Of a stretch of DNA of 64,000 nt, positions 1-64,000 are shown one piece after another. How positions within the stretch are numbered: position 1 is the stretch's first letter; the number at the start of each line of letters is the position of its first letter. The notes under the pieces were generated by a model. That model did not search any database. It worked only from the letters and a program-made list of their open reading frames with translations, and was not told the DNA's origin. Position numbers and translations under genes: made by a program. The DNA lies in contig NZ_JBBIUQ010000015.1 of assembly GCF_037440165.1 (NCBI RefSeq), positions 12,491 through 76,490 on the forward strand, given 5' to 3'. The DNA is from Ignavibacterium sp. Lineage in GTDB: Bacteria > Bacteroidota > Ignavibacteria > Ignavibacteriales > Ignavibacteriaceae.

Positions 1-854
1 CTTTTGAACAGGGTTACATCATAGCAAGTGCAAATAAGTTGAAAGGAAATTATATCAATTTTGATATTCCATCAGTTGGTGCAACCGGCAACACATTGAT
101 GGCAGCAGTCTTGGCAAAGGGGAACACAATTATTAACAATGCCGCTTGTGAACCTGAAATCACTAATCTCTGTAATTTTCTGATAAAAATGGGAGCAAAG
201 ATTGAAGGAGTTGGCACTTCAATCATTGAAGTTGAAGGGGTTGATGAATTGCATCCGGCTGACATTGAAACCATACCGGACAGAATTGAAGCAGGGACTC
301 TTTTAATTGCAGGTGCAATTACCAGAAGTAATATTAAAGTCATTGGTGGAATTACAAATCATTTACATTCAATATTATCCAAACTTGAAGATAGCGGCTG
401 TAAATTATTTTATAATAAAGAATCTATAGAAATTAATTCTGAAAATATTGAAATAAAACCGATTGATGTTACAACAGCAGTTTTCCCGGGATTTCCTACA
501 GATATGCAAGCTCAGTGGATGGCTTATATGTCTCTCGCTGTAGGAACATCAAATGTAACTGATACAATTTATAAAGACCGGTTTAATCATGTTCCTGAAT
601 TGGTTCGTTTAGGAGTTGATATTGTGATGAATGAAAACACAGCAAGAATAGTTGGTGTAGAAAAATTAAAGGGAGCAAAGGTAATGTCAACTGATCTTCG
701 TGCTAGTGCTTCTTTAGTTCTTGCAGGTTTAGCAGCAGAAGGTGTTACTGAAGTATTAAGAGTTTATCATATAGACAGAGGTTATCAGCGAATTGAGGAA
801 AAACTTAAAGAATTAGGTGCAGATATCGAAAGAGTAGAAGGTAGTGAGTATTAA
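1..854 (+). CDS. murA: UDP-N-acetylglucosamine 1-carboxyvinyltransferase (MurA), C-terminal part; 5' end lies upstream of the window
   Basis: The frame of ORF 39..854 stays open back to nt 3 (FEQGYIIASANKLKGNY...). PSVGATGNTLMAAVLAKG, FPGFPTDMQAQ and VYHIDRGYQRIEEKLKELGA are typical enolpyruvyl-transferase (MurA) segments. Confidence 0.9.
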   Translation, partial: FEQGYIIASANKLKGNYINFDIPSVGATGNTLMAAVLAKGNTIINNAACEPEITNLCNFLIKMGAKIEGVGTSIIEVEGVDELHPADIETIPDRIEAGTLLIAGAITRSNIKVIGGITNHLHSILSKLEDSGCKLFYNKESIEINSENIEIKPIDVTTAVFPGFPTDMQAQWMAYMSLAVGTSNVTDTIYKDRFNHVPELVRLGVDIVMNENTARIVGVEKLKGAKVMSTDLRASASLVLAGLAAEGVTEVLRVYHIDRGYQRIEEKLKELGADIERVEGSEY

Positions 855-1044
855 AAGTCTTTTTCAAAAATATACTTTTTATTCTCTTTCTTTAATCATT
901 GTCTTTATTCTTTCTTTATTATTTCTTCAGGTTCCGCTTATTGGAACATTTGGATATGAATATTCTGCTCTATTTGCATTTATTTTTTTTTCTGGTGTCT
1001 GGATTACTAAATATTCATCGCATAAAAAAACAGATTCCTCTTAA
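844..1044 (+). CDS. 66-codon open frame with two predicted TM helices; possibly the true 5' end of the downstream membrane protein gene, displaced by a frameshift
   Basis: GTG at 844 overlaps the murA stop. The product MSIKSLFQKYTFYSLSLIIVFILSLLFLQVPLIG...ALFAFIFFSGVWIT looks membrane-like. The frame overlaps the 899..3013 frame across T9 (983-991) and A7 (1022-1028) runs. Confidence 0.3.
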   Translation: MSIKSLFQKYTFYSLSLIIVFILSLLFLQVPLIGTFGYEYSALFAFIFFSGVWITKYSSHKKTDSS

Positions 1045-3013
1045 AACTTTTTTATATTTTTTAGTTTCTGTTCTAATCCTTCCGGTCTTAACAGTTATCT
1101 TCTACTCACTCTTTAAAGATGTTTGTTCATTTTGGTTTGGAATTACCTTCTATTTAGTGCTTGCTGTTATTTCTTTTATAATTGGAATTCTACTGAGTGA
1201 AATTGTAAACTTTATTTTCAGTAAATTCACAAAGGCAATTTACCTTATCGTAGTTTTATTAATTTGTTTAATTCCCTTAATTGAAATTTATTTTAATCCA
1301 CAGATTTACTTTTACTCTCCAATAATTGTATTCTTTCCGGGAACAATTTATGATGAAGATATAACTATAAATTCGACAATACTCATTTACCGATTGCTCA
1401 ATCTTGCTTATTTCACTTTCTTATTTTTATTATTCAAAAAAGCAATTATAAAAAACAAAATAATTTTCTCTTCACTCGCAATAGTAATTGCAGTTTTACT
1501 CATCTTATTATCCCCAAATTTTGGTTTCTCAACTACTCACAGTCAGTTAGATTCAGTTCTTTCTGCAAAAACAGAGTCCAAGAATTTTATCATCAAATAT
1601 GATGACTCAGTAATTGATTCTGCAGAAATAAAAATAATTCTGCTTGCTCATGAATACTATTTTGAAAAAATTAATTCTGCACTAAAGTTTACTCCTGAAA
1701 AGAAAATTACTTCATACATCTTTAATGATGGCTTGCAAAAGAAAAAATATTTTGGATCAGAATTTGCTGATGTTGCAAAACCCTGGCTTTATGAAATTTA
1801 CTTGAGTAAATATTCCTGGAGTAATTCATTAAAGCACGAACTGCTTCATGTTTTTTCTTCTGAGTTTGGCTCGGGAATATTTAAGCTTTCCGGCTCTTTC
1901 AATCCTGCTTTGATTGAAGGATTTGCTGAGGCTATTGATAACAACTTTGATGATTTAGATATTCATTCTGTCGCTGCTTCAGCATATCACTTTAATTATA
2001 ATATCAATATCTTGGAATTGTTTTCTGGCTTGAACTTCTTCAAAACTTTTTCAGGATTAGCTTACCTTTATTCGGGTTCATTCGTAAAGTATCTGATTGA
2101 TAAATATGGACTAAAAGCATTTGTTGTCTTTTACAAAACTAATGATGCTGAAAAAGCATTTTCTAAAGAACTTTCTGAACTTGCAAATGAATATTATGTA
2201 TTTCTGGAAAATCAGCGAGTCAATTTGACGAAACAACAAGTTGAATTCTACTTCGGCAGAGCTTCAATCTTTCAAAAAATGTGTCCACGACAAGTTGCGA
2301 CGAAACTGAAAGATGCAGAGAGTTTGATTGAACAGAAAAATTATCCTCAAGCTGAACAATATCTGCTTGAGATACTTAAAACAACTCCAAATTATCAAGC
2401 TATTTCTGGATTAACAAAAATTTACTTTGAAGAAAAGAATTTCAATAAGGCATTAGACCTAATAAATAAATACATCAGTCAATTTGAAAAAACTCCATAT
2501 TATTTTAATCTGAAACTTCTGACAGGAGATTTTCTTTTGCTTAGTGGCGATACGATAAACGCTTTTAAGTTTTACAATGACCTGATTAAATCTAATCCAA
2601 ATTTAAGATTAAAATTATTATCCAAGCTTCGAATTGAGTTAAATGAATTTGGTGAATTGAGAAATTATCTTAAATCTAATGATTCAACCAAATTTGAAAT
2701 TCTTATCCGGTTAAACCAGAATAAAACAGTCTTCTGTTCAATTCTATCAATGATTAATCTTGCTGTAAAACTTGAAATTGAACCTTACAGATTAATTGAT
2801 TCCTTTCATTCAAAGCTTACACCAACGAATGATGATGATGCGTTTATAGTTTATAAATTGTCTGAGTATCTTCTGAATAAATCCGAATTAAATAACGCGC
2901 GTAAATTGGCTGCATTATCAATCAGAAAATCATTCAATCCGATTTATTATATTTCAATAAAAGAACATTTTGAAAAATGTAACTGGTTTGTAAAGCATTA
3001 TGATCAATTTTAA
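899..3013 (+). CDS. Polytopic membrane protein with HExxH (putative zinc-metallopeptidase) motif and C-terminal TPR-like repeats; start uncertain (844 by frameshift, 899 or ATG 956)
   Basis: About 200 N-terminal residues of hydrophobic helices. Motif SLKHELLHVF followed by EGFAEAI (HExxH...E). The C-terminal 250 aa has TPR-like periodicity (NYPQAEQYLLEILKTTPNYQAISGLTKIYFEEKNFNKALDLINKY). Confidence 0.6.
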   Translation: MSLFFLYYFFRFRLLEHLDMNILLYLHLFFFLVSGLLNIHRIKKQIPLKTFLYFLVSVLILPVLTVIFYSLFKDVCSFWFGITFYLVLAVISFIIGILLSEIVNFIFSKFTKAIYLIVVLLICLIPLIEIYFNPQIYFYSPIIVFFPGTIYDEDITINSTILIYRLLNLAYFTFLFLLFKKAIIKNKIIFSSLAIVIAVLLILLSPNFGFSTTHSQLDSVLSAKTESKNFIIKYDDSVIDSAEIKIILLAHEYYFEKINSALKFTPEKKITSYIFNDGLQKKKYFGSEFADVAKPWLYEIYLSKYSWSNSLKHELLHVFSSEFGSGIFKLSGSFNPALIEGFAEAIDNNFDDLDIHSVAASAYHFNYNINILELFSGLNFFKTFSGLAYLYSGSFVKYLIDKYGLKAFVVFYKTNDAEKAFSKELSELANEYYVFLENQRVNLTKQQVEFYFGRASIFQKMCPRQVATKLKDAESLIEQKNYPQAEQYLLEILKTTPNYQAISGLTKIYFEEKNFNKALDLINKYISQFEKTPYYFNLKLLTGDFLLLSGDTINAFKFYNDLIKSNPNLRLKLLSKLRIELNEFGELRNYLKSNDSTKFEILIRLNQNKTVFCSILSMINLAVKLEIEPYRLIDSFHSKLTPTNDDDAFIVYKLSEYLLNKSELNNARKLAALSIRKSFNPIYYISIKEHFEKCNWFVKHYDQF

Positions 3014-3033
3014 CTCGCATAAGAAATTTTGAT

Positions 3034-4446
3034 ATGAATTTTTTAAATGAAATAAAACATATTCCAGTTATTACAGTAATTTCAGAAACAGCTAAGGAAA
3101 GTAATACTGAAGTTTATATGGTTGGTGGTGTAGTCAGAGATTTGATTCTGAAAAGACAAAGAAGCGATCTCGACTTTCTTGTTATCGGAGATAGTTTAAG
3201 CTTTACAGAAAAAGTTGCGACTAAAATCGGAATTCAAAAAGTAACGAAATACAGAAATTTCGGAACGGCACATTTTAAGTTTCAAGATTACGATATAGAA
3301 TTTGTTGGTGCCCGTAAAGAATCATACAACCGTAATTCAAGAAAACCGATTGTTGAAGATGGAACTTTTGAGGATGATATCAGAAGAAGAGATTTTACTA
3401 TCAACGCGATGGCGATTTCATTAAATCAAAATACTTTCGGTGAATTGATAGATAAGTTTAATGGTTATCAGGATCTTCAGAATAAGATTATAAAAACTCC
3501 TTTAGATCCTTTTCAGACCTTTGATGATGATCCTCTGAGAATTTTGCGTGCTTTCAGATTTGCAGCACAACTTGAATTTCAAGTTGATGAATCAATAATG
3601 AAAGCTGCCAAAGAGATGAAAGAAAGATTGAGGATTGTTTCTCAGGAGAGGATAACAGATGAGTTTTTAAAGATTCTGACCTCTCCAAAACCTTCAGTCG
3701 GACTAAAGCTTTTGTTCGATTCAGAAGCACTTCAGATCATATTTACGGAAATTCAAAATCTTGCCGGAGTTGATCAAAGACAGGATTATCATCATAAAGA
3801 TGTTTTCCTTCACACTTTGAGTGTTGTTGATAACGTTTCAAAGGAGACAGAAAATGTTTGGCTGAGATTCGCTGCACTTGTTCATGATGTTGCAAAACCT
3901 CAAACAAAAAAATTTGTTGAGGGAATTGGCTGGACATTTCACGGACACGAAGAACTTGGCGCAAGAATGATGAAAAATATTTTCCATCGAATGAAACTGC
4001 CGATGCACAAACTCGAGTATGTTGAAAAACTAGTTCGCCTGCATTTACGACCAATCGCATTAGCAAAAGAAGAAGTCACTGATTCAGCTATCAGAAGATT
4101 GATTGTTCAGGCAGGAGATGATTTGAATGATTTAATCACTTTATGCCGCGCAGATATAACAAGTAAAAATCCTCAGAAGATAGAAAAATATTTAGCCAAC
4201 TATGAAGCAGTTATGCAAAAAGTTCTTGAAGTTCAGGAAAAAGATAAGCTCAGAGAATTTCAGTCTCCGGTAAGAGGTGAAGAGATTATGAAGATATGCA
4301 ATATTAAGCCATCTAAAAAAGTTGGTGAGATAAAGAAAGCAATCGAAGATGCAATTCTTGACGGAGTGATTGAAAACTCATACGAAGCTGCACTTGCCTA
4401 TCTGCTGAAAATTAAAGATGATTTCTTAAGCGAAAATAAATCTTAA
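3034..4446 (+). CDS. tRNA nucleotidyltransferase (CCA-adding enzyme)/poly(A) polymerase family with HD domain
   Basis: GGVVRDLIL...SDLDF nucleotidyltransferase motif, RRRDFTINAM, and HD region HHKDVFLHTL...LVHDVAKP. Confidence 0.85.
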   Translation: MNFLNEIKHIPVITVISETAKESNTEVYMVGGVVRDLILKRQRSDLDFLVIGDSLSFTEKVATKIGIQKVTKYRNFGTAHFKFQDYDIEFVGARKESYNRNSRKPIVEDGTFEDDIRRRDFTINAMAISLNQNTFGELIDKFNGYQDLQNKIIKTPLDPFQTFDDDPLRILRAFRFAAQLEFQVDESIMKAAKEMKERLRIVSQERITDEFLKILTSPKPSVGLKLLFDSEALQIIFTEIQNLAGVDQRQDYHHKDVFLHTLSVVDNVSKETENVWLRFAALVHDVAKPQTKKFVEGIGWTFHGHEELGARMMKNIFHRMKLPMHKLEYVEKLVRLHLRPIALAKEEVTDSAIRRLIVQAGDDLNDLITLCRADITSKNPQKIEKYLANYEAVMQKVLEVQEKDKLREFQSPVRGEEIMKICNIKPSKKVGEIKKAIEDAILDGVIENSYEAALAYLLKIKDDFLSENKS

Positions 4447-4554
4447 TCACAAATCGAACTTACTCAGCATTTATTTAGTTATTCAATCTTATTGCCGGTA
4501 GTGTAATTATTTTACCGCTTATAAATATTAACTAATAAAGACTTAATAATAAAC

Positions 4555-4562
4555 TATTTTTG
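4555..4562 (+). promoter_or_regulatory. Candidate Bacteroidetes-type -7 promoter element TATTTTTG (TAnnTTTG) upstream of the efflux operon
   Basis: Exact match to TAnnTTTG 52 nt upstream of the 4614 start, inside a 167-bp intergenic region. Confidence 0.35.
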
Positions 4563-4613
4563 AGCAGTCAATTAACAAAAACATAATAAAGTAAAATTTT
4601 TATCGGAGTTTCA

Positions 4614-5963
4614 ATGGTTAAAAAGATGAATGTGTTTCTGCTGATAATTCTTTTATTTGGTTTTTCATCAGCACAAACCAAAATTACTCTAAATGATGCA
4701 ATCAAATTGGCACTTCAGAAGAATACAATCTTAAATCAAACAGAAAATAATCTTTCATCGCAGGAATCAGGTGTTACTGCTGCTTATGGAAATTTTCTTC
4801 CTTCGCTTGGAGCTTTTGCATCGTGGGGTTGGGACAGAAATGAGCAAGCGGGTTCCATTCGCTACATCAATGGAGTTCCATTCAATATTCCTAAAATTAC
4901 CAGTGAGACCAGAAGTTATATCGCTTCTGTAAATTCTGACATCACTTTATTTGATGGTCTTTCAAATTTTGCAAATCTTTCTTACGCAAAAAACAGTCTG
5001 AGCTCAACTAAATTTTTGGTTGAATTTATCAAGCAGCAAACTGTTTTTAACACCATATCAAGATATTATAACCTGGTGACACAAACTGAATTACTTAAAG
5101 TGCGTGAAGAAAATGTGAAGAAACAGGGAATTAACTTTAAAACTATTGAAGAGAAAAACAGACTTGGTGCCGCAACTTTAGCTGATTTATATCAACAACA
5201 AGTAGAGCTTGGAAATGCTGAGCTTCAGGTAATAAATCAGAATCTTGAAGTTCAAAAAGCTAAAAATAATTTATTGATATTTTTAGGGTTGGATGTAACT
5301 GGTGATTATACATTCGAAACAGAATTAACAGGTAGAGAAGAAAGCATTCTTGCTGCAGACCTTGAAGAAGATTACAAAAATATCCAGGAAAGAATAAGCG
5401 ATGCTTACAATAATCGTCTTGATTACAAAAGTAAATTGTATGAGTTGGAAGGTTCATTAAATCAAATTACAATTGCACGATCAGGACACTTTCCAAGATT
5501 AACAGGTTCGCTAAGTTTCTCATCTTATTCAAATAAGTATGAAGATCTGTTTAAATCAAAAACATATTCAGTTGGCCTAAATCTTAACATTCCTATTTTT
5601 TCAGGATTTTCTGTCAGCAATCGTGTTCAGATTGCAGAAGTTCAGGCTATGAATAAGGAACTTGAAGTTCGAGAACTTGAAAGAAAAATAAAACAGGAAA
5701 TAAATGAATCTTATCTTTCGCTAATTGCAGCCAAAAAAAGTTTGTCGGTCAGTGAAAAGAATGTGTATGCTGCTGAGGAAAGATTAAAAATTGAACAGGA
5801 GCGTTACAATCTTGGATCAAGCAAACTTCTTGATTTACTTATAGCTAATTCATCTTACATTACTGCAAAAACTGATTATCTAAATGCTCAGTATTCATAT
5901 ATCATAATCAGTGATCAGATAAAATACTATCTTGGAATTCTTGATATAACCAAATACGAATAA
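4614..5963 (+). CDS. TolC-family outer-membrane efflux protein
   Basis: Signal peptide (FLLIILLFGFSSAQ). Two-repeat OEP architecture. Typical LTLNDAIKLALQKN start and coiled-coil-rich repeats. First gene of an efflux operon. Confidence 0.85.
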   Translation: MVKKMNVFLLIILLFGFSSAQTKITLNDAIKLALQKNTILNQTENNLSSQESGVTAAYGNFLPSLGAFASWGWDRNEQAGSIRYINGVPFNIPKITSETRSYIASVNSDITLFDGLSNFANLSYAKNSLSSTKFLVEFIKQQTVFNTISRYYNLVTQTELLKVREENVKKQGINFKTIEEKNRLGAATLADLYQQQVELGNAELQVINQNLEVQKAKNNLLIFLGLDVTGDYTFETELTGREESILAADLEEDYKNIQERISDAYNNRLDYKSKLYELEGSLNQITIARSGHFPRLTGSLSFSSYSNKYEDLFKSKTYSVGLNLNIPIFSGFSVSNRVQIAEVQAMNKELEVRELERKIKQEINESYLSLIAAKKSLSVSEKNVYAAEERLKIEQERYNLGSSKLLDLLIANSSYITAKTDYLNAQYSYIIISDQIKYYLGILDITKYE

Positions 5964-5987
5964 ATTTTAATCACAGGAGAATCTTAA

Positions 5988-7271
5988 ATGGCAAACGGGA
6001 AAACTAAAACGAAGAAGAAACTTTTTATTTTCGGTGGATTAGGTTTGTTGATTGTAATACTTCTTGTAGTAGTTTTTGCTGCGGGAAGTAAAGAAGAAAT
6101 AATTTTAGTAACTACAGAAAAAGTTGAGAAGCGAACAATAACTCAGACTGTTGCAGCAACCGGAAAAATTGAACCCGAATTCAAAGTTGTAATTACTCCT
6201 GAAGTCACTGGGGAAATTATTGAGCTTCCGGTTAAAGAAGGAGATCATGTTAAAAAAGGTCAGTTACTGATTCGAATTAAAGGTGATCAGTATAAAGCTC
6301 AGAAAGAGCAGCTTGAGGCAGGTTTACAATCTGCAAAAGCCAGTCTGAAGATTAGAGAAGCTGAACTTCAGAAAATAACTGCTGATTTTAACAGAATAAA
6401 AGAATTACACGCTAAAAAACTTGCAAGTGACTCAGAGCGCGAAACAGCTGAAGCTAACTATCTTACGGCTAAAGCCTCTTACGATGCAGCAGTTGCAAAT
6501 GTTCTTCAGAGCGAGGCAAGATTGAAAGAAATTTTAGAATCATTATACAAAACAACAATTTATTCACCAATGGATGGAGTAATAACATCCTTAAATGTTG
6601 AAGTTGGTGAAAGAGTGCTCGGAAGCGGATTTACTCAGGGAACGGAGATTATGACTGTTTCAGATTTAAAGAATATTGAAGCAGTTGTGGAAGTTGATGA
6701 AAACGATGTCGTTCTTATTTCAAATGGCGATACTGCAATCGTAAAGGTTGATGCATTCAAAGATAAAGAATTCAAAGGTGTTGTTACTCAGATCGGTAAC
6801 AGTGCAAAAACAAAAGGATTGGGAACACAGGAAGAAGTTGTAAATTTTGAAGTGCGTATTAAATTGCTCGAACCGGATGATAAACTAAGACCTGGAATGT
6901 CGTGCACCGCAGATATTCAAACCGAAACAGTCTTTAGTGTTTTAGCAGTTCCAATTCAAAGTGTAACTATTAGATCTAAAATGGCTGAAAGGAAAACTGA
7001 AGAAGGTGATGAAGATGCATTTGTTGAAAAGAAAAGTTCAGATAAAAATGACAAACCAAAAGAGATTGTATTTATAATTGAAAACGGTAAAGCAAAATCA
7101 GTCGAAGTATCAGCAGGAATTAGTGACGCTGATTATATCGAAATAAAATCAGGATTGAAAGGCGGAGAGGAAGTTGTTACAGGAAGTTATCGTGCAATAT
7201 CGAGAGAACTTCAGGATGATTCTAAAGTTCGTGTTGAAGAAAAGAGAAAAACAGCAGTTACTAAAAAATAA
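5988..7271 (+). CDS. HlyD/MacA-type periplasmic adaptor (membrane fusion protein)
   Basis: N-terminal TM anchor. Lipoyl-like hairpin ATGKIEPEFKVVITPEVTGEIIELPVKEGDHVKKGQLL. Long coiled coil. Beta-barrel segment PGMSCTADI. RBS AGGAG lies upstream. Confidence 0.85.
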   Translation: MANGKTKTKKKLFIFGGLGLLIVILLVVVFAAGSKEEIILVTTEKVEKRTITQTVAATGKIEPEFKVVITPEVTGEIIELPVKEGDHVKKGQLLIRIKGDQYKAQKEQLEAGLQSAKASLKIREAELQKITADFNRIKELHAKKLASDSERETAEANYLTAKASYDAAVANVLQSEARLKEILESLYKTTIYSPMDGVITSLNVEVGERVLGSGFTQGTEIMTVSDLKNIEAVVEVDENDVVLISNGDTAIVKVDAFKDKEFKGVVTQIGNSAKTKGLGTQEEVVNFEVRIKLLEPDDKLRPGMSCTADIQTETVFSVLAVPIQSVTIRSKMAERKTEEGDEDAFVEKKSSDKNDKPKEIVFIIENGKAKSVEVSAGISDADYIEIKSGLKGGEEVVTGSYRAISRELQDDSKVRVEEKRKTAVTKK

Positions 7272-7283
7272 TTTGAGTTTGAA

Positions 7284-8006
7284 ATGATTATAATTAACAT
7301 AGAACATATTGCAAAAATTTATAAAGTTGGTTTTGAAGAAGTTCATGCACTTAGAGATGTTTCATTAAAAATTGATAAGAATGAGTATGTTGCGATTATG
7401 GGTCCGTCAGGTTCTGGTAAATCTACTTTGATGAATATGCTCGGATGTCTTGACACTCCAACTTCCGGGAAGTATGAATTCAAAGGTGTGAGTGTGAGTG
7501 AAATGAGTGATAATGAACTTGCAAAAATCCGTAACAAAGAAATCGGATTTGTCTTTCAAACTTTCAATCTTCTCGCTCGTTCTGATGCAGTTCATAATGT
7601 TGAACTTCCGCTTATTTATGCAGGCGTTCCTACTGCAGAGAGAAGAGAGCGTGCAGTTCAGGCATTGATTGATGTTGGTTTGAAAGACAGACTTCATCAT
7701 AAACCGAATGAACTTTCCGGTGGACAGCGGCAGAGAGTTGCGATTGCAAGAGCTTTGGTTACAAATCCTTCTATCATTCTTGCAGACGAGCCGACAGGTA
7801 ATCTCGATTCCAAAACCGGAGAAGAAATAATGGCTCTATTTCATGAAATTCATGAAAAAGGTAATACAATTATTCTTGTTACTCACGAGGAATATATTGC
7901 TGAACACGCTGCAAGAATTGTAAGACTAAAAGATGGTTTAATTGAAAGTGATGAACGTGTTGATAAAAGATATCTAACTAAAATTAAATCTACACTAACA
8001 AAATGA
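7284..8006 (+). CDS. ABC transporter ATP-binding protein (MacB/LolD-type, stand-alone ATPase)
   Basis: Walker [10 protein letters not shown], signature [15 protein letters not shown], Walker B ILADEPT, H-loop VTHE. Confidence 0.95.
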
Positions 8007-9238
8007 GAACAATTTTATTTGAATTTAAAGAAGGAATGATGATTGCATTGAGAGCTATTGCATCAAATAAAATCCGTGCAATGCTCACAATGCTGGGAAT
8101 TTTTATTGGTGTAACTGTAGTTGTAACCATGTCAACTGCAATTAAAGGAATTGATAATTCATTTCAGCAGGGAATCAGTTCTCTCGGCAGTGATGTATTG
8201 TATATTGATAAATGGGCGTGGTTCTCTAATGTTGAATGGTGGAAGATGAGAAATCGTAAAAACATTACTATGGAGGAGTTTGAAAAGTTTAAAACTCTTG
8301 CAAAGCTTCCATCTGCTGTTGCACCTGTAATTAACACAGTTCAGACGATAAAATACCTGGAACGAAGAGTGGAGAATGTGTTTGTTAATGGCTCTAATAC
8401 AGACTATGTTAAAACAACTAATTTCACTTTTGCAGAAGGAAGATTCTATTCAGAAATTGAAAGTAATGCATCAAGACAGGTTGCCGTAATTGGAAGTGAA
8501 ATTGCAAAGAAACTTTTCCCAAACATTTCTCCCATAGATAGAACAATCAAAATTGGAGGAGAGAATTATCGTGTAGTTGGTGTACTCGCAGAGCAGGGAA
8601 GTTTTATACTTGGTCCCTGGAATCCTGATAATCAGGTTTATGTACCAATTGGAACCATCTTTAAAAATTTTGCGAGCAACAGATTTAGGTCAATCACCAT
8701 AAATGTTCGTGCATCTTCTCCTGCAATGGTTGAAGAGACAAAAGCTGAAGCAGAAGGAGTGATGCGTAAAGTTCGCGGTCTTTCTTACGATCAGATGAAT
8801 GATTTCTCAATTAATCAGCAGGAAGGTTTGCAGGAAAACTATAATTCTGTAGTTGGTGTAATTCAGATTGCAGGTTTGTTTATCACCGGACTTTCGTTAT
8901 TCGTTGGAGCGATTGGTATCATGAACATTATGTTCGTTTCTGTCAAAGAGAGAACAAAGGAAATTGGTTTGAGAAAAGCAATCGGTGCAAAACGCAGAAC
9001 TATTCTCGCACAGTTTCTACTTGAGTCTTCTATGATTTGTCTTGTTGGAGGATTTGCTGGATTACTTTCAGCAGTTTTGCTTAGTATGCTTATCAATCAA
9101 TTTATTCCGACTTCAATTCAGATTGGTTCAGTGATTTTAGGAATCGGAATTTCATTGTTGACTGGAATTATTTCTGGAATTGCACCTGCATACACAGCAG
9201 CTAAAATGGATCCTGTTGAAGCACTGAGATATGAATAA
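8003..9238 (+). CDS. ABC transporter permease, FtsX/MacB-periplasmic-domain family (paralogue 1)
   Basis: ATGA overlap with the ATPase gene. N-terminal TM, large periplasmic domain, three C-terminal TMs. Motif [28 protein letters not shown]-terminus DPVEALRYE. Confidence 0.9.
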
Positions 9239-9276
9239 TTTTATTTTTCATTAAAAAGTTTTATCGGAAAAATAAT

Positions 9277-10500
9277 ATGAATTTAAGCCAGACATTTGCT
9301 ATTTCTGTTCAATCACTCAGAAACAATAAATTAAGAACCGGACTTACTATTCTCGGTGTTGTGGTTGGAATTTTTTCCATCATCGTAATTATGACAATCA
9401 TAACTATGCTTCAGAAAAGTATTGAAGAAGGACTTTCACAATTAAGTAAATATACTTTTCAAATTCAGAAAAATGATCCAACTTTTGGTGGTGGTCCAAG
9501 ATTCAGAGAATCAAGACCAGATATTAAGATTGAAGAAGCAAACAGATTAAAAGAACTATTGACTAATGCACGATATGTTGGTGCTGAACAATGGCAATTT
9601 GGCGTAGTAGTTAAGTATGGAAACAAAGAGACTAATCCGAATATCCAGGTTGCAGGAATTACTGTTGATGCAATGAAAACTAATAACTGGAATGTCGAAA
9701 CGGGAAGAGAAATCAGAGAAACTGATGTTCAGTATTCCGCTAATGTTTGTTTAATAGGAAAAGGTATCGTTGATAAACTATTTCCAAACATTGATCCGAT
9801 TGGCCAGACAATCAGAGTTGATGGAAGACCATTACAAGTTATTGGTGTAATTGAAGCACAACCAGCTTTGTTTGGTCAGAGCAGAGATAATTACATTGTG
9901 TTGCCAATTATAACATGGCAGTCAATGTATGGGAAATATGACAGAAGCGTAAACATAACAGTAATGGCTTATGGCAAGGAAGATTATAATGAAGTAATAG
10001 AAGCTGCAACTGGTTATATGAGAAAGATTAGAAAACTTTCTCCTGGCGAACCGAATAATTTTTATATCTTCAGTAACGAATCTATGATTAGTCAGGTAAA
10101 TGATATTACAGGACCAATCAAAATAGGTGCACTAGCTGTATCAATTATAGCTTTAATTGCAGCAGGAGTTGGAATTATGAATATCATGTTAGTGTCTGTA
10201 ACAGAGAGAACAAGAGAAATTGGAATTAGAAAAGCGTTAGGTGCCCGTAAAAACTGGATACTAACTCAGTTTCTCATAGAAGCGGTTGTTTTATGTTTTA
10301 TTGGCGGAATAATTGGAATTTTACTCGGAGTTGGGATAGGAAATTTTGCTGGAAGTTTTCTGAATGCACAAACTGCAATTCCTGTTGATTGGGTTATAAT
10401 TGGTATTACACTTTGTATTGTGATAGGAGTTATTTTCGGAACTTATCCTGCTTATAAAGCAGCTAATCTTGATCCGATTGAAGCTTTAAGATATGAATAA
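9277..10500 (+). CDS. ABC transporter permease, FtsX/MacB-periplasmic-domain family (paralogue 2)
   Basis: Same architecture as the previous gene. Motif ERTREIGIRKALGARKNWILTQFLIEA. C-terminus DPIEALRYE. Confidence 0.9.
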   Translation: MNLSQTFAISVQSLRNNKLRTGLTILGVVVGIFSIIVIMTIITMLQKSIEEGLSQLSKYTFQIQKNDPTFGGGPRFRESRPDIKIEEANRLKELLTNARYVGAEQWQFGVVVKYGNKETNPNIQVAGITVDAMKTNNWNVETGREIRETDVQYSANVCLIGKGIVDKLFPNIDPIGQTIRVDGRPLQVIGVIEAQPALFGQSRDNYIVLPIITWQSMYGKYDRSVNITVMAYGKEDYNEVIEAATGYMRKIRKLSPGEPNNFYIFSNESMISQVNDITGPIKIGALAVSIIALIAAGVGIMNIMLVSVTERTREIGIRKALGARKNWILTQFLIEAVVLCFIGGIIGILLGVGIGNFAGSFLNAQTAIPVDWVIIGITLCIVIGVIFGTYPAYKAANLDPIEALRYE

Positions 10501-10501
10501 C

Positions 10502-12523
10502 TCAATATGCAATATCAATCTGAAAACTTATTCTGTTATCAATGTTGTTTCTGATAAGATTATTTCCTGAGCTTAAACTTTTTTCACTTGGTTTGTAAGT
10601 TTCTGCATATTTCATCGAGAAAGTTAGAAAGCCGAATGGTTTATATCTTATCATAAGATACCATCTTAATCCTTCACCATACATAGCAAGATTTGTCAGA
10701 ACTCCCGTTAAATCATTTTCAAATTCATAAACAGCGGAATTAAATGAATCAGTGTCAAAAAAAATGATTCGTCCATAAGCAAGTAGTGACTTTGAAATGA
10801 CATATCTGAAATCCTGAAAAATTAAAATTCCATTTTCGATCATTTCTGCTTTAGAAATTTCATAAGTATTATATTCAATTCTGGATTTCATTCTTAATTT
10901 GTTTGAAATATCATAAACCAGTTCAGTTCGATACGAATTTCTTATTCTCTCAACAACTGTTTTAATATTGTTGAGATTTTCTGTAACCTCTTTTCGTTCT
11001 GTCTTAATTCTCAGGTTGATTTGTGTTTTCCTGAAAATATTTTTTGAATAACTCAGGTAAAATTCATTTCCTGTTGATGGTACAGGGGTTTCAAAAGTTA
11101 CAAATGGAAATCTGAACTGATCGTAATAAAAATTTATTAAGCCAAAATTACTTCGCCATTTAATTCCATAATAAATTCCGAATTCATTGCTGGTGTTTCC
11201 AGATTGTTCTCCGAAAGCGAAACCATGAAGATTGACAAAGCTGCGTGAATAACTTCTGAGGCTTGCTGTGATGATAAAATTATTTAGTGGAGTGATGATA
11301 ATTCCGTTCAGCGAAGCAACCGATGTTTGATTGTAAACAAATTCTCCGAAAATATTTACAGGACTAAGATTAACATCATAATCGAAAGAATAATACCTGA
11401 AATTATTGCCTCTGATATCATAGATTGAGTTGGGTTCAAATTCATTGCTGAATTTTGATTCGTAAGCAGATAATCCTGCACTCAACAATTTTTCATATTT
11501 ATAGGAAATTCTTCCACCGAAAATTCTTTCGCTGATCCGATTTTCCTTTTCTAAATCATTTTCAGTTAAATGTAATCCTGTTTTAGGTGTTGATGTTATT
11601 TTATTTGTCACAGAATCAACATTCGCATCAATTTTTTTTGATGAATAAAAAGCGGTGAATGAAAAGTTTGAATAATCGATCGTTGCTGCAGCACCGCGCA
11701 TAAAATCATACTCTGTAGCGCTTGTATAAGGTTTGAGAATTTTACCTTTTCGTTTTACTGGAAAAATGGCATCAGCACCTTTTGAAAAACCATAAGGACT
11801 CCACAACATCAGACCTTGTCCAAACTCTAAAACATAGTCTCCCACAACTATATTATTTAGAACTCCATAATTTTTAACATTGAGATGAAAAGAGTTGAAG
11901 TCATCGAAATCTTTTTCTCCTGCATCTTTATCGAATAAAATTCCTGCCTGAATTTGTTTGGAATATTTAACTAATAATCTGTTATAAGCTCTTAATTTAC
12001 TTCCAAGATAAGTTCCATCTTCAAAACCTTTGCGGGTTTGTAAATCATTCCCTAAACGACTTCTTAAATAAAATTTAAATTCTGAAGGTAGAATTCTGGC
12101 TTCGGAGAAATCTTCCTGAAATAATGTCGAATCATAACTGATCGATTCTTTATCAACTTTCAGAAAAGGAATTATACGATTAATTAACTCTCTGTCTAAT
12201 TCTCTCATAGCATTAAGCTCATTTACTGAATAAAATGGTCCGAACCGGTTTCTGTAAGAAAGAATAATCTCCGCAGTATTAGATTCTAAACCAGGTATTT
12301 TCTGAAGTTCAAAAACATCTGCTGTGTTGAGGTCAATTGGATTTAATATCAGCTCTTCAACTGCGTTGTACAAATCTGAATTATCTTCCTCAAAGAATGA
12401 TTCATCCAGAATTTCATCGAGTGCTTCTTCGGTTTTGATTTCCGTTGAATCTATTATTTGTGAATTGAGAAAAAAGAAGGGAAATAATGTTAGGTATAAA
12501 ATGTTGAAAACAATTTTCATCAT
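10502..12523 (-). CDS. Secreted protein with N-terminal ComEA-like helix-hairpin-helix domain fused to a large predicted outer-membrane beta-barrel
   Basis: Signal peptide. HhH segment DLNTADVFELQKIPGLESNTAEIILSYRNRFGPFYSVNELNAM. About 520 aa rich in alternating Y/F/G/N/S strands, ending ISFQIDIAY (aromatic C-terminal residue). Confidence 0.6.
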   Translation of the reverse strand: MMKIVFNILYLTLFPFFFLNSQIIDSTEIKTEEALDEILDESFFEEDNSDLYNAVEELILNPIDLNTADVFELQKIPGLESNTAEIILSYRNRFGPFYSVNELNAMRELDRELINRIIPFLKVDKESISYDSTLFQEDFSEARILPSEFKFYLRSRLGNDLQTRKGFEDGTYLGSKLRAYNRLLVKYSKQIQAGILFDKDAGEKDFDDFNSFHLNVKNYGVLNNIVVGDYVLEFGQGLMLWSPYGFSKGADAIFPVKRKGKILKPYTSATEYDFMRGAAATIDYSNFSFTAFYSSKKIDANVDSVTNKITSTPKTGLHLTENDLEKENRISERIFGGRISYKYEKLLSAGLSAYESKFSNEFEPNSIYDIRGNNFRYYSFDYDVNLSPVNIFGEFVYNQTSVASLNGIIITPLNNFIITASLRSYSRSFVNLHGFAFGEQSGNTSNEFGIYYGIKWRSNFGLINFYYDQFRFPFVTFETPVPSTGNEFYLSYSKNIFRKTQINLRIKTERKEVTENLNNIKTVVERIRNSYRTELVYDISNKLRMKSRIEYNTYEISKAEMIENGILIFQDFRYVISKSLLAYGRIIFFDTDSFNSAVYEFENDLTGVLTNLAMYGEGLRWYLMIRYKPFGFLTFSMKYAETYKPSEKSLSSGNNLIRNNIDNRISFQIDIAY

Positions 12524-13365
12524 TTAATTCCAAGATAATTCCTGATTTGTTGTTTTCTGCTCATCTCCTTATTAAAACTGATAAGAAGCCCAACCTGATG
12601 TGTTAATCCTAAATCAATATGAGTAAACATCGCATAATCAAGACTAATAAAGGAATAGTTAATTCCAATTCCTGCAGAAAATCTCGAAGGTTCATTTGAA
12701 AACCCTGAGCGAAGGGAAAGATATTCGATTAAATCATAATCAACACCAAACATCAATGAAGTTTTATATCTCAGGTCTTTTTCTAATGCTGCATTTATGG
12801 ATAGCGGATTAATTAAATCATAACTTATTCCTGCATTAAGTAAAACGGGTATCTGATCATCATCATTTCCAAAAGAAGCACGATTAATATTTTGAAAAGA
12901 AAATCCCAACCTGAAATCTTCTGATAAATAAACTAATCCACCAATATTGAAATATAAAGCATTATCATCACCATAATTTTTTATTGAAAGAGTATGAAAA
13001 TTGAATGCAGCACCGGCAAAAAATTTATTCTGATAATTATATGAATAACCCAGAACAATTTTTGATTCACGATATAAATCAAAACCGTAGGTCATTCCTC
13101 CGATTGAAATTGAGCCGAAACTGAAAGGTTCTGTATAAGCTACATAAGCATTTGCAAGCTCTTTTAATCCAAATGGAGCAGGAGAATAGTAAATTCCAAT
13201 TTCTCTCCAATCGATTTGTGAGAGTCCGGATGGATTATTAAACAATGAAAAAACATCATTACTAAGAGCAACATCAGAATTGGATAAAGATATTTGTTTT
13301 GCTCCGGGATTGAATTGAGCCAAAGTAAATGAGCTTAAAAGAAATATGATGGAAAGAATTTTCAT
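12520..13365 (-). CDS. Predicted outer-membrane beta-barrel protein (PorV/PorQ-like; tentative)
   Basis: Signal peptide MKILSIIFLLSSFTLAQ. Segment SNSDVALSNDVFSLFNNPSGLS resembles the N-terminal motif of PorV/PorQ/FadL-like barrels. Alternating-strand composition. 4-nt overlap with the downstream HhH-barrel gene. Confidence 0.4.
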   Translation of the reverse strand: MKILSIIFLLSSFTLAQFNPGAKQISLSNSDVALSNDVFSLFNNPSGLSQIDWREIGIYYSPAPFGLKELANAYVAYTEPFSFGSISIGGMTYGFDLYRESKIVLGYSYNYQNKFFAGAAFNFHTLSIKNYGDDNALYFNIGGLVYLSEDFRLGFSFQNINRASFGNDDDQIPVLLNAGISYDLINPLSINAALEKDLRYKTSLMFGVDYDLIEYLSLRSGFSNEPSRFSAGIGINYSFISLDYAMFTHIDLGLTHQVGLLISFNKEMSRKQQIRNYLGIK

Positions 13366-13437
13366 TAACTATTTAATTGATTGTCAGATATATGCTAAAT
13401 ATATATATTAAACTTGTAAAAAATAGCTGGTTCAAAT

Positions 13438-14319
13438 ATGAAAAAAAATTTTGTTATTCTCATTTCGCTTGTTTTAACATTTCAATTATATGCTCAGGAA
13501 TTGAATTGCAGAGTAACAGTAAATTACGAAAAACTGCCAATCAATAACCGCGAACTTCTTGCAAACTTTGCCAACGAAATTGAAACATATATTAACAAAA
13601 CTCAGTTTACCGGTGAACCATTCGACGGAGAAAAAATTAATTGTGCATTAAATATTTTTTTTACATCAGCTTCCAGTGATATTGAGTATTCAGCACAAGT
13701 TGTCATTACAAGCACAAGACCTGTTTACAAGTCTGACAGACAATCTCCAATGCTCACAATTAATGATGCAAACTGGAATTTTAAATATGAAAAAGGACAA
13801 CCGCTTTATTCCAATCAAAGTATTTATGATCCTATAACAAGTTTTCTTGACTTTTATGCCAACATCATTATTGGTTTTGATTATGAAACCTGGGAAGAAT
13901 TTTTAGGTACTCAATATTTTCAAAAAGCATTTAACATTGCTAATCTTGGAATGAACAGCAATTATAAAAAAGGTTGGGAAAGAACCAGCGATGCATATAA
14001 CCGCACAAGACTATGTGAAGATTTATTAAATGATAAATTCAGACCTTTCCGTGAAGCATTTTACGAATACCATTATGGAGTTGATTTATATCAGGTTAAT
14101 AAAGCCGAGGCGCAGGATCATATTACAAATCTTGTGAATGTATTGGACGATTTGAAAAATAAAACTGATATAAACAGTGTGTTAATCAGAACCTTTTTTG
14201 ATGCTAAAAATGGTGAGATAACTGACCTTCTGAGGGATTATAAGGATCTAAATGTTTTCAGCAAGCTGAAAAGAATAGATCCATCTCATATTTCAAAGTA
14301 TAATGAAGTGATGAAGTAA
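13438..14319 (+). CDS. DUF4835-family protein (family named PorD in type IX secretion annotation)
   Basis: Signal peptide followed by QELNCRVTVNYEKLP...; length about 290 aa. I recognise this as the DUF4835 N-terminal signature from memory. Not verified by search. Confidence 0.55.
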   Translation: MKKNFVILISLVLTFQLYAQELNCRVTVNYEKLPINNRELLANFANEIETYINKTQFTGEPFDGEKINCALNIFFTSASSDIEYSAQVVITSTRPVYKSDRQSPMLTINDANWNFKYEKGQPLYSNQSIYDPITSFLDFYANIIIGFDYETWEEFLGTQYFQKAFNIANLGMNSNYKKGWERTSDAYNRTRLCEDLLNDKFRPFREAFYEYHYGVDLYQVNKAEAQDHITNLVNVLDDLKNKTDINSVLIRTFFDAKNGEITDLLRDYKDLNVFSKLKRIDPSHISKYNEVMK

Positions 14320-16311
14320 TTATTTAATGAGCTGAACAGAGATGATTATATCTCCTTCTGCAATATTCATAACTAAATTTCTTCCTGCAGTCACTTCTGC
14401 GAATAGTGTATATCTTCCGTTCAGGTGCGGATAATATCCTTGCATTATAAAAAATTGCGAACCTTCTGTGTCTTTACCAGCACTTGCCATTCCAACTGCT
14501 CCTGTGAAAAATTCTTCAGGAGAAAATTCTGAAATTATTTCATAACCTGGTCCGCCCCAGCCAGTACCAGTTGGATCGCCTGTCTGAATCACAAATCCCG
14601 GCACTACTCGATGAAAGTTAATTCCGTTATAGAAATATTTTTCAGCCAAACTAATAAAATTGCCAACTGTAACAGGAACTAAATCGGCTCTGAACTTAAT
14701 TTCAATATTGCCCTTATTAGTTTTAATTATAGCACCTGAATATTCAAAAGATTTTTTGAGCAGCGAATCAAGATTTGGAAACTCCTTTGAAACAATTTCT
14801 TTGTTAGTTGATTCTTTATTTAGAAATTTTTTCAATGCATAAACTTTTGTATCAGAAAGATTGCTAATGACTTCTTTATAAAAACTATCTGATATTTTCT
14901 TTGATAGATTGATTAGAGAAAATTTTGCTTCTATAAAATCAGTATTGTTTTTAAATCGATTTGTCTGCTCAAGGATAATGGTTTTTAACTTATCAGAATT
15001 TCTTTTGACAAAGCTTGAATCAAGTCCATCTGCAGCAGTTGAAATGATTGCAGCATTGTTTGATAAAAGTGAATTGGAAACAAAGTTATTGAATAATGAA
15101 TCATTTGGAAAAACCTTACTTTCACTCAAAATAAATTCTAAGGCAGTGATTCTTTCTTTCAAGTCTTCGGTTTCTGAATAAAGTTTTTCAACCTCATCAA
15201 ATTTCAAATTGTCCTTTTGTTGATCGAAAAGAAGCTGCAACCGAGTTCTGGTAGTTAGTTTTGAGTTTAAAGAACCACTATTCAAATTATCATCAATTCC
15301 AAATAAATATTTGTAAGCATTAAACGCTTCTTCAATAATAATTTTATTGGTTGATTCTTTAATTATTTCTATAAGTGTGTTTTTGATTCTGTAATCATTC
15401 AATAAATCACTATCCCATTTATTTACTTGTAATGATCTTAAACCTTCTATTATAAGATTCTCGTTTTCTGAATTAAGAATTGATTTAATAATGCTGATTA
15501 CACTTGGTTTATATTCTGAATAAGGAAGAACTTTAATGAATTCAATTCTTACAGCATCACTTTTTGAGTTTAATTCAGATAAAAGCTTTTGATCAGCTGG
15601 AAAATATTTTTGAATACGAAAATTCATCAATAATAGCTGTAATAGTTCATCATCATTTGAAGTTGATAATATTTCAAGCAAACGAGGATTAATTGTGCTG
15701 TCACTTCCTAATCGTGCAAGAGTAAATAAAGCTTTCTTTTTTCTATTTACAGAGATTGAATTATCACTTATCTCTTCAACTAATATTTTTTTGCTTAGCT
15801 CTGATTTAATATTCCTATTTCTGAATTGAAGAATTGCATCTTCAATACCATTGAAAAATGATTTAGGAAGATTCCGATTAAAATATAAATCGTTTAATCT
15901 TTGCAAATCACTTTCATCACCAAGTTTGCCCAGAGCATAAAAAATATACTCTGAACATTTACAGCTGCTATCAAATAAATTTTGCCATAAATATTTTTTT
16001 GAAATTTCAGACTTACCAATTTGACCTAAAGTAAATGAAATCCATTTGCCGTATTTCCTAAAATCAAGTTCAGTAAGCTGTTTTATGAATGTTGTATCTT
16101 CCGAATGTGAGAATGAAAGAAGAGCAGCAATAACCTGAGATGAATCTGATGAGTTAAGATATTTTTCAATTACTGTTTTATCAAATTGTCTTTTGGCTGT
16201 ACTTTCAATCAAATCGTAATAGTCCGGTTTGAATTGCCCAATAGAGAAATTACTGATAGCAAAAAATATCAGTGAGAAAATCTTTATGATGTTCAGATAG
16301 AAATTTCCCAT
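14320..16311 (-). CDS. Cyclophilin-type peptidyl-prolyl cis-trans isomerase with ~480-aa N-terminal helical-repeat extension
   Basis: The C-terminal 170 aa has FHRVVPGFVIQTGDPTGTGWGGPGYEI and GAVGMASAGKDTEGSQFFI. N-terminal signal peptide, then a long Leu/Lys/Ser/Asn-rich region with no motif I can assign. Confidence 0.85.
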   Translation of the reverse strand: MGNFYLNIIKIFSLIFFAISNFSIGQFKPDYYDLIESTAKRQFDKTVIEKYLNSSDSSQVIAALLSFSHSEDTTFIKQLTELDFRKYGKWISFTLGQIGKSEISKKYLWQNLFDSSCKCSEYIFYALGKLGDESDLQRLNDLYFNRNLPKSFFNGIEDAILQFRNRNIKSELSKKILVEEISDNSISVNRKKKALFTLARLGSDSTINPRLLEILSTSNDDELLQLLLMNFRIQKYFPADQKLLSELNSKSDAVRIEFIKVLPYSEYKPSVISIIKSILNSENENLIIEGLRSLQVNKWDSDLLNDYRIKNTLIEIIKESTNKIIIEEAFNAYKYLFGIDDNLNSGSLNSKLTTRTRLQLLFDQQKDNLKFDEVEKLYSETEDLKERITALEFILSESKVFPNDSLFNNFVSNSLLSNNAAIISTAADGLDSSFVKRNSDKLKTIILEQTNRFKNNTDFIEAKFSLINLSKKISDSFYKEVISNLSDTKVYALKKFLNKESTNKEIVSKEFPNLDSLLKKSFEYSGAIIKTNKGNIEIKFRADLVPVTVGNFISLAEKYFYNGINFHRVVPGFVIQTGDPTGTGWGGPGYEIISEFSPEEFFTGAVGMASAGKDTEGSQFFIMQGYYPHLNGRYTLFAEVTAGRNLVMNIAEGDIIISVQLIK

Positions 16312-17414
16312 ACACGATATTTTTTATAAACTTCAGCGTTCAGTGCCTGAGCACCTCTGTTCATCATATCATTGTCTTCTAATATCCAGCTTGCTTCACC
16401 TTTAAAAATTCCAAGTTTTGCTGCTCGATTTACAATTTCCCAATAGAACACAGCGTCTAATCCTTTTTTCTGAAATTCAGGAATTATTCCCAAAGTAATA
16501 ATTCTCGCCCAAGTTATATTTTTCTTTTTCGTGTAGAGTTTAATGAAGTTGAATGGAAACAGATGACCATTCATCTCTTTGAACACCTGACTGTAATCAA
16601 GCATCACAAGTGCAAATCCAACTAACTGATTGTTTATTTCACCGAACAAAACAAGAGACGGTTCTGCGAGAGGTTTAAGATCTTTAGCAGCTGCATCAAT
16701 TTCTTCATCAGTCATAGGAACAAATCCCCAGTTCAGAGCCCAGGCTTTGTTATAAATATATTTCACTTTTAACAACTCGTTCTTAAAATCTTTCATATTC
16801 AGCGAGGTAATTTTTATGCCTGTTCTTTTCTGAGCTATCTCAGCAACTCTTCTGACTTTGTCTGATGATACAACTTTATCGTATTCAAGACTATAAGCGT
16901 AAAGATCTTTTGCTTTTTTGAATCCATAATTTTCACACAGATTTATGTAGTAAGGAGGGTTGTAATTCATCAAAATTCTTGGTGAATCATTGAATCCTTC
17001 AATCAGCATTGCGTACTCATCATTACTTGAAGGATTTGCAGGACCACGCATAGCATTGAATCCCCTAGCTTTAAGCCAGTTTTTTGCTGCATCAAATAGA
17101 GCATTTGCAACTTGCTGATCATTTATGCATTCGAAGAAACCGAAAAAGCCAACTTTGTCGTGATGATATTTATTGTGCAAATCATTTCTGATAGCTGCAA
17201 TTCTTCCAACTAATTCACCGTTTATTTCAGCGAGAAAATATTCAGCATCACCATGTTTGAAAAAAGGATTTTTATCTTTACTCAACAATTTTTTTCTATC
17301 CATTATCAGTGGTGGAACCCAGTATGGTTCACCATCATATATTTTCCACTGAAATTTAATAAACCTCATCAGGTCAGATTTAGTTTTGACAGTTGAGATT
17401 TTTATTTCGCTCAT
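16293..17414 (-). CDS. GNAT-fold N-acyltransferase-like protein (373 aa), function unknown
   Basis: Long ORF with segments LVGRIAAI...VGFFGFFE and LGIIPEFQKKGLDAVFYWEI that resemble acyl-CoA N-acyltransferase core motifs. Family-level call only. Confidence 0.5.
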   Translation of the reverse strand: MSEIKISTVKTKSDLMRFIKFQWKIYDGEPYWVPPLIMDRKKLLSKDKNPFFKHGDAEYFLAEINGELVGRIAAIRNDLHNKYHHDKVGFFGFFECINDQQVANALFDAAKNWLKARGFNAMRGPANPSSNDEYAMLIEGFNDSPRILMNYNPPYYINLCENYGFKKAKDLYAYSLEYDKVVSSDKVRRVAEIAQKRTGIKITSLNMKDFKNELLKVKYIYNKAWALNWGFVPMTDEEIDAAAKDLKPLAEPSLVLFGEINNQLVGFALVMLDYSQVFKEMNGHLFPFNFIKLYTKKKNITWARIITLGIIPEFQKKGLDAVFYWEIVNRAAKLGIFKGEASWILEDNDMMNRGAQALNAEVYKKYRVWEISI

Positions 17415-17437
17415 ATTAATTCCTTTTTAATAAAAAA

Positions 17438-17571
17438 AGAGGCTGTCTCAAAAATGTCATTCCGTCCGTTAACTAACGGATTATTTCGGAATCTAATGAA
17501 TTGATTTTCAAATCAAATGAGAACCCGAAAAAAGTTCGTGTTGACAAAAATTGACTTATGAGACAGCCTCT
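17438..17571. repeat. 134-bp nested-hairpin element, copy A, with 13-bp perfect terminal inverted repeats AGAGGCTGTCTCA / TGAGACAGCCTCT
   Basis: Read directly from the sequence. Inner stems are ATTCCG(17459-64)/CGGAAT(17487-92) and TCCGTTA(17465-71)/TAACGGA(17474-80). A related copy lies at 32345-32476. On the minus strand the outer stem is followed by T7, so it may also terminate the 17591..18781 gene. Confidence 0.75.
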
Positions 17572-17590
17572 TTGAAGATGATTTATAAAC

Positions 17591-18781
17591 TTAAATTATT
17601 CCTAATTTTTTTCCTGCGGACTCAAACACATTCAGTATTTCATCAAGATGCTGCTTTTCGTGAGTTGCCATATAACTTGTTCTCATCATTTGTCTTCCCG
17701 GAGGAACACCAGGCGAAATAAATACATTTACAAATACACCGTTATCATAAAGCATTCGCCACATCTGAAAAGCCAGAGCATCATCACCTACAATTACAGG
17801 AACAATAGCTGTTCTTCCTTCAAGTACATTAAATCCAAGAGAGCGCAAATTTTTTCTCATGTATTGTGCATTATCAATAAGATTATCTACTAATTCAGGT
17901 TGAGCTTCCAGAATATCAAGTGCTGCCAATGCTGCGGCAACTGAAGCTGGAGTTGGAGAAGCACTAAAAATCAGAGCAGGTGAGAAATGCTTTAAGTAAT
18001 TGATAACTCTTTCTGCGCCGGCAACAAATCCACCAAGTGAAGCAAATGTTTTGCTGAAAGTACCCATTGTTAAATCAACTTCTTTTTCAAGGTTGAATTC
18101 GCTCGCAGTTCCTCTTCCTCCTTTTCCAATAACTCCAACAGCGTGTGCATCATCAATAAGAATTCTTGCATTGAACTTCTTGGCAAGTTCGTTAAGTCGG
18201 GGTAAATCAACTATTTCACCACCGGTTGAAAAAACGCCATCACTAACAATTAATTTTCCGGCATCAACAGGAATTTTTGAAAGCACTCTTTCAAGATCAT
18301 CCATATCGTTATGTTTGTATCGAACGAGTTCTCCCATTGAACCTTTGGTCATTAAAGTTCCGGCAACTATACAAGCGTGATTATCTTTATCAGAAATCAC
18401 ATATTCATTTCTTTGAACAAGTGTTGGTATAATGCCTTGAGCAGTCTGGTACCCAGTGCTGTATAAGAGAACTGCTTCAGTATTGAAAAATTTGGCAAGT
18501 CTGGATTCCAACTCAATATGAAGATCGAGTGTTCCGGTAAGATAACGGGAACCAGAACAACCTGTTCCATATTTTTCAACAGCTTTAATAGCAGCTTCCT
18601 TAACTTTTGGATGGCCTGTTAATCCAAGATAGTTATTTGAACCTGCCATAATGATTCGTTTTCCTTCAATCTTTACAACAGGTCCTTCATTTTCTTCGAT
18701 TGGTCTGAAATACGGATAAACCCCCATTGCTTTAACTTCGTCTGCTCTTGTGAACTCGTAACACTTTTTGAATAAGTCCAA
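17591..18781 (-). CDS. PLP-dependent alpha-oxoamine synthase family enzyme (serine palmitoyltransferase-like or 2-amino-3-ketobutyrate CoA ligase)
   Basis: [10 protein letters not shown]...[12 protein letters not shown]-terminus, DDAHAVG, and PLP-lysine motif [12 protein letters not shown]; 396 aa. Confidence 0.85.
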
Positions 18782-18829
18782 AATTCCTCCTGAATTATTA
18801 ACAGTTAATAGGATATATATTCTTTTTAG

Positions 18830-18837
18830 TAATTTTG
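18830..18837 (+). promoter_or_regulatory. Candidate -7 promoter element TAATTTTG (TAnnTTTG)
   Basis: Exact motif 51 nt upstream of the ATG at 18888. Confidence 0.35.
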
Positions 18838-18887
18838 TCGGCGAAAATTAAAATATAAGTTGGTAAAATCAAATAAAGAATAAAACC

Positions 18888-19880
18888 ATGGATAGTAAAC
18901 AAATTGCAGTTGTAACCGGAGGAACCGGATTTGTCGGAAGTCATCTTGTTGATCTTTTATTAAATAAAGGATTTGAAGTCAGATGCATTACAAGAAAATC
19001 TTCAGATCTTCGTTGGTTAAAAGATAAAGATGTCAAAATTTTTGATTGTGGACTCTATGATAAAGAAGCATTGAAAGAAATTATTACTGATGCGGATTAT
19101 GTTTATCATGTTGCCGGCGTTGTTAAATCAAAAACTAAAGAAGGATATTTCAGAGGAAATGTTGATACTACACGAACTTTAATTGAAGCAGCTCTGGAAA
19201 GTAAATCAAACCTGAAAAGATTCCTGGTAGTCAGCAGCCAGACAGTCACGGGTCCTTCAATGGATGTAAAGCCAGTGAACGAAGAAACTGAATGTCGTCC
19301 TATTACCACCTATGGTAAAAGCAAGCTGGAAGAAGAAACATTAGTATTATCTTATAAAGATAAACTTCCAATAACAATCTGCCGTGCGCCTGCAGTTTAC
19401 GGTGAAAGAGATACGGAAATATTTATCTACTTTAAAACATTCAGTAAAGGTTTAACTACCACTATTGGTTTTAATGAAAAGAAACTTAGTTTAATCCATG
19501 TTCTTGATTTGGTGAGAGGATTTTATTTAGCTGCAACAAATGAAAAATCACAGGGTCAAGTTTATTTCATAAGCTCAGAGGAATTATATACCTGGCCGCA
19601 GATAAATAATATTACTTCAAAAATTATTGGCAAAAAGCCAATTGCAATTAAAGTCCCTCACTTTCTGGTTTATACTATTGCAGCAATTGCCCAGTTTGCT
19701 GCTATCTTTAGTTCCAAACCTGCAACATTAAATATTGAGAAAGCGAAAGATATTACACAGCAATACTGGATATGCGATACTTCAAAAGCTGTTCGCGAGC
19801 TAGGGTATCATCAGCAAATTTCCATCGAAGATGGAATTAAAAGAACTGTTGAATGGTATAAAAAAATGAAATGGATTTAA
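18888..19880 (+). CDS. NAD(P)-dependent epimerase/dehydratase-family SDR
   Basis: Rossmann motif VVTGGTGFVGSHL and catalytic YGKSK (YxxxK); 330 aa. Confidence 0.85.
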   Translation: MDSKQIAVVTGGTGFVGSHLVDLLLNKGFEVRCITRKSSDLRWLKDKDVKIFDCGLYDKEALKEIITDADYVYHVAGVVKSKTKEGYFRGNVDTTRTLIEAALESKSNLKRFLVVSSQTVTGPSMDVKPVNEETECRPITTYGKSKLEEETLVLSYKDKLPITICRAPAVYGERDTEIFIYFKTFSKGLTTTIGFNEKKLSLIHVLDLVRGFYLAATNEKSQGQVYFISSEELYTWPQINNITSKIIGKKPIAIKVPHFLVYTIAAIAQFAAIFSSKPATLNIEKAKDITQQYWICDTSKAVRELGYHQQISIEDGIKRTVEWYKKMKWI

Positions 19881-20302
19881 TTATCCAATGCACCTTCACT
19901 GATCCAAACTTTAATTCCTCTGATCTGATTTGGAGTTAGTTGAGGCATGTATTCCGGTGGCATCGGATTAAATCCTGCTCGAGGTGGTCTATCAATTCGC
20001 CAGACTAAAATACTTGTTAATGTATCACCAGGTACAACAATTCGACCATCAACAAATCTGGAGCGTAAAGTCAAATCTAAACCAGCTTCATAAATTCCAT
20101 TTCCGTGACAAGCAAAACATTTAACCTGCAATACTGGATATATATGTTGAGAAAAACTAATATTTGAAGATGGAATAATCCGATTGTCGACATCCTGATT
20201 TGTGATTGTATCATCACAAGATATAAAAATAGATACCAGGAATATTATTTTGAAGAAAAATAAAATAGTTTTCATAACACAGGCAAACCTATTTATTTGC
20301 AT
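19877..20302 (-). CDS. Small monohaem c-type cytochrome domain lipoprotein (PSCyt1-like)
   Basis: Lipobox-like VSIFISCDD. Single CFACH haem-binding motif. Downstream pattern LDL...GD..TS.L..RI....MPP...L...QI..I..WI..GA resembles the planctomycete cytochrome c domain. Confidence 0.6.
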   Translation of the reverse strand: MQINRFACVMKTILFFFKIIFLVSIFISCDDTITNQDVDNRIIPSSNISFSQHIYPVLQVKCFACHGNGIYEAGLDLTLRSRFVDGRIVVPGDTLTSILVWRIDRPPRAGFNPMPPEYMPQLTPNQIRGIKVWISEGALDN

Positions 20303-20362
20303 TTAACAAAAAAAGTCAAATTAAAAGTAAACAGGATAATTGTAAAAAGATAAAGGATAACT

Positions 20363-20370
20363 TAAATTTG
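20363..20370 (+). promoter_or_regulatory. Candidate -7 promoter element TAAATTTG (TAnnTTTG) for tRNA-Ala
   Basis: Exact motif ending 20 nt before the mature tRNA 5' end. Confidence 0.45.
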
Positions 20371-20390
20371 TCGTGCAAAAAATTATTATT

Positions 20391-20463
<73 letters not shown>

Positions 20464-20489
20464 CGAAAATTTGAAAAGTATTTTTATCC

Positions 20490-20532
20490 AATTGTCAGTC
20501 TCCGCATAAATTCAGACTGACAATTTTTTTTT
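20490..20532 (+). terminator. Rho-independent terminator after tRNA-Ala
   Basis: 12-bp perfect stem AATTGTCAGTCT / AGACTGACAATT with a 12-nt loop, running into a 9-T tract. Confidence 0.85.
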
Positions 20533-20561
20533 AATCAAGTAACCTAAGCTTTTAATTGTAA

Positions 20562-21926
20562 ATGATAAGATTACTTCCGGTAAATAACTTCTATAAAAAA
20601 ATTCTTCATATCGCATTACCTGCTATCGCCGGACTTTCAACACAGATGATTGTTTCTCTGGTTGATACCGCAATGGTTGGAAGACTTTCCGAAGCAACTT
20701 ATGCATTAGCTGCGATGGGAATTGGTGTGCTTGCAACCTGGGCATTGATAAGTTTTTTTTCAAGTTTAGCTACAGGAACTCATGTAATTGTTGCCAGAAG
20801 ATTCGGACAAAAAGATTTTATTGAATGCGGCAATACATTAAATAACTCGCTTCTTATTTCTTTATCGATCGGCATCATGGTAGCAGCAATCGGAGCATTC
20901 TTTGCCAAACCAATTGCTGATTTATTTGCAAGTGATGATCAGGTTGCTCACTACGCTTCAGAATATATCTTTTACAGATTTCTTGGAATACCATTTTTTC
21001 TGATATCAGTTTCATTTCGCGGATTCTATTTCGGCATAAGTAAAACAAAAATTTTCATGATTTCCGGAATAATTACAAACCTTCTGAATATTATTTTCAA
21101 TTACATCTTTATCTTTGGAAATTTTGGAATGCCCCGAATGGGTTTAGCTGGTGCTGGACTTGGTTCTACTCTTGCTTCATCATTCGATTTTTTCTTTTAT
21201 ACAGCAATAATATTATTACCATCATATCGGAACAAATTTCAAAACTTTAAGAAGATTAAAATTGATTGGGAAGTGATTAAAGCAATCTGGAAAATTTCAG
21301 TTCCAGTTTCACTTCAAAATGTATTTATCCTTATTGGATTTTTAATTTTTGTTGCAATCACAGGTATAATTGGCACTCAGGAACAGGCTGCGACACAAGC
21401 TACAATCAGCACTTTGTTTATTTCATTCCTGCCTTGTTTTGGATTTGGAATTGCTGTTCAAACATTAGTTGGAAATAATCTCGGTGCAAAGAAATTTCAT
21501 TTAGCTAAAATTTATGGAATTGAAACTGCAAAAGTTGCCACAATTTATACCTTAGCTTTGGGAATATTCTTCATTTTTCTTCCGCATTATGTATTGCTAA
21601 TAATTACTAATGATAATTCGATTATAGAGACTGCCAAGCCAGCTCTTAGAATTGCTGGATTTGCTCAGATCTTTTATGCGATAGGAGTTGTTTTGGCTAA
21701 TGCACTCCAAGCTGCCGGGAAAATGCTGTTTGTTATGAAAGCTGAAGTTATAACTAATTTATTTGTTCTTGTTCCGCTGTCTTATTTAATAGGTGTTGTT
21801 TTAGGATACGGATTAAAAGGTGCCTGGTTAGCAATGCCTGTTTATATCATAATTTATACTGGTATAATTTTATTAAAGTATCTTTCAAAGGACTGGTTTG
21901 AGAAAATTCCGCTTAAAAATCAATAA
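20562..21926 (+). CDS. MATE-family efflux transporter
   Basis: 454 aa with about 12 TM helices. N-terminal ILHIALPAIAGLSTQMIVSLVDTAMVGRL is typical of MATE proteins. Confidence 0.85.
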   Translation: MIRLLPVNNFYKKILHIALPAIAGLSTQMIVSLVDTAMVGRLSEATYALAAMGIGVLATWALISFFSSLATGTHVIVARRFGQKDFIECGNTLNNSLLISLSIGIMVAAIGAFFAKPIADLFASDDQVAHYASEYIFYRFLGIPFFLISVSFRGFYFGISKTKIFMISGIITNLLNIIFNYIFIFGNFGMPRMGLAGAGLGSTLASSFDFFFYTAIILLPSYRNKFQNFKKIKIDWEVIKAIWKISVPVSLQNVFILIGFLIFVAITGIIGTQEQAATQATISTLFISFLPCFGFGIAVQTLVGNNLGAKKFHLAKIYGIETAKVATIYTLALGIFFIFLPHYVLLIITNDNSIIETAKPALRIAGFAQIFYAIGVVLANALQAAGKMLFVMKAEVITNLFVLVPLSYLIGVVLGYGLKGAWLAMPVYIIIYTGIILLKYLSKDWFEKIPLKNQ

Positions 21927-21974
21927 ATTCAAATCAATATTTATTATACTTTATTTGTAAAAAGTATTGACAAT

Positions 21975-22403
21975 ATGAATTCATTGAAATATATTTTGGT
22001 CGTGAAAAATCCAATTTCGAAAATATTACTGGTTTTAACCTTAATCGCTTCAGTTTATGCTGGTGCTTTCATTCAAAGTATTACTGCAAGAAGCGATGGG
22101 GAAAATGTGATAGTTGAATGGAAAACAGGTGAAGAGTCATCCTCACTGAATAAATTTGTTGTTGAAAGAAAAACACCTAATAACGGATTTATCGAAATTG
22201 GAACCGTTTCTCCAAAAGGTTCTAACTCCTTCTACACTTTTATTGACAACAATATCTTCAAAGGAAACGACTACATTTTTACATATCGCTTAAAAATTGT
22301 GGATAATAATTCTCAGGTAACATACTCAAGTGAAGTTTCTGTTTCTCACAGTATCTCTGGAGTAAAGAGAACCTGGGGAAGCATTAAAGCTATGTTCCGG
22401 TAA
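21975..22403 (+). CDS. Small secreted/anchored hypothetical protein with beta-sandwich-like domain
   Basis: N-terminal hydrophobic segment. Segment VIVEWKTGEESSSLNKFVVERK...YTFIDNN...YIFTYRLKIVDNN. C-terminus TWGSIKAMFR. Confidence 0.5.
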   Translation: MNSLKYILVVKNPISKILLVLTLIASVYAGAFIQSITARSDGENVIVEWKTGEESSSLNKFVVERKTPNNGFIEIGTVSPKGSNSFYTFIDNNIFKGNDYIFTYRLKIVDNNSQVTYSSEVSVSHSISGVKRTWGSIKAMFR

Positions 22404-22409
22404 AATAAT

Positions 22410-23663
22410 TTGAAGTTACTCATTTCAACCAAATCAATTCATACACTTTCAATTCAAAAAACTTTTCCTCTCTTTCTTTTATTACTTTTAATTTCAGCTT
22501 GTGCACCATCTAAAAGATTCACTGAATATAAAGAATCAGCGACAAAAGATTTTGCTCAAGAAGTTCGTGTTTTACTAAACGAATTAAATGTTGATCTAAC
22601 AATAGGAACAGATACATATCTAATTTCAGAGAATGTAAAACTTGCAATAATCAAATCAGGAAATAAATTTTCTGCTGAAGCAATTCATAACAAAATATTT
22701 ATTAAGCTTGGTTCTAAAAGATTTAACTCAAAGGAGTTTTATCTGCAATCTGTCGATGATTCATTGATAATAATAAATAGCAAAAAATATCGTGGACGAA
22801 TTAAATTGCTTAATGTTGATGGTGCGATTAAAATCATTAATCAGATTTCTCTGGAAGATTATATAAAAGGTGTAATGACCAAAGAAATGCCTGTTGGAAA
22901 AGGAAAAGAAAATTTTGAAGCACTGAAAGCTTTTGCTATTGCTGCAAGAACTTATGCAATAAATAAAATTTTCGCCAGCAAAACTTACTATGATTTATTA
23001 CCAGATATAAGAGATCAGGTTTATGGCGGAGCTGATGCAGAACATCCGCTTTCAAATAAGGCTGTTGATGAAACTAAAGGACTGATTTTAACTTTTGAAG
23101 ATGATCCTGCGATTGTATTTTATCATTCGACTTGTGGCGGCTATACCGAAAGTTCTGTAAATGTTTTCACTATGGATGATATAAGTTATCTCAGAACAAT
23201 TTCGGATGGCAACGATCCATTTTGCTCGATCTCTCCTAACTTTAACTGGACTGAAATAATACCTGAATCAATTTTTATAAAACGATTATTTGATGCTAAG
23301 CTACTGAAAGACACTAATTGTATTTTAGAAAGATTTAATATTAAATCCAGATTTCAATCGGGAAGAATAAAAGAACTTGAGATATTACTAAAATATGATG
23401 ATGAAATTAAATCAATCAGTATTTTTGGCAACCAAATAAGAAGTGTAATTAAGAATAATTCCGGGAATGGATTATTGAAAAGCAATAACTTTATTATTGA
23501 AATAACTGATGACAGAAAAGTGATGATAACGGGAAAAGGCGCTGGTCACGGTGTTGGAATGTGTCAGTGGGGAGCAATTGGACAATCCAAACTAGGAAAA
23601 AATTATAAAGAAATATTAATGCAATATTTTCCAGAAACAGAAATTAAAAGTTTAAATGGTTAA
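22410..23663 (+). CDS. SpoIID/LytB-domain protein (lytic transglycosylase / amidase-enhancer family)
   Basis: Lipoprotein-type signal LLLLLISACAP. Motifs LEDYIKGVMTKEMP, EALKAFAIAARTYA, VFYHSTCGGYTE, and GHGVGMCQWGA. Confidence 0.85.
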   Translation: MKLLISTKSIHTLSIQKTFPLFLLLLLISACAPSKRFTEYKESATKDFAQEVRVLLNELNVDLTIGTDTYLISENVKLAIIKSGNKFSAEAIHNKIFIKLGSKRFNSKEFYLQSVDDSLIIINSKKYRGRIKLLNVDGAIKIINQISLEDYIKGVMTKEMPVGKGKENFEALKAFAIAARTYAINKIFASKTYYDLLPDIRDQVYGGADAEHPLSNKAVDETKGLILTFEDDPAIVFYHSTCGGYTESSVNVFTMDDISYLRTISDGNDPFCSISPNFNWTEIIPESIFIKRLFDAKLLKDTNCILERFNIKSRFQSGRIKELEILLKYDDEIKSISIFGNQIRSVIKNNSGNGLLKSNNFIIEITDDRKVMITGKGAGHGVGMCQWGAIGQSKLGKNYKEILMQYFPETEIKSLNG

Positions 23664-24234
23664 AACTGATATACCAATTTATCTTGCCTCCAAATCGCCA
23701 AGAAGAAGAAAACTTCTCAAACAACTCAATCTGAAAATCAAATCTTTTTCCGTTGAGACTGAAGAAATTGTTTTACCAGCTGAACAACCATATGCTACCG
23801 TTATAAGAATTGCAAAAGAAAAAATGGCGGCAGCTAAAAAGAAAGTTAAGAATGGAATAATCATAACAGCTGATACAATAGTCTTTCTTGATGGTAAAGT
23901 TTTAGGTAAACCGGAAAATCAAATTGATGCTTTTAGAATGCTGAAAAAATTAAGTAACAGAACTCATCAGGTTTACTCGGCATTTTGTATTTATAATTCA
24001 GCGACTGGAAAAACAATTACTGAATATGTTAAGACTGATGTTAGATTCAGAAAATTAATCGAACCGGAAATTCGTGATTACATTAAAAGCGGAAGTCCAA
24101 TGGACAAAGCAGGCGCATATGGAATTCAGGATGATTTTGGAGCTGTGTTTGTTGATCATATAAACGGCTGCTATTACAATGTTGTCGGATTACCATTATC
24201 TAAATTTTATCACGCATTATTAAGGATTATTTAG
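23656..24234 (+). CDS. maf: Maf-family nucleoside triphosphate pyrophosphatase
   Basis: LASKSPRRRKLL, ITADTIV, and DKAGAYGIQD motifs; 192 aa. Confidence 0.9.
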   Translation: MVKTDIPIYLASKSPRRRKLLKQLNLKIKSFSVETEEIVLPAEQPYATVIRIAKEKMAAAKKKVKNGIIITADTIVFLDGKVLGKPENQIDAFRMLKKLSNRTHQVYSAFCIYNSATGKTITEYVKTDVRFRKLIEPEIRDYIKSGSPMDKAGAYGIQDDFGAVFVDHINGCYYNVVGLPLSKFYHALLRII

Positions 24235-25199
24235 TGCTGGAAAAATTAAAACAACGAACTTTAATCTCAATTGCCTTTGCCGGAATATTGTATCTTGCAA
24301 TTACCATATATACAGATTTCAATTTATTGGTTGAATCCTTTAAGAAATTTGATTTGCTTCTGCTTCCAGTTTTATTAATCCTCTCTCTTCTAAACTATTT
24401 TGCCAGATTTTTTAAGTGGGATTATTACCTGAGTATCCTGAAAATTCAGCTTTCAAAAAGAGATTCTTTAATGATTTTTATGACTGGTTTACTGATGAGT
24501 ATAACACCAGGTAAACTCGGTGAATTATTAAAAGCTTATCTCGTAAAAACAGTCAATAAAACTCCTGCATCTGTAACAGCACCAATTATTTTTGCAGAAC
24601 GAGCTACTGATTTCTTATCACTTACAATTCTAGCTTTAATTGGTGCCTACATTTATGATTATGGAAGAAACGCTGCACTAATAATTACAGGATTAATTAT
24701 TGTTGGAATTTTTATTCTCACAAACCGAAATGTATTTGATTCGCTGATAAAGATACTTTCAAAAATTAAATTCGTTCGTAATAGAATTGAATCAATTGAA
24801 CAACTTTATCATTCAACTTATACATTACTAAAATTAAAACCTTTGATTATTGCTATAATAATTAGTGTAGTTTCGTGGGGATTTGAATGTTACGGATATT
24901 ATCTTGTTATTAATAATTTCGTAGATACAATCGGAGTGAGTTGGTCTTTTTTTAGTTATAGTTTTTCGACCATAGTTGGAGCTGTTTCAATGTTGCCTGG
25001 TGGACTTGGAGTTACAGAAGGTTCATTTCTTCTGATGTTAACATCAAAAGGATTATCGACAAGCGACGCAGCAGCAACTACATTTATTACAAGAGTTGTC
25101 ACTTTATGGTTTGCTGTAATTGTTGGAATTATAGCAGTATTTTTTTTCCAGAGGAAATTCGGAAAAATTGATTTTACAAATAGCGAAAGCGAAAAATAA
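24234..25199 (+). CDS. Flippase-like / lysylphosphatidylglycerol-synthase TM-region family membrane protein (UPF0104-like)
   Basis: 321 aa with about 8 TM helices. Motifs PGKLGELLKAYL and LPGGLGVTEG are typical of this family. Confidence 0.6.
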   Translation: MLEKLKQRTLISIAFAGILYLAITIYTDFNLLVESFKKFDLLLLPVLLILSLLNYFARFFKWDYYLSILKIQLSKRDSLMIFMTGLLMSITPGKLGELLKAYLVKTVNKTPASVTAPIIFAERATDFLSLTILALIGAYIYDYGRNAALIITGLIIVGIFILTNRNVFDSLIKILSKIKFVRNRIESIEQLYHSTYTLLKLKPLIIAIIISVVSWGFECYGYYLVINNFVDTIGVSWSFFSYSFSTIVGAVSMLPGGLGVTEGSFLLMLTSKGLSTSDAAATTFITRVVTLWFAVIVGIIAVFFFQRKFGKIDFTNSESEK

Positions 25200-25326
25200 T
25201 TCTTCAAAATGAATACTAAATTTTTAATAAAAAAATTTTCAAATAATCAGTCATATTTAAGTCATTTACCTTGATTTTAAGACACATCACCAATATTTTT
25301 TGAATGTAAAAAACAAAGGAGTTGAT

Positions 25327-25746
25327 ATGGCACAAGATAATAACAATTTAGGCAAAGGCTTTTTAATTGGATTTCTTGCCGGCGGTGCGGTTGGTGCTGC
25401 TATAGCATTGTTATTCGCACCCAAAAGCGGCAAAGAACTGCGCGCTGATTTAAGACAAAAAGGTGAAGAATATCTTGATGATGCAGAAAGATATATTTCA
25501 GAAGCACGTGAAAAAGCTCGTGAACTGATAAATGAAGGTAAAAAAAGATCTGAAAAGATTATCAGTGACGCTAAACAAAAATCTCAGGAAATAATTAAAG
25601 ATGCTGAAAAGGTAATTCTTGAAGCAAAGGAAAAAACAAGTGATATAGTTCATTCAGGTAAAGAAAAAATTGAAGAAGAAGCAGAGAGAATAAAAAGTTC
25701 GGTTAAAGCTGGAATTGATGCCTACAAAGAAGCTAAGAAATCATAA
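25327..25746 (+). CDS. YtxH-domain protein
   Basis: GFLIGFLAGGAVGAAIALLFAPKSGKELR followed by a Lys/Glu-rich helix. ATG at 25327 is preceded by AAGGAG. The track start at 25300 is less likely. Confidence 0.8.
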   Translation: MAQDNNNLGKGFLIGFLAGGAVGAAIALLFAPKSGKELRADLRQKGEEYLDDAERYISEAREKARELINEGKKRSEKIISDAKQKSQEIIKDAEKVILEAKEKTSDIVHSGKEKIEEEAERIKSSVKAGIDAYKEAKKS

Positions 25747-25755
25747 GTAAATTAA

Positions 25756-26142
25756 ATGGACATTATTCAGGTTCTAACTGCTATTTTACTTTTATCAGCG
25801 GCTATGCTTTGCATAGCCTTGATAATTTATTTCAAAAAAATTGTCGGTTCAATGCTTGAACTTGAAAAAGAAATTAAGGATTTGAATTCAACACTCAAAC
25901 CTTTAATCAGTTCAACTCTCGAATTGACTAAAAACCTTAATGAGGTTTCTGATTCTGCTAAAAAACAATTACATGTCTCTAAATCCATTCTTGATGATAT
26001 CAGATTTCGTGTGGATAAAGTTCTTGAGCTCGAAGAAAAAGTTCGTGATGGAATTGATTATGCTGTAACCCCATTAATTCAGAATCTATCAGCAATAGGA
26101 AAAGGTATTGAGACATTTTGGAGGAAATTCAAAGAACGATAA
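25756..26142 (+). CDS. Small membrane-anchored coiled-coil protein (DUF948-like), partner of YtxH
   Basis: One N-terminal TM plus a helical region. Adjacent to the YtxH gene, as commonly seen for this pair. Confidence 0.45.
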   Translation: MDIIQVLTAILLLSAAMLCIALIIYFKKIVGSMLELEKEIKDLNSTLKPLISSTLELTKNLNEVSDSAKKQLHVSKSILDDIRFRVDKVLELEEKVRDGIDYAVTPLIQNLSAIGKGIETFWRKFKER

Positions 26143-26190
26143 ATACAATCATTAATTTCTCACCTATTTAACTGATTAGGAGGAACTTCC

Positions 26191-28284
26191 GTGAAAGAAC
26201 ATGGCCCAGATACAATCCGTAATATTGCATTCATAGGACACGGTGGAACCGGAAAAACATCACTGTCCGAAATAATTTTATTTACTGCACACGAAATAAA
26301 CAGAATTGGTTCTGTTACAGAAGGAAATACTGTATCCGATTATTCACCTAATGAAATTGAGAAACAAATTTCGATTTCAACTTCCTTAATGCATATCGAA
26401 TGGGAAGGAAGCAAAATTAATATAATTGATACACCTGGTTACAGCGATTTTATAGGAGATGTTAAATCTGCAATGCGTGTTGCTGATACTGCAATTATGC
26501 TCTTAAAATCTGCTGAAGGAATTGAAGTCGGAACAGAATTAACCGGTGGATTCATCAACGAATTTGCTTTACCTTCAGCGATTGTTATCAATAAAGTTGA
26601 TAATGAACATTCAACTTTCTTTGAAACTTTTGAGAAAGCAAAGAAAAGATTAACAAGCGGTACTGCAGTTGTAACATTTCCGGTTAGAGAAGGAGTAGGA
26701 TTTAATGCTGTTGTTGATATACTTAAAATGAAGGCATACGAATATGGAGAGGCAGGAAGCAGGAAAGTAACCGAAAAAGATATTCCTTCCGAATTGAGAA
26801 CAAAAGCAGAAGAACTAAGAACGTATCTAATCGAAAAGATTGCTGAAACAAGTGAAGAATTAATGAACAAATATTTTGAAGAAGGTTCTTTGAGTGATGA
26901 AGAAATTACTAAAGGTATAAAATCTGCGATATTAGGTCGAAGTCTTACTCCGGTTTTTGCAGTATCAGCAACACGTGCAGTTGGTATTAATAATTTTCTG
27001 GATTTTACTGCGAAATATCTTCCAACACCATTAGATCGTGGAGGAGAAGAGGCAACATTAGCAGGCAAGAATGAAAAAGTTCTTGTTAAACCTGATCCAA
27101 ATGGTGAGCCGGTTTTATTTGTTTTTAAAACATTATCAGAGCAGCATGTTGGTGAGTTATCTTTGTTCAAAGTTTTCTCTGGCAGTGTAAGAGCCGGAAT
27201 GGATTTAGTAAATCAAACAAATAATAAATTTGAAAGACTGAGCCAGCTTTCAATCCTAAATGGAAGAAACAGAAAAGAAGCACCTCAAATATTAGCTGGT
27301 GATATTGGTGCAGTTGTTAAATTAAAGGATACTCATACAAACAATACATTATCTTCAAAGAATTTTGCTGTTGTGATTAGACCGATAGTATTCCCTGAAC
27401 CTGTAATTCACGGCGCAGTTATACCAAAAGCAAAAGGAGATGAAGATAAAATTTCTGCCGGACTTCATACACTGCACGAAGAAGATCCGTCATTCAATGT
27501 TAAATACGATCCTGAAATTGCTCAAACAGTTGTATCAGGACAAGGTGAGTTACAATTGGCTCTTGCTGTAAAAAGATTAAAAGAAAGATATGGAGTTGAG
27601 GTTGATTTAGTTGAACCAAAAATTCCCTACAGAGAGACTATTAAATCAACTGTAAACGATGTTGAGTATAAACACAAAAAGCAATCTGGTGGAAGAGGTC
27701 AATACGGACATGTTCATTTCAAAATGGAACCATTACCAAGAGGAAAAGGATTTGATTTTGTAGATGCTATTGTCGGCGGTGTAGTTCCAGGAAGATTTAT
27801 TCCTGCGGTTGAAAAAGGAATTCAGGAGACAATGGTTAAAGGAGTAATTTCCGGAAATAAAGTTGTGGATGTTAAAGTCACTTTGTTTGACGGAACTTAT
27901 CACACGGTTGACTCTGATGAAATGTCTTTCAAAATTGCTGCATCTATGTGTTTCAGAAAAGGATTTATGGAAGCAAAGCCTTGCTTACTCGAGCCGATTT
28001 ACGAAGTTGAAGTCAAAGTACCTGAAGAATATATGGGCGATGTAATGGGTGATATTTCAAGCAGAAGAGGAAAAATTTTGGGAATGGACTCAGATGGTCA
28101 ATTTCAGGTTATCAAATCACTTGTTCCTTTAGCTGAACTTTATAAATACTCATCTCAGTTGAGAAGTTTGACTCAGGGAAGAGGATTATTCAAAAGAAAA
28201 TTCTCACATTATGAAGAAGTACCAAAAGAAGTTGAACAGAAAGTTATAGAAGAATACAATAAATCAAGAGAAGAAGAAAAGTAA
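26191..28284 (+). CDS. Elongation factor G family GTPase, stand-alone paralogue
   Basis: G1 GHGGTGKT, G3 DTPGYSDF, G4 NKVD. Domain IV/V segments HKKQSGGRGQYGHV and LEPIYEVEVKVPEEYMGDVMGDISSRRG. Not flanked by rpsL/rpsG/tuf. Confidence 0.85.
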   Translation: MKEHGPDTIRNIAFIGHGGTGKTSLSEIILFTAHEINRIGSVTEGNTVSDYSPNEIEKQISISTSLMHIEWEGSKINIIDTPGYSDFIGDVKSAMRVADTAIMLLKSAEGIEVGTELTGGFINEFALPSAIVINKVDNEHSTFFETFEKAKKRLTSGTAVVTFPVREGVGFNAVVDILKMKAYEYGEAGSRKVTEKDIPSELRTKAEELRTYLIEKIAETSEELMNKYFEEGSLSDEEITKGIKSAILGRSLTPVFAVSATRAVGINNFLDFTAKYLPTPLDRGGEEATLAGKNEKVLVKPDPNGEPVLFVFKTLSEQHVGELSLFKVFSGSVRAGMDLVNQTNNKFERLSQLSILNGRNRKEAPQILAGDIGAVVKLKDTHTNNTLSSKNFAVVIRPIVFPEPVIHGAVIPKAKGDEDKISAGLHTLHEEDPSFNVKYDPEIAQTVVSGQGELQLALAVKRLKERYGVEVDLVEPKIPYRETIKSTVNDVEYKHKKQSGGRGQYGHVHFKMEPLPRGKGFDFVDAIVGGVVPGRFIPAVEKGIQETMVKGVISGNKVVDVKVTLFDGTYHTVDSDEMSFKIAASMCFRKGFMEAKPCLLEPIYEVEVKVPEEYMGDVMGDISSRRGKILGMDSDGQFQVIKSLVPLAELYKYSSQLRSLTQGRGLFKRKFSHYEEVPKEVEQKVIEEYNKSREEEK

Positions 28285-28296
28285 TTCATCAGTTGG

Positions 28297-28809
28297 ATGA
28301 ATAATCCGCCTAATTTTTATATGGAAAAACTTTGGTCACCCTGGCGCTCTAAATATATAGAATCATTTAAATCTGATGAAGATAAATCAAAATGTATCTT
28401 CTGTCAGATGATTGATTTAAATCCTGAGGATAAAGATAATCTTCTTGTCTTTCAGGGAAGATTAGCGTTTGTTGTATTGAATTTGTATCCTTACAACAAC
28501 GGTCATTTGATGATTGTACCCAAAAGACATACGAATGATTTTTCCGGATTAACCAAGGAAGAACTTTCGGAATGTATGGAGTTATTACAGAAATGTGAAA
28601 TTGCATTGCGGAAGGTGATGTCTCCGCACGGTTTCAATATTGGTGCAAACATTGGAAGAGTAAGTGGTGCTGGATTAGAAGAACATATTCATCTTCATAT
28701 TGTACCGAGATGGAATGGTGATACGAACTTTATGCCTGTGATTGGCGAAGTGAAAATTATTTCACAGGATTTGCTTGAAACCAAATTAAAACTCTTAGAA
28801 GTTTTTTAA
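28297..28809 (+). CDS. HIT-family nucleotide hydrolase/phosphorylase
   Basis: Histidine triad HIHLHIVPRW and N-terminal WSPWRSKYI motif. Confidence 0.85.
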   Translation: MNNPPNFYMEKLWSPWRSKYIESFKSDEDKSKCIFCQMIDLNPEDKDNLLVFQGRLAFVVLNLYPYNNGHLMIVPKRHTNDFSGLTKEELSECMELLQKCEIALRKVMSPHGFNIGANIGRVSGAGLEEHIHLHIVPRWNGDTNFMPVIGEVKIISQDLLETKLKLLEVF

Positions 28810-28836
28810 AGAATTATAAAGGAATAATGGAATTTG

Positions 28837-29370
28837 ATGAAAAAAATTTTTTGGACTTTAATCCTGCCGATGATTGTTTCTCTTTCTTTCTTAATAATAT
28901 CATGCGAACAAAAAAATAAGATTGAATTAGAGCAACCACTCGTTCTTAAAGATGGTTTACTGTATAAAGATAGTACTTCAACCGTTCCATATACTGGAAG
29001 ACATAAATCAAAAGTACTTAATAAAGTTATTGAGTATGAAGTAAAAGACGGGATAAAAAATGGAGATTTCATACTTTATTTTCCGAACGGAAAGATTGAA
29101 ATGAAAGGCAAATTAGTAAATGATAAGAATGAAGGAGAATGGAAATATTATCTGCCTGATGGAACACTTCAGACCGTAGGTTTTTTCAAAGGTGATGTTC
29201 CTGACAGCATCTGGACATGGTATTATCAAATTGGAAAGGTTTTCGAAGTTGGAAGATTTGATAGCGGGGTGAAAATTGGTGAGTGGAAAACTTTCGATGA
29301 AAACGGCAAACTCAGAGTAAGCAGAATTTTTGAAAATGGAGTTATAAAAGATTCAACAGTATTTAACTAA
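28837..29370 (+). CDS. MORN-repeat-variant (YwqK-like) lipoprotein
   Basis: Lipobox LIISC. Repeated G-x-W-x-Y-Y/F-x-x-G units (NEGEWKYYLPDGTL, DSIWTWYYQIGKV, IGEWKTFDENGKL). Confidence 0.7.
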   Translation: MKKIFWTLILPMIVSLSFLIISCEQKNKIELEQPLVLKDGLLYKDSTSTVPYTGRHKSKVLNKVIEYEVKDGIKNGDFILYFPNGKIEMKGKLVNDKNEGEWKYYLPDGTLQTVGFFKGDVPDSIWTWYYQIGKVFEVGRFDSGVKIGEWKTFDENGKLRVSRIFENGVIKDSTVFN

Positions 29371-29371
29371 A

Positions 29372-29881
29372 ATGAATTGGAATAAACTTATGAAAAAGAT
29401 TCTATCACTTGGATTGATTTTACTTTTAATTTCTTGTTCAAAATCTTTTGAAGAAGATTTTAATAATGCTTCTAAACTTCTAAAGGAAAATAAAATTGAA
29501 GAAGCAATTGCAGAGTTTGATAAAATAGCGCAGAGTAATGACGAAAAATATTCTCCCGAAGCTTTAGCTCAGTTAGCTTCAATATATCAGGGAAAACTTG
29601 ATAAAAATCTTTCTGCAGAAGAATCGGTAAAGAAATCTCAATTCTATTTTCGCACTATCTATGATAAATATCCGAATAATCCTTTAGCACCAAAAGCACT
29701 TTTTATGTCTGCCTTTATCCTTGCAAATGAGTTGAATAAATATGATGAAGCAACAAAAGAATATAATCTCTTCCTTGAAAAATTTCCTGATCACGAATTA
29801 GCTGCATCAGCAAAACAGGAACTTGATTTCATCGGGTTATCACCTGAAGAAATTCTTAAAAGGAAAATGGCAAATCAATAA
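29372..29881 (+). CDS. TPR-repeat lipoprotein (YbgF/BamD-like fold)
   Basis: Lipobox LLLISC. TPR-like helices (PEALAQLASIYQ, PLAPKALFMSAFILANELNKYDEATKEYNLFLEKFPDHELA). Confidence 0.6.
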   Translation: MNWNKLMKKILSLGLILLLISCSKSFEEDFNNASKLLKENKIEEAIAEFDKIAQSNDEKYSPEALAQLASIYQGKLDKNLSAEESVKKSQFYFRTIYDKYPNNPLAPKALFMSAFILANELNKYDEATKEYNLFLEKFPDHELAASAKQELDFIGLSPEEILKRKMANQ

Positions 29882-30789
29882 TGGAATTCAGGTTATCAGA
29901 CTATAAAAGTTACCTAGATCCTTCAATCATTCCCAGAATTAATAATCTTGAATTAAGAGCCAGACTTGTTGTTGAGGGTTTTATGGTTGGACTTCACAAA
30001 AGTCCTTATCATGGTTTTAGTGTTGAATTCAGCGAGCACAAACCTTATATGCAGGGCGATGATTTGAAGAATGTTGATTGGCGTGTGTTTGGCAAAACTG
30101 AAAAATATTTTATTAAACAATACGAAGAAGAAACTAATTTAAAATCTTATATTATTCTCGATAGCAGTAAATCAATGTCTTACTCATCGAGAAAAGATTT
30201 TAATAAGCTTGAATATGCTAAAACACTTGCTGCTGCATTATCCTACTTACTGATTAAACAGCAAGATGCAGCCGGACTTGTAACTTACAGCGAAACAATA
30301 AAAAAATATCTTCCTCCAAAAGCATCGAAAACTTATCTTCATCAGATTCTGTATGAATTAAATCAGATTACACCTTCAGAAAAAACAAATACAACAGAAT
30401 CTCTTTCTAAAATTACCGAGAAAATAAAAAGACGAGGGCTTGTAATAATTATTTCTGATTTCTTTGATGATATAGATAAAACAATTAAAGCACTGAAACA
30501 TTTTTCGTATATGAAAAATGAAGTAATTGTTTTTCAGATACTTGATCCGATGGAAAGAAGTTTTGGTTTTGGTAAAGATGCAATCTTCGTAGATCTTGAA
30601 ACCGAAGAACAAATGGCAACACAGCCATATCAGATTCAGAAAGCTTACCAGCAGGCAATGAATGAATTTACTGATAAAATTAAAAGAGAGTGCATTAATT
30701 CAAATTTTGATTACACACTCATTGATACTTCTATGCCTTTCGATAAAGCTCTCTTCAGTTATATTCAGAAAAGAAAAAGATTATACTAA
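29881..30789 (+). CDS. DUF58-domain protein (vWA-like, MoxR-associated family)
   Basis: HKSPYHGFSVEFSEHKPYMQGDDLKNVDWRVFGKTEKYFIKQYEEE is the characteristic DUF58 core. Confidence 0.85.
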   Translation: MEFRLSDYKSYLDPSIIPRINNLELRARLVVEGFMVGLHKSPYHGFSVEFSEHKPYMQGDDLKNVDWRVFGKTEKYFIKQYEEETNLKSYIILDSSKSMSYSSRKDFNKLEYAKTLAAALSYLLIKQQDAAGLVTYSETIKKYLPPKASKTYLHQILYELNQITPSEKTNTTESLSKITEKIKRRGLVIIISDFFDDIDKTIKALKHFSYMKNEVIVFQILDPMERSFGFGKDAIFVDLETEEQMATQPYQIQKAYQQAMNEFTDKIKRECINSNFDYTLIDTSMPFDKALFSYIQKRKRLY

Positions 30790-32130
30790 CTCCTCAATTT
30801 CTTTTACATACTTATCAGCAATTTCTTCAGCGAGTTTTTTATTCTTTGCTTCAACAATAATTCTGATAATTGGTTCTGTATTTGATTTTCTCATATGAAC
30901 CCAGTGATCTTCAAAATCGATTCTTAAGCCATCATCAGTATTAAGGTTTTGATTTTGATATTTGAAAATCAAATTTCTAATAACATCATCCGGACCGATA
31001 TTTTGCAATTCAATTTTTTTCTTCACAATAAAGTATTGCGGTAATCGTGATTTAAGCTCTGATAAACTTAATTCCTTTATTGCCAAATGCTGAAGTGTTA
31101 GAGCAATTCCTACCAATGCATCTCTTCCATAATGTAACGCAGGATAAATTACACCGCCGCTTCCTTCACCTCCAATGACTGCATCTACTTCTTTCATCTT
31201 CTTAACTACATTTGCTTCACCGACTGATGCCCGAAATACTTTGCACGAAAATTCTTTTGCAACATCTTCAACAGCTCTTGTAGTTGATAAATTAACAGCA
31301 ACATTACCCGGAGTTTTTGACAATATAAATTTTACAACTTGTGTAATTGTATTTTCTTCGCCGAATGCTTCACCGTTTTCAGTGATCAGCACAAGTCTAT
31401 CAACATCAGGATCAACTACAATTCCCAAATCAACCTTATTTTCTTTTACGGCTTGCATTGTATCAATTAGATTTTCAGGAAGTGGTTCCGGTAACCTTGG
31501 GAAAATTCCGGACTTATCGCAGTTGATCGGAATAAATTCACAGCCGAGTTTATCAAGTAATTTTGGGACTGAATAAACTCCTGCACCGTTAATACAATCC
31601 AACAATACTCTGAACTTTCTGCTTCTTATTTTTTCAGTATCGAGTAGTTTTAATTTTAGAATTTCATCAATATGATTATCAATTGCCTGATAATATTCTT
31701 CTCGCTTGCCAAGTTTTTCCCAGCTTTCGTAAAATGATTCTGTGCTAAGAAATGTTTTCATTTTTTCGTGTTCTTCCGGACTCATAAATTGTCCCGTTGA
31801 ATTCAAAAGTTTAAGAGCATTCCATTCATTTGGATTGTGAGAAGCAGTTATTGCAATTCCACCCTGAGCTTCTAATGTTTTAACAGTAAACTGAACAGTA
31901 GGTGTCGGAACAATTCCAATATCAATTACATCAAGTCCTTTTGCCATTAAAGTTCCGGTAACGATCTGCTTTACCATTTCTCCAGAAATTCTTGCGTCTC
32001 TTCCAACAACAACTTTTCCTTGCTCAATAAAATCTGCGTAAGCTGAAGTATATTTAACAATAACTTCGGGTGATAAACCATCGCCAACAATTCCGCGAAT
32101 TCCGGAAATGCTTACCATTAGAGTGGGCAT
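30781..32130 (-). CDS. glmM: Phosphohexomutase (phosphoglucosamine mutase / phosphomannomutase family)
   Basis: Active-site loop ITASHNP, metal loop VVDPDVDR, sugar loop GGEGSGG, and N-terminal SISGIRG. Confidence 0.8.
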   Translation of the reverse strand: MPTLMVSISGIRGIVGDGLSPEVIVKYTSAYADFIEQGKVVVGRDARISGEMVKQIVTGTLMAKGLDVIDIGIVPTPTVQFTVKTLEAQGGIAITASHNPNEWNALKLLNSTGQFMSPEEHEKMKTFLSTESFYESWEKLGKREEYYQAIDNHIDEILKLKLLDTEKIRSRKFRVLLDCINGAGVYSVPKLLDKLGCEFIPINCDKSGIFPRLPEPLPENLIDTMQAVKENKVDLGIVVDPDVDRLVLITENGEAFGEENTITQVVKFILSKTPGNVAVNLSTTRAVEDVAKEFSCKVFRASVGEANVVKKMKEVDAVIGGEGSGGVIYPALHYGRDALVGIALTLQHLAIKELSLSELKSRLPQYFIVKKKIELQNIGPDDVIRNLIFKYQNQNLNTDDGLRIDFEDHWVHMRKSNTEPIIRIIVEAKNKKLAEEIADKYVKEIEELV

Positions 32131-32184
32131 TTATTCTCCTTAACTTTTAATTCAAAAATAATCAATTGTGTTTTATTAGACTAA

Positions 32185-32310
32185 AAGAGAGAATGGACGT
32201 ATGCCATTCCGCGAGAAAAATATCTTTTATCACGCGGAACAGGCAGGAGACTGTTCCCTACATTTTATTCTAAAATTATTATTGTGATATTCATTTGTAG
32301 GGATGAACTT
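32185..32310. repeat. Cluster of three hairpins in the glmM-nth intergenic region
   Basis: GAATGG(32191-96)/CCATTC(32204-09); TTCCGCG(32207-13)/CGCGGAA(32233-39); GTTCCCTACA(32253-62)/TGTAGGGA-T-GAAC(32296-308). The CATTCCG core is shared with element A. Confidence 0.5.
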
Positions 32311-32344
32311 ACTGTACATTCCACTTTGTTTTTTCAATTATATC

Positions 32345-32476
32345 GAGGCTGTCTCATAAATCTTAAACTGTCAGTCTGATCCGTCAGCTGACGGATGTCG
32401 AAGACTGACAATTCTAATCAATATCACATTTTGACAAGCTCAATGTGACAGTAAAAATTACTATTGAGACAGCCTC
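32345..32476. repeat. 132-bp nested-hairpin element, copy B, with 12-bp perfect terminal inverted repeats GAGGCTGTCTCA / TGAGACAGCCTC
   Basis: Read directly from the sequence. Middle stem TGTCAGTCT(32369-77)/AGACTGACA(32402-10). Inner 16-nt palindrome TCCGTCAGCTGACGGA(32380-95). Same termini and similar internal layout as copy A. Confidence 0.75.
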
Positions 32477-32562
32477 CTTCAAACTATTTCTAATATTATT
32501 AGTTTGTTTTTTCTTATAAATAAATTTCTATATCTCAAAACAATTTTAAAACTTTGCAATGA

Positions 32563-33273
32563 ATGAAAAAGAAAATTCAGAAAATAAACTGTCTGCTGAT
32601 TGAACATTTCGGAATTCCTGAAAGACCGAAAAGACTTCCTGATCCGCTTGATATAATTATCGGAACGATTCTATCGCAAAACACAAATGATAAAAATTCA
32701 TACAAAGCTTTTTTGAATCTGAAGAAGAGCATCAAGCATTGGGATGAATTACTTCAAATGAAACCATCGCAAGTTGAAAAACTTATTAAAGTTGCCGGAT
32801 TGGGAAAACAGAAATCAAGTGCAATCATAAACCTTATTAAAAATCTAAAAGAAAAGAACGGGAAGGTTAATCTATCACACATTAAAAAAATGAATGACGG
32901 AGAAATAATCGAAGAGCTTACATCTCATAAAGGTATTGGGGTTAAAACAGCAAGTTGTGTTTTACTGTTTGCTCTCAACAGGAATGTTTGTCCAGTTGAT
33001 ACTCATGTTCACAGAATATTAAACAGGGTTGGAATTGTTAAAACATCAACGCCGGAAAAAACTTTTTACAAAATAGAAAAATATATTCCCGAAAATTCAG
33101 CACATACATTTCACACTAATCTTCTTCGCCTAGGTAGAGAATACTGCACACCAACAAATCCAAAATGTTATGATTGTCCGATCGAATCTGAATGCAATTA
33201 TGCGGTGAAAAATTTTACAAGCAAAAAACCAATCAAAAAGAACGATTTCTTTTTACTTGATAGCATTAAATAA
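32563..33273 (+). CDS. Endonuclease III-like HhH-GPD DNA glycosylase with [4Fe-4S] cluster loop
   Basis: HhH-GPD segment LTSHKGIGVKTASCVLLFAL...PVDTHVHRI and C-terminal CTPTNPKCYDCPIESEC (C-x6-C-x2-C-x5-C). Confidence 0.8.
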   Translation: MKKKIQKINCLLIEHFGIPERPKRLPDPLDIIIGTILSQNTNDKNSYKAFLNLKKSIKHWDELLQMKPSQVEKLIKVAGLGKQKSSAIINLIKNLKEKNGKVNLSHIKKMNDGEIIEELTSHKGIGVKTASCVLLFALNRNVCPVDTHVHRILNRVGIVKTSTPEKTFYKIEKYIPENSAHTFHTNLLRLGREYCTPTNPKCYDCPIESECNYAVKNFTSKKPIKKNDFFLLDSIK

Positions 33274-33341
33274 TATCATCATTAATTACCAATAGATTAT
33301 CTTGATTCAATTATTACTTTTCTAATAAAGTTATTTTAATA

Positions 33342-33349
33342 TAAATTTG
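33342..33349 (+). promoter_or_regulatory. Candidate -7 promoter element TAAATTTG (TAnnTTTG) for the homogentisate-pathway genes
   Basis: Exact motif 42 nt upstream of the ATG at 33391, which is preceded by AAGGAG. Confidence 0.4.
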
Positions 33350-33390
33350 AGCAATAAAAATTTCCCTTCAACTAATCTAAGGAGTTTAAA

Positions 33391-34509
33391 ATGTCAGAAA
33401 AAGCTGGGATAATCGGATATGATTATGTTGAATTTTATGTCGGCTCTGCAAAGATGTGGGCGTATTGGCATGCCAAAGCGATGGGTTTGAATATCATAGG
33501 GTATTGCGGACCTGAAACTGGTGTGAAAGATAAAGTATCTTACCTGCTTTCATTAAACAATATCAACATCGTTGTTTCATCTGCAATAAAACCAAGCAAT
33601 TATGAAATTGCATCATTTGTTGAAAAACATGGTGATGGTGTGAAGAGATGGGCCTTGAAAGTTTATGATGTTAAAAAAACTTTTGAAGTCTCTGTAAAGA
33701 ACGGCGGAATTCCAATTCGACCTCCTAAAAAGTTTGAAGATGAAAATGGATTTGTTGAAGAAGCCGCAATTCGTCTTTATGATGATTGCGAAATTGTATT
33801 CATTAATCGTGATAACTACAAAGGAATATTTAAACCGGGATTCAAGCAACCCATTCAGAACATAACTATTCAAAGAGAAGAAACAGGTTTGCAAACAATT
33901 GATCATATAGTTGGAAATGTAAGAACAAACGAAATGAATCTTTGGGCAAATTATATTAACACAACTCTCAACTTCGAAACCTTTATTGAATTCGGTCCGG
34001 GAGATATTTCAACTCAGTATTCTGCTTTGCTTTCAAAAGTTGTCCGTTCAAAAGAGGCAGTAGTTAAAAACCCAATCAACGAACCTTATGAAGGATTAAA
34101 AAAATCTCAGATAGAAGAATTCATTGATGAGTATCTCGGAAGCGGAATTCAGCATGTTGCAATAACAACGAATGATATCATATCCACTATTCGTGCAATG
34201 AGAAATAATGGTGTGGAATTTCTGAGCAATCCGCCAGATACTTATTACCAAATGTTGAAAGAAAAAGGAATGAAAATTAAAGAAGATATTAACGAGCTGA
34301 AAAAATACGGAATACTTTGCGACACAGAAGGAAAAGGATATCTTCTTCAGTTATTTACCAAACCAATAAGTGATCGTCCAACTTTCTTCTATGAAATTAT
34401 TCAGCGTTGTGAAGGTGCAGAAGGATTTGGACAGGGAAATTTCCAGGCATTGTTTGAATCAATTGAAAGAGACCAGATGCAAAGAGGAAGTTTGGATAGA
34501 GAAGAATAA
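33391..34509 (+). CDS. hppD: 4-hydroxyphenylpyruvate dioxygenase
   Basis: GIQHVAITTNDI and C-terminal LLQLFTKPISDRPTFFYEIIQRCEGAEGFGQGNFQALFESIERDQMQRG are typical of HPPD. Confidence 0.9.
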   Translation: MSEKAGIIGYDYVEFYVGSAKMWAYWHAKAMGLNIIGYCGPETGVKDKVSYLLSLNNINIVVSSAIKPSNYEIASFVEKHGDGVKRWALKVYDVKKTFEVSVKNGGIPIRPPKKFEDENGFVEEAAIRLYDDCEIVFINRDNYKGIFKPGFKQPIQNITIQREETGLQTIDHIVGNVRTNEMNLWANYINTTLNFETFIEFGPGDISTQYSALLSKVVRSKEAVVKNPINEPYEGLKKSQIEEFIDEYLGSGIQHVAITTNDIISTIRAMRNNGVEFLSNPPDTYYQMLKEKGMKIKEDINELKKYGILCDTEGKGYLLQLFTKPISDRPTFFYEIIQRCEGAEGFGQGNFQALFESIERDQMQRGSLDREE

Positions 34510-34612
34510 AATTTAAATCTAATTCATACTGAAGCAGATTGAACTTTTTCAATCATTAATTGATTAATGATTGCACAAGTGAATTTGATTATAAAATTAT
34601 CAGGAGGTAAGA

Positions 34613-35779
34613 ATGCCATATTATGTAAGACTCGGTAAAGTTCCACCAAAGCGACACATAACATTTTATAAAGATGATGGAACGCTTTATCGTGAAGAAC
34701 TTTTCAGCACCAAGGGTTTTTCAGGAATCTATTCAAATAAATATCATCTTTACATGCCGCCTGAAGTAGAAAAAATAAGCGAAGTAAATATTGACACATC
34801 TGCTAATGAATGGAATGATGCACCTTTGCAGTATTATCACTTTATCACAGGTAAGAAGCAAAGCAAGGGTAATATTATCACTGCCAGGAATGAGTTTCTT
34901 AAAAACAATCATATCACAATATCAACTGCTACAATAACTGAAGAAACGGGATTCTTTTATCGAAATGCACAAATGCATGAAATGATTTTTGTTCATTACG
35001 GAAGTGGTCATCTTCTTTCTGAGTATGGTGATTTGAAATTTGAGCAGTGGGATTATCTGATTATTCCAAAAGGAACGACCTATCAATTAAAGCTTGATGA
35101 TTACAAGAACAATAAACTATTGATTGTTGAATCTGATACTCCCTTTGAAATTCCACGTCATTTCCGGAATGAATATGGTCAGCTCACAGAAGATGCTCCT
35201 TATTATGAAAGAGATTTTCGTCCGCCTGATTTTATGGAACCAATTGATAAAAAAGGTGATTTCAGATTGATGTTAAAAGTAAGAAACAGAATGTTTGAAT
35301 ATCGTTTGCCTCATCATCCTTTTGATGTTGTTGGCTGGGACGGATTCCTTTATCCTTATGCATTCAATTTAAAAGAGTATGCTCCTAAAGTTGGTAAAAT
35401 TCATTTACCGCCTCCAATCCATCTTGCATTTGTAACAGAACATTTTGTTGTTTGCAATTTCGTTCCGAGGTTGTATGATTTTCATCCGCAGGCAATTCCG
35501 GCACCATATTATCATTCAAATGTAGATAGCGATGAAGTGCTTTATTATGTTCATGGAGATTTTATGTCCCGCACAGGAGTTCAGGAAGGTTCAATCACTT
35601 TGCATCCAATGGGAATTCCGCACGGACCTCAGCCGGGGAAAACCGAAGCGTCAATTGGGAAAAAAGAAACTGAAGAATACGCAGTTATGATAGATACATT
35701 TCAACCTCTTCAGGTAACTAAGAATGTGAAAGAAACTATGGTGGAAGATTACGCACAGTCTTGGCTAAGTAAAAGTTAG
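34613..35779 (+). CDS. hmgA: Homogentisate 1,2-dioxygenase (short bacterial type)
   Basis: 388 aa. Segments PYYVRLGKVPPKRH, FVPRLYDFHP...PYYHSNVDSDEVLYY, and LHPMGIPHGPQPG (cupin metal-site region). Sits between hppD and a FAH-family gene. Confidence 0.8.
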   Translation: MPYYVRLGKVPPKRHITFYKDDGTLYREELFSTKGFSGIYSNKYHLYMPPEVEKISEVNIDTSANEWNDAPLQYYHFITGKKQSKGNIITARNEFLKNNHITISTATITEETGFFYRNAQMHEMIFVHYGSGHLLSEYGDLKFEQWDYLIIPKGTTYQLKLDDYKNNKLLIVESDTPFEIPRHFRNEYGQLTEDAPYYERDFRPPDFMEPIDKKGDFRLMLKVRNRMFEYRLPHHPFDVVGWDGFLYPYAFNLKEYAPKVGKIHLPPPIHLAFVTEHFVVCNFVPRLYDFHPQAIPAPYYHSNVDSDEVLYYVHGDFMSRTGVQEGSITLHPMGIPHGPQPGKTEASIGKKETEEYAVMIDTFQPLQVTKNVKETMVEDYAQSWLSKS

Positions 35780-35792
35780 AAGGACTGTGAAT

Positions 35793-35813
35793 AGGGTGTA
35801 AGGTGAAGTGTTA
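35793..35813 (+). repeat. Three tandem heptamers AGGGTGT-AAGGTGA-AGTGTTA (AAGGTRN-like)
   Basis: Read directly. They are inverted relative to the heptamer array at 35915-35960. Confidence 0.5.
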
Positions 35814-35914
35814 ATTGAAGACGCTAAAAAGACTTTAAACGGTTACATCAATTTTGTGAAATCTAAAATGTCTAATAAATAATATGATTTAAGTTATGTT
35901 GAGATCATGCTATT

Positions 35915-35960
35915 TTCCTTTTACCAATACCTTTTACCTTATACCTTTGTACCTAACACC
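35915..35960 (+). repeat. Tandem heptamer array TTACCAA-TACCTTT-TACCTTA-TACCTTT-GTACCTA (complement of AAGGTAN)
   Basis: Read directly. Five to six 7-bp units lie immediately upstream of the FAH-family gene start (35986). Confidence 0.6.
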
Positions 35961-35985
35961 ATAAAAACAGATAACTAGGAATAAA

Positions 35986-37005
35986 ATGAAATTTGTAACA
36001 TATCAAAAAGGAAAGGAACAAAAAGTCGGAATATTTTATAACGATTTTATCTTTGATCTTCAGAACTCAGCAAAAAAACTGAAACTTATACTGCCTTCAA
36101 CAATGAAAGAATTTCTTGAAGGAGGAAAATCTTATATGAGATTGGCGCAGAAAGTTTTTAAAGAAATAAAATCAGATAAAATCAAGCCGACTATAAAGAG
36201 AAATAGAGTAAAGTTACATTCACCTGTTCCAAACCCAACTTCGATGCGAGATGGTTATGCATTTCGTCAGCATGTTGAAACAGCAAGAAGAAATCGTGGT
36301 GTTCCGATGATTCCGGAATTTGATCAGTATCCGGTTTTTTATTTTACAAATCATAATGCTGTATTTGGTGAAGGAATAATTGAAGTTGAAGATGATCATC
36401 TGCAGCAGCTTGATTTCGAACTTGAGTGCGCAATTGTAATTGGTAAAAAAGGGAAAAATATTCCAGCAGAAAAAGCAGAGCAGTACATTGCTGGTTATAT
36501 GATAATGAATGATTGGTCTGCAAGAGTTCTTCAGATGGAGGAAATGAAATTAAACCTTGGTCCAGCCAAAGGAAAAGACTTTGCAACATCATTAGGTCCG
36601 TGGTTAGTAACCGTTGATGAACTTGAGCAGTACAAAATTTCAACTCCATTCGGAAATAAATATGATTTAAGAATGGTTGCGCGTCACAATGGTAAACAAA
36701 TTTCAGATGGAAATCTTAAAGATATGAACTGGACATTCGCTGAACTGATTGAAAGAGCTTCTTATGGTGTAACTCTTTTCCCCGGTGATGTAATTGGCAG
36801 TGGAACAGTTGGAACTGGTTGTTATCTTGAACTTAATGGAACCTGGATTTTGAAAGCAAAAGCAAGAGGAGAAAATTTTACTTCAATCTGGTTAAATGAT
36901 GGAGATGAAATGGAGCTTGAGATAACAGGTTTAGGTGTATTGAAAAATAAAATAAGGAAATCCAAAAACAATTATTCAATTCTGAAGAAAAAGAAATCTT
37001 TATAA
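35986..37005 (+). CDS. Fumarylacetoacetate hydrolase family protein (probable fumarylacetoacetase)
   Basis: MNDWSARVLQMEEMKLNLGPAKGKDFATSLGPW and GDVIGSGTVGTGC motifs. Genomic context with hppD and hmgA. Confidence 0.8.
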   Translation: MKFVTYQKGKEQKVGIFYNDFIFDLQNSAKKLKLILPSTMKEFLEGGKSYMRLAQKVFKEIKSDKIKPTIKRNRVKLHSPVPNPTSMRDGYAFRQHVETARRNRGVPMIPEFDQYPVFYFTNHNAVFGEGIIEVEDDHLQQLDFELECAIVIGKKGKNIPAEKAEQYIAGYMIMNDWSARVLQMEEMKLNLGPAKGKDFATSLGPWLVTVDELEQYKISTPFGNKYDLRMVARHNGKQISDGNLKDMNWTFAELIERASYGVTLFPGDVIGSGTVGTGCYLELNGTWILKAKARGENFTSIWLNDGDEMELEITGLGVLKNKIRKSKNNYSILKKKKSL

Positions 37006-37033
37006 GTTTAACGAATACAAAACAAACTAACTA

Positions 37034-38008
37034 ATGAAAAGCATATTACCAAAAGATTTATCAGTTCCAGAAGTGCAAAGATTGCTGCAGGGTGGAATTG
37101 GTCCCAGACCGATAGCACTTGTTTCAACTATTTCAAAAAATGGAGCTAATAATCTTACTCCATTTTCATTCTTCAATGTATTTGGAGCTAATCCGCCAGT
37201 GATTGCATTCTCTCCTTCAAGAAGGGGAAAAGATGGTTCATTGAAAGACACATATCTGAATCTGGTCGATACAAAAGAATGTGTTGTGAATGCAGTAACT
37301 TACTCGATGGTTGAGCAAATCAGTTTAGCATCAACCGAGTATGAATATGGAATAGATGAATTTGTAAAATCCGGATTAACACCAATTGATTCGGATTTAG
37401 TTAAAGCTAAGCGTGTAAAAGAATCACCATTTCAGATGGAATGTAAACTTTTAGAGATGAAAAGTTTCGGTGAAGGTGGTGCATCTGCAAATATAGCAAT
37501 CTGCGAAGTTGTAAAATTTCATGTTGCAGAAGATTTATTTGTGAATGGTGTTATTCATCCAGATAGAATTGATTTGGTTGCAAGAATGTCTGCGGATTTT
37601 TACTGTCGCGCAAGCGGAGATGCAATATTCGAAGTTGAAAAACCTATAAAGAAAAAAGGAATCGGTTACGACCAATTACCTGAGTTTATGAAACAATCAT
37701 TTGTTTTTTCTGCAAATAATCTTGGCAAGTTTGCAAATGTAGAAAGAATTCCAACTGATGAAGAAGTAAATGATTTTATTAATCATATAAAAGAGGAATC
37801 ATTTACTGATTATGAAATTTCAGAGGAAGCTTTTGACAGATATCAACGACTTGGAAATTATGAACATATGCTTCGCTGTTCGCTTGATTTGAATTTACCT
37901 TCTGAAAGAAAAAAATATTTTCTTGAATTAACTGCCAAACTTGCTTTGGAAAAAAATGATTCTGATTTTGCCTGGAAGACTGCTTTGTATTCTGGTAAGT
38001 TTAATTAA
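37034..38008 (+). CDS. Flavin reductase-like (FMN-binding split-barrel) protein with ~120-aa C-terminal extension
   Basis: RPIALVSTISKNGANNLTPFSFFNVFGANPPVIAFS is typical of the flavin reductase domain. The C-terminal region is unassigned. Confidence 0.7.
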   Translation: MKSILPKDLSVPEVQRLLQGGIGPRPIALVSTISKNGANNLTPFSFFNVFGANPPVIAFSPSRRGKDGSLKDTYLNLVDTKECVVNAVTYSMVEQISLASTEYEYGIDEFVKSGLTPIDSDLVKAKRVKESPFQMECKLLEMKSFGEGGASANIAICEVVKFHVAEDLFVNGVIHPDRIDLVARMSADFYCRASGDAIFEVEKPIKKKGIGYDQLPEFMKQSFVFSANNLGKFANVERIPTDEEVNDFINHIKEESFTDYEISEEAFDRYQRLGNYEHMLRCSLDLNLPSERKKYFLELTAKLALEKNDSDFAWKTALYSGKFN

Positions 38009-38022
38009 TCGGAGACAAAGAA

Positions 38023-39975
38023 TTGAGCGAACTTCTCTGGACACCTTCAGAAGAAAGAATTACAAACTCTAATATTTATAAATTTCTACGATATATCTCC
38101 GAAAAAGAAAAATGTTCTTTTTCTGATTATCATCAGTTATATCATTGGTCAATCAAAAACATAGAAAAATTTTGGGAACACATCTGGAATTATTCTAATA
38201 TCATTCATAAAAAAAATTATTACCAAGTTCTGATCGATAAAGGCATTAAGGATTCAGTTTGGTTTCCTGGAGCAGAAATAAATTTTGCTGAAAATCTTTT
38301 GAGACATAATAATGATAAGACAGCTCTTGTATCTTATCGTGAAAATTATCCTGCGGTAAGAATAACTTATTCGCAATTAAATGAAATTGTGAGAAAAGTT
38401 TCAAATGCTCTCAAAAATTATGGAGTGCAAAAAGGTGATAGAGTTGCAGGTTATGTTGCGAATGTTCCTGAAGCAGTGATAGCAATGCTGGCAACAACTT
38501 CACTCGGTGCGGTCTGGAGCAGTACTTCACCGGATTTTGGTATTGAAGGTGTTGTCGATCGTTTCGGGCAGATAGAACCAAAAATTCTTTTTGCCACAAA
38601 ATCATATTATTATAATGGCAAATTCATAAGTAATCTTGATAAGATTTTTGAAGTAAAAAAACGAATCCCTTCGATTGAAAAAGTTGTATTGATTGATGAA
38701 TATTTCGCCTTCACACCAACAAAAAAACAAAGATCGGAACAAAATGAAATACTGAACTTCTCTGAGCTGCTGAATTATCCACAAGAAGATTTTCAATTTG
38801 TTTACCCTGAATTTGATCATCCGGTTTATATAATGTATTCTTCCGGAACAACAGGAAAACCAAAATGCATTGTTCACGGTGCCGGTGGAACTTTGCTGCA
38901 ACATTATAAAGAACTTGTTCTGCATACTGATTTAAAAGAGGTAGATGTTATTACATATTTCACCACTTGCGGTTGGATGATGTGGAACTGGCTAATCAGC
39001 TCGCTTCAAACAGGTTCAACAATAGTTTTGATTGATGGAAATCCTGTTTCACCATCAAATGAAAGATTATGGAAAATAATTGAAGATGAAAAAATTTCGA
39101 TCTTTGGTACAAGTCCGAAATATTTAACGCTAATTGAAAAATCCGGATTAATACCAAAAGAAAAATTTAATCTTAATTCATTAAAGACAATTTTATCAAC
39201 TGGTTCTCCGCTTACAGATGCAAACTTTCATTGGGTTTATGAAAATGTAAAAGAAGATGTTCTGTTATCATCAATTTCCGGAGGAACTGATATTATTTCA
39301 TGTTTCATGCTTGGTTGTCCTATTCTTCCTGTTTACTCAGGCGAAATTCAGTGTCGTGGTTTAGCGATGAAAGTAGAATCCTGGGATGAAAATGGTAAAT
39401 CTTTGATTGAAGAAAAGGGCGAACTTGTTTGTACAGCTCCGTTTACATCCAGACCCATTTTTTTCTGGAATGATCCAGATGGTTCGAAGTATCATCAGGC
39501 ATATTTTAGTTTTTATCCGAATGTTTGGAGACATGGAGACTATATTAAAATTAACAATAACGGTGGAGTAATTGTCTATGGTAGATCAGATTCTACATTA
39601 AATCCCGGAGGCGTCCGAATAGGTACAGCTGAAATTTATAAAATTGTTGAAGCAATGGAGGAAGTTTCTGACAGTCTTGTTGTTGGAAAAAATATAAACG
39701 GAGATGTGGAAGTAATACTTTTCGTTGTATTCAGACCTGACTATCATCTCGATGAAGAATTAATAGTTAAGATAAAAGATAAAATAAGAACTGAAACTAC
39801 TCCGCGGCATGTTCCCGCCAAAATATATCAAATAAAAGAAGTTCCCTACACAATCAGCGGAAAAAAAGTAGAGATTGCAGTTTCAAAAATACTTAATGAA
39901 GAAGAAGTTGATAACAAAGATGCATTGGCAAATCCACACGCACTCGATCAATTTTATAATTTCAGAAAAATCTAA
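38023..39975 (+). CDS. Acetoacetate-CoA ligase (acetoacetyl-CoA synthetase)
   Basis: 650 aa. AMP-binding motif YSSGTTGKPKCIVH. N-terminal LWTPSEERITNSNIYKF. C-terminal PRHVPAKIYQIKEVPYTISGKKVE. Confidence 0.85.
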   Translation: MSELLWTPSEERITNSNIYKFLRYISEKEKCSFSDYHQLYHWSIKNIEKFWEHIWNYSNIIHKKNYYQVLIDKGIKDSVWFPGAEINFAENLLRHNNDKTALVSYRENYPAVRITYSQLNEIVRKVSNALKNYGVQKGDRVAGYVANVPEAVIAMLATTSLGAVWSSTSPDFGIEGVVDRFGQIEPKILFATKSYYYNGKFISNLDKIFEVKKRIPSIEKVVLIDEYFAFTPTKKQRSEQNEILNFSELLNYPQEDFQFVYPEFDHPVYIMYSSGTTGKPKCIVHGAGGTLLQHYKELVLHTDLKEVDVITYFTTCGWMMWNWLISSLQTGSTIVLIDGNPVSPSNERLWKIIEDEKISIFGTSPKYLTLIEKSGLIPKEKFNLNSLKTILSTGSPLTDANFHWVYENVKEDVLLSSISGGTDIISCFMLGCPILPVYSGEIQCRGLAMKVESWDENGKSLIEEKGELVCTAPFTSRPIFFWNDPDGSKYHQAYFSFYPNVWRHGDYIKINNNGGVIVYGRSDSTLNPGGVRIGTAEIYKIVEAMEEVSDSLVVGKNINGDVEVILFVVFRPDYHLDEELIVKIKDKIRTETTPRHVPAKIYQIKEVPYTISGKKVEIAVSKILNEEEVDNKDALANPHALDQFYNFRKI

Positions 39976-40787
39976 ACGTAAAGTGCTCTTCCAAAATCTC
40001 TTCTGTGTTTTAGCGTAACTTCATGCTCTTCGCCGAGATACTTGAATATTGCTATACAGGCTCTTCTTGCACCTTCATCATCATAAGCTTTATTTTCTCT
40101 GATTAATTCAATGAATTTTTCCAAAGCACTTTCAAATTTCTTATCTCTTAAATCTTTTATTGCTTCAATGTAGAATGCTTTTACAGGATTATCCTCAAGT
40201 TCATCTTTGTTTTCGAGTTTTTCAAACAATTTGCTCATAGTAGTAATAGCTTCTGCTAGCTCAACAGTATGATTTGACAGCTGAGCACTTTCAACTAATC
40301 TTAAAGATTCTTTAGGATTTTCATAAACTAAAATTTTTGCAAGCAGAATTTTCACTTCACCATTGTTTATATCACCATTATGAACTTGTTCAAGAATAAT
40401 TTTTGCATCCTCAACTTTACCTTCAGCTAAAAGCATTTTTGCTTTCTCAATCATATCCGAAAATTTACTTGGAATTGATTTCTGCAGCCAATCCTCAATC
40501 ATATGTTCAGGCAACGCTCCAGTAAATTCATTTATTACTTTTCCTTTGTGAAAAAGTTTAACATTAGGAATTCCTCTTATCCCATACTCGTTTGCTATTT
40601 CAGGAAATTTATCAGTATTCAGCTTTACAAGTATCCACTGATCTTCATATTTCTCTGCAAGTTTTTCGAGTACAGGTCCGAGAATTCTGCAGGGCGCACA
40701 CCATTCAGCCCAGAAATCAACTAGTACTGGTATCGTGAAGCTCTGTTCAATAACATCTTTCTGAAAATTATTTGTATCGTAATTCAT
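39972..40787 (-). CDS. Thioredoxin-domain protein with C-terminal TPR-like domain (YbbN/CnoX-type co-chaperone)
   Basis: Thioredoxin motif WAEWCAPCR followed by about 170 aa of helical repeats. Confidence 0.8.
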   Translation of the reverse strand: MNYDTNNFQKDVIEQSFTIPVLVDFWAEWCAPCRILGPVLEKLAEKYEDQWILVKLNTDKFPEIANEYGIRGIPNVKLFHKGKVINEFTGALPEHMIEDWLQKSIPSKFSDMIEKAKMLLAEGKVEDAKIILEQVHNGDINNGEVKILLAKILVYENPKESLRLVESAQLSNHTVELAEAITTMSKLFEKLENKDELEDNPVKAFYIEAIKDLRDKKFESALEKFIELIRENKAYDDEGARRACIAIFKYLGEEHEVTLKHRRDFGRALYV

Positions 40788-40898
40788 TACTTCCTCTCTT
40801 TTATTTTCCGGCGATAAGATGAAAAAAATATTTTTTGGTTACAGATTTCAGTCACAAATTTATAAAATCCGATAAGCTTCTTTATTGAAATAAATCAC

Positions 40899-40906
40899 TA
40901 ATTTTG
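40899..40906 (+). promoter_or_regulatory. Candidate -7 promoter element TAATTTTG (TAnnTTTG) for the Rieske/cytochrome b operon
   Basis: Exact motif 26 nt upstream of the TTG start at 40932. Confidence 0.35.
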
Positions 40907-40931
40907 TTTTGAAACAATTTCTGTATTAGTC

Positions 40932-41318
40932 TTGAACAGAAAAAAATTTCTGAAAATACTTTTCGCATCTTTCGCTGTAGGTTTTGTTTATTTATGGAAC
41001 AGACTTACCGAATCAGTCTCTGCTTCTGTTAGAAATAAAAATCAGATTACCGTTCCTGATAATTTTGCATTGGGAGTTACAGTGACTGAAAATTTTATTG
41101 TTATTAAATCGAAAGAGCAACTTAAAATCCTAAGCTCCAAATGTACTCATCTTGGCTGCAGGATCACTGGTTCTGTAAATAATATTTTTACTTGTCCTTG
41201 TCACGGTTCACAATTTAATGTTGATGGTGAGGTAATGAGTGGTCCGGCTATGAAACAATTGAAAATGCTAAAATTCAAAATTGATAAAAAGAAAAATCAA
41301 ATAACTATTTTCATCTGA
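40932..41318 (+). CDS. Rieske [2Fe-2S] protein, bc-complex type, membrane-anchored
   Basis: N-terminal hydrophobic anchor. Box I CTHLGCRI and box II CPCHGSQF. TTG start. Confidence 0.85.
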   Translation: MNRKKFLKILFASFAVGFVYLWNRLTESVSASVRNKNQITVPDNFALGVTVTENFIVIKSKEQLKILSSKCTHLGCRITGSVNNIFTCPCHGSQFNVDGEVMSGPAMKQLKMLKFKIDKKKNQITIFI

Positions 41319-41319
41319 A

Positions 41320-44301
41320 GTGTTGAAAGATAAAATCGGATTGTTTTACAGATTTTGGGATTTACCATTCGGAAATATTGCAACAGCATCATTTATCATT
41401 GCAGTTCTGAGTGGTGTTCTGCTTGCATTACCTTTTGATGTTAAAAATCCCTATGAATCAATTTCATTTTTTCTTATTGTTAATCCTTCCGCAGTATTTT
41501 TCAGAAATGTTCATTACTGGTCTGCTCAGATTTTTTTAATGTTTACTGTACTTCACATCGTTGATCATCTCAGAAGGAAAACAGAATACAAAATTAAAGA
41601 TGGCGTCTGGCTCAGATTAACAGTATCGTTACTTATTTCTTTTTATGTAATGCTGAGCGGATTTATTCTTAAAGCTGATGCAGATTCTCAACAAGCTTTC
41701 AGAATATTTGAAGCATTGTTAAATGAAATTCCTTTAATTGGTAAAAGTATTTCCTTAACTCTGCTTGGAAGTGAAGGTGATTTACAGATCATCTATGTAA
41801 ATCACATAGCAACTGCAACGGTTATCTTATCTGTAATAATAATTGAACATTCCAGAATCATCTGGCCGAGACTTTCAATTTTTACTTATTCTTTATTTGC
41901 ATCAATAGTACTCGGATATATTTTCACTCCGATGCTGCATGATGGTCTACATCCGGTAGTCAAAGGACCCTGGTATTTTGTTGGACTTCAGGAGATACTT
42001 CACTGGATTTCTTACTCGCAGCTTGTAATACTTTTAACTTTTATTTTTATGCTGCTTTTTTATTTCATCAAAAAATTTCCTGAACAGATTTCTTCATACA
42101 TAAAAAAGTTATTTGCTTTTGCGGGTTTACTTTATCTTATCCTTACTATAATTGGTTATTACTTCAGAGGTGAAAATTGGGAATTTGTATTGCCGTGGAA
42201 TAATTCTTACAAATTTATCTCTGATTTTACACCTCAATCCGGATTTGCTGATATTGAAATTAATGATGAATCACTTCAATCATTAAAGACTATTATGGGA
42301 AGAAAAGAAGGTTGCATTGTTTGTCATAAAATGAATGGTTTTGAATCATCGCACAATCCGGAAGTAATAGGTTGTTATAGTTGTCATCGCGGGAATGCGT
42401 TTACACTTAACAAAAATGCTGCACACGCAGGAATGATTTTGATTCCCGGAAATTTGAACGATGCTCATTTAACTTGCGGAACTTCGCAATGTCATTCTGA
42501 TATTTTCTCAAGAGTAAATAACTCAATAATGAGTACACTTAGCGGTATTGTAAGTGTAAACAGATATGTATTTGATGAGAGCAATTCTCCAACAATGTTG
42601 AATCATATAAAAGATATCAAACACTCTGATGCAGATTCACATTTACGGAATTTGTGTGCATCGTGTCATCTCGGAAATGAAAAAACTGATTGGAAAATGA
42701 TTGATGAACTTTCACGCGGTGGTGGCTGTAATGCCTGTCACTTAAATTATAGCAATGAAGCAATTCAACAATTGAACAATTACTTAAAGTCTCCCAGAGG
42801 GATGGCAAGCCAAAAAGTCAAAGTTCAAAAGTCAAATGAAAGTAAAGTTGATTTTCCGAAAATTCATCCGCAATTAAATCTTAATATTTCTGATAATCAT
42901 TGTTTTGGTTGTCACAGTCGTTCAGGAAGAATTTCAACCAATTACGAAGGCTGGTTTGAAACACTTTTAGCAGAAGATGAATTAAAATTGTTCAGCTATG
43001 CTAGAAACTTCGACAGTCATCCTGAATTTATTTCAGGATCTGAGAAACCAAAACAAAAATTGTCTGACATCAGTCAAGTTCAGCTTGACAATAACAAAAA
43101 AGAATATAGACTCTTAACGGATGGACGAGTCTTTCAAAAAATACAAGACGATGTTCATCACAAAGCCGGAATGGAATGTATTGATTGCCACATTGCACAG
43201 GAGGTTATGGGAGATGGAAATTTACATAAGCACAAGGAAGATCAAGTAAAAATTCAGTGCACCGATTGTCATTCCCGAAATATCAATTCAATTTCTTATA
43301 ATGAACTTGATTATGAGTCGAAAAAAATTATTGATATCAGAAAATTTATGAGACCCGGAACAGAATTCATTTCAACTAAAAATGATAACATCGCGTTCAC
43401 TAATTCTTACATTACTGAAACTGGTTCGACATATCTCATTACAAAAAATAAAAAAGATTCTTTGACTATCAAGCCACCAGCATTTGTTTGCACTGAAGGA
43501 AAATCACATAAGCGACTGTCTTGTAATTCCTGTCATACACAATGGGTATCATATTGTGTGGGTTGCCATACCACTTATGATAAAAACGAAGAAGGATTTG
43601 ATTTGTTGGATAATAAAGAAATAAAAGGCAGTTGGATTGAATCACCTTCTGATTTTTATGTTGATTATCCGGCACTTGGTGTCAGAAAAAATAAATCAGG
43701 GAAAGAGATAATCGATACATTTATTCCTGGAATGATAATTACAATGGAAAACTTAAAATCTGATAAGAATAAAAAAATATTTAAACGATTATATGCTCCG
43801 ACCTTTTCGCATACCATAAATAAAAATGGAAGAAGCTGTAAATCGTGTCACAATAATCCTTTGGCACTTGGATATGGTAAGGGGGAATTGATTTATATTA
43901 TTATTGATGGCAAAACTAAACGTCAAACTGAACTTGTTTCAGCTTCTAAAACATTAGTTAAGAGTGTTGAGATTCAGAAACGAGATTTGCCTGACGGCAG
44001 TCAGGTTCGGAATCTCAATTCAAATTATACTGGTAGATGGACTTTTACACCTCATTTTGATGCTCATAAAGAAGACAATCTTCCCAAAGATGCTTGGATA
44101 GGTTTTCTGCAAACAAGAGATGTTTCATCAACAACTCGAACTAATACAAGACCTTTCACAGTTGAAGAACAAAAAAGAATATTACTTGTTGGTGCTTGTT
44201 TAACCTGTCACGATGAGAATTCTAAAGTTATGAAAGAAAGTCTGGTTGACTTTGAGAAAATCCTAAAGAAAGTTTCTGTTAAATGTGTTTTACCGAGATG
44301 A
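41320..44301 (+). CDS. Cytochrome b (b6 plus subunit IV-like, 7 TM) fused to a C-terminal multihaem cytochrome c domain (11 CxxCH plus 1 Cx4CH)
   Basis: FRNVHYWSAQIFLMFTVLH (H-x13-H) and NHIATATVILSVIIIEH (H-x14-H). GPWYF is a Qo-like motif. Haem c motifs: CIVCH, CYSCH, CGTSQCH, CASCH, CNACH, CFGCH, CIDCH, CTDCH, CNSCH, CVGCH, CKSCH, CLTCH. GTG start lies 1 nt after the Rieske stop. Confidence 0.85.
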   Translation: MLKDKIGLFYRFWDLPFGNIATASFIIAVLSGVLLALPFDVKNPYESISFFLIVNPSAVFFRNVHYWSAQIFLMFTVLHIVDHLRRKTEYKIKDGVWLRLTVSLLISFYVMLSGFILKADADSQQAFRIFEALLNEIPLIGKSISLTLLGSEGDLQIIYVNHIATATVILSVIIIEHSRIIWPRLSIFTYSLFASIVLGYIFTPMLHDGLHPVVKGPWYFVGLQEILHWISYSQLVILLTFIFMLLFYFIKKFPEQISSYIKKLFAFAGLLYLILTIIGYYFRGENWEFVLPWNNSYKFISDFTPQSGFADIEINDESLQSLKTIMGRKEGCIVCHKMNGFESSHNPEVIGCYSCHRGNAFTLNKNAAHAGMILIPGNLNDAHLTCGTSQCHSDIFSRVNNSIMSTLSGIVSVNRYVFDESNSPTMLNHIKDIKHSDADSHLRNLCASCHLGNEKTDWKMIDELSRGGGCNACHLNYSNEAIQQLNNYLKSPRGMASQKVKVQKSNESKVDFPKIHPQLNLNISDNHCFGCHSRSGRISTNYEGWFETLLAEDELKLFSYARNFDSHPEFISGSEKPKQKLSDISQVQLDNNKKEYRLLTDGRVFQKIQDDVHHKAGMECIDCHIAQEVMGDGNLHKHKEDQVKIQCTDCHSRNINSISYNELDYESKKIIDIRKFMRPGTEFISTKNDNIAFTNSYITETGSTYLITKNKKDSLTIKPPAFVCTEGKSHKRLSCNSCHTQWVSYCVGCHTTYDKNEEGFDLLDNKEIKGSWIESPSDFYVDYPALGVRKNKSGKEIIDTFIPGMIITMENLKSDKNKKIFKRLYAPTFSHTINKNGRSCKSCHNNPLALGYGKGELIYIIIDGKTKRQTELVSASKTLVKSVEIQKRDLPDGSQVRNLNSNYTGRWTFTPHFDAHKEDNLPKDAWIGFLQTRDVSSTTRTNTRPFTVEEQKRILLVGACLTCHDENSKVMKESLVDFEKILKKVSVKCVLPR

Positions 44302-44380
44302 CATATGGACACTAAGAAACTTTGTGTCTTCGAGACTTTATGGCAGTTGAAGAAATTCCGATAAATAATAATGAAATAAT

Positions 44381-44388
44381 TATATTTG
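44381..44388 (+). promoter_or_regulatory. Candidate -7 promoter element TATATTTG (TAnnTTTG)
   Basis: Exact motif 28 nt upstream of the ATG at 44416. It overlaps the alternative start at 44386, which argues against that start. Confidence 0.35.
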
Positions 44389-44415
44389 CACTTCAAAAAG
44401 TCAATACAATATAAA

Positions 44416-46041
44416 ATGAAAACAAAAATTATTTTTTTCTCTTTAACACTCAGTTTAGTATCATTTTTATTTGCACAATCACAACGCCCAAAACTTGTAG
44501 TCGGAATTGTTGTAGATCAAATGAGATTTACAGACCTGTATCGTTATTATGATTTTTATTCTACAAATGGTTTTAAAAAATTATTGTCGGAAGGAAGTAA
44601 CTTTACATACGCGCATTACAATTACGAATTAACAAGTACAGGTCCGGGTCACGCTTCAATTTATACAGGTACAACTCCTTTCTTCCACGGCATAATTGGA
44701 AATGATTTTTATGACAAAAGAAATAACAGAATGCTGAACTGTGTTCAGGATGATAATTCAAACGGCGTTGGAACCACGAACTCAAATGGAAAAAAATCGC
44801 CGGTTAATCTATTATCATCAACAATCACAGATGAATTAAAACTTTTCACAAATAAAAAATCCAAAGTCTTTTCGGTGTCAATTAAAGATAGAGGAGCAAT
44901 TATCCCTGCAGGACATATGGCTGATGGAGCTTTTTGGTATGATAATAAAATTGGTAAGTATGTTACATCAGATTACTACATGAATCAACTTACTTCATGG
45001 GTAAAAAATTATAATGATAAAAATTTTGTTGAGAATTTTTTATCATCAGACTGGAACCTTCTGCTAAATAAATCATTTTATGAAATCAACTCACCCGATG
45101 AATCATCTTATGAAAAAGATTTATTTAAAGAAGGAAAAACATCCTTTCCTCATTCATTTAACAACCTGACGAATCAGGAAAAATATAATGCATTTCAATT
45201 TACTCCTTTTGCAAATCAGACTGTACTTGAATTAGCAATTGAAGCTGTTAAAAATGAAAATCTTGGCGCGGATGAAATAACAGATTTCCTTGCGATAAGT
45301 TTTTCAACCTCTGATTTAATGGCTCACGAACTTGGAAATTATTCTTATGAATTAATGGACATTTATCTCAGGATCGATAAAAATATTTCTGAGCTTTTAA
45401 CTTTTTTGGATAATTATGTTGGTAAAGGAAATTATATTTTGTTTCTTACCTCTGACCACGCAGGAATTGAGACTCCCGCTTACTTAAAAGATAATAAAAT
45501 GCCTGTTGGTGGAATCGAAGCTGATCGGGTAAGAGATTCGATTAAAGCATTTGCAAAAAGAAATTTTAAATCTGAAGAAATAATTGAAAATTTTTCGAAC
45601 AGACAAATCTTTCTGAATTATAATTTTATCAGAAAAGCCAATCTTGATTTATCAGGTGTTCAGAATGAATTTGCACAATATCTTCGCGAAACTTTTTATG
45701 AAATTCAATCAGTATTTACACGAGATAATCTTGAAACCCAGATTGCATCAAGAACTAGTAATAATACAATTTTGAATGGATGGAATCCTTCACGGTCAGG
45801 TGATATTGCGTTTAACTTGTTGCCCGGTTATCTGAACAATTTTATAGAAAAAGGAACAACACATGGATCAGGTTATAATTATGACACACATATACCATTA
45901 ATATTTTACGGCTGGAATATACCAGCCCAAACAGTAAATAAACCTGTTTATGTTGTTGATATTGCAGCAACTTTAGCATCACTTATGATGATTAATGAAC
46001 CAAATGCTTGTATTGGAATCCCTGTTCTAGAAATAAAATAA
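44416..46041 (+). CDS. Alkaline phosphatase / nucleotide pyrophosphatase superfamily enzyme (PafA-like), secreted
   Basis: Signal peptide MKTKIIFFSLTLSLVSFLFAQ. Motifs VVGIVVDQMR, TGPGHASIYTGT, and LTSDHAG. Confidence 0.8.
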   Translation: MKTKIIFFSLTLSLVSFLFAQSQRPKLVVGIVVDQMRFTDLYRYYDFYSTNGFKKLLSEGSNFTYAHYNYELTSTGPGHASIYTGTTPFFHGIIGNDFYDKRNNRMLNCVQDDNSNGVGTTNSNGKKSPVNLLSSTITDELKLFTNKKSKVFSVSIKDRGAIIPAGHMADGAFWYDNKIGKYVTSDYYMNQLTSWVKNYNDKNFVENFLSSDWNLLLNKSFYEINSPDESSYEKDLFKEGKTSFPHSFNNLTNQEKYNAFQFTPFANQTVLELAIEAVKNENLGADEITDFLAISFSTSDLMAHELGNYSYELMDIYLRIDKNISELLTFLDNYVGKGNYILFLTSDHAGIETPAYLKDNKMPVGGIEADRVRDSIKAFAKRNFKSEEIIENFSNRQIFLNYNFIRKANLDLSGVQNEFAQYLRETFYEIQSVFTRDNLETQIASRTSNNTILNGWNPSRSGDIAFNLLPGYLNNFIEKGTTHGSGYNYDTHIPLIFYGWNIPAQTVNKPVYVVDIAATLASLMMINEPNACIGIPVLEIK

Positions 46042-46385
46042 ATCAATCGATTAAATAATTCAAAGCTAAAGTAAATTTAAATTTTTCTTTTCTTGCAATA
46101 GTTAGCTGAAATTCAGTTTAATATCTCATTCATTATCAAGTGGCCTGTGTTTCGGTACATTTCATTTTATTACATCTTGAAATTAAATTCTTAAATCATT
46201 TCCTCAGACCATACACAAAATACTTTACTCGCATAAAGCAATTACAACTCATGAAAATACAATTCCTGCTAATTCTTGATTTTGAAAATTTTTATTGAAA
46301 AACACTCAAAATTCAAAGAGAAAAATTAGAATTATAATTGGCAAATTAGTTGGTATTTATAAATGCCAAATATTTATTGAAAAGA

Positions 46386-46838
46386 ATGAAAATGTTTTAC
46401 GAGATACCAAATGACGAACCTATATATCCGATAAGCACAGCTGCTAAACTGCTTAACATTTCAGTTCATACATTGAGAATGTATGAAAAAGAAAAGCTCA
46501 TTATTCCATTCAAGAAGAACACAAATCACCGGTTGTACTCAGCCTCTGATATTGAAAGATTAAAATGCATTCGTAACGCAATCAATGAATCCAAGATTAG
46601 TATTAATGGAATTAAAACTATTTACTCTATGATGCCTTGTTGGGAATTCATTGGATGTTCAGAGGAAGAAAGAAATTATTGTCCTGCTTACTCATCTCAC
46701 AGCGAACCATGTTGGGCTGTAAAAGGAGAAAACACAATTTGTTCAAAAAAAGAATGCAGAAATTGTGATGTTTACAATAAATTCAGTGAATGTTCAAATA
46801 TTAAAAGCTTCATAAAAAATTTATCGAGGGTTAAATGA
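46386..46838 (+). CDS. MerR-family transcriptional regulator with C-terminal Cys-rich (two-CW-like) domain
   Basis: HTH YPISTAAKLLNISVHTLRMYEKEKLIIP...RLYSASDIERLKCI. The C-terminal CWEFIGCSEEERNYCPAYSSHSEPCWAVKGENTICSKKECRNCDVY has 8 Cys. Alternative starts at 46350 and 46392. ATGA overlap with the next gene. Confidence 0.8.
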   Translation: MKMFYEIPNDEPIYPISTAAKLLNISVHTLRMYEKEKLIIPFKKNTNHRLYSASDIERLKCIRNAINESKISINGIKTIYSMMPCWEFIGCSEEERNYCPAYSSHSEPCWAVKGENTICSKKECRNCDVYNKFSECSNIKSFIKNLSRVK

Positions 46839-49039
46839 ACTCAATTTCCAGAAGAAGATTTTTGAAAATATCAAGTGCTACCATTGCAACAGCAGCCATT
46901 CTGACTGGTGCAACTAAAACTTTTGTTAAAGGTGCAGATAAAATCAATAAAGAAAAAGTTAAGGGAATTCAAAAAATTCCAACTTATTGCGATTTGTGCT
47001 TTTGGAAATGTGGTGCAATTGCTTATGTGAAAGATGGTGAATTGTGGAAGTTGGAAGGAAATCCATTAGATCCTTTAAGTAAAGGAAGACTTTGTCCAAG
47101 AGGAACCGGAGGAGTAGGAGCTCATTATGATGAAGAGAGACTGAAAGCTCCGCTGATCAGAAAGAGTCTTCGTGGTGAAGAAAAATGGGTTGAAGTTACC
47201 TGGGATGAAGCTTTTGATTTTATAGCAAACAAAATGAACAAAATAAAAATTGAATACGGACCTGAATCAGTTGCTTTATTTAGTCATGGAATTGGTGGAA
47301 ATTTTATTAAACATCTTTTGAGAGCATACGGAAGTCCTAATGAAACAGCTCCATCATTCGCACAATGCCGTGGACCAAGAGAAGTTGGGTTCGAATTAAC
47401 ATTTGGAGATGTTGTAGGTTCACCTGAAAAAACGGATATTGAAAATGCAAAATGCCTTGTGTTGATTGGTTCTCACCTCGGTGAGAATATGCACAACACT
47501 CAGGTTCAGGAATTTTCTCACGCAGTTCAGAAAGGTGCATCAATAATAGTTGTTGATCCGAGATTTTCAGTTGCTGCAAGTAAAGCCAAATTTTATCTGC
47601 CAATAAAACCTGGAACTGATTTAGCATTACTGTTAGCTTGGATGGGAGTAATTGTCAGAGAAAAACTTTATGATGTTGAATATGTTAACAATTATGGTTA
47701 TGGCTTCGACAAGTTTGCTGCAGAAGTTTCTCAATACACACCTGAATGGGCTTATATTGAAACAGGTATTGATCCTGATATAATTGTTGAAACAGCTCGT
47801 GAGATGGCTAGATATAAACCTTCAACTTTAATTCATCCGGGAAGACATGTTACCTGGTATGGAGATGATGCTCAGAGAAGCAGAGCAATTGCATTATTAA
47901 ATGCACTTCTTGGAAGCTGGGGAAGAAAAGGTGGATTTTATGTTCCGTACTCTTATTCAATTCCAAAATATCCTTATCCGCCTTATCCTGAACTGAAGAA
48001 AGAACCATTAGATAATCCAAATGGAAAGTTTCCATTTGCCACAGGAGAGCAAATTTCAACTGGAATTCGTGAAGCTACAATAACAGGTCAACCTTATCCG
48101 ATCAAAGGATGGTTTATCTACGGAACAAATCTTTTGCAAGCATTACCAAACAGAGCTGAAACAATTAAAGCAATACAAAACCTTGACTTAATGGTAGTTG
48201 TTGATGTTGTTCCAAGTGAAATAGCCGGATGGGCAGATGTTGTTTTACCTGAATCAGTTTACCTCGAAAGACATGATGATTTAAATACCTCTCCGTTCAG
48301 AGAGGGTTTTGTCGGAATTCGTCAACCAGTTATTGATGAACCAAATGATCAAAAACCAAATTGGTGGATAGCAAAGAAGCTAGCAGATAAACTCGGACTT
48401 GGTCAGTACTTTCCTTGGAATGATGTTGAAGAATATCTCGATACAAGATTGAAGGCAGCCGGATTATCTCTTGATGAATTAAAGAAAACAGGAATTATCA
48501 AAGCACCTGAAAGACCAATTTATTTTGAAGACGGAGTAGAACCTGAGTTTCTGACTCCATCAGGAAAGATTGAATTTTATTCAGATCAGCTTGTGGAAGC
48601 AGGATTTGATCCAATTCCAAGATACACAAAACACGACCAGCCGCCGGAAGGATATTTCAGACTTCTTTATGGAAGAGCTCCTGTTCACACTTTCAGTAAA
48701 ACACAATCAAATCCTTTATTGCGTGATATGATGAGTGAAAATGAACTTTGGATAAATGCAGATGTTGTTGCAAAAATCGGATTGAGAAACGGACAGAAAG
48801 TAATTCTAAAAAATCAGGATGGCGTTACAAGTGATCCAATCAAAATAAAAGCTACTGAAAGAATCAGAAAAGATTGTGTTTATATGGTTCACGGATTCGG
48901 ACAGAAATCAAGACAGCTTCGTTCGACCTATAAAAAAGGTGCAAGCGATGCTGAACTAATTACTAAATACAATACTGATCCTTTAATGGGAGGAACAGCA
49001 ATGAATGTAAATTTTGTAACTATTGAGTCGGAGGTGTAA
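46835..49039 (+). CDS. Molybdopterin oxidoreductase catalytic subunit, PsrA/PhsA-like (polysulfide/thiosulfate reductase type), Tat-exported
   Basis: Twin-arginine signal SRRRFLKISSATIATAA. N-terminal [4Fe-4S] motif CDLCFWKCG...LCPRG. 734 aa. Followed by PsrB-like and NrfD-like genes. Confidence 0.8.
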   Translation: MNSISRRRFLKISSATIATAAILTGATKTFVKGADKINKEKVKGIQKIPTYCDLCFWKCGAIAYVKDGELWKLEGNPLDPLSKGRLCPRGTGGVGAHYDEERLKAPLIRKSLRGEEKWVEVTWDEAFDFIANKMNKIKIEYGPESVALFSHGIGGNFIKHLLRAYGSPNETAPSFAQCRGPREVGFELTFGDVVGSPEKTDIENAKCLVLIGSHLGENMHNTQVQEFSHAVQKGASIIVVDPRFSVAASKAKFYLPIKPGTDLALLLAWMGVIVREKLYDVEYVNNYGYGFDKFAAEVSQYTPEWAYIETGIDPDIIVETAREMARYKPSTLIHPGRHVTWYGDDAQRSRAIALLNALLGSWGRKGGFYVPYSYSIPKYPYPPYPELKKEPLDNPNGKFPFATGEQISTGIREATITGQPYPIKGWFIYGTNLLQALPNRAETIKAIQNLDLMVVVDVVPSEIAGWADVVLPESVYLERHDDLNTSPFREGFVGIRQPVIDEPNDQKPNWWIAKKLADKLGLGQYFPWNDVEEYLDTRLKAAGLSLDELKKTGIIKAPERPIYFEDGVEPEFLTPSGKIEFYSDQLVEAGFDPIPRYTKHDQPPEGYFRLLYGRAPVHTFSKTQSNPLLRDMMSENELWINADVVAKIGLRNGQKVILKNQDGVTSDPIKIKATERIRKDCVYMVHGFGQKSRQLRSTYKKGASDAELITKYNTDPLMGGTAMNVNFVTIESEV

Positions 49040-49040
49040 A

Positions 49041-49580
49041 ATGCCAAGATACGGAATGGTAATAGATACAAAAAAATGTGTTGGATGTCAGGATTGTGTT
49101 GTTGCATGCAAAACAGAAAACAACATTCCTGAAGGATATAATCGTGATTGGATTGTAACGGAAGTAAAAGGAAAATTTCCGACAGTCCAAATGGAAATCA
49201 GAACTGAAAGATGCAATCACTGTTCTAATACACCTTGTGTTTCGTGTTGCCCAACCGGTGCAAGTCACATTCACGAGTTTGGCGGAATTGTGTTGGTTGA
49301 TCACGAAATGTGCATAGGATGTAAAGCATGTGTGGTAGCTTGTCCTTACGATGCAAGATATATTCATCCTGATGGATATGCGGACAAATGCACATTCTGT
49401 ATCCATCGTGTTGAGAAAGGACAAAATCCTGCTTGTGTAGAAGTTTGTCCTACACACTGTATGTACTTCGGTGATCTTGATGATCCTAACAGCGAAGTAA
49501 ACAAACTTCTGAATTCCAGAAAATGGCATGTAAATTTACCTGACGCTGGTACTGAACCAAATATTTTTTATTTAATCTGA
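49041..49580 (+). CDS. 4Fe-4S ferredoxin-type electron-transfer subunit (PsrB/NrfC-like)
   Basis: Four Cys clusters: CVGCQDCVVAC, CNHCSNTPCVSCCP, CIGCKACVVACP, and CTFCIHR...CVEVCP. ATG at 49041 is preceded by GGAGGTG. Confidence 0.9.
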   Translation: MPRYGMVIDTKKCVGCQDCVVACKTENNIPEGYNRDWIVTEVKGKFPTVQMEIRTERCNHCSNTPCVSCCPTGASHIHEFGGIVLVDHEMCIGCKACVVACPYDARYIHPDGYADKCTFCIHRVEKGQNPACVEVCPTHCMYFGDLDDPNSEVNKLLNSRKWHVNLPDAGTEPNIFYLI

Positions 49581-49592
49581 GGATAATTCGAA

Positions 49593-50558
49593 ATGATTTT
49601 AGCAAAACAAATAATTGAAATAACTACAACACGAAACAATCCACATATAGATCCATTTATGGCAATGTGGGAATGGCAAATTCCAGTTTATCTCTTTCTA
49701 GGTGGAATGGTTGCCGGAATGATGATTATTTCTGGTCATTTTATTTTCAGTAACCGATATAAAGTTACTAACTGCGCTTGCTTTTCAATCCCATTCACTA
49801 GTTTGATTTTAATCAGTGCGGGAATGTTTGCATTGTTTTTAGACCTTGCACACAAACCTTATGTGTGGCGACTTTATACAACATTCCAGATTAAATCACC
49901 GATGTCCTGGGGTGCATGGATTTTAATACTCATTTATCCGGCTTTGATAGCAAACATTCTAATGAAACCATCACCCTGGATGTTAAAATACATTCCAAAA
50001 CTTTCAGATATATCCGCAAAGATTTACCAGCATCCTTTCTTAGTAAAGAATATTGGTGTTTTGAATATGCTTTTCGGTTTAATGCTCGGTGCATATACAG
50101 GAGTATTATTAAGCAGTATGGGTTCTAGACCTTTGTGGAATACATCTTTGCTGTGGGTTTTATTTCTTACATCAGGATTGTCAACCGCAGCAGCTTATGT
50201 TCATCTTGTTGCAAAAAACAAAGAGGAAAGTGAATTACTCGCAAAAGCTGATAATGGCTTAATTACACTCGAGCTTTTCATTTTTGTGATGATGTTTCTT
50301 GGATTGCTTTCTTCAGCAAAACCTCATATTGAAGCAGCACAATTATTACTTACAGGTTCGTATGCACCTGCTTTCTGGGTTTTTGTAATCGGATTAGGTT
50401 TAGTTATTCCATTAATCATTCAGTTACTTGCGGTAAATCATAAAATCAAACATACTCCGATAGCACCAATCCTGGTGATATTGGGAGGTTTAATTCTCAG
50501 ATTCATAATTGTTGAAGCTGGTCAATACAGTCATTGGTTCAATGCACATTTTAAATAA
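49593..50558 (+). CDS. NrfD/PsrC-family integral membrane quinol-interacting subunit
   Basis: 321 aa with about 8 TM helices. Position after the A and B subunits. WEWQIPVYLFLGGMVAG is typical of the NrfD family. Confidence 0.8.
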   Translation: MILAKQIIEITTTRNNPHIDPFMAMWEWQIPVYLFLGGMVAGMMIISGHFIFSNRYKVTNCACFSIPFTSLILISAGMFALFLDLAHKPYVWRLYTTFQIKSPMSWGAWILILIYPALIANILMKPSPWMLKYIPKLSDISAKIYQHPFLVKNIGVLNMLFGLMLGAYTGVLLSSMGSRPLWNTSLLWVLFLTSGLSTAAAYVHLVAKNKEESELLAKADNGLITLELFIFVMMFLGLLSSAKPHIEAAQLLLTGSYAPAFWVFVIGLGLVIPLIIQLLAVNHKIKHTPIAPILVILGGLILRFIIVEAGQYSHWFNAHFK

Positions 50559-50570
50559 CGGAGAAAATTT

Positions 50571-51146
50571 ATGACGACTTTAGTTAAAAAAATTTCCAGT
50601 GTATTTGAAAAGGATAAAGAAGTTGTTGAGGTTAATGCTAAACCATATTCGAATCCTTATCTCACTGGAATTGGATTAGGACTTGTTCTGCTTGCTGCCT
50701 TTGTAATTATGGGCAGAGGTCTTGGTGCTTCCGGTGCAATGTCAACTCTTGTTGCCGTTGGTGTAAATACTGTAGCACCTGAACACACGCAGTCAAATCC
50801 TTTTTATTCAGAATATCTTGGAGATGAAACTAACAATCCTCTCAAAGACTGGTTAGTATTTGAAGTTTTAGGAGTTCTTGCTGGTGGTTTTTTATCAGGA
50901 TCACTTGCAGGTAGAGTTAAGAAAGGAATTGAAAAAGGCCCGAACATCACTTCACGAAAGCGCTTACTGTATGCTTTCGTTGGCGGCAGTTTAATGGGAA
51001 TTGGAGCCAAACTCGCAAGAGGATGTACGAGTGGTCAGGCACTTACCGGCGGTGCTCTGCTCAATCTTGGTAGCTGGGCTTTTATGATGATGGTTTTTGC
51101 CGGAGGTTATGCAGCAGCTTACTTTTTAAGGAGACAGTGGTTATGA
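50571..51146 (+). CDS. YeeE/YedE-family sulfur-compound transport membrane protein (half 1)
   Basis: Conserved loop ARGCTSGQALTGG with Gly-rich TM helices. Confidence 0.75.
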   Translation: MTTLVKKISSVFEKDKEVVEVNAKPYSNPYLTGIGLGLVLLAAFVIMGRGLGASGAMSTLVAVGVNTVAPEHTQSNPFYSEYLGDETNNPLKDWLVFEVLGVLAGGFLSGSLAGRVKKGIEKGPNITSRKRLLYAFVGGSLMGIGAKLARGCTSGQALTGGALLNLGSWAFMMMVFAGGYAAAYFLRRQWL

Positions 51147-51748
51147 ACGCACCATTTTATAAATTCGGTTTATTCAACTTTGATGTTAGCTTAATCATTG
51201 CTTTCATCATTGGTATTGGTTTCGGATTCGCTCTTGAAAGAGGTGGATTCGGAAGTGCAAGAATATTAGCAGCGCAATTTTATTTTTCAAACATGCGTGT
51301 TCTTAAAGTTATGTTTACAGCTATTGTTACAGCAATGCTTGGAGTTTATTATTTATCAGTTATTGGTTTTGTTGATTTATCACTCATCTACATAAGTGAA
51401 ACCTATATTCTTCCTCAAGTCCTTGGCGGATTAATTTTAGGAATTGGCTTTGTAATCGGTGGTTATTGTCCCGGAACTTCAGTGGTATCATTTGCAACCG
51501 GAAAACTTGATGGTCTTGTATATATCCTTGGAGTAATGTTTGGGATTTTTGTATTCGGTGAAATCTTTCCTTTCATCACTGATTTCTATAACTCAACAAA
51601 TATGGGCAGTGTAACTCTTCCGCAATTCTTTCATTTATCATATGGGATGGTAGTATTTCTTGTTGTAATTATGGCAATCGGGGCGTTCGCATTAGCTGAA
51701 TGGAGTGAAAGAAAATTTGCTCACAGAAATCCGGAGAAACAGTTATGA
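51137..51748 (+). CDS. YeeE/YedE-family sulfur-compound transport membrane protein (half 2)
   Basis: Conserved loop GGYCPGTS. 10-nt overlap with the previous gene. Confidence 0.75.
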   Translation: MVMNAPFYKFGLFNFDVSLIIAFIIGIGFGFALERGGFGSARILAAQFYFSNMRVLKVMFTAIVTAMLGVYYLSVIGFVDLSLIYISETYILPQVLGGLILGIGFVIGGYCPGTSVVSFATGKLDGLVYILGVMFGIFVFGEIFPFITDFYNSTNMGSVTLPQFFHLSYGMVVFLVVIMAIGAFALAEWSERKFAHRNPEKQL

Positions 51749-52422
51749 AAAAAATATTTTCTGAACTCGATTTAAAGTATAAACTTGCAATAATTGCAGT
51801 GTTGCTTGGTGTGGTTGCATTATTTGCCGGCGATCCTTACGGAGGAACATCAATAAAAGTTAATGCAAAGGATCTTGCATTAAGTACTGCCAAGAATTCT
51901 GATAAAATAAATCCGTCAGATTTAGCTGATTGGATTATTCAGGGTAAAGCAGATTATATTCTCGTTGATCTTCGATCACCTGATAAATTTTCCGAATACA
52001 CTTTACCCGAAGCGGAGAATATCCCGCTTGTTGAATTACCAAATTCAGATTTGCTGAGAAATCAGAAAATCATTCTTTTCGCTGATGATGAGGTTGTCGC
52101 TGCGCAAGGTTGGTTTATACTTAAAGCAAAAAATTATAAATCTGTTTACATACTCGAAGGCGGATTAACTGGATGGAAAGACAAAGTCGTTTTTCCTAAA
52201 GTTCCAGCAAATCCAACTAAAGATGAATTAGCCAAGCTAGAAAAGATGAGAGCAGTTGCACAGTATTTTGGAGGTGACCTTGTAACATCATCAGGCACAA
52301 CTGAGACTAATCAGGATATCAAATTACCTTCAAAAACTTCAATTGTTCCGCAAACTACACAGCCTAAAACGGGAGGAGGAAAGGTATCTGCACCGAAAAA
52401 GAAAAAGAGAGAAGGTTGCTAA
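51745..52422 (+). CDS. Membrane-anchored rhodanese-like domain protein lacking the active-site Cys, with Lys-rich tail ending in Cys
   Basis: N-terminal TM. Rhodanese-like fold segments YILVDLRSPDKFSEYTLPEAENIP and YILEGGLTGW. The active-site loop position reads ILFADDEVVAAQG (no Cys). C-terminus GGGKVSAPKKKKREGC. Confidence 0.7.
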   Translation: MKKIFSELDLKYKLAIIAVLLGVVALFAGDPYGGTSIKVNAKDLALSTAKNSDKINPSDLADWIIQGKADYILVDLRSPDKFSEYTLPEAENIPLVELPNSDLLRNQKIILFADDEVVAAQGWFILKAKNYKSVYILEGGLTGWKDKVVFPKVPANPTKDELAKLEKMRAVAQYFGGDLVTSSGTTETNQDIKLPSKTSIVPQTTQPKTGGGKVSAPKKKKREGC

Positions 52423-52452
52423 AACTTCAAATTAAAATCATAGGAGAAAAAA

Positions 52453-53718
52453 ATGAAAAAAATATCTTTAGTTCTGTTTGTCTTGTCCACATTCATATTC
52501 CAAACAACATATGCAACAGATGGATATTTCCGTAATGGTTACGGGATAAAATATTCAGCCCTTGCCGGTTCAGGTGTTGCTGTATCTTTAAGTTCTTTAG
52601 GAGCTGTAACAAATCCAGCATCTATCATCAATGTAAACAATTCCGTAGAACTGAATATCTCTTTATTCAGTCCAATGCGCGATTATACAATTTCTGGAAA
52701 TCCAAGTGGATTTCCACAAACATTCGGATTAACTCCGGGGAAAATCGAAAGTGATAAAAACCTTTTTTTCTTTCCATCAATTGGATTAAAGAGAAGTATT
52801 GGAAACAATATGGCAATCGCTCTTTCAATCTATGGAAATGGAGGAATGAATACAGATTATCCTGCACAAACATTTTATGAAAGCTCCTCACCTAATACTG
52901 GTGTAAATCTTGAACAGATGTTTGCAAATCTGACTTACGCGGTTCAGTTCACAAAAGGTCATTCTATTGGTTTAGCAGGAATATTTGGCTGGCAGAGATT
53001 TGCCGCTAAAGGTTTAGCAGCTTTCAGCCCGTTTTCAAGTGATCCGGCAAATTTATCCGGTAATTCTTGGTCAACTTCAACCGGATTTGGTTTTAAGGTT
53101 GGTTATCAGGGAGTATTAACTGAATGGTTAAGCTTTGGTGCAGCTTATCAATCAAAAATTAATATGAATGAATTTGAAAGATATGCTGGTCTATTTGCTG
53201 AGAAAGGTGATTTTGATATTCCCGCTAATTGGACCGCAGGAATTGCAGTATCTCCAACAAGAGACTGGACATTTTTACTTGATGTTAAGCAGATTCTTTA
53301 TAGTGGAATTAAATCTGTTAATAATCCATTATTACCAAATTTACAAACCAGTCAGTTAGGCAAAGACGATGGAGCCGGGTTTGGTTGGAAAGATATCACT
53401 GCTGTAAAATTTGGTGTTATGTATAAAGCTATTGAAAATTATACTCTGATGGCTGGATATTCTTACAGTGACAATCCAATAAAAGAATCAGAAGTTTTAT
53501 TTAATATTCTTGCCCCTGCAGTTATTCAGCATCATATCACTGCTGGAGTTACAAGAAAAATCAGTGAGGATAGCGATTTATCATTAGCATTTATGTATGC
53601 TTTAAATAACAGTGTTAAAGGTTCCAATCCTCTTGAAGCACCTGGACAACAATCAATTGAAATTGCAATGCGTCAATGGCAAATTGAAATTGGCTATTCG
53701 TTCTGCTTGATAAAATAG
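52453..53718 (+). CDS. FadL/TodX/OmpP1-family outer-membrane hydrophobic-compound channel
   Basis: Signal peptide. Mature N-terminus ATDGYFRNGYGIKYSALAGSGVA. 14-strand-like alternating pattern. 421 aa. Confidence 0.65.
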   Translation: MKKISLVLFVLSTFIFQTTYATDGYFRNGYGIKYSALAGSGVAVSLSSLGAVTNPASIINVNNSVELNISLFSPMRDYTISGNPSGFPQTFGLTPGKIESDKNLFFFPSIGLKRSIGNNMAIALSIYGNGGMNTDYPAQTFYESSSPNTGVNLEQMFANLTYAVQFTKGHSIGLAGIFGWQRFAAKGLAAFSPFSSDPANLSGNSWSTSTGFGFKVGYQGVLTEWLSFGAAYQSKINMNEFERYAGLFAEKGDFDIPANWTAGIAVSPTRDWTFLLDVKQILYSGIKSVNNPLLPNLQTSQLGKDDGAGFGWKDITAVKFGVMYKAIENYTLMAGYSYSDNPIKESEVLFNILAPAVIQHHITAGVTRKISEDSDLSLAFMYALNNSVKGSNPLEAPGQQSIEIAMRQWQIEIGYSFCLIK

Positions 53719-53732
53719 CAAATAGTATAATT

Positions 53733-53772
53733 AAAATGGCATCTCGTTAATGAGGTGCCATTTTTATTTTTT
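53733..53772. terminator. Hairpin terminator between convergent genes
   Basis: ATGGCATCTC / GAGGTGCCAT stem (one G:U pair) with a 6-nt loop, followed by TTTTTATTTTTT on the plus strand. Confidence 0.65.
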
Positions 53773-54078
53773 ATCGATTATATCCTCAACCCAACTTAAT
53801 GCCGCCATTGTTGACGGTAACCCAAGAGTAGGAAGTGCCAACATAATTGTCTGTTTAATTTCCTCTTTTGTGCAACCGGATTCTAATGCTTTTCTTGTGT
53901 GAGAGTGAACAGCACCTTCAAGCCGGGCTCCGGTTGAGATTGCAAGTTTTATAAGCGCTCTCGTTTTATTATCAAGAGGACCAGCACTATGAACTGCATT
54001 ACCAAGCATTTCATATGCTTTTGAAATTTCAGGAAATTCTTTCTGAAATTTCTCAAATCTTTTTGGAATATCTGACAT
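53764..54078 (-). CDS. Carboxymuconolactone decarboxylase (AhpD-like) family protein
   Basis: 104 aa. Pattern LDNKTRALIKLAISTGARLEGAVHSHTRKALESGCTKEEIKQTIMLA matches the CMD-domain layout. Confidence 0.7.
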   Translation of the reverse strand: MSDIPKRFEKFQKEFPEISKAYEMLGNAVHSAGPLDNKTRALIKLAISTGARLEGAVHSHTRKALESGCTKEEIKQTIMLALPTLGLPSTMAALSWVEDIIDKK

Positions 54079-54120
54079 ATTTGATTCTCCTTCGATTGGT
54101 TGAAATAATATTTAGAAAAA

Positions 54121-55179
54121 TTAATAGCTCAAAAGTAGATAATAAAAAGATCTTGATAAAAATAATTTAATTCTTCTGATGCCTTTATCTGATTGAGATT
54201 CCTTCCAGCAATACGCCACAATTTTTCTGAATTGAGGGAACAATTCTATCATTTCATTTATTTCTGTTGAGTGCTTTGATTTATTCTTTTCTAAAAATTT
54301 CTGAAAAATTTTTCTCACAACAGGAGCTAATACTGCATACCATAAAATTGTTAAAGAAATTGCTCTTATTATCATTATCAGAATTTCAAATCTGGTATCA
54401 TTCAGCTCAGGAGAAACAAACGAAATAAATAATGAAGATAATGAGAATAGTATAATCAAAATACCTGTAGGTCTTAACAACCAGACTTTCTGTTTTCTTT
54501 TCTTTTCCTTTTTAGGAAGATTATCATCATCATGATTTATATTAATTTTTGGAAGCGATTTTGAAAAATATTCTATCTTTTCAGGTAATTTGCCTGCATA
54601 TAATCCTGCAATTACTCCGATAACTAAATGAATTGAAATATATACTAATATCAGTATTAAACTATAATTTATTCCATTTTCTATTCCAAGTACAGAAAAA
54701 TCTCTTACAACACTTTGAGTGAAAATGTTGATAGATTTCCACAAGGTATTACCAAATAATACTGTGAGTACTATAATTTTTTGAATTCCTGAAAACAACA
54801 AAGTTAAAATTCCAAGAATTAATGCAGATACTTTAAAGAATTTTTTGTTATAGAATAGAATAAATCCAATAAATCCCTGAATTGATACAGCAAGATAAGC
54901 CGTCAGAGGAGAATGCGGACTTACAATTGCTTTTACCAAAATAACTATCAAAGTTGATTTCAGAACCTCTTTACTTCGCTTAGAAAATAAGCCAATCAGC
55001 GAAATGAACAAAACTGAAGCTGCATTAATGAATGCTCCTCTGAGCGGAATCGATAATGCATGGAGAATTCCACCCAAAGTAGCTTCACTAAATGCCCAAA
55101 GTGCCGTAATTCTTGCAACCGGTATTTGTATTAAACTCTGACTTTCAATTGCTTTGATTGTGCTGAGAACTTCTTTCAT
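54121..55179 (-). CDS. Integral membrane protein of unknown function
   Basis: 352 aa with about 8 hydrophobic helices split by a charged loop (HDDDNLPKKEKKRKQK). No motif recognised. Confidence 0.5.
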   Translation of the reverse strand: MKEVLSTIKAIESQSLIQIPVARITALWAFSEATLGGILHALSIPLRGAFINAASVLFISLIGLFSKRSKEVLKSTLIVILVKAIVSPHSPLTAYLAVSIQGFIGFILFYNKKFFKVSALILGILTLLFSGIQKIIVLTVLFGNTLWKSINIFTQSVVRDFSVLGIENGINYSLILILVYISIHLVIGVIAGLYAGKLPEKIEYFSKSLPKININHDDDNLPKKEKKRKQKVWLLRPTGILIILFSLSSLFISFVSPELNDTRFEILIMIIRAISLTILWYAVLAPVVRKIFQKFLEKNKSKHSTEINEMIELFPQFRKIVAYCWKESQSDKGIRRIKLFLSRSFYYLLLSY

Positions 55180-55329
55180 AAAAAATTAAAATATTTACTT
55201 TACTAATCTAATTAAATTGAAATCATTTACTTTATTAACTTATTGTGTAAGAATTTGTCATTTCAAAATTATCTGAACCAAATAGTCATAAATCAAAGAG
55301 GTATGATTTAATTATTAGAAGTGAGTTTT

Positions 55330-55337
55330 TATATTTG
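55330..55337 (+). promoter_or_regulatory. Candidate -7 promoter element TATATTTG (TAnnTTTG) for the 2-oxoacid dehydrogenase cluster
   Basis: Exact motif 36 nt upstream of the ATG at 55373. Confidence 0.4.
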
Positions 55338-55372
55338 TCACGCAAATAATAACTAATCAGGAAGTATCTTTA

Positions 55373-56776
55373 ATGGCTAATCACTATCAAATTGCCGTTT
55401 TGGGAGGCGGACCCGGCGGTTATGTTGCAGCCATACGCGCTGGTCAACTTGGCTTTAAAACAGTTGTTATTGATAAAGATAATTTGGGTGGAATTTGTTT
55501 GAATTGGGGTTGTATTCCAACGAAATCCTTATTGAAAAATGCAGAAATTTATGACACAGTTAAAAATCACGGGAACGATTTTGGGATTAGTGCGAAAGGA
55601 CTAACTTTTTCATTTAAGGATATTATTAAAAGAAGTCGTGATATTGCTGATAGAATATCGAAAAATGTTGAACTTCTTGTTAAGAAAAACAAAGTTGACA
55701 GAATAAGAGGATTTGGTAAACTCATTAGTCAGAACCAGATTGATGTCTTTGATAAAGATGGTAAAAAGACTGAAACAATTACTGCTGACAAAATAATCAT
55801 TGCAACCGGTGCACAACCAAGAACAATTCCCCAGATTCCAATTGACAGAAAAAATATTATCACAAGTACAGAAGCGATGATATTGGAAGAACTTCCCAAA
55901 GAATTAATTGTAATTGGTGCAGGTGCTATCGGAATTGAGTTTGCATACTTTTATAATGTGCTGGGAACAAAAGTTACTATTGTTGAGATGCTGGAAAATA
56001 TTTTACCAATTGAAGATAAAGAAGTATCTCAGACACTTGAGAAAAATTTTAAGAAAAGAGGAATTGAAATTTATACCAGTTCTGTTGTTGAGAAAGCTGA
56101 AGTTAAGGGGAAGAAAGTTAATGTTATTATAAATCAAGATGGTCAAAAGAGAGAATTAACAGCGGATAAAGTTTTAAGTGCAATCGGAGTTGTTGGTAAT
56201 GTTGAAGGTTTTGGTTTGGAAGAACTTGGAGTTGAGATTTACAAAAATCATATTAAAGTTGATAAGAATACTTATCAGACGAATATTCCAAATATTTATG
56301 CGATTGGAGATGTTATTGGTCCGCCTTGGTTGGCTCATGTTGCTTCAGCAGAAGGAATTCATTGTGTGGAAGGAATAAAAGGAATAAAAAATCCGCCGAT
56401 TGATTATGAAAACATTCCTGGCTGCACTTATTGTCAGCCACAAGTAGCAAGTGTTGGTTTAACAGAGCAAAAAGCAAAAAAACTTGGATATGAAATTAAA
56501 GTTGGTAAGTTTCCATTTTTGGCAAGTGGAAAGGCATTTGCAGTTGGGGAAAGGGAAGGATTTGTAAAATTAATTTTTGATGCAAAGTATGGAGAAATTT
56601 TAGGTGGACATATCATCGGAAGCCAAGCAACAGAATTAATTGCTGAAGTTGCTTTAGCGAGAGCTCTGGAAGCAACTGGTCATTCTATTATTAAAACTGT
56701 TCACGCTCATCCGACTCTATCAGAATCAATTATGGAAGCAGCAGCAAATGCTTACGGAGAGGCGATACATATTTAA
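55373..56776 (+). CDS. lpdA: Dihydrolipoyl dehydrogenase (E3)
   Basis: FAD motif GGGPGGYVAAIRAGQLG, redox disulfide CLNWGCIPTK, and C-terminal HAHPTLSE. Confidence 0.95.
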   Translation: MANHYQIAVLGGGPGGYVAAIRAGQLGFKTVVIDKDNLGGICLNWGCIPTKSLLKNAEIYDTVKNHGNDFGISAKGLTFSFKDIIKRSRDIADRISKNVELLVKKNKVDRIRGFGKLISQNQIDVFDKDGKKTETITADKIIIATGAQPRTIPQIPIDRKNIITSTEAMILEELPKELIVIGAGAIGIEFAYFYNVLGTKVTIVEMLENILPIEDKEVSQTLEKNFKKRGIEIYTSSVVEKAEVKGKKVNVIINQDGQKRELTADKVLSAIGVVGNVEGFGLEELGVEIYKNHIKVDKNTYQTNIPNIYAIGDVIGPPWLAHVASAEGIHCVEGIKGIKNPPIDYENIPGCTYCQPQVASVGLTEQKAKKLGYEIKVGKFPFLASGKAFAVGEREGFVKLIFDAKYGEILGGHIIGSQATELIAEVALARALEATGHSIIKTVHAHPTLSESIMEAAANAYGEAIHI

Positions 56777-56870
56777 TAAATAGACTTTCTCAAGATTAAA
56801 AATTAAAGAATAGAATATTCCGTTGTTAGTTTATTAAATATAAAATTTGAGTTATAAAGACTGTTAACAA

Positions 56871-57566
56871 ATGATAAATCGAAATTTGACATATTGTGAT
56901 TTAGGTTTTATTGATTATAAGGAAACCTGGGATTTACAATATCATTTTCATCAGATGAGAGTTGAAAACCAGATTTCTGATTTATTGCTTTTACTCGAGC
57001 ATCCGAATACTTACACTTTAGGCAAAACCGGACATATTGAAAATCTGATTGGCGGTAAAGATTTTCTTCAAAAAAATGATATAGCAGTTTATAACATCGA
57101 TAGAGGTGGTGATATAACTTATCACGGACCCGGACAAATTGTAGGTTATCCAATAATTAATCTTTCAGATTGGTTTCAGGATTCACATAAATATTTAAGG
57201 ACGCTTGAAGAAATTATAATCAAAGTATGCAATGACTATAATCTTGATGCAAAAAGAATTGAAGGTTTAACAGGTGTGTGGATTGAAGAACGGAAGATTG
57301 CAGCAATTGGTATCAAGATAAGCCGTTGGGTCACGATGCACGGCTTTGCTTTTAATGTTAATACCAATCTTGAATTGTTTAATGGAATTATACCTTGCGG
57401 AATTTCTGATAAAAGTGTTACATCATTACAGAAAGAAGTGGGAAGAATTATTCCAATTGATGAAGTTAAAGAAAAAATTACTAAACATTTTATCTCTCAT
57501 TTTGAATATGATAAACTTGAGATAATTATGAAAAAAAGTTTATTAAATCCTTCAATGAAAAACTGA
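56871..57566 (+). CDS. lipB: Lipoyl(octanoyl) transferase
   Basis: RGGDITYHGPGQIVGYPI motif and catalytic region KIAAIGIKISRWVTMHGFAFNV. Confidence 0.9.
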   Translation: MINRNLTYCDLGFIDYKETWDLQYHFHQMRVENQISDLLLLLEHPNTYTLGKTGHIENLIGGKDFLQKNDIAVYNIDRGGDITYHGPGQIVGYPIINLSDWFQDSHKYLRTLEEIIIKVCNDYNLDAKRIEGLTGVWIEERKIAAIGIKISRWVTMHGFAFNVNTNLELFNGIIPCGISDKSVTSLQKEVGRIIPIDEVKEKITKHFISHFEYDKLEIIMKKSLLNPSMKN

Positions 57567-57577
57567 AAGGTTTTTTA

Positions 57578-59686
57578 ATGGCAAAAAAATCAAACACTCA
57601 AACAGCAAAAGTCAAATCAAATCTGAAACCGACAAATGGTAAATCAGTTTCTGTAAAACTAAAAGCAGGAACTAAAGAATTTTCTAAAGATGAATTGCTT
57701 CATATTCTTAAAATGATGTTAAAAGCCAGATCTCTTGATAACAAGGCAATGAATTTACTTCGACAGGGAAAAACATTTTTTCATATTGCAGCTTCCGGAC
57801 ATGAAGCTGTGCAGGTTGCGATCGGTTTATCATTAGATCCTCATAAAGATTGGTTGTTTCCATACTATAGAGATTTAGGAACAGTTTTAACCTCTGGAAT
57901 TACACCTGAAGAAGTTTTCCTTCAAACCTTTGCAAAAGCTTCTGACCCTGCAAGCGGAGGAAGACAACTTCCTGTTCATTGGGGCTCAAAAAGAATTAAT
58001 CTGCCAACACAATCTTCACCAACCGGAACACAATTTTTACAAGCAGTCGGAACAGCTTTAGCTTCTGTAAAAAGAGGTGAAAGAAATGTTTCTTATGTAA
58101 GCAGTGGTGAAGGTACAACAAGTCAGGGTGAATTTCACGAAGCAGTAAACTGGGCGAGCCGTGAAAAACTACCGGTTTTATTTGTTATTCAGAATAACAA
58201 ATATGCAATATCGGTTCCGGTTAGTGCTCAAAGCGGTGGTAAAGGACATTCAATTGCTGAAATGATGGCGGGCTTTGGTAATCTTCACAGAATTAAAATT
58301 GATGGAACAGATTTCTTTGAATCATATGAAAAAGTTCAGGAAGCCATTGAATATATAAAGAGTGGAAAAGGTCCCGCACTGATTGAAGCTGAAGTTGTGC
58401 GGCTTCAGTCTCATTCATCTTCTGACGATCAGAAAAAGTATCGCGATGAAAAAGAAATTGAAGAGGATATGAAAAAATGTCCCATTGAAAAATTCGCTAA
58501 AGTTTTGATGGCAAAGGGAATCTTAACTGAAGATGAATATGCAGAAATCAAGAAAGAGATCAATGATGAAATAAATGAAGCTGCTGATAATGCATTCAGA
58601 GCACCTGATCCAAAACCTGAAGAGGCTGTAAAATTCGTTTATGATGAAAGTGGATTTAAGGAATCTTTGGAATATGAAAAAACAGAGCCATCAGGAAATA
58701 AAATCGTGATGGTAGATGCAATTAATCACGCTCTGCATGAAGAAATGGAAAGAAATCCGGATATGTACATTTTTGGTGAAGACATTGAAGATGGAAAAGG
58801 TGGAGTATTTACAGCAACAAAAGGACTATCAACCAGATTTACAAGAAAAAGAGTATTCAATTCACCGCTTGCTGAAGCAAGTATAATGGGTGTTGCAATC
58901 GGAATGGCATTTACAGGTTTAAAACCGGTCGTTGAAATTCAGTTTGGTGATTATATCTGGCCTGCATTTATGCAAATGAAAGATGAACTTGCAACCATTC
59001 GTTATCGCTCCAACAACGCTTGGGAAACTCCTGTTGTCACTCGTGTTGCAGTTGGTGGTTACATTCACGGAGGTTTATATCACAGTCAGAATATTGAATC
59101 AATATTTGCACATGTTCCCGGAATCTTCATTGCATATCCTTCAAACGCTGCTGATGCAAAAGGTTTATTAAAAACCGCTTGCAGAATTAAAGATCCGGTA
59201 TTATTCTGTGAACATAAAGGCTTGTACAGACAAAGCTTTGCAATGACTCCTGAGCCCGATGAAAATTATTTAATTCCATTTGGTAAAGCCAAAGTTGCAA
59301 AAGAAGGAACTGATTTAACTGTGGTTTCGTGGGGAGTAAGTTTTTGGGACGCTATGCTTGCTGCAAAAAAACTTGAAGAGGAAGAAGGTTACTCAGTTGA
59401 AGTGATTGATATAAGAACCATTATTCCTCTTGATGAAGAAACTATTTATAACTCTGTTAAAAAAACAAATAAAGTTATTGTTATTCATGAGGATACATTT
59501 ACGGCAGGTTTCGGTGCCGAGATTGCAGCAAGAATTTCGGATAATTGTTTCAGATTTTTAGATGCGCCGGTAAAAAGAACTGCAGCAAAGGATGCTCATA
59601 TTCCTTATTCACCAATTCTTGAAAATGCTGTGCTTCCAAATCGTGATGAAATTTATAAGGGAATTAAAAATCTGCTATTGTATTAA
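57578..59686 (+). CDS. 2-oxoacid dehydrogenase E1 component, fused alpha/beta subunits (TPP-dependent)
   Basis: The N-terminal half has the E1-alpha TPP region SGEGTTSQGEFHEAVNWA...VIQNNKYAIS. The C-terminal half has E1-beta VFNSPLAEASIMGVAIGMAFTGLKPVVEIQFGDYI. 702 aa. Confidence 0.9.
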   Translation: MAKKSNTQTAKVKSNLKPTNGKSVSVKLKAGTKEFSKDELLHILKMMLKARSLDNKAMNLLRQGKTFFHIAASGHEAVQVAIGLSLDPHKDWLFPYYRDLGTVLTSGITPEEVFLQTFAKASDPASGGRQLPVHWGSKRINLPTQSSPTGTQFLQAVGTALASVKRGERNVSYVSSGEGTTSQGEFHEAVNWASREKLPVLFVIQNNKYAISVPVSAQSGGKGHSIAEMMAGFGNLHRIKIDGTDFFESYEKVQEAIEYIKSGKGPALIEAEVVRLQSHSSSDDQKKYRDEKEIEEDMKKCPIEKFAKVLMAKGILTEDEYAEIKKEINDEINEAADNAFRAPDPKPEEAVKFVYDESGFKESLEYEKTEPSGNKIVMVDAINHALHEEMERNPDMYIFGEDIEDGKGGVFTATKGLSTRFTRKRVFNSPLAEASIMGVAIGMAFTGLKPVVEIQFGDYIWPAFMQMKDELATIRYRSNNAWETPVVTRVAVGGYIHGGLYHSQNIESIFAHVPGIFIAYPSNAADAKGLLKTACRIKDPVLFCEHKGLYRQSFAMTPEPDENYLIPFGKAKVAKEGTDLTVVSWGVSFWDAMLAAKKLEEEEGYSVEVIDIRTIIPLDEETIYNSVKKTNKVIVIHEDTFTAGFGAEIAARISDNCFRFLDAPVKRTAAKDAHIPYSPILENAVLPNRDEIYKGIKNLLLY

Positions 59687-59739
59687 TTCAACTGACAATC
59701 ACAACAAATTGAAATAAAATTTTTTACAGGAGATAACAA

Positions 59740-61428
59740 ATGGATATCATAATGCCGAAGATGGGTGAAAGTGTTAATGAAGGCACAATCATCAAATGGC
59801 ATAAGAAACCCGGCGATAAAGTAAAAAGAGATGAAATAATTTTTGAAATATCTACCGATAAAGTAGATACTGAAATTCCTGCTCCTGCTGATGGAGTTTT
59901 ATCTGAAATTCTTGTTAAGGAAGGTGAAACAGTTGAGGTCGGAACTGTTGTTGCAAAGCTTCTCACTGATGGAGAAGAATCTTCAGCACCGACTGAAGTT
60001 AAAACATCGCGACAGGAAGTGACCGAGAAAAAAGAAGAACCAACTGAAATGGTTTCTGTAGCTGAGACTAAATCTGAAGGCTCAAAAATTCAGCAAGCAA
60101 ACATAATTGAAATTGCAATGCCTAAAATGGGCGAATCAGTTATGGAGGGCACGATAATTAAGTGGCATAAAAAAGTTGGCGATAAAGTAAGAAAAGATGA
60201 AACGATTTTTGAGATAAGCACTGATAAAGTTGATACAGAAATTCCGTCTCCTGAAGAAGGAACATTAGTTGAGATACTCGTTGGAGAGCAGGAGACAGTT
60301 GCTGTTGGAACTATAGTTGCAAAATTGTCTGTTGGAAGCGAAGCTATGCTGCCATCTCAAGCGGAAATAAAAGAAGAAAAAGTTGAAGAAGAAATTCCTG
60401 TTGCAATGCACGATAACTTTTCTTCTATGAAACAAACAAGAGATGAATTTACTCCGACTGACAAATTTTATTCTCCGTTAGTTTTAAGCATAGCAGAAAA
60501 AGAAAATGTAAGTTTTGATGAACTTAATAAAATCAAAGGTACTGGTATTGATGGAAGAGTTACGAAAAAAGATATTCTTGCTTTTATCGAACAAAGAAAA
60601 TTAAAGTCAGAAAAACCGGTTGAAGAAGCACCTAAATTAACTCAACAAACAATTTCTAAGGCTGCAGCCCCTTCGCCATCATTTGTACCTGAAACTGCTC
60701 AATCAGCTTACTCAAGTACTGATGTAGTAAAAATTCCGATGGATAATATCAGAATGAAAATAATGGAACATATGGTTCACAGCAGAGATACTTCTGTGCA
60801 TGTTACAAGTATGATTGAAGCTGATATTACGAGGATACACTATTTTATCAATGCGAAGAAAGATGAATATCTTGCGAAGGAAAATGTTAAACTAACTTAT
60901 ATGGCATTTATTGCTGATGCAGTTGTCAAATCGCTGAAGAAATATCCTCTGCTCAATTCAACAATAGATGGTAATACAATTCTTCAAAAGAAATTTATCA
61001 ACCTTGGAATCGCAGTTGCGATTGAACCAACTGGTTTGATTGTCCCTAACATTAAAGGAGCAGGTGAAAGAAACACTATCGGATTAGCAAAAGCGATAGC
61101 TGATTTAGCTAACCGTGCAAGAACCAAAAAACTTACTCCGGATGATATTTCAAACGGAACGTTTACAATTACAAATTATGGAGTATTCGGAACAATTTTC
61201 GGTACACCGATAATCAATCAGCCCGAAGTAGCAATACTTGGTGTTGGAACCGTTCAGAAAAAACCAGTTGTTATTGAGGTTAATGGTTCAGATTCAATTG
61301 CAGTAAGACACATTGTTGCTCTTACACTTTCACACGATCACAGATTAATTGATGGAATGTTAGGAGGTTTGTTCCTTAAGTCAATTAAAGAAATTCTGGA
61401 AAATTTTGAGCCGGAAAATTTTAATTAA
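59740..61428 (+). CDS. Dihydrolipoamide acyltransferase (E2) with two lipoyl domains
   Basis: Two copies of MPKMGES...EISTDKVDTEIP (lipoyl-Lys in TDKV). Subunit-binding domain SPLVLSIAEKENV. Catalytic motif SHDHRLIDG. Confidence 0.95.
   Translation: MDIIMPKMGESVNEGTIIKWHKKPGDKVKRDEIIFEISTDKVDTEIPAPADGVLSEILVKEGETVEVGTVVAKLLTDGEESSAPTEVKTSRQEVTEKKEEPTEMVSVAETKSEGSKIQQANIIEIAMPKMGESVMEGTIIKWHKKVGDKVRKDETIFEISTDKVDTEIPSPEEGTLVEILVGEQETVAVGTIVAKLSVGSEAMLPSQAEIKEEKVEEEIPVAMHDNFSSMKQTRDEFTPTDKFYSPLVLSIAEKENVSFDELNKIKGTGIDGRVTKKDILAFIEQRKLKSEKPVEEAPKLTQQTISKAAAPSPSFVPETAQSAYSSTDVVKIPMDNIRMKIMEHMVHSRDTSVHVTSMIEADITRIHYFINAKKDEYLAKENVKLTYMAFIADAVVKSLKKYPLLNSTIDGNTILQKKFINLGIAVAIEPTGLIVPNIKGAGERNTIGLAKAIADLANRARTKKLTPDDISNGTFTITNYGVFGTIFGTPIINQPEVAILGVGTVQKKPVVIEVNGSDSIAVRHIVALTLSHDHRLIDGMLGGLFLKSIKEILENFEPENFN
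59752..60330 (+). repeat. Internal tandem duplication (366-bp period) encoding the two lipoyl domains of E2
   Basis: 59752-59964 and 60118-60330 align at both DNA and protein level (ATGCCGAAGATGGGTGAAAG... versus ATGCCTAAAATGGGCGAATC...). Confidence 0.8.
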
Positions 61429-61470
61429 GTATTGTAATAATTTTAGAATGTTCAGAAAGAATTTTTATTT

Positions 61471-62388
61471 ATGCAAAAAATAAATCAACATCAGAAAGCT
61501 TTCAAAGAACAGATTGAACAATCGAGAAAAGAACAAGTCAAAAGACCTGAATGGCTTAAGGTAAAGCTTCCGACAGGAGAAAATTATGCAGATGTAAAAA
61601 ATCTGATGAGAAGACAAAAACTCAACACTGTTTGTGAGGAAGCCCGATGTCCGAACATTGCAGAGTGCTGGAATCATCGTTCAGCAACTTTCATGATTCT
61701 CGGTGATACTTGTACACGCAGCTGTGGTTTTTGCAATGTTAAACTTGGTATTCCAAATGAACTCGATATAAATGAACCTTACCGTGTTGTTGAGTCTGTT
61801 ATTGAATTGGATTTACGTCATGTTGTAATAACATCGGTTAACCGCGATGAATTAAAAGATGGCGGAGCAACTATCTTTAAAGAATGTGTAAGATTAATCC
61901 GTGAAAGAAAGCCTGATTGCACAGTTGAAATTCTCATTCCTGACTTCAAAGGTGATGAAAATGCTTTTGATATTATTATGCAAAGTCCACCGGATATTTT
62001 GAATCACAATCTTGAAACTGTTCCAAGACTATATCATGCTGTTCGTCCTCAGGCCAAATATGAAAGAAGTTTGAATCTCATCAGATGGTTCAAGGATAAA
62101 GGATTGAAAACAAAAAGCGGAATAATGGTTGGCATCGGAGAAAAACCAGAAGAAGTCTTAGAGTTGATGAAAGATTTAGTTGCTCACGGTTGTGATATTT
62201 TAACTATCGGACAATATCTGCAGCCAACCAAAGCGCATTTACCTGTAGACAGATTTGTAACGCCCGATGAATTCGCAATGTATAAACAAGAAGGTTTGAA
62301 AATCGGATTCAGAATCGTTGAATCCGCACCATTAGTTCGAAGTTCATATCACGCAGATCAGCATGCGAGGGCAATATTTGAAAAATAA
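61471..62388 (+). CDS. lipA: Lipoyl synthase (radical SAM)
   Basis: N-terminal cluster CEEARCPNIAECW and radical-SAM motif CTRSCGFC; 305 aa. Confidence 0.95.
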   Translation: MQKINQHQKAFKEQIEQSRKEQVKRPEWLKVKLPTGENYADVKNLMRRQKLNTVCEEARCPNIAECWNHRSATFMILGDTCTRSCGFCNVKLGIPNELDINEPYRVVESVIELDLRHVVITSVNRDELKDGGATIFKECVRLIRERKPDCTVEILIPDFKGDENAFDIIMQSPPDILNHNLETVPRLYHAVRPQAKYERSLNLIRWFKDKGLKTKSGIMVGIGEKPEEVLELMKDLVAHGCDILTIGQYLQPTKAHLPVDRFVTPDEFAMYKQEGLKIGFRIVESAPLVRSSYHADQHARAIFEK

Positions 62389-62537
62389 TTCCAAACAAGC
62401 GCCTTAAAATTTTTTGTGAATTTTACTTCTAATTTTTAAGTGTGGATGTTGCTTAGTTTCTTAACAATTTCTTAATTGATAGAAAGAAAAAATTTTATAT
62501 TTTAACAACCGCAAACTAAAAGTTTAATTGATTTTTA

Positions 62538-64000
62538 ATGAAAATAATTTTACGAATTCTTCTTCTGATTTCTTTCACAAGCTTCATAACTGCTCAGCAA
62601 AATCCTGACAAACTATTAAAACAATTAGACGACGATAATTCCAAATTCACAAATGTTGGTAACATAGGGTTAACAATTACAAATTTTGGAACTTACGGGC
62701 ACGGTTTTACACTTTGGCCCCGTCAACCAAGCTGCGAATATCCAATTGGTTCAGGTATCGAACATATGTTTGATGGTGGTTTGTGGATTGGGGCATTTAC
62801 ATCAAATGATTCGCTCGGAACTGGTAGACAAGGACCTTTTGTAACAACTGCAGCAGTTGATGCTGCATCAGTCTCTGCCAGAGGTGGTGGATTTGAATTT
62901 ACAAACAAACCAGGTGATAGAGTAGTTGAAAGATCGGCACTTCTTGATTCAAAAGTTTACAGCCCACTTGCAGTTTCTCATCAGGATTTTGTTATGGAAT
63001 ACTCTGATACAAGCACAACTCTTTCTGGCGGCGAAATAATTCCTGAACACAATCCAATCGGTGTTGTCATTCATCAGGAATCTTACTCCTGGAATTTATC
63101 CTTCGCAAATAATTTTGTGATTATGAATTACTGGATTAAAAATGTTTCAGGAAAATATCTTGATAGCGTTTTCGTTGGTTTGTGGACTGATGCAGTAGTT
63201 AGAAACACAAATATTACTTCACCGAGAAGCGGTTCTACATTTTTTGACAAAGGTGGAAACGGTTATTCAACAGAATACAAAATTGCTTATGAATTTGATG
63301 CAACTGGTGATATTGGTTTTACAGATAGTTATGTCGGAATTCAATTCCTTGGTTCTTCGACTCCTGTTGATTCAGTAAACTTTGTAAGCTGGCAGTTCAG
63401 AAATACTTCTGATCCCAATCTGTTCGCTCCACAAAATGATGTTGAGCGTTACAGGAAAATGGAAGGATATTTTGGCGGTAATAACAGATTTCCTTATCAG
63501 ATTTCTCCTTCAACACTAAAAAGTCCTTCCAACAGGTCTGTGTTAATCACAGCCGGACCATTCAGAAATATTTTGCCAGGAGATTCAATCAATGTTGTAT
63601 TTGCAATCCTAACTGCAAAAAAATTCGGAACTGATCCGGCAGCTTTAGATAATGAAGAACAAAAGACAAATCTCTACACAAGTGCTGAATGGGCTTTGAG
63701 AGCGTATAACGGAGAAGATCGAAACAGAAATGGAATTATTGATGCCGGCGAAGATTTAGACGGCGATGGTAAAATTACCAGATACATTTTGCCAACCCCA
63801 CCACAAAATCCAAAAGTAAAAGTTGTTCCTGAAAACCAAAAAGCCACCATATATTGGGACAAAAGATCAGAAGAATCGATTGATCCGATTACTGGTGAAA
63901 TAGATTTTGAAGGTTATCGTTTATATAGGACTATGTCTGGTTTTGATTTAACTGAAAGTCAGGATTTAAATGTTTCGTTAGTTAAGCTGGCAGAATTTGA
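62538..64000 (+). CDS. Large secreted hypothetical protein, N-terminal 487 codons; 3' end lies beyond the window
   Basis: Not in the ORF track because there is no stop codon in the window. I translated from ATG 62538 to 63998 without a stop. Signal peptide MKIILRILLLISFTSFITAQ. Calcium-binding-like DRNRNGIIDAGEDLDGDGKI. Confidence 0.75.
   Translation, partial: MKIILRILLLISFTSFITAQQNPDKLLKQLDDDNSKFTNVGNIGLTITNFGTYGHGFTLWPRQPSCEYPIGSGIEHMFDGGLWIGAFTSNDSLGTGRQGPFVTTAAVDAASVSARGGGFEFTNKPGDRVVERSALLDSKVYSPLAVSHQDFVMEYSDTSTTLSGGEIIPEHNPIGVVIHQESYSWNLSFANNFVIMNYWIKNVSGKYLDSVFVGLWTDAVVRNTNITSPRSGSTFFDKGGNGYSTEYKIAYEFDATGDIGFTDSYVGIQFLGSSTPVDSVNFVSWQFRNTSDPNLFAPQNDVERYRKMEGYFGGNNRFPYQISPSTLKSPSNRSVLITAGPFRNILPGDSINVVFAILTAKKFGTDPAALDNEEQKTNLYTSAEWALRAYNGEDRNRNGIIDAGEDLDGDGKITRYILPTPPQNPKVKVVPENQKATIYWDKRSEESIDPITGEIDFEGYRLYRTMSGFDLTESQDLNVSLVKLAEF

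Follow-up and report, generated by a model that had tools for sequence, protein, structure and literature searches.

A predicted ceramide pathway gene trio, Spt - bCerS - CerR, in Ignavibacterium

The bacterial ceramide pathway of Caulobacter crescentus consists of Spt (CC_1162/CCNA_01220), the ceramide synthase bCerS (CC_1154/CCNA_01212) and the reductase CerR (CC_1164/CCNA_01222) (PMC11087976, PMC9386255; Olea-Ozuna 2021; Stankeviciute 2022). E. coli BL21(DE3) has a cluster of spt (ECD_02854), acpR, epi (ECD_02852), aasR and yghO (ECD_02850) (PMC9386255), located at 2989276-2994879 of NC_012892.2. In the same paper epi is given as a homologue of CC_1164/CerR, and yghO is listed with CC_1154 as an N-acyltransferase gene for dihydroceramide synthesis. 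In B. fragilis, knock-out of CerS (BF9343_4218) led to accumulation of 3-ketosphinganine and knock-out of CerR (BF9343_4240) to that of keto-dihydroceramide (bioRxiv 10.1101/2023.05.23.541633), supporting acylation before reduction. A sphingolipid has been reported from green sulfur bacteria (PMC11762602, PMC7203096); that of Chlorobium limicola was described by Jensen 1991, as cited in PMC11762602. Genetic potential has been cited for 'Ignavibacter', and monoglycosyl ceramides correlate with Ignavibacteria ASVs (PMC10667739). The sphingolipid gene potential of Ignavibacterium is already in the literature, and the gene trio described here would be one more solid, if unremarkable, case of an established pathway.

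The analyzed DNA, referred to as the window, is a stretch of 64,000 nucleotides from Ignavibacterium sp. It contains three adjoining genes (Table 1) that, judging from homology and linkage, are most likely the Ignavibacteria version of the Spt - bCerS - CerR pathway. Since the three genes are clear relatives of bacterial ceramide enzymes, the organism is predicted very probably to make a sphingolipid.

Table 1. Features of the predicted ceramide locus in the window
Feature	Position	Strand	Length	Remarks
P0001, tandem-GNAT N-acyltransferase, bCerS/YghO family	16293..17414	-	373 aa	predicted bacterial ceramide synthase
Spacer between synthase and GNAT genes	17415..17590	-	176 bp	mostly inserted palindromic repeat element
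P0002, serine-palmitoyltransferase-like PLP alpha-oxoamine synthase	17591..18781	-	396 aa	TTG start
Divergent intergenic region between synthase and SDR genes	18782..18887		106 bp	presumed shared promoter region
P0003, CerR-like extended SDR	18888..19880	+	330 aa	predicted 3-oxo-ceramide (or 3-ketosphinganine) reductase

The initial annotation had placed a GNAT-like protein, an alpha-oxoamine synthase and an SDR in 16293-19880, and its coordinates agree exactly with the ORF list. The motifs it quoted are present in the translations: a 10-residue N-terminal stretch (residues 20-29) and SNNYLGL (48-54) in the synthase, GGTGFVGSHL (11-20) and YGKSK (142-146) in the SDR. The TTG of P0002 is the first start codon of its open frame, with orthologues aligning from residue 1-2. 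Conservation in relatives is strong for each of the three genes, which are therefore real. Pfam assigned P0001 to Acetyltransf_1 (30.9 bits, residues 48-122), P0002 to Aminotran_1_2 (178 bits) and P0003 to Epimerase (129 bits). The synthase and GNAT genes run in the same direction, with the SDR gene diverging from the synthase/SDR intergenic region, in which no promoter was found. The synthase/GNAT gap is only 18 nt in the closest relatives, compared with the far longer spacer in the window. Most of this spacer is filled by a palindromic repeat element of ~135 bp; its terminal inverted repeats, GAGGCTGTCTCA, lie at 17439-17450 and 17559-17570, and at least 12 near-full copies of the element occur elsewhere in the genome. 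The element is an insertion.

The synthase is closer to the Spt of Bacteroidetes than to Kbl, as first suspected from its N-terminus. Its best NCBIfam model was SerpalmtaseCFB, with 496.6 bits under a cut-off of 640; the rival models gave 313-374 bits for Kbl, under both Kbl cut-offs (493 and 460), and 361 bits for BioF. The best PDB match was S. multivorum SPT, 387 bits over residues 5-385, followed by weaker matches to Kbl (~250 bits), the cysteate acyltransferase CapB (28eh, 237 bits) and SulA (7u7h, 192 bits). In a maximum-likelihood tree P0002 falls in a clade (support 96/91) with five Spt of the CFB type (670-677 bits for four of them and 638 for one, against the cut-off of 640) and with E. 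coli BL21 Spt, an experimentally studied enzyme to which it is 36% identical. Cysteate fatty acyltransferases (CFAT, 100/100), Kbl and BioF all lie outside this clade. P0002 itself belongs to a sister branch that is common to the green sulfur bacteria and two other families (f29 and f39). The alignment showed Spt-type motifs, GTFSK and C-S-GSR-Y-L.

These data bear on two other pathways. The initial annotation had offered threonine catabolism as its alternative, in which an SDR-type L-threonine 3-dehydrogenase (Tdh) and Kbl would stand next to an unrelated acyltransferase. Kbl and SDR-type Tdh are indeed a known pair and P0002 does score on the Kbl models, but it stays under their cut-offs, the tree sets it apart from Kbl, and it lacks the GTLGK and S-S-V-R-F-I-C that Kbl has in place of its own motifs. 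The genome encodes a true Kbl separately, on another contig (TIGR01822, 684 bits, cut-off 493). In addition, no threonine dehydrogenase was found among the PDB matches of P0003, which is CerR-like, and the GNAT is linked, even fused, to P0002-type synthases. The Tdh and Kbl alternative was rejected on these grounds, its probability being close to nil. A sulfonolipid pathway, in which the synthase would condense cysteate with an acyl thioester to 3-ketocapnine, the SDR would reduce it and the GNAT would N-acylate capnine, is very improbable. Sulfonolipids are common in Bacteroidota and are made by enzymes of these three types (PMC13692747, PMC11211663), and distant bCerS-family members remain in Spt-free, CFAT-bearing genomes. 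However, P0002 is outside the CFAT clade, matches CapB less well than SPT while true CFATs score 575-579 bits, and shows none of the signatures that mark CFAT (the insertion P-M-G-A-R-M-M, T-F-A-K, F-A-K-S/A and F-G-Y-Q-G). No CFAT-type paralogue was found in the genome.

The residues by which S. multivorum SPT contacts PLP-serine (PMC10196870) are kept in P0002, namely Asn52, Tyr54, Gly80, Ser81, His138, Ser185, Thr241, Ser243 and Lys244, plus an aligned Asp-x-x-His motif. The remaining oddity is an Ala for a near-universal active-site Asn in this Spt subclade. Ala114 of P0002 stands in place of the Asn that nearly all alpha-oxoamine synthases share, Spt, Kbl and BioF included; the position is that of S. 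multivorum Asn117, beside the PLP ring. The site reads Ala-Gln in the clade of P0002, and green sulfur bacteria show Gly-Gln there. Together with the score under the Spt equivalog cut-off, this substitution might point to an Ignavibacteria/Chlorobia-subclade synthase that prefers another amino acid (alanine, glycine or another), so that the same enzyme types would make a 1-deoxy or non-canonical N-acyl amino-ketone/alcohol lipid in place of ordinary dihydroceramide. Bacterial Spt can also accept Ala and Gly, though inefficiently (PMC10196870), and the same enzyme set makes 1-deoxyceramides according to supplementary material of PMC11334938. Every residue in direct or water-mediated contact with the hydroxyl and carboxylate of serine is however conserved, and a sphingolipid is reported for green sulfur bacteria, in which the Asn is likewise replaced (PMC11762602, PMC7203096). 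A preference for another amino acid thus appears unlikely.

P0001 is a homologue of E. coli YghO over its full length (33% identity over 374 aa, E 1e-68). YghO is the E. coli counterpart of CC_1154 (PMC9386255), and the similarity to bCerS suggested at the outset is borne out in this way; the links from YghO to Caulobacter bCerS and from epi to CerR rest on the homologue list of that paper. The predicted structure (pLDDT 96.6) is a tandem GNAT, the nearest PDB folds being the clavulanate tandem GNAT 2wpw, 5kf1, 7q3a and MshD. In the GNAT family tree P0001 groups with YghO and with Spt-adjacent and fused members, and a family member is present in 120 of 121 class genomes. Members of the bCerS family occur also in genomes without any Spt-like gene, so family membership alone cannot fix the substrate.

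Gene linkage adds to these assignments. The co-conservation of the three genes, proposed as a check in the initial annotation, is strong: the SDR<->Spt->GNAT layout is found in 65 of the 80 named Ignavibacteria-type loci, and most of the others are interrupted by contig ends. Spt-GNAT adjacency extends to other families of the phylum, Spt-GNAT-SDR operons surround canonical Spt in two genomes (G281 and G169), and sister families have naturally fused Spt-GNAT proteins (780-821 aa). Outside Ignavibacteria, the nearest orthologues, at 63-69% identity, come from green sulfur bacteria, recognized by their FMO protein. Within the order, as well as among green sulfur bacteria, the divergent SDR/synthase layout is conserved. 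Green sulfur bacteria and family f39 do not have all three genes side by side.

P0003 and E. coli BL21 epi (ECD_02852) are reciprocal best hits, with 95 vs 42 bits in one direction and 93 vs 36 bits in the other, which places the SDR with CerR, as the ceramide reading had it. P0003 shares no more than 26-28% identity with this E. coli CerR homologue, and its best curated model was HpnA (145 bits, far under cut-off), with many sugar-nucleotide enzymes next. Spt and GNAT could then make a ceramide-type lipid next to an unrelated SDR, a sugar-nucleotide or HpnA-like epimerase/reductase, with keto reduction by another enzyme, e.g. a BT_0972-type 3-ketosphinganine reductase; the incomplete contiguity of the trio in green sulfur bacteria and f39 would fit. 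This is quite unlikely given the wide reciprocal margins and the presence of the SDR inside operons with canonical Spt. The SDR also tracks Spt across the phylum. An SDR homologue turned up in 150 of the 155 sampled genomes that have an Spt-like gene vs 6 of the 46 that lack one, all six being weak matches, and in none of the genomes of two Spt-free families (f32, 0/13; f30, 0/5).

The ceramide reading, initially put forward as a triad that could make sphingolipid-like lipids, is thus supported at the gene level by tree, homology, reciprocal hits and linkage. In the predicted pathway P0002, with Lys244 of GTFSK forming the Schiff base, would condense L-serine with a long-chain acyl thioester to 3-ketodihydrosphingosine, as its family and conserved residues suggest. 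P0001 would then N-acylate this product with an acyl-CoA-type donor to give 3-oxo-dihydroceramide, a role to which homology, gene linkage and the fusions point. Finally P0003 (Tyr142/Lys146, NAD(P)H) would reduce the 3-keto group to yield dihydroceramide, consistent with its homology and co-occurrence. The order, acylation before reduction, is borrowed by analogy from the Caulobacter and B. fragilis work; the reverse, reduction then acylation, may also apply.

Among known systems, the Bacteroidota SPT (S. multivorum, PDB 3A2B/8GUH; NCBIfam NF047600) is the closest structural-sequence relative of P0002. PLP/serine contacts are kept, with the changes Asn117 to Ala114, Ala79 to Ser76 and Met271 to Ile271, and P0002 scores under the equivalog cut-off. 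CapB/SulA with ketocapnine reductase follow a parallel logic of alpha-oxoamine synthase, reductase and N-acylation (PMC13692747, PMC11211663), but the window synthase is outside the CFAT clade and without its motifs. Ketocapnine reductases were found as 3-KDSR homologues (PMC11211663), while P0003 belongs to the epimerase-type extended SDRs, a contrast drawn from description. B. fragilis, likened through its published description, shares phylum and pathway logic; the Bacteroides CerS and CerR genes do not adjoin spt, unlike the window trio. In E. coli BL21(DE3), YghO corresponds to P0001, epi to P0003, and Spt falls in the tree clade of P0002, the roles of epi and yghO being themselves proposals from homology. 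That cluster, unlike the trio described here, includes an ACP and an acyl-AMP ligase, and its yghO is divergent from the rest. Compared with Caulobacter, the nine ORFs scanned around the trio include neither a dedicated acyl carrier protein gene nor one for an acyl-ACP synthetase next to spt, and the synthase is on the Bacteroidota-type Spt branch, not the rhodobacterial one. As in Caulobacter, none of the three enzymes has a predicted membrane span. The two systems, likened through published homologues, have in common the alpha-oxoamine synthase, GNAT-type N-acyltransferase and epimerase-type SDR families, clustered in the genome.

Three neighbouring genes encode a tandem-GNAT protein (P0001), a serine palmitoyltransferase (Spt)-like synthase (P0002) and an epimerase-type SDR (P0003). 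The host genome, of which the window is contig C15, is 3.13 Mb with 33% G+C. The homologues of the window's proteins come from named Ignavibacterium, Melioribacter and Rosettibacter, which places it in the class Ignavibacteria of Bacteroidota. The initial annotation had proposed that the three genes may form a ceramide triad of Spt, bCerS and CerR. Its gene coordinates match the ORF list exactly, and all the motifs it quoted are found in the translations.

Features of the locus, fusion genes and related loci (coordinates without a prefix are those of the window)
Feature	Coordinates	Strand	Description
PorV/PorQ-like gene	12520-13365		type IX secretion
PorD gene	13438-14319		type IX secretion
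Cyclophilin-type gene	14320-16311	-	663 aa
GNAT gene P0001	16293-17414	-	373 aa; ORF list, weak Pfam GNAT match
spt-GNAT gap	17415-17590		176 bp
Synthase gene P0002	17591-18781	-	396 aa, TTG start; ORF list, Pfam Aminotran_1_2
SDR gene P0003	18888-19880	+	330 aa; ORF list, Pfam Epimerase
PSCyt1-type cytochrome c-like gene	19877-20302	-	141 aa
tRNA gene	20391-20463	+
MATE efflux gene	20562-21926
Second repeat	32345-32476
Spt (N-terminal)-tandem GNAT (C-terminal) fusion	L006:5163-7628	-	single gene
Spt (N-terminal)-tandem GNAT (C-terminal) fusion	L008:11699-14125	-	single gene
Spt (N-terminal)-tandem GNAT (C-terminal) fusions P0184, P0264			single-gene proteins
P0001-like GNAT gene (L126)	G253:C1:5181024-5182106		6-Mb Bacteroidota genome
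bCerS-family and CFAT genes	G215:C1:1313933-1316291		125 bp apart
E. coli K-12 yghO locus (L010)	NC_000913.3 3129043-3131340		IS5 abuts yghO

The top NCBIfam model for P0002 is the CFB-type serine palmitoyltransferase, NF047600, on which it scores 496.6 bits against an equivalog cut-off of 640. Its orthologues in green sulfur bacteria and in families f29 and f39 score 457-503 bits, and so the entire sister branch lies outside the curated model. The best PDB match is the S. multivorum SPT (387 bits), compared with Kbl (~250), the cysteate acyltransferase (CFAT) CapB (28eh; 237) and SulA (192). The tree of 27 sequences combined five CFB-type Spt, four of which score 670-677 bits and one 638 on that model with its 640-bit cut-off, with CFATs, Kbl, BioF, the experimentally studied Spt of E. 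coli BL21 (PMC9386255) and the set of window relatives that includes P0002. P0002 groups with the canonical Spt and the BL21 Spt with support of 96/91. The CFAT clade (100/100), Kbl and BioF all fall outside its Spt clade. Column-by-column alignment places the Spt signatures GTFSK and C-S-G-S-R-Y-L in P0002; the Kbl signature GTLGK and the CFAT signatures P-M-G-A-R-M-M and T-F-A-K are absent. S. multivorum SPT binds PLP-L-serine through Asn52, Tyr54, Gly80, Ser81, His138, Ser185, Thr241, Ser243 and Lys244 (PMC10196870); in P0002 these residues are kept as N49, Y51, G77, S78, H135, S185, T241, S243 and K244, and an Asp-x-x-His motif aligns at D210/H213.

Two other identities were considered and rejected. 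The initial annotation had offered threonine catabolism as the alternative, with Kbl paired with an SDR-type threonine dehydrogenase (Tdh). P0002 does score on the Kbl models (312.7 and 374 bits), below their cut-offs of 493 and 460. It stands apart from Kbl in the tree and carries GTFSK in place of GTLGK. The sole other alpha-oxoamine synthase paralogue in the genome, on contig C17, qualifies as a true Kbl, with 684 bits (cut-off 493). No threonine dehydrogenase appears among the PDB matches of P0003. A CFAT identity is contradicted by the position of P0002 outside the CFAT clade, by the missing motifs and by its 237 bits to 28eh, which compare with 575-579 bits for two CFATs of the tree verified against that entry. 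By these comparisons P0002 is Spt-like and not Kbl. Its predicted activity is the condensation of L-serine with a long-chain acyl thioester.

P0001 has no match in NCBIfam or, by sequence, in the PDB, where the sequence search also turned up no bCerS structure. For comparison with named proteins, the K-12 and BL21 clusters of E. coli, both annotated, stood in for references from Caulobacter and B. fragilis. P0001 aligns over its full length with K-12 YghO (33% identity, 374 aa aligned, E 1e-68). yghO (ECD_02850) and Caulobacter CC_1154 are listed together as 'aca', the gene of an acyl-CoA N-acyltransferase that acts in dihydroceramide synthesis (PMC9386255), and CC_1154 is CCNA_01212, or bCerS (PMC11087976, PMC9386255). 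The predicted structure is a tandem GNAT (pLDDT 96.6) whose nearest PDB folds, 2wpw, 5kf1, 7q3a and MshD, match at TM ~0.6 with 11-15% identity. In the GNAT family tree P0001 sits with YghO and with Spt-adjacent and fused members, and two long-stemmed divergent clades lie apart. By homology to E. coli YghO, P0001 is a member of the bCerS/YghO family. A 'hypothetical protein' that is widespread in Ignavibacteriales, where identity is 72-90%, and has a member in 120 of 121 sampled genomes of the class, gains a predicted function.

Other genomes present different settings for this family. The nearest tree neighbour of P0001 is a GNAT of 55% identity in G253, a genome in which no Spt-like synthase was found and the 6 kb around the GNAT gene contain neither an SDR nor a synthase. 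A distant bCerS-family member, at 28-35% identity, is kept in 7/7 checked Bacteroidota genomes that lack Spt and bear CFAT; the two genes are adjacent in only one of the seven (G215). That this member is the capnine N-acyltransferase of sulfonolipid synthesis is a weak lead. The spt-acp-epi-ligase genes next to yghO in E. coli BL21(DE3) are missing in K-12, which makes K-12 a natural spt-free host.

The SDR P0003 has HpnA as its top curated model, far under the cut-off. It is the reciprocal best match of E. coli BL21 ECD_02852 ('epi') at 26-28% identity, with margins over the runners-up of 95 vs 42 bits and 93 vs 36 bits, and 'epi' is a homologue of CC_1164/CerR (PMC9386255). Of the extended-SDR motifs, the cofactor motif GxxGxxG occurs in P0003 as GGTGFVG at 11-17 and the catalytic YxxxK as Y142-G-K-S-K146; each aligns with its counterpart in ECD_02852. 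The N-terminus of P0003 (MDSKQIAVVTGGTG) enters the Rossmann motif from residue 11 with no signal peptide visible in the sequence, and ECD_02852 begins likewise; the Caulobacter CerR is reported to be periplasmic (PMC11087976). P0003 is the CerR counterpart, as judged by reciprocal best match to a named homologue.

The linkage of the three genes proved to be conserved. A locus search with a 9-sequence alignment returned close relatives only, and no locus from Caulobacter or Bacteroides. Among 80 species-level named loci, the synthase lies directly upstream of the GNAT gene in 72, and in 65 of the 72 the divergent SDR is also present, so that the complete SDR<->Spt->GNAT arrangement occurs in 65/80; the exceptions are mostly contig ends. 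In a phylum sample of 201 genomes, the same arrangement holds in the taxonomic order to which the window belongs. At a threshold of E <= 1e-25, an SDR homologue was found in 150 of the 155 genomes that have an Spt-like gene; of the 46 that have none, 6 gave a match, and all 6 matches were weak. Families f31, f34 and f46, identified as green sulfur bacteria because the FMO protein is present, retain SDR and Spt as divergent neighbours, and their GNAT gene lies elsewhere. In f39 Spt and GNAT are adjacent and the SDR is ~2.7 kb off, two genomes with canonical Spt (G281 and G169) have Spt-GNAT-SDR operons, and adjacency of GNAT and spt recurs in several families of the phylum besides the window's own. 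The ceramide-triad reading is favoured by an Spt-clade synthase, a YghO-family GNAT, a CerR-homologue SDR and their shared linkage.

The flanking genes are of several kinds. The PorV/PorQ-like and PorD genes lie upstream of the trio, and the tRNA and MATE efflux genes downstream. The cyclophilin-type protein has its PPIase domain only at 529-653, behind a long HEAT-like N-terminal extension; its gene start overlaps the GNAT stop by 19 nt, and a homologue comes after the GNAT gene in 17/80 related loci. The PSCyt1-type gene converges on the SDR gene, the two overlapping by 4 nt, and lies beside it in 52/80 related loci, probably through local synteny and not as a pathway component.

Sister families of the class, and some metagenomic proteins, show Spt and GNAT naturally fused into proteins of 780-821 aa, and the fusion-bearing genomes also retain a second, stand-alone GNAT copy. 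The fusions fit two enzymes working back to back. Within the synthase, Asn117 of S. multivorum SPT, which lies beside the PLP ring and is common to Spt, Kbl and BioF, is Ala114 in P0002. Across the window's class the site reads Ala-Gln, and in the nearest outside relatives, the green sulfur bacteria, Gly-Gln; families f29/f39 and canonical Spt retain Asn. Because this Asn, present in nearly all alpha-oxoamine synthases, has been lost in the Ignavibacteria/green-sulfur subclade, a shifted amino-acid or acyl-donor preference, giving a non-canonical long-chain base, is conceivable, and it is judged unlikely. If true, it would suggest, together with the recurrent fusions, a channelled unit of two enzymes in which the reactive 3-keto base passes straight to the acyltransferase.

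Most of the spt-GNAT gap is taken up by an inserted palindromic repeat of ~135 bp, which has terminal inverted repeats of 12 nt (GAGGCTGTCTCA) and a T-run after its 3' arm. The second repeat in the window has the same ends, and at least 12 near-full copies, 72-87% identical, are spread across the genome. The gap is 18 nt in the closest relatives, which indicates an insertion at this site. The repeat is MITE/REP-like and might serve as a hairpin or terminator within the operon. A structured-RNA regulator, suggested by a z of -6.2 for the gap, was rejected in favour of a dispersed repeat that is missing from the closest relatives. In a promoter and terminator scan of the locus, sites were no more numerous than in shuffles.

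A pathway can be proposed by analogy with Caulobacter (PMC11087976) and with B. fragilis, where knock-outs provide the model for the step order (bioRxiv 10.1101/2023.05.23.541633). P0002 would form 3-ketosphinganine, P0001 would N-acylate it, and P0003 would then reduce the 3-keto group to give dihydroceramide. Alternatively, reduction may come before acylation; the activity predicted for P0001 is the acyl-CoA-dependent N-acylation of 3-ketosphinganine or sphinganine. A sphingolipid that replaces lipid A was rejected, since LpxC is present in the genome.

Ceramide-type lipids are predicted for Ignavibacteria, a class common in sediments, in hot springs and in wastewater. The prediction is relevant wherever bacterial sphingolipids serve as environmental biomarkers. 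The value lies in annotation and in the choice of organisms for lipidomics, rather than in new biology; only in the Asn-to-Ala change and the fusions might there be something new. No Ignavibacteria entries were found in the text portion of the Black Sea supplements. Monoglycosyl ceramides correlate with Ignavibacteria ASVs (PMC10667739), and the same paper, in its citation of Stankeviciute 2022, mentions a sphingolipid gene potential of 'Ignavibacter'. A sphingolipid of Chlorobium limicola is known, as mentioned in PMC11762602. Proteobacteria have dedicated ACP and acyl-ACP synthetase genes with spt, whereas none was found beside spt in the window. Taken together, the sequence comparisons make the trio a well-supported new example of a known pathway, one already predicted for this lineage.
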